DNA from: Lingula anatina
Taxonomy: Eukaryota > Animalia > Brachiopoda
NCBI GenBank assembly: GCA_051362555.1
Contig: CM120648.1
Span: forward strand, 5,018,587-5,082,586
Reading direction: 5' to 3'
Length of the DNA stretch: 64,000 bases
Shown: piece after piece, positions 1 through 64,000 of the stretch
Layout of the letters: every line of letters starts with the position of its first letter
How positions within the stretch are numbered: position 1 is the stretch's first letter
Program-made: the position numbers and the translations under genes
The notes under the pieces: generated by a model
What the model saw: the letters and a program-made list of their open reading frames with translations, nothing else
The model's database searches: none
What the model was told of the DNA's origin: nothing

Positions 1-154
1 TAAAAATAATAAACAATATTTGTTTACATGTACGTGTTGATTGCGTAAACAGGTGCAGGTCGGAATAGCCAATATATACCGAGGTTCCGTTATCAATTTC
101 CAAACCTTTGCTGTTCTAATTAAATTACCTTGATACCTGGTGTGACTTGCCATC

Positions 155-2348
155 ATGGAATTGGAACAAAATTATTTTATATTTTTGCCTCACATAATAG
201 GTAAGTGGTTTAGCTTTATTTTACTCATTCAACTGTTAGTACTTTTTAGAATTTTTTTTTATTTCTAATTATTTTATTAATTTGTTTATTTTGAAATTGT
301 AGCTCTAAGATAAAAAAATTAGATGTTGATTTCTTTTCTCTCTGTGATGGATAAGATATGCATTGTGTATTAGTGGGCAAAAATAACGCATATTTTAGTC
401 CAGAGTTTAAAAATCTTTCATCTACTCTGCCCCCGTCTTTCGTTGCGCGTGATTATAAAACGTAGACAATATTAGAATTTCTGTCTGTTAGAGCATCAGT
501 GTAGGGCCTAATTATAAGTTCTTTGCAGTTAATTATACCTTCATTTAAAAATATAATCTTTACACATATGGTACTTGAGGCACATTTTCTCTTCTGTTTC
601 ACAGGTTATTTGAGAATCCTCATGGGACTCGGGTTATTTCACTGTTTGCCTAACCACCCCGTCAAGGCTTTTTGGCTTTACACATTCAGTTTTGCTTTGG
701 ACATGGTAGACGGACCTATTGCAAAGTACCTTAATCAAAGTAAGTACCGTTAGGTCCTAAACAGAAAGCACAAACAAACAGCTGAAAAGAATTTTTGTTC
801 TCCAAAACCATATATCTTGTCTTATTATTGGAATTCTAACTTAGGATCAACATTTTGCCATTAATTTTATTTCAGTGAGTGTTTTTGGCACTCTCTTGGA
901 TACGATGAGCGACAGAGGAACGCTGCTCTGCATGTTAGCGAGACTGTGTCTCCTCTACCCCAGACATGCTTTCCTTTTTGTTGGAGTTGCGTGTACTGAT
1001 GTATCTAGTCAGTGGATGCACGGCTACAGGTGGGTTATGTAACCAACTTACTAAATAAATAAGTAAGTAAATAAGTAAATAAATAACTTTCTTATTCGTT
1101 GAAATAACGGAACTAGGATACCTAGCTTACTTTACTTTTTATTAGAAAAAACATCGATATATCTACGGGTGTATCTAGTCATTGGATGCACGCGGCTACA
1201 TGTGTTTCTGTTCTCAGAAGAAATACCAGTCAAGTGCGGCGCCCAGTGATGATAATGGCAGTGCAGGCCCGTAGCCGGGGGAGGGGGAGGGGGAGGGGTT
1301 GCCGAGAAAAGGTGCCCTCTGGGTAAAATTTTATTTATGGAGGCTTCATGGTAAAAGGTCCACTTTTTCAGAAAAAAAAAAAACACTTTTGAAATTGCTG
1401 GCAACGGGCCTGCAGTGGATGGCAATACAGAGAAACTGCATAAATTTTGCTGCTAACTTTGAGACCATTCGTGTTGTCCATATGGGTCAATTATAATTAA
1501 GGAGTGTTGAACTATTTTTAACGCAAAAGCGACTGAATAGATGCTACAAAAACTCCCTAGCACTTTTAGGGTGTAGCGCTTGTGACTCAAATATCGCCCA
1601 TTTATGTGTCCAAGTATAGAAATAGCTGTAAAAATGCGAGAAAAAATTGTTTTTTCAATTTCCTAAACGAAACCTCGGTTTGAGTACAGTCAGGGGTTAT
1701 ATCTAGCTTGATTTTTGATCCATCATTTTCATTTTTATTTCAGTTCACTTTTGCTTGGAAGCAGAACTTACCAGACAATCGGCCTAGAGTGCATGCCATT
1801 CCTTTCGCTTCCTAAATTCACAGTAATAATTAACTTATTATGTTCTTAGTAGGCTTTAAGGATATGTATACTAATGGATAAGCGTAACTGAAATATACAT
1901 TTAAGTTCAAAAACCAATGCTATTATAGTTTTTAATAATTTACTTACTTATTCACTAATGCATGACCATAATAGTTTACTATGTTAATAAATGAATATCT
2001 TGGTATTTTATTTTCCAGAAAAAGGTGATATTTTGCGGAAGCATATTATGTTATGGATTGTTATACTTCACCACCTTCACCAAAGGACCGCGAGGTTAGT
2101 ATGCCCGGGTATTAATGTTGGTTAATTTCAGGATGGGCATATGCTCATGAAGTCAAGTTCCTTTGTTATAGGCCTAATATGTGGTAATTATGAATATGAC
2201 CGTCTTAACATTAAAATGGCGAAATAATGTAGCTTTTTCATTAAAAAAAGAAAGAAAAAGTGAAGCATGGCGTTCCAACAGTCATTGTGATCAACGTCCT
2301 ATACTTTCTACCATTTGCCAAGGGCTGATGACGTTATTTTTGTGCAAA

Positions 2349-2387
<39 letters not shown>

Positions 2388-2851
2388 AAATAGAATTAGC
2401 CAGAAAAATATGTGTGATTATGTAGTGAAAAAAGATCTCTTTGTGACCTGTGTAACCCTGGCAGGAGGGGGGGGGGGGGGGCGTTGGGCCCCACGAACAA
2501 GAAAAACACGTTCGTAAGTTTCTTCAGGAAAAAAAAAACGAAAATAAAATATTGTTTTTAAAGTATATATTGACATTATAGTTACATTGTAGGCCTGCAT
2601 TGTTTACCTTTTATTGCCATTGCTATCCTCCCCGCTGAATAACGTAAGAGTACATAAAGTATATTTCATTTTCAGTTCCTGGTGTAAAAATGGGGCTGTG
2701 GCAGGTGATCTGTATTGGCTGTTCTCCATTCGCTGCCCTCCAGGTGGGTAAGACTCTAGTTGAGCTGGGAGAGGCCACCCTCATCATGGCGGCTCTGGAC
2801 GCCCAGAAGGCTCAGAAGACGGGAATAATTATGAGGGCTTTGGTTTCTTGA
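155..2851 (+). CDS. CDIPT: Divergent CDP-diacylglycerol--inositol 3-phosphatidyltransferase (PI synthase)-like CDP-alcohol phosphotransferase, 6 exons, about 221 aa
   Basis: Exons 155-200, 605-739, 876-1029, 1744-1822, 2019-2094, 2676-2851, all GT-AG and phase-consistent. Translation MELEQNYFIFLPHIIGYLRI...ALDMVDGPIAKYLNQMSVFGTLLDTMSDR...MAALDAQKAQK carries the CDP-alcohol motif DxxDGxxA(R/K)...GxxxDxxxDR and follows PIS family architecture end to end. Confidence 0.85.
1264..1412. mobile_element. MITE family B (CAGGCCCGTAGCC...GGCAACGGGCCTG termini), 5-bp TSD
   Basis: Imperfect terminal inverted repeats; CAGTG duplicated on both flanks (1259-1263, 1413-1417); related copy near 9590-9732. Confidence 0.7.
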
Positions 2852-3119
2852 TCTGAGCAAGGAGGTGTATGAGACTGAGGACAAGAAAATCATGGCTGGG
2901 AAGATATTACAGGACATGTCCATAAAGGAACTTTCATTGATCGAATTTTTATTTTTTATCGTTTTTAACGGCAAATTACTAATCGTCATACTCCGAAAAT
3001 TGAAGGTATTAACTATGGTTTTACAGCTTGTATTTAATACTACAATATTTTAGCATTTTGTTATTGTTAATTCTACCGAACTTATAAGGATTTTAGACTT
3101 TAAATAAATATTATGATCA

Positions 3120-3166
<47 letters not shown>

Positions 3167-3289
3167 CTCCGTGCAATTTAATGTTGGTGCCGTCGAAAAA
3201 AAAAACGAGGCTTTTAAAGTTCCACTTCAATTTAAAGCTTAATTTTTATTGTGTTATATTTAAACTTGACTTTGTTTTAGAACGGTTTT

Positions 3290-3334
<45 letters not shown>

Positions 3335-3994
3335 TTCTATATGTTTCTATTTTTTTCATCCCTGAGGTGGTAATAAAATAAAATGAAATGAAATAAAATG
3401 AGATATGCAATTAATTGCATGATGCTGGTCTGTCGCCTTGCTTAGACATTGAGAAGGCCCTTTGATGATTTACAGGTAGGCCTACGGGTGCATGACAGTG
3501 GCGGATCTACCAGTAGTTTAAAATTATAACAATCGAATCGAGACAATACAAAACAATTCTACCGTTTCTGTACCTTACATGCATGTACGATAATATCAGT
3601 TTACTCGTCCGCTCGGCCTGCAATTTTGTTTTCTCCTTGCCCCACCCCTTCCCAGCCTCTATCTTACCATGATTATTCGTCCATGATCTTCCCCTCGCAA
3701 TAACAGATCTGTGCAGAAGAGAAGCGCGTATCCTGCATATTACGATGATATTATATAATGACAGCTACTGAAGGATAAAGATGGATGCATCGTTTTTCTA
3801 TTTTAATCAACGTGCACTTTATACAAAAAGCTTTAATTTGAAGTGATAACGTTAACAGCTCTTTGTTTGAGCGGGAAAAGTGCCTTAAAATTAATTTCTC
3901 TGGGGTAAACGAGAATTTTCCCTATTGCTTTATTTATATCAATGGTTAATAAATCCATTCTGACATTCAAAGCTAGTAGATTAAAAGCGTGATT

Positions 3995-4030
<36 letters not shown>

Positions 4031-4513
4031 AGGCCTACTGCATACACAGAGGTCAACATGCATGCACAGGTTTTGAACAGAATAATTGCGATAACCGCCA
4101 GTTATGTAGTAAATTGGAAATTATTATTTTTCTTTGTGTTAATTGCTTACGGTGTATTTCTTTTGAAATTTTGATTCTCATATGAAGGGTTGCTATCTTT
4201 TTAACAAAATATGCAGGAATGAGATATCGGGTCGCAGTGTCAGGCCTTGACTGTTGGCACATGACCTCACTTGCACGTTACTCGTCATGTGACCAAACAT
4301 GACCTAGTTTACATAACCTGTGCAAACGAAGGGGTTTGGTCCTGTGCTATGCCACACATTTTATGGGAATTGACTGTTATATCGGCTTGGTGTGGTCTTA
4401 AACTTACAGAGGGTATTCTCAGGACGCCTGTGCACGCTGTGAAGTCACTTAACTACATTTTATTTGGAGATTCTGTCAAGATATTCGAGAGAGAAAAAGA
4501 CCGACATTGTACA

Positions 4514-7079
4514 ATGGCTTCGGCCTCGAAAGGCCTGCCGGCCGAAGTGGCCAAGATTGGCAAAAACCTAGTCAAAAGTGCGACATCAGGAGAGGTAACC
4601 AGATACGATTTTTCTAAATCAGAAAAAGGTTTAAGTTTTGAAATTTTAATTTCAGGTGGTCAAAGATAATTTCAATATTCGTATATCTTAACTTTACCCT
4701 GCAAATCCAACGTACACTTTACTCAGTGTATGTACATGTATTATCGGCGTGTACAGTAGTACTGGAGTATCTCCACTTGAAGTCCAAGGTCTTCTGTCTC
4801 GTTCAGTCGTAAACAGTCATAGTGCCCTGTGGAATTGCTATATCTTAGTTTAACCAAGAGGATTGTTTAATAAACAATGTGGAATTACAAGCTTAAAGTC
4901 TCTGTAGATCTCTTCTAAGTTTGATTTTATTATTATTATTACTGCTACTACATGTATGAAGCTGTTCAACAATCTCACTCTTTTATACCAACTCATTTAA
5001 TGCAAGAGAAAGTCTTTTGAACTCTTAATGAAAACATTTTAACTAGAGTATACAGTCTTTTTCGCTGATTAAATACATGATTGCCTTTTGTCAAGTCAGA
5101 TCTCAGAACAGAAGAATTCTTTATAATTACAGATGGTTGCCATAGAAAGCTTCTGGGAAAAACAAGCATGCATGATCACATTTTTGCGTCGTTTTGGATG
5201 ACAGTTCTGTCGCCTCGCCTCACGCGAGATCAGCACCCTGAAGCCCCAGCTGGACTCCCATAACGTACGCATGGTTGCAGTCGGGCTGGAGGAGGTTGGG
5301 GTGGAGGACTACATGAAGGGGAACTATTTTTCAGGAGGTACATGACAATGAAACCGAATTTCTGTGTAATTTGAAGAAAAATCAATTTTTTTAATACCGT
5401 TACAGTATTTACCATTGTGACTTGTACATGCTTGGACTTCTGTCTATAGTTTAGTCTTTCTTGACTCTTGATAATAATAGCAATGATGATAATGATTATT
5501 ATAATAGTAAGGATAATTTAAATAATTATTTTAAAATACATATCTTTTTGCCGCTTTTAACATATTTTTACATTAACCAAAATTTTAGCACTTTTCTCTT
5601 AATATGTGGTGAATAAAGATGTCCTAATTCTAAAAATGCACGAGAAGCATGCACATTGACACTTTCTCAGCTTAGTCATGTCATGTGTAATATCTGGCCG
5701 CAAGCACCACCTGGTTTAGGCCTGGGTAACAAACACTCAATTAATGTATTGTTATTTCATTCTTTAAATTTTAATTTAAATGTGTTTTCTATTTGCAGAG
5801 GTTTATATTGATCAAAAACAGCAATGCTATAAAGACATGGGGTATAAAAGGTAAATATGAAATAATATTATGTTGATATTAATATTGAAAAAGAATATTA
5901 GTTTTTACTCACTAGTTTTGGTGGGCGAAGACAAGCAGTTATGTTGAAAGGTCTATTAAATACAGTATAAGTAAATACTTTGTTACTGATATCGTCATGG
6001 CTAAATATATATTTCAGATATGGTATACTGAGTGGTCTTATGTCCATCCTTAAGAAAGTGTCAAGAGCAGCTATGGCAAAGGTAAAGTCTTAACAAACCA
6101 AAAATTATAATTAAAATAAGGAGCTGGTGTTGGATGATCTATTTTTTATACCTAATGATTACGCTTACACAGAAACACTCATAAATGTATTACTAATCTG
6201 AAGTGTTACCCACTGTGGAAAATCCTAAAAGATTTTCAAGAGTACCTGTCCATTCACTGTAACACAAGTCTAAGAATTAATTTAAATTATTTTTTATTTC
6301 CAAATGATTCATTTATTTTACAGGCAAAAGAACAAAACATCACTGGTGATTTTAAGGGTGATGGGTTCCAAAATGGTGGAACCATAATTGTATCTGCAGG
6401 TATGTACAGTGTAGGAAAGATCTACAAAGTTTATCCAAATTTAAATGACCAAAGTAATGAAATTCCAGCTAAAGATAACCAGATTTACATTAGGTTTAGG
6501 CACAAATTTGCTGCATATGATAATGATTAGAGTATATGATATTATTGAGTAGAATTCAGAATCAACCTAGACTTGTTATAAGGGAGTGCAGGCTATTAAA
6601 GGACTTTGTGCATTGTTTTTTGCTTTTTTTTGTCCTATAGGTGGCAGTGAGTGTCTTCTGAACTGGCGTCAAGAGAATCCAGGAGAACATGTTCCACTAG
6701 AAGATGTTCTCAAAGCACTTGGAATAGATGGTAAGATATTTTACTTTGTATCTGGTTAATTTGCACCACCAACTTGAGAGCCTGGGCTGCACAAGGTTTT
6801 TACCTGGAGCTCATTTTTTCCTGTACTTAGGCATTAAGCATTTGGCATTAAAGCCTTATGTTACAAAAAGTAAATAATTTGTATAATAAACATTTGAACT
6901 TAAACTTACTTGCATTCGATTTGTATTTCAAAGCAACAAAATTCATCTTAATAAATATGCAGATGTTGTTCACAATTTCAAAACAATTATTTATAACTAT
7001 AGGTGGAGCACCTGCCACAGAAAAGAAAGCTGAGGCGCCAAAAGTGGTTTGTGAAGATGATGTCTGCTACAAGAAATAG
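4514..7079 (+). CDS. PRXL2B: Peroxiredoxin-like 2B / prostamide-prostaglandin F synthase (FAM213B, SelU family) selenoprotein, 7 exons, about 214 aa, Sec at codon 50
   Basis: Exons 4514-4594, 5133-5337, 5799-5850, 6018-6081, 6324-6399, 6641-6730, 7003-7079. Translation includes FLRRFG-[TGA 5199-5201]-QFCR, RMVAVGLEEVG, GDFKGDGFQNGGT, QENPGEHV and the C-terminal VCEDDVCYKK; family similarity continues in frame past the TGA. Confidence 0.9.
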
Positions 7080-7878
7080 GCAGGTTTATTGGGAAAAGAG
7101 CTTTTGTTAAAGTTATATATATATTTCAAAGTCATTTTTAAAAATTAAATTTCAATAGCCAGCAGGCCAAGGCAATTTATATGGATAGGTTTAAAATCAA
7201 AATTCAAAATCGTACATGTACTGCGAAGGAAGTGTGATGGTACTTTTCCCTTGAAGTAATCTTTAAAAGTCTAAAATGCTAAACAATCTTGAACTTAATA
7301 TTTAGTTCTTTTCATATCTTAATAATTTTTTAAAATGAAAATACCATTGAGTCGACAAGTTAAAAATTAGCAATTCCATAGAATTTTCGAAATTTTTAAT
7401 TTTCAGAATGGGCTTAAAGGACTAGCGAAAGACCTCTGCAAGCAATGCTAAGGAATTGACACATTCGAAATAGGCTAAATGGACAAAAACAAGTCCACCA
7501 AATATTAAATAATATGGATCCCATAGAGATGATGCTTTGATTGGTAATTTAATTAATATTTTTTTTGTGAATTTTTTATTACAAATTAGAGCACAATGCA
7601 TACCCAGGTGCTTAAAGCAGGCTAATTGTTCAAAATAGCATATTTGCAATTTAGAAAGTCATTTATTTGACTATAAAAACTTTTTAATTGAACAAATTAT
7701 AAAAGTTGTAAGATCATAAGCTTTTAGAATGATAAAAAGTGTAAAGCTAAGCAGAGGGTTTTCTTGGACCTTTTTTTATTTATTTTTGTTCATCTCAGCA
7801 TATTAGTTTTCCGTAATATTAAATGTACCAGTTAAGAAAACAAGTACCATATCACACCCAGACACTGTCTCCTCTTGC

Positions 7879-7951
7879 ACAGAGTTGCCACCTATGAAGC
7901 TAGACTGGGAATCTTTTGGGACTGGTCTGGTGGATGACCTTTGACCTCTGT
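7879..7951 (+). promoter_or_regulatory. SECIS element (type II) in the PRXL2B/SelU 3' UTR
   Basis: ATGAA core (7894) and GGAT (7932); helix II GCTAGACTGG/CTGGTCTGGT (10 bp with G-U pairs); unpaired GAA then mini-stem TCT...GGA; helix I ACAGAGTTG/TGACCTCTGT. About 800 nt after the stop codon. Confidence 0.85.
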
Positions 7952-8189
7952 CAAGGTCAGACAGTGTTCAAGGCTGTGAATATGGGCCTTGTCACTCTTG
8001 TTTAAGCCAGTTGACCTTTCAGTGTAATACTTTTAAAAGATTTAACAAAAATGGACTTTAGCCATATGTTTGTTGACAGTTTATTCAATTGGCATGACAT
8101 TTGTTCAGGGACTTTATATAAACAACAATTTTTTTCTAAAATAATTAATAAATACATTGAATTGGAATTCCTTGTTACAATTGTTATAT

Positions 8190-8450
8190 CACATGTGAAA
8201 ATGTCTCATTTAAAGCCCACTTATGGTTCTCAATCTGTCCTAGAACAATGTTTTTCTCATTTTATGAAAATTGATCTTAATCTGTTCTAGGACATTCTGA
8301 AGGACTTCCAAAAAACAGTTCTCGAACTGTTACATTATGTGACATTCATTACGGAACAATGTTAGAACTGTAAAAAAAAAACATACACCAAATGTTAAGA
8401 ACAGATTGAGAACCTTAAGTGAACGTTAAACAAGACAGAATTTCACTGGG
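8190..8450. mobile_element. Degenerate MITE-like element with about 55-bp inverted arms
   Basis: cacttatggttctcaatctgtcct (about 8218-8241) is inverted at agaacagattgagaaccttaagtg (about 8398-8421); outer arms gtgaaaatgtctc / gacagaatttcac. Confidence 0.5.
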
Positions 8451-9589
8451 GTTCTTTGTACTCTTATGTCATACAATGGAATAAGAATTTGTGTGTCGTC
8501 AAAACCAGTTTGACATACACTGTACAATATTTCTGTACATTTTTTAACATTATCTTAATAACACATATGAGCTAGGAGATCCATATCCTGAAGCTCACAC
8601 GTAGTTTTCTGAACATCCCCCTCCACACACACACACAAAATAAAGTTAAGTAAAGAAGTACAAACTGACAAAAATATTCATGTATTCAAAACTTTAGTCT
8701 CCCTATTCTTATAATCAAGTCAAAGCACCGGGGTAAGTTTTTAGTCAGGATGGCCAAGGAGGGATCCAGCCATCCCAGTGTCCCATCTGGGAAAGTGCCA
8801 GCTGTCCCGTATTCCATCAAAACCTCGATAACTTAAAATATTTACTGTATATTATTACCTTTCAAATAATTCTGATCATGCACCTTTTGGAAGACCCTGT
8901 AACAAAATCAAAATCGACTCCATCATATGTTAGAATATTTGAGCACACCGTTAGCCTCACTCTCACCCAACATTATCTTATGAGACCTGAAATGTATGTA
9001 AAACTTTAAACTAAAGTCTTGAATGTTTTCCACTGAGCATTTGTCAGTAACGTTCAAAAATAAACGTACAGTTTACATTGTAATAAAATTAAAACCCGCA
9101 TCTGTATCACTGTGGCAACAAAAATTTCATAACTTCTCACTATTCCGAATCTTCTAAATACCTTAACCAATAAATAAGTTAACACATATATAATATGCAT
9201 ATTTTCCTATGAATGTAAATTTCTGACTTGCAGAACAAATCCACAATTATTCCTCAATAACATTTGAGATAATTTTGTATTGCACCTCAAACTGAAAATT
9301 TCTTTCTGAGTCCAAGCATACAAATAAGCACCATATATACATTTTCAACTCCACTCCCTTCCACTCTTCAAATATGATCACATGATCTTGTCACATGATC
9401 ACCACCATTGACTAGACATGATCCAAATAAAGGCTGTTCGAAAAATCAGTTTTTTTTTTCACATAAAAGTATCAAATCATTTTTTTCTCGATAATTCAGA
9501 TATTTTAAAGTCTTTCATACATGTATGTGGCCTGATCAAACCATTAATTATTAAATATAAATCTCATTATTTTGAGAAAAACGGATATT

Positions 9590-9732
9590 GGGCTCGTAGC
9601 CAGGGGGAGTTGGGATGAACCACCCTTTTTACCAGGAAAAGGTCCACTCTGGGGAAGATTTAATCTAGTTATACAAAGGTCCACTATTTCAGAAAAAGAC
9701 CAACCCCTTTGAAATTGCTGGCTAAGGGCCTT
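9590..9732. mobile_element. Second, degenerate copy of MITE family B
   Basis: gggctcgtagccagggg...aaaggtccact...gaaattgctggctaagggcc matches the 1264-1412 element. Confidence 0.6.
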
Positions 9733-10196
9733 GGTATATATGTATGAAACAATGGATCACAGCATGCACCTACTTGGTGGACACTACGCACCTTTAAACC
9801 TCTAAATAACCTGGTTGAATTTTTCTATCTAATCTCTACTTCTTTACAATCTCTACAATCACTGGGAATATGGAATAATATTTGAAAGATTTTTGGGAAT
9901 GAAACTTCCACTTGTGGCCTCAAAATGTGTGACTTTTAACTTTACTTAAAAATAAACTTGATACCTATCTGTTCAACATCTGTACATAAATGTTATGTAC
10001 AACAAGAAAAAAAGAAAAATCCACCACAAATAAAGTGGATTTTCTTTGTCACTAAATGGTGGAATATTTTGATCACTCATTCATAAAATGAACAACAGTC
10101 ATTAAAACACGACAAGGCTTTTTCCTCGTTGGACTCTACACTCCTGTGACCTAGTTACCATCCACAAAAACAGGAAAGAAGAAATTTTAAGAAATG

Positions 10197-58862
<48,666 letters not shown>

Positions 58863-59389
58863 AATTCTATACTACTGACTGAAGTCCGGAGATAAGTTAC
58901 GTCAGGTCTCAATATGGCGGAATATGTCATTTCAGGCCAGACTGATTAGGCAGGTCCTTCATAGTTATATTTCACATGTCCTGTTCTTTATTCTTATTGC
59001 TTTTAAATCATCTTACGTAGTTTCACTCAGCAAATCTTCAATTAATGACTCACTATCAAGTTTAAAATGTAGGGGGATTCCGATCACGAGCTTATCCTTG
59101 CATGATTGTGATGACAGCAAATTGGTTTATAAGTGCTTTGTCACAATTAATGATATATTTTTTTTAGAATACTGTTTTTCAAATATGACAAAAAGTTGCT
59201 TAGTTCTAATCCATATTCCAAGAAGTATTCAGATGATAAAGTACATATCCTGGGATGACAGCTGGCTCTGGTTCTAATATGACTGCCTCTTGGCTTTAGC
59301 CAGCTGCTTCTCTGACCTCAGAGTGAAAATGACCTTCGGGGGTCACAGTCGCCATATCGTTTGCAGACAGCTACAAGGTCATTTTGCCG
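58863..59389. promoter_or_regulatory. Probable bidirectional promoter CLCN6/enolase plus enolase non-coding first exon
   Basis: CLCN6 ATG at 58862 (-); YY1-like AATATGGCGG at 58911-58920 and TTACGTCA nearby; strong + strand donor CCG|gtaagt at 59390 that could splice to the acceptor at 61316 before the enolase ATG. Confidence 0.5.
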
Positions 59390-60312
59390 GTAAGTATTAC
59401 TCCTTAAATATCTTAAACTCATGAGAAAATTAAAACTTTATTCAGTAATATCAGCTTGCATAGTGTTCGTCCATACTGTGTTCCAACTTAGGGAAATGTT
59501 ATTTCGAACTTTTTGTGTTTTCTTAGTTTTTATGCAAGGATGTATGTTTTTCGACCTTGGTCTGATCTCCTTTTTTCTCCTCATGTGACAAGCTCCACGT
59601 TTTTATTATTAAAATGACAGTATTTTTTCTCTTTTGCCCAAGTAGGACACATCTGCAATCCTTCAAACAAGTCTGTATGTGGTGTTATTAGTTTTTATAT
59701 GATCTCTCTAAATAAACATTATTACAGTTTCGCATAATTTAGTATTTGACCTTTATTTTAACAATGCCATTAACAAAGGTCCTAACTAACAGTCCAGAAG
59801 GTACAAATAGTACTGATCCAAAGATCCCGCAGTGAGTTGCAGTATAATGTGTCTAAAGAATCTTTAATATCTTCACTCTTGCACTTTTTCTATAAACCTG
59901 CCACATGTGCTGAGTGAATTGAGTCATGGCAGGAAGTTCAGCCAACTCAGTCACTCCTTATGACAAGGATATTGTGGAAATCATGTTGTCTGTCAGGTAT
60001 TATACTAGTAAGGTAAATGAGTCTGGAAGCTAACTGACAATAGGCAAGTAGATTTGACTGCATGTCCAGCATGAGCTGAATTTCAGCGTGGAATATTTCA
60101 TGTATATGAAAAAAAATCATTTTAGTGAATTAGAAAGTTATTTATTTGGAAAGGTACATGAAATTAAAGTTCACTTTTTGAATGGTGCAAAATGGTTGGA
60201 ATTTTACCTTAATTTTAAGAAAGTCATGATTCCAGAGAGGTAGCATCAGTAGAATACGCATTTAATGCTCAGGCTTTATACATGTATATGTATGTTTGTA
60301 AATATTTAGTAA

Positions 60313-60377
<65 letters not shown>

Positions 60378-60380
<3 letters not shown>

Positions 60381-60444
60381 TTTACTTCCTGTATCATACA
60401 ATCAGACCAGGAAACAAGATTTTATATGACTGGCCCAATATAAT

Positions 60445-60493
<49 letters not shown>

Positions 60494-60641
60494 TTGACTT
60501 CCTGTATCACACAATCAGACCAGGAAACAAGATTTTATATGACTGGCCCAATATAATACAATATATATATACTTTACTTCCTGTATCACACAATCAGACC
60601 AGGAAACAAGATTTTATATGACTGGCTCAATATAATACAAT
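60378..60641. repeat. Three copies of an about 70-bp unit separated by (TA)n tracts
   Basis: acttcctgtatca..caatcagaccaggaaacaagattttatatgactggc.caatataatacaat occurs three times, each preceded by a TA run. Confidence 0.9.
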
Positions 60642-61339
60642 CACCAGTCTATGCACTGTGTATGTGCAACCTTTTCAAGGTAGATGTACAGCAGTGTTCA
60701 GGTGTATACTTCTGTCTACCTGTACAGGTGTGTACAGGTGTGTACAGGTGCTCATTGCCAGACAGCACTGACAGGTAATGATTTGCAGACATGGATATGT
60801 GAGCTGGAACACAATATTTCATAGGTGCCTCACTATAGCAGGTTTCTTGTTTTGGTCCATGTAAATTGATATCTCGGCATAAGACAGGTCTCATTGTTTG
60901 ACTGCCAGACACTGGGTGAAATATTATCTGACAGGTCAAGCACTATTTAGTTTTACTTAGTTCATGCAAAATTGTTTGCCATGGCAAACTTGTATTGTTC
61001 ATATATTTGGCACTTATGCTATTTCCCCCAGTCTTATAAGTGTTATTTTTTATCTTTTTTTTTAAGTTCACGTAATCATAGGTGGTGGCTACTGTCGATA
61101 GCTGTATAATTTTCTTACAATAAACAGATTACAGGAAACTTTCCCTCCCGGAAGTGACCTTGGCCCTGTTGTAGTCATAAGGGTTTTTAAGTCTCCTCCT
61201 ATCCCTGATTATATTATAAAATTTAATGCACTTCCAACTATAGTACAGAATATAAAGCTTGAGGAGGGCTATAACCCGTTGAAATAAATGTGTTTTATAT
61301 TTATTTTCTGCCCCAGTTTTCACCAGCTTAATCTCCAAG

Positions 61340-64000
<2,661 letters not shown>

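What the first reader, a model, noticed from the sequence alone, without database searches (positions are those of the whole stretch)
4514..7951. PRXL2B/SelU-family selenoprotein: UxxC active site plus SECIS
Seen: in-frame TGA at 5199-5201 in RRFG-U-QFC, exactly at the first Cys of the family CxxC motif, with five more intact exons downstream and a canonical type II SECIS fold in the 3' UTR. Established: mammalian PRXL2B has Cys here; the SelU family shows scattered Sec/Cys use across animals. Inference: a Sec-dependent form of a prostamide/PGF-synthase-like thioredoxin-fold enzyme that automated annotation would truncate or call a pseudogene. It also has a C-terminal CxxxxC that could act as a second redox centre.
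Basis: partly seen in the sequence, partly recalled or inferred. Interest (0 to 1): 0.75.

Follow-up and report, generated by a model that had tools for sequence, protein, structure and literature searches.

The report
Selenocysteine form of prostaglandin F synthase
This transcribed invertebrate gene carries a UGA "stop" exactly where the human enzyme prostaglandin F synthase (PRXL2B) has its catalytic cysteine, plus a selenocysteine-insertion-type hairpin in its message, so it very likely makes a selenium-containing version of the enzyme, a form already described in other invertebrates.

Summary
Real, but a known kind. Seven coding exons give 214 aa with TGA (5199-5201) as residue 50, aligned to catalytic Cys44 of human PRXL2B (PDB 9US9). 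RNA reads show all six coding joints and no listed change at the TGA. Downstream of it, 12 of 13 listed variants are synonymous (P about 1e-6). The SECIS (AUGA-12nt-AA...GGAU) extends to 7864-7965 and holds none of 26 listed substitutions (P 5e-4), though Rfam misses it. TGA stands at the same codon in 31 of 48 related loci. The C-terminal CxxxxC is a family trait (84 of 118 homologues), not special. Sec-type SelU3/PRXL2B in non-deuterostome invertebrates was published in 2012 (PMC3473315). Earlier scan notes call this genome a brachiopod (unchecked), which fits, and the scan found a SelU3 SECIS on other DNA before (e1-9977891). Sec incorporation and the substrate are untested.

The parts
4327..4513 (+). 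5' UTR (start approximate); holds an in-frame ATG at 4349 and a 12-codon uORF from 4363
   Evidence: 7 molecules end at 4327 in X2, depth 16-61 over 4354-4507; variants here are 4 nonsynonymous / 3 synonymous in the extended frame, as expected for non-coding DNA
4514..4594 (+). coding exon 1, start ATG in strong context
   Evidence: joint to exon 2 in 49/50/4/17 reads
5133..5337 (+). coding exon 2 with RRFG-U-QFC active site (Arg46, Arg47, Sec50, Cys53)
   Evidence: PDB 9US9 E 2.8e-17, aligned to C44-V-V-C47
5199..5201 (+). in-frame TGA, predicted selenocysteine codon (residue 50)
   Evidence: sequence; no variant row among the 40 listed of 128, at depth about 130-210 in X1 and X2; TGA at this codon in 31 of 48 loci
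5799..5850 (+). coding exon 3
6018..6081 (+). coding exon 4
6324..6399 (+). coding exon 5
6641..6730 (+). coding exon 6, with Pro173 (equivalent of human Pro167)
7003..7083 (+). exon 7: linker, C-terminal Cys206-x4-Cys211, TAG at 7077-7079, 4 nt of 3' UTR
7084..7406 (+). 3' UTR intron (GT-AG, 323 nt); an alternative joint fits a GC donor right after the stop codon (inferred)
   Evidence: 34/16/10/0 reads for the main joint and 5/3/4/11 for the alternative
7407..8110 (+). exon 8, 3' UTR; main 3' end near 8110, an AATAAA at 8147
   Evidence: stranded depth falls from 31-46 to under 5 after 8107; 11+13 (X3) and 11 (X1) molecules begin at 8109-8110; AATAAA
7864..7965 (+). SECIS element: long basal helix, core AUGAA (7894-7898) / GGAU (7932-7935), helix II 7899-7908 with 7922-7931, apical AA 7910-7911, 2-bp helix III
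   Evidence: covered at depth 6-33 on the mRNA strand, no listed substitution, one 1-nt deletion at 7944 in X7 and X8 that keeps helix I

Best explanation
The gene is a spliced, expressed PRXL2B (SelU3) family member whose UGA at codon 50 is very likely read as selenocysteine under the direction of the hairpin in its 3' UTR, giving a thioredoxin-fold enzyme that likely reduces peroxide bonds with a UxxC centre. Shown: exon structure, UGA position, SECIS motifs, transcription through the SECIS, purifying selection after the UGA. From established eukaryotic Sec biology: SBP2 binds the GA/AG kink-turn core and recruits eEFSec with Sec-tRNA, so UGA50 is recoded; when selenium is short, termination 499 nt before the last junction would expose the mRNA to nonsense-mediated decay. 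Inferred from the human enzyme (PMC12938796): Arg46/Arg47 position an O-O bond, the Sec50 selenolate attacks it, Cys53 resolves the intermediate as a selenenylsulfide, and an NADPH-fed reductant (likely the thioredoxin system) restores it. The substrate is likely a lipid endoperoxide or hydroperoxide; that it is PGH2 giving PGF2-alpha is plausible (about 0.4) but untested. The flexible C206-x4-C211 tail may shuttle electrons to the active site (about 0.3).
For: UGA aligns with Cys44 of human PGFS, PDB 9US9. The spliced protein is 41% identical to mouse and 47% to a fish PRXL2B over residues 11-211, tail included; Arg40, Arg41 and Pro167 equivalents are kept. All six coding joints are seen in 4 of 4 RNA runs, with no listed change at 5199-5201. 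12 of 13 listed variants after the UGA are synonymous against 22-27% expected, P 1e-7 to 2e-6. The SECIS fits UGAN/KGAW plus apical AA (PMC3753652 passages); helix II pair probabilities are 0.70-0.88 in a 251-nt context. 0 of 26 listed substitutions in 7700-8110 fall in 7864-7965 (P 4.6e-4) or 7879-7951 (P 0.005). TGA stands at the same codon in 31 of 48 covered loci, TGY in 17. SECIS-like hairpins follow 8 of 13 TGA cDNA-like loci and 0 of 5 TGY ones. A 61%-identical UGA relative (L002) folds at pLDDT 87.8 with human PGFS as best match, E 2.8e-21.
Against: No direct evidence of Sec in the protein. Rfam finds no SECIS here, though it also found only 1 weak hit (L003, below the gathering score) in 20 loci, 8 of which have pattern SECIS elements. 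The SECIS fold energy is not significant on its own (z -1.44). My own 3-sequence covariance model gave only a misaligned E 1 hit. The TGA-SECIS association is not significant after collapsing near-duplicates (5 of 9 versus 0 of 5, P 0.063), and no SECIS was found in the closest relative L002 (438 nt of 3' sequence held). Variant tables were cut (88 and 87 weaker rows hidden), only 6-26% of each run was read, and short reads cannot prove that one molecule holds both UGA and SECIS. No PRXL2A or PRXL2C sequences were in the tree. Sec machinery and a cyclooxygenase gene could not be checked (no genome held).
Confidence: 0.88

Rival explanations
1. The gene is a selenoprotein as above, but it works mainly as a general thiol-disulfide or peroxiredoxin-like antioxidant rather than on prostaglandin-type substrates; PGF synthase activity would be a later vertebrate specialisation.
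For: Relatives with the same RRFGCxxC motif occur in intronless loci on long contigs (L049, L050), which I take to be microbial (inferred). After PGFS, the nearest folds are ResA and PrxQ/Bcp. A cyclooxygenase was not checked in this animal.
Against: Arg40/Arg41/Pro167, which PMC12938796 links to PGH2 recognition, are all kept. Marine invertebrates contain PGF2-alpha and other prostaglandins (PMC6669704 passages).
Confidence: 0.45
2. The TGA is a true stop or an assembly error, and the locus is a pseudogene or makes a 49-residue peptide.
For: The mRNA has a UGA 136 nt before a junction, a classic decay configuration; Rfam finds no SECIS.
Against: Reads list no other base at 5199-5201 at depth 130-210; 12 of 13 downstream variants are synonymous; the same TGA is in 31 of 48 related loci; the SECIS is depleted of variants.
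Confidence: 0.02
3. UGA is read through as Cys or Trp without selenium, and the invariant 3' UTR stretch is constrained for another reason, such as the DR1-like nuclear-receptor motif at 7935-7947.
For: 24 of 150 database homologues show W at this column; a perfect DR1-like motif (name recalled) lies at 7935, the only copy in the window.
Against: W is a gene-caller reading: P0009 and P0012 match loci at 99% and 97% identity that carry TGA there. The gene ends at TAG and nothing suggests a changed code. The 7944 deletion in two runs breaks the DR1-like motif but keeps helix I, and the invariant stretch covers the SECIS core upstream of the motif.
Confidence: 0.03

Closest known systems
SelU3 (= prostamide/prostaglandin F synthase lineage) Sec-forms of invertebrates, Jiang et al. 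2012, PMC3473315 (section 8 read whole)
   Same: Same subfamily and same Sec position. The paper reports 8 invertebrate SelU3 proteins, of which the 3 Cys forms were all deuterostome, so a Sec form in a non-deuterostome is the expected state.
   Different: Brachiopods were not among its 6 species. Its single early Sec-to-Cys switch is too simple: named Cys forms also occur in spiders, tick, insects and flukes, and a spider Cys form is sister to W(UGA-like) forms in my quick tree (SH-aLRT 99).
Human PRXL2B / FAM213B / PGFS (PDB 9US9, 9USA; PMC12938796)
   Same: Thioredoxin fold, RRFG-CxxC position, Arg40/Arg41, Pro167-Gly168; alignable over the whole length (39-47% to vertebrate forms).
   Different: Sec instead of Cys44; Gln-Phe instead of Val-Val inside the motif; Asn instead of Ser at the P-1 position; an intact C-terminal CxxxxC, whereas 7 ape and Old World monkey rows, human included, end without the second Cys.
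SELENOU1 / PRXL2A of fish, birds and platypus (PMC3316567, PMC13134290 passages)
   Same: A Sec-containing paralogue in the same SelU family.
   Different: A different branch. Those papers found Sec only in SELENOU1 in their vertebrate-centred sets; none of the 150 best exon-2 hits carries RRPG (PRXL2A motif, recalled).
Deinococcus FrnE (C-terminal CXXXXC relay; PMC8945050 passages)
   Same: An N-terminal CxxC plus a C-terminal CxxxxC on a tail, which in FrnE helps regenerate the active site from thioredoxin reductase.
   Different: FrnE is a DsbA-family bacterial protein; this is an analogy only. The PRXL2B tail is missing from many members and has not been tested.

Membership tests
Eukaryotic selenoprotein gene | In-frame UGA aligned to a conserved redox Cys of homologues | tested here: met
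Eukaryotic selenoprotein gene | Coding constraint continues after the UGA | tested here: met
   12 of 13 listed variants synonymous, P 1e-7 to 2e-6; homology to residue 211
Eukaryotic selenoprotein gene | SECIS within the transcribed 3' UTR | tested here: met
   reads on the mRNA strand cover it in 7 of 7 runs laid; main end near 8110; no long reads to show one molecule
Eukaryotic SECIS element | Core UGAN/KGAW, helix II, unpaired apical AA, helix I (PMC3753652) | tested here: met
   AUGAA/GGAU, 10-bp helix II, AA 12 nt after AUGA, basal helices
Eukaryotic SECIS element | Match to an Rfam SECIS covariance model | tested here: not met
   no hit at E 10 or gathering; the model also missed 7 of 8 pattern SECIS elements in related loci, so this is weak
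Type II SECIS | Additional apical helix III | tested here: inconclusive
   2 predicted pairs, probability 0.68-0.70
Eukaryotic selenoprotein gene | Sec machinery (tRNA-Sec, eEFSec, SBP2) in the genome | not testable with these tools
   no genome held; if the genome is Lingula as earlier notes say, PMC5330540 Table 3 lists 2 tRNA-Sec and 34 selenoproteins
Eukaryotic selenoprotein gene | Sec actually incorporated | not testable with these tools
   needs 75Se labelling, mass spectrometry or ribosome profiling
PRXL2B / SelU3 | Best full-length similarity to named prostamide/PGF synthases, with RRFG-[C/U]xxC, Arg40/41 and Pro167 equivalents | tested here: met
   135 of 150 exon-2 hits carry the RR[FWLM][GAD] motif, 0 carry RRPG
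PRXL2B / SelU3 | Pfam PF13911 AhpC-TSA_2 above cut-off | tested here: inconclusive
   exon 2 alone: 23.7 bits against cut-off 27; full-length relative P0220: 78.6 bits; the spliced protein was not scanned
PRXL2B / SelU3 | Groups with PRXL2B to the exclusion of PRXL2A and PRXL2C in a tree | tested here: inconclusive
   falls among animal PRXL2B rows near vertebrates, with no starred set holding it; no PRXL2A/C rows were available
PRXL2B / SelU3 | Reduces PGH2 / prostamide H2 to the F2-alpha product | not testable with these tools
   needs an enzyme assay
FrnE-type C-terminal relay | C-terminal CxxxxC that contacts and re-reduces the active site | tested here: inconclusive
   motif present and common (84 of 118), but the tail is unplaced in the model of L002 (pLDDT about 50) and absent from 7 of 11 UGA-type cDNAs

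The most novel reading that the evidence does not exclude
Ancestral animal PRXL2B was a two-centre selenoenzyme: the acidic C-terminal CxxxxC tail is a FrnE/thioredoxin-reductase-like swinging arm that re-reduces the UxxC site. Lineages lost Sec repeatedly (vertebrates, spiders, insects, flukes), and apes and Old World monkeys also lost the arm, so this gene preserves the complete form and human PGFS is doubly reduced.
Probability: 0.25. Interest if true: 0.5.

Novelty: new member of a known kind. Interest (0 to 1): 0.24.

Why it matters
As an annotation, it is a well-supported selenoprotein that ordinary gene callers tend to cut or misread: 9 of 150 homologues begin after the site and 24 carry W there. 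It gives a natural Sec counterpart of a human enzyme whose structure was only solved in 2026, so it is a ready system for asking what selenium adds to endoperoxide reduction and whether the conserved, unstudied C-terminal CxxxxC is a redox relay. It does not change what is known about the family's existence or its distribution among invertebrates.

Tried and rejected
Rfam scans gave no SECIS in the window. A covariance model from three related SECIS elements was too narrow: it recovered only its own inputs and one extra copy, missed the four other known hairpins, and gave only a misaligned E 1 hit here; uninformative. MAFFT did not align the SECIS elements structurally, so no pair-covariation count was made. 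The word-based homologue search with exon 2 found nothing. No RNA holder was listed in the run index; raw reads under the same species label were used instead. No whole genome is held. The protein-atlas look-up gave no result. An N-terminal extension from the in-frame ATG at 4349 was rejected: its variants are 4 nonsynonymous / 3 synonymous, and 4514 has the stronger context. The idea that the host is a deuterostome, which would contradict PMC3473315, was not supported: the TRIM search gave only 24-35% hits, best named in a hemichordate, too weak to place the animal, and earlier notes on this genome say brachiopod. The careful tree did not finish; the quick tree is reported. PMC6885538 (mollusc selenoproteomes) is not held; the supplement of PMC3473315 was unreadable; text searches of the supplements of PMC5330540 and PMC13134290 found no Lingula or SelU rows. 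No complex prediction was run: the human dimer is solved, so a pass would say little.

Full report
Observation. The gene has seven coding exons (4514-4594, 5133-5337, 5799-5850, 6018-6081, 6324-6399, 6641-6730, 7003-7079) with GT-AG introns. It encodes 214 residues, with one internal TGA at 5199-5201 as residue 50 and Cys at 40, 53, 105, 164, 206 and 211. Exon 2 matches human prostamide/prostaglandin F synthase (PDB 9US9, E 2.8e-17), and the TGA aligns with Cys44 of its CxxC. A SECIS pattern scan of both strands gave 3 hits in 64 kb. Only the one at 7894 has a stable helix (-12.7 kcal/mol); simulated sequence yields 0.0026 such hits per kb.

RNA evidence. Raw reads under the same species label were laid twice; 6-26% of each run was read. 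In one search (X1, X2, X4, X7) all six coding joints appear in 4 of 4 runs, and the stranded libraries show a + strand RNA. No variant row lies at 5199-5201, where depth is about 130-210 in X1 and X2. Only 40 of 128 rows were shown, but rows with far fewer reads were among them, so a fixed or heterozygous TGC/TGT in those two runs would have been listed. The reads add a 3' UTR intron at 7084-7406, which puts the SECIS in an eighth exon, 491 nt after the stop and 986 nt after the UGA on the mRNA. In one search (X3, X5, X8, X1) the SECIS is covered at depth 6-33.

Selection. Of the 40 listed rows, 8 are in the 5' UTR, 4 in the coding sequence before the UGA (all synonymous), 13 after it (12 synonymous, plus K197Q in the linker) and 15 in the 3' UTR. 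With 22-27% of random changes synonymous, P is 1e-7 to 2e-6. This argues against a pseudogene or a 49-residue product. In 7700-8110, none of 26 listed substitutions falls in 7879-7951 (P 0.005) or in the longer fold 7864-7965 predicted before the reads were laid (P 4.6e-4); 87 weaker rows were hidden. The one listed change inside it, a 1-nt deletion at 7944 in X7 and X8, keeps helix I (-20.6 versus -20.3 kcal/mol).

The SECIS. It has the core AUGAA/GGAU, which fits UGAN/KGAW (PMC3753652, passages), a 10-bp helix II with pair probabilities 0.70-0.88, AA 12 nt after AUGA, a 2-bp helix III and a long basal stem. Against it: no Rfam hit, fold z-score -1.44, and no proper hit with my own narrow model. 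Rfam also gave just one sub-threshold SECIS hit in 20 related loci, so its silence weighs little.

Relatives. Of the 150 best exon-2 hits among 1.84 billion representatives (294 at E 0.001 or better), 112 have CxxC, 24 WxxC, 9 begin after the site and 5 are other. Two W proteins match fetched DNA at 97-99% identity with TGA at that codon, so W is a gene-caller reading. Of 50 metagenome loci, 48 cover the codon: 31 TGA, 11 TGT, 6 TGC; many are near-duplicates. Among 18 cDNA-like loci, SECIS-like hairpins follow 8 of 13 TGA and 0 of 5 TGY loci; collapsed to groups this is 5 of 9 versus 0 of 5, P 0.063. The closest relative, L002 (61%), has TGA and the tail but no hairpin in the 438 nt held. Its model (pLDDT 87.8, tail about 50) matches human PGFS best, E 2.8e-21. 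The spliced protein is 41% identical to mouse and 47% to a fish PRXL2B over residues 11-211, keeping the equivalents of Arg40, Arg41 and Pro167. A quick tree of 58 rows places it among animal PRXL2B without strong support and without PRXL2A/C outgroups; Sec and Cys forms are interleaved.

The C-terminal CxxxxC. It is present in 84 of 118 homologues that reach the tail region (5 have CxxxC, 29 none), including ordinary vertebrate Cys enzymes; 7 ape and Old World monkey rows lack the second Cys. It is present in only 4 of 11 translated UGA-type cDNAs. It is therefore a dispensable family trait. A relay role has a precedent in Deinococcus FrnE (PMC8945050, passages) but is only an analogy here.

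Mechanism. Shown: gene structure, UGA position, SECIS motifs, expression, constraint. From established Sec biology (recalled): SBP2/eEFSec recoding, and decay of the mRNA when recoding fails. Inferred from human PGFS (PMC12938796, part 1 of 6 and passages): the two arginines position an O-O bond, Sec50 attacks, Cys53 resolves, and NADPH-derived electrons regenerate the site; that thioredoxin is the carrier is my inference. I put Sec recoding at about 0.95, peroxide reduction by UxxC at about 0.85, and PGH2 as the physiological substrate at about 0.4. Deleting the mouse gene prevents prostamide F2-alpha formation (bioRxiv 2020.04.01.020768, abstract start and two passages), and marine invertebrates contain prostaglandins (PMC6669704, passages), but a cyclooxygenase could not be checked here.

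What is known. PMC3473315 (section 8 whole; supplement unreadable) equates SelU3 with prostamide/PGF synthase and reports Sec forms in invertebrates, with its 3 Cys forms all deuterostome. PMC3316567 and PMC13134290 (passages; figure S17 of the latter not seen) found Sec only in SELENOU1 in vertebrate-centred sets. A deuterostome host would therefore have been surprising. My own attempt to place the animal was inconclusive. Earlier scan notes, unchecked, call this genome the brachiopod Lingula, which fits the published pattern. PMC5330540 Table 3 (one passage) lists 34 predicted selenoproteins for Lingula anatina, so this gene may already be among them; I could not see the list. Searches listed no paper naming this gene in a brachiopod. 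The scan noted a SelU3 SECIS with a long basal helix in another genome (e1-9977891).

Verdict. Observation confirmed; interpretation supported; a new member of a known kind. Interest 0.24. The open and testable parts are the enzyme's substrate and the role of the tail.

Noticed in passing
window 10200-55400 (-): Exons of a CLC chloride channel gene: Voltage_CLC hits at 53992-54189 and 49338-49577, CBS at 48201-48566. CLCN6/7-like by recalled motifs; the last exon is probably at 10200-10415.
   Followed up: partly
window 14766-16724 (+): Intronless 652-aa RING / B-box / NHL (TRIM) ORF, apparently nested in an intron of the CLC gene on the other strand; only 24-35% hits.
   Followed up: partly
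window 61893-63710 (+): Enolase exons running off the window. PRXL2B, CLCN6 and ENO1 all lie on human 1p36 (recalled), a possible trace of old linkage.
   Followed up: no
window 7077-7407 (+): 3' UTR intron 4 nt after the stop, with two donors; run X7 uses only the alternative one. Both keep the SECIS, unlike human SELENOS, where 3' UTR splicing removes it (PMC3628699 abstract).
   Followed up: partly
window 8224-8306: Inverted repeat just past the 3' end, with reads from both strands and many loose ends; likely a dispersed MITE-like repeat.
   Followed up: no
window 7935-7947 (+): Perfect DR1-like direct repeat (name recalled) overlapping the SECIS 3' strand; single copy in the window; broken by the 7944 deletion in X7 and X8.
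   Followed up: partly
window 4349-4513 (+): In-frame upstream ATG (55 extra codons) and a 12-codon uORF from 4363 in the 5' UTR; could tune translation.
   Followed up: partly
L009 1125-1179 and 1359-1412: Two SECIS-like copies in one related transcript (47 and 67 bits with model R1).
   Followed up: no
L039 2913-3395: Intronless relative (55% GC) with TGA at the site but Ala in place of the resolving Cys (UxxA).
   Followed up: no
P0186, P0200, P0201, P0230, P0233, P0236, P0240: Ape and Old World monkey PRXL2B rows end without the second tail Cys, whereas mouse, fish, amphibian and reptile rows keep CxxxxC.
   Followed up: partly
P0125: 955-aa protein joining AhpC/TSA-like domains to a protein kinase domain.
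   Followed up: no
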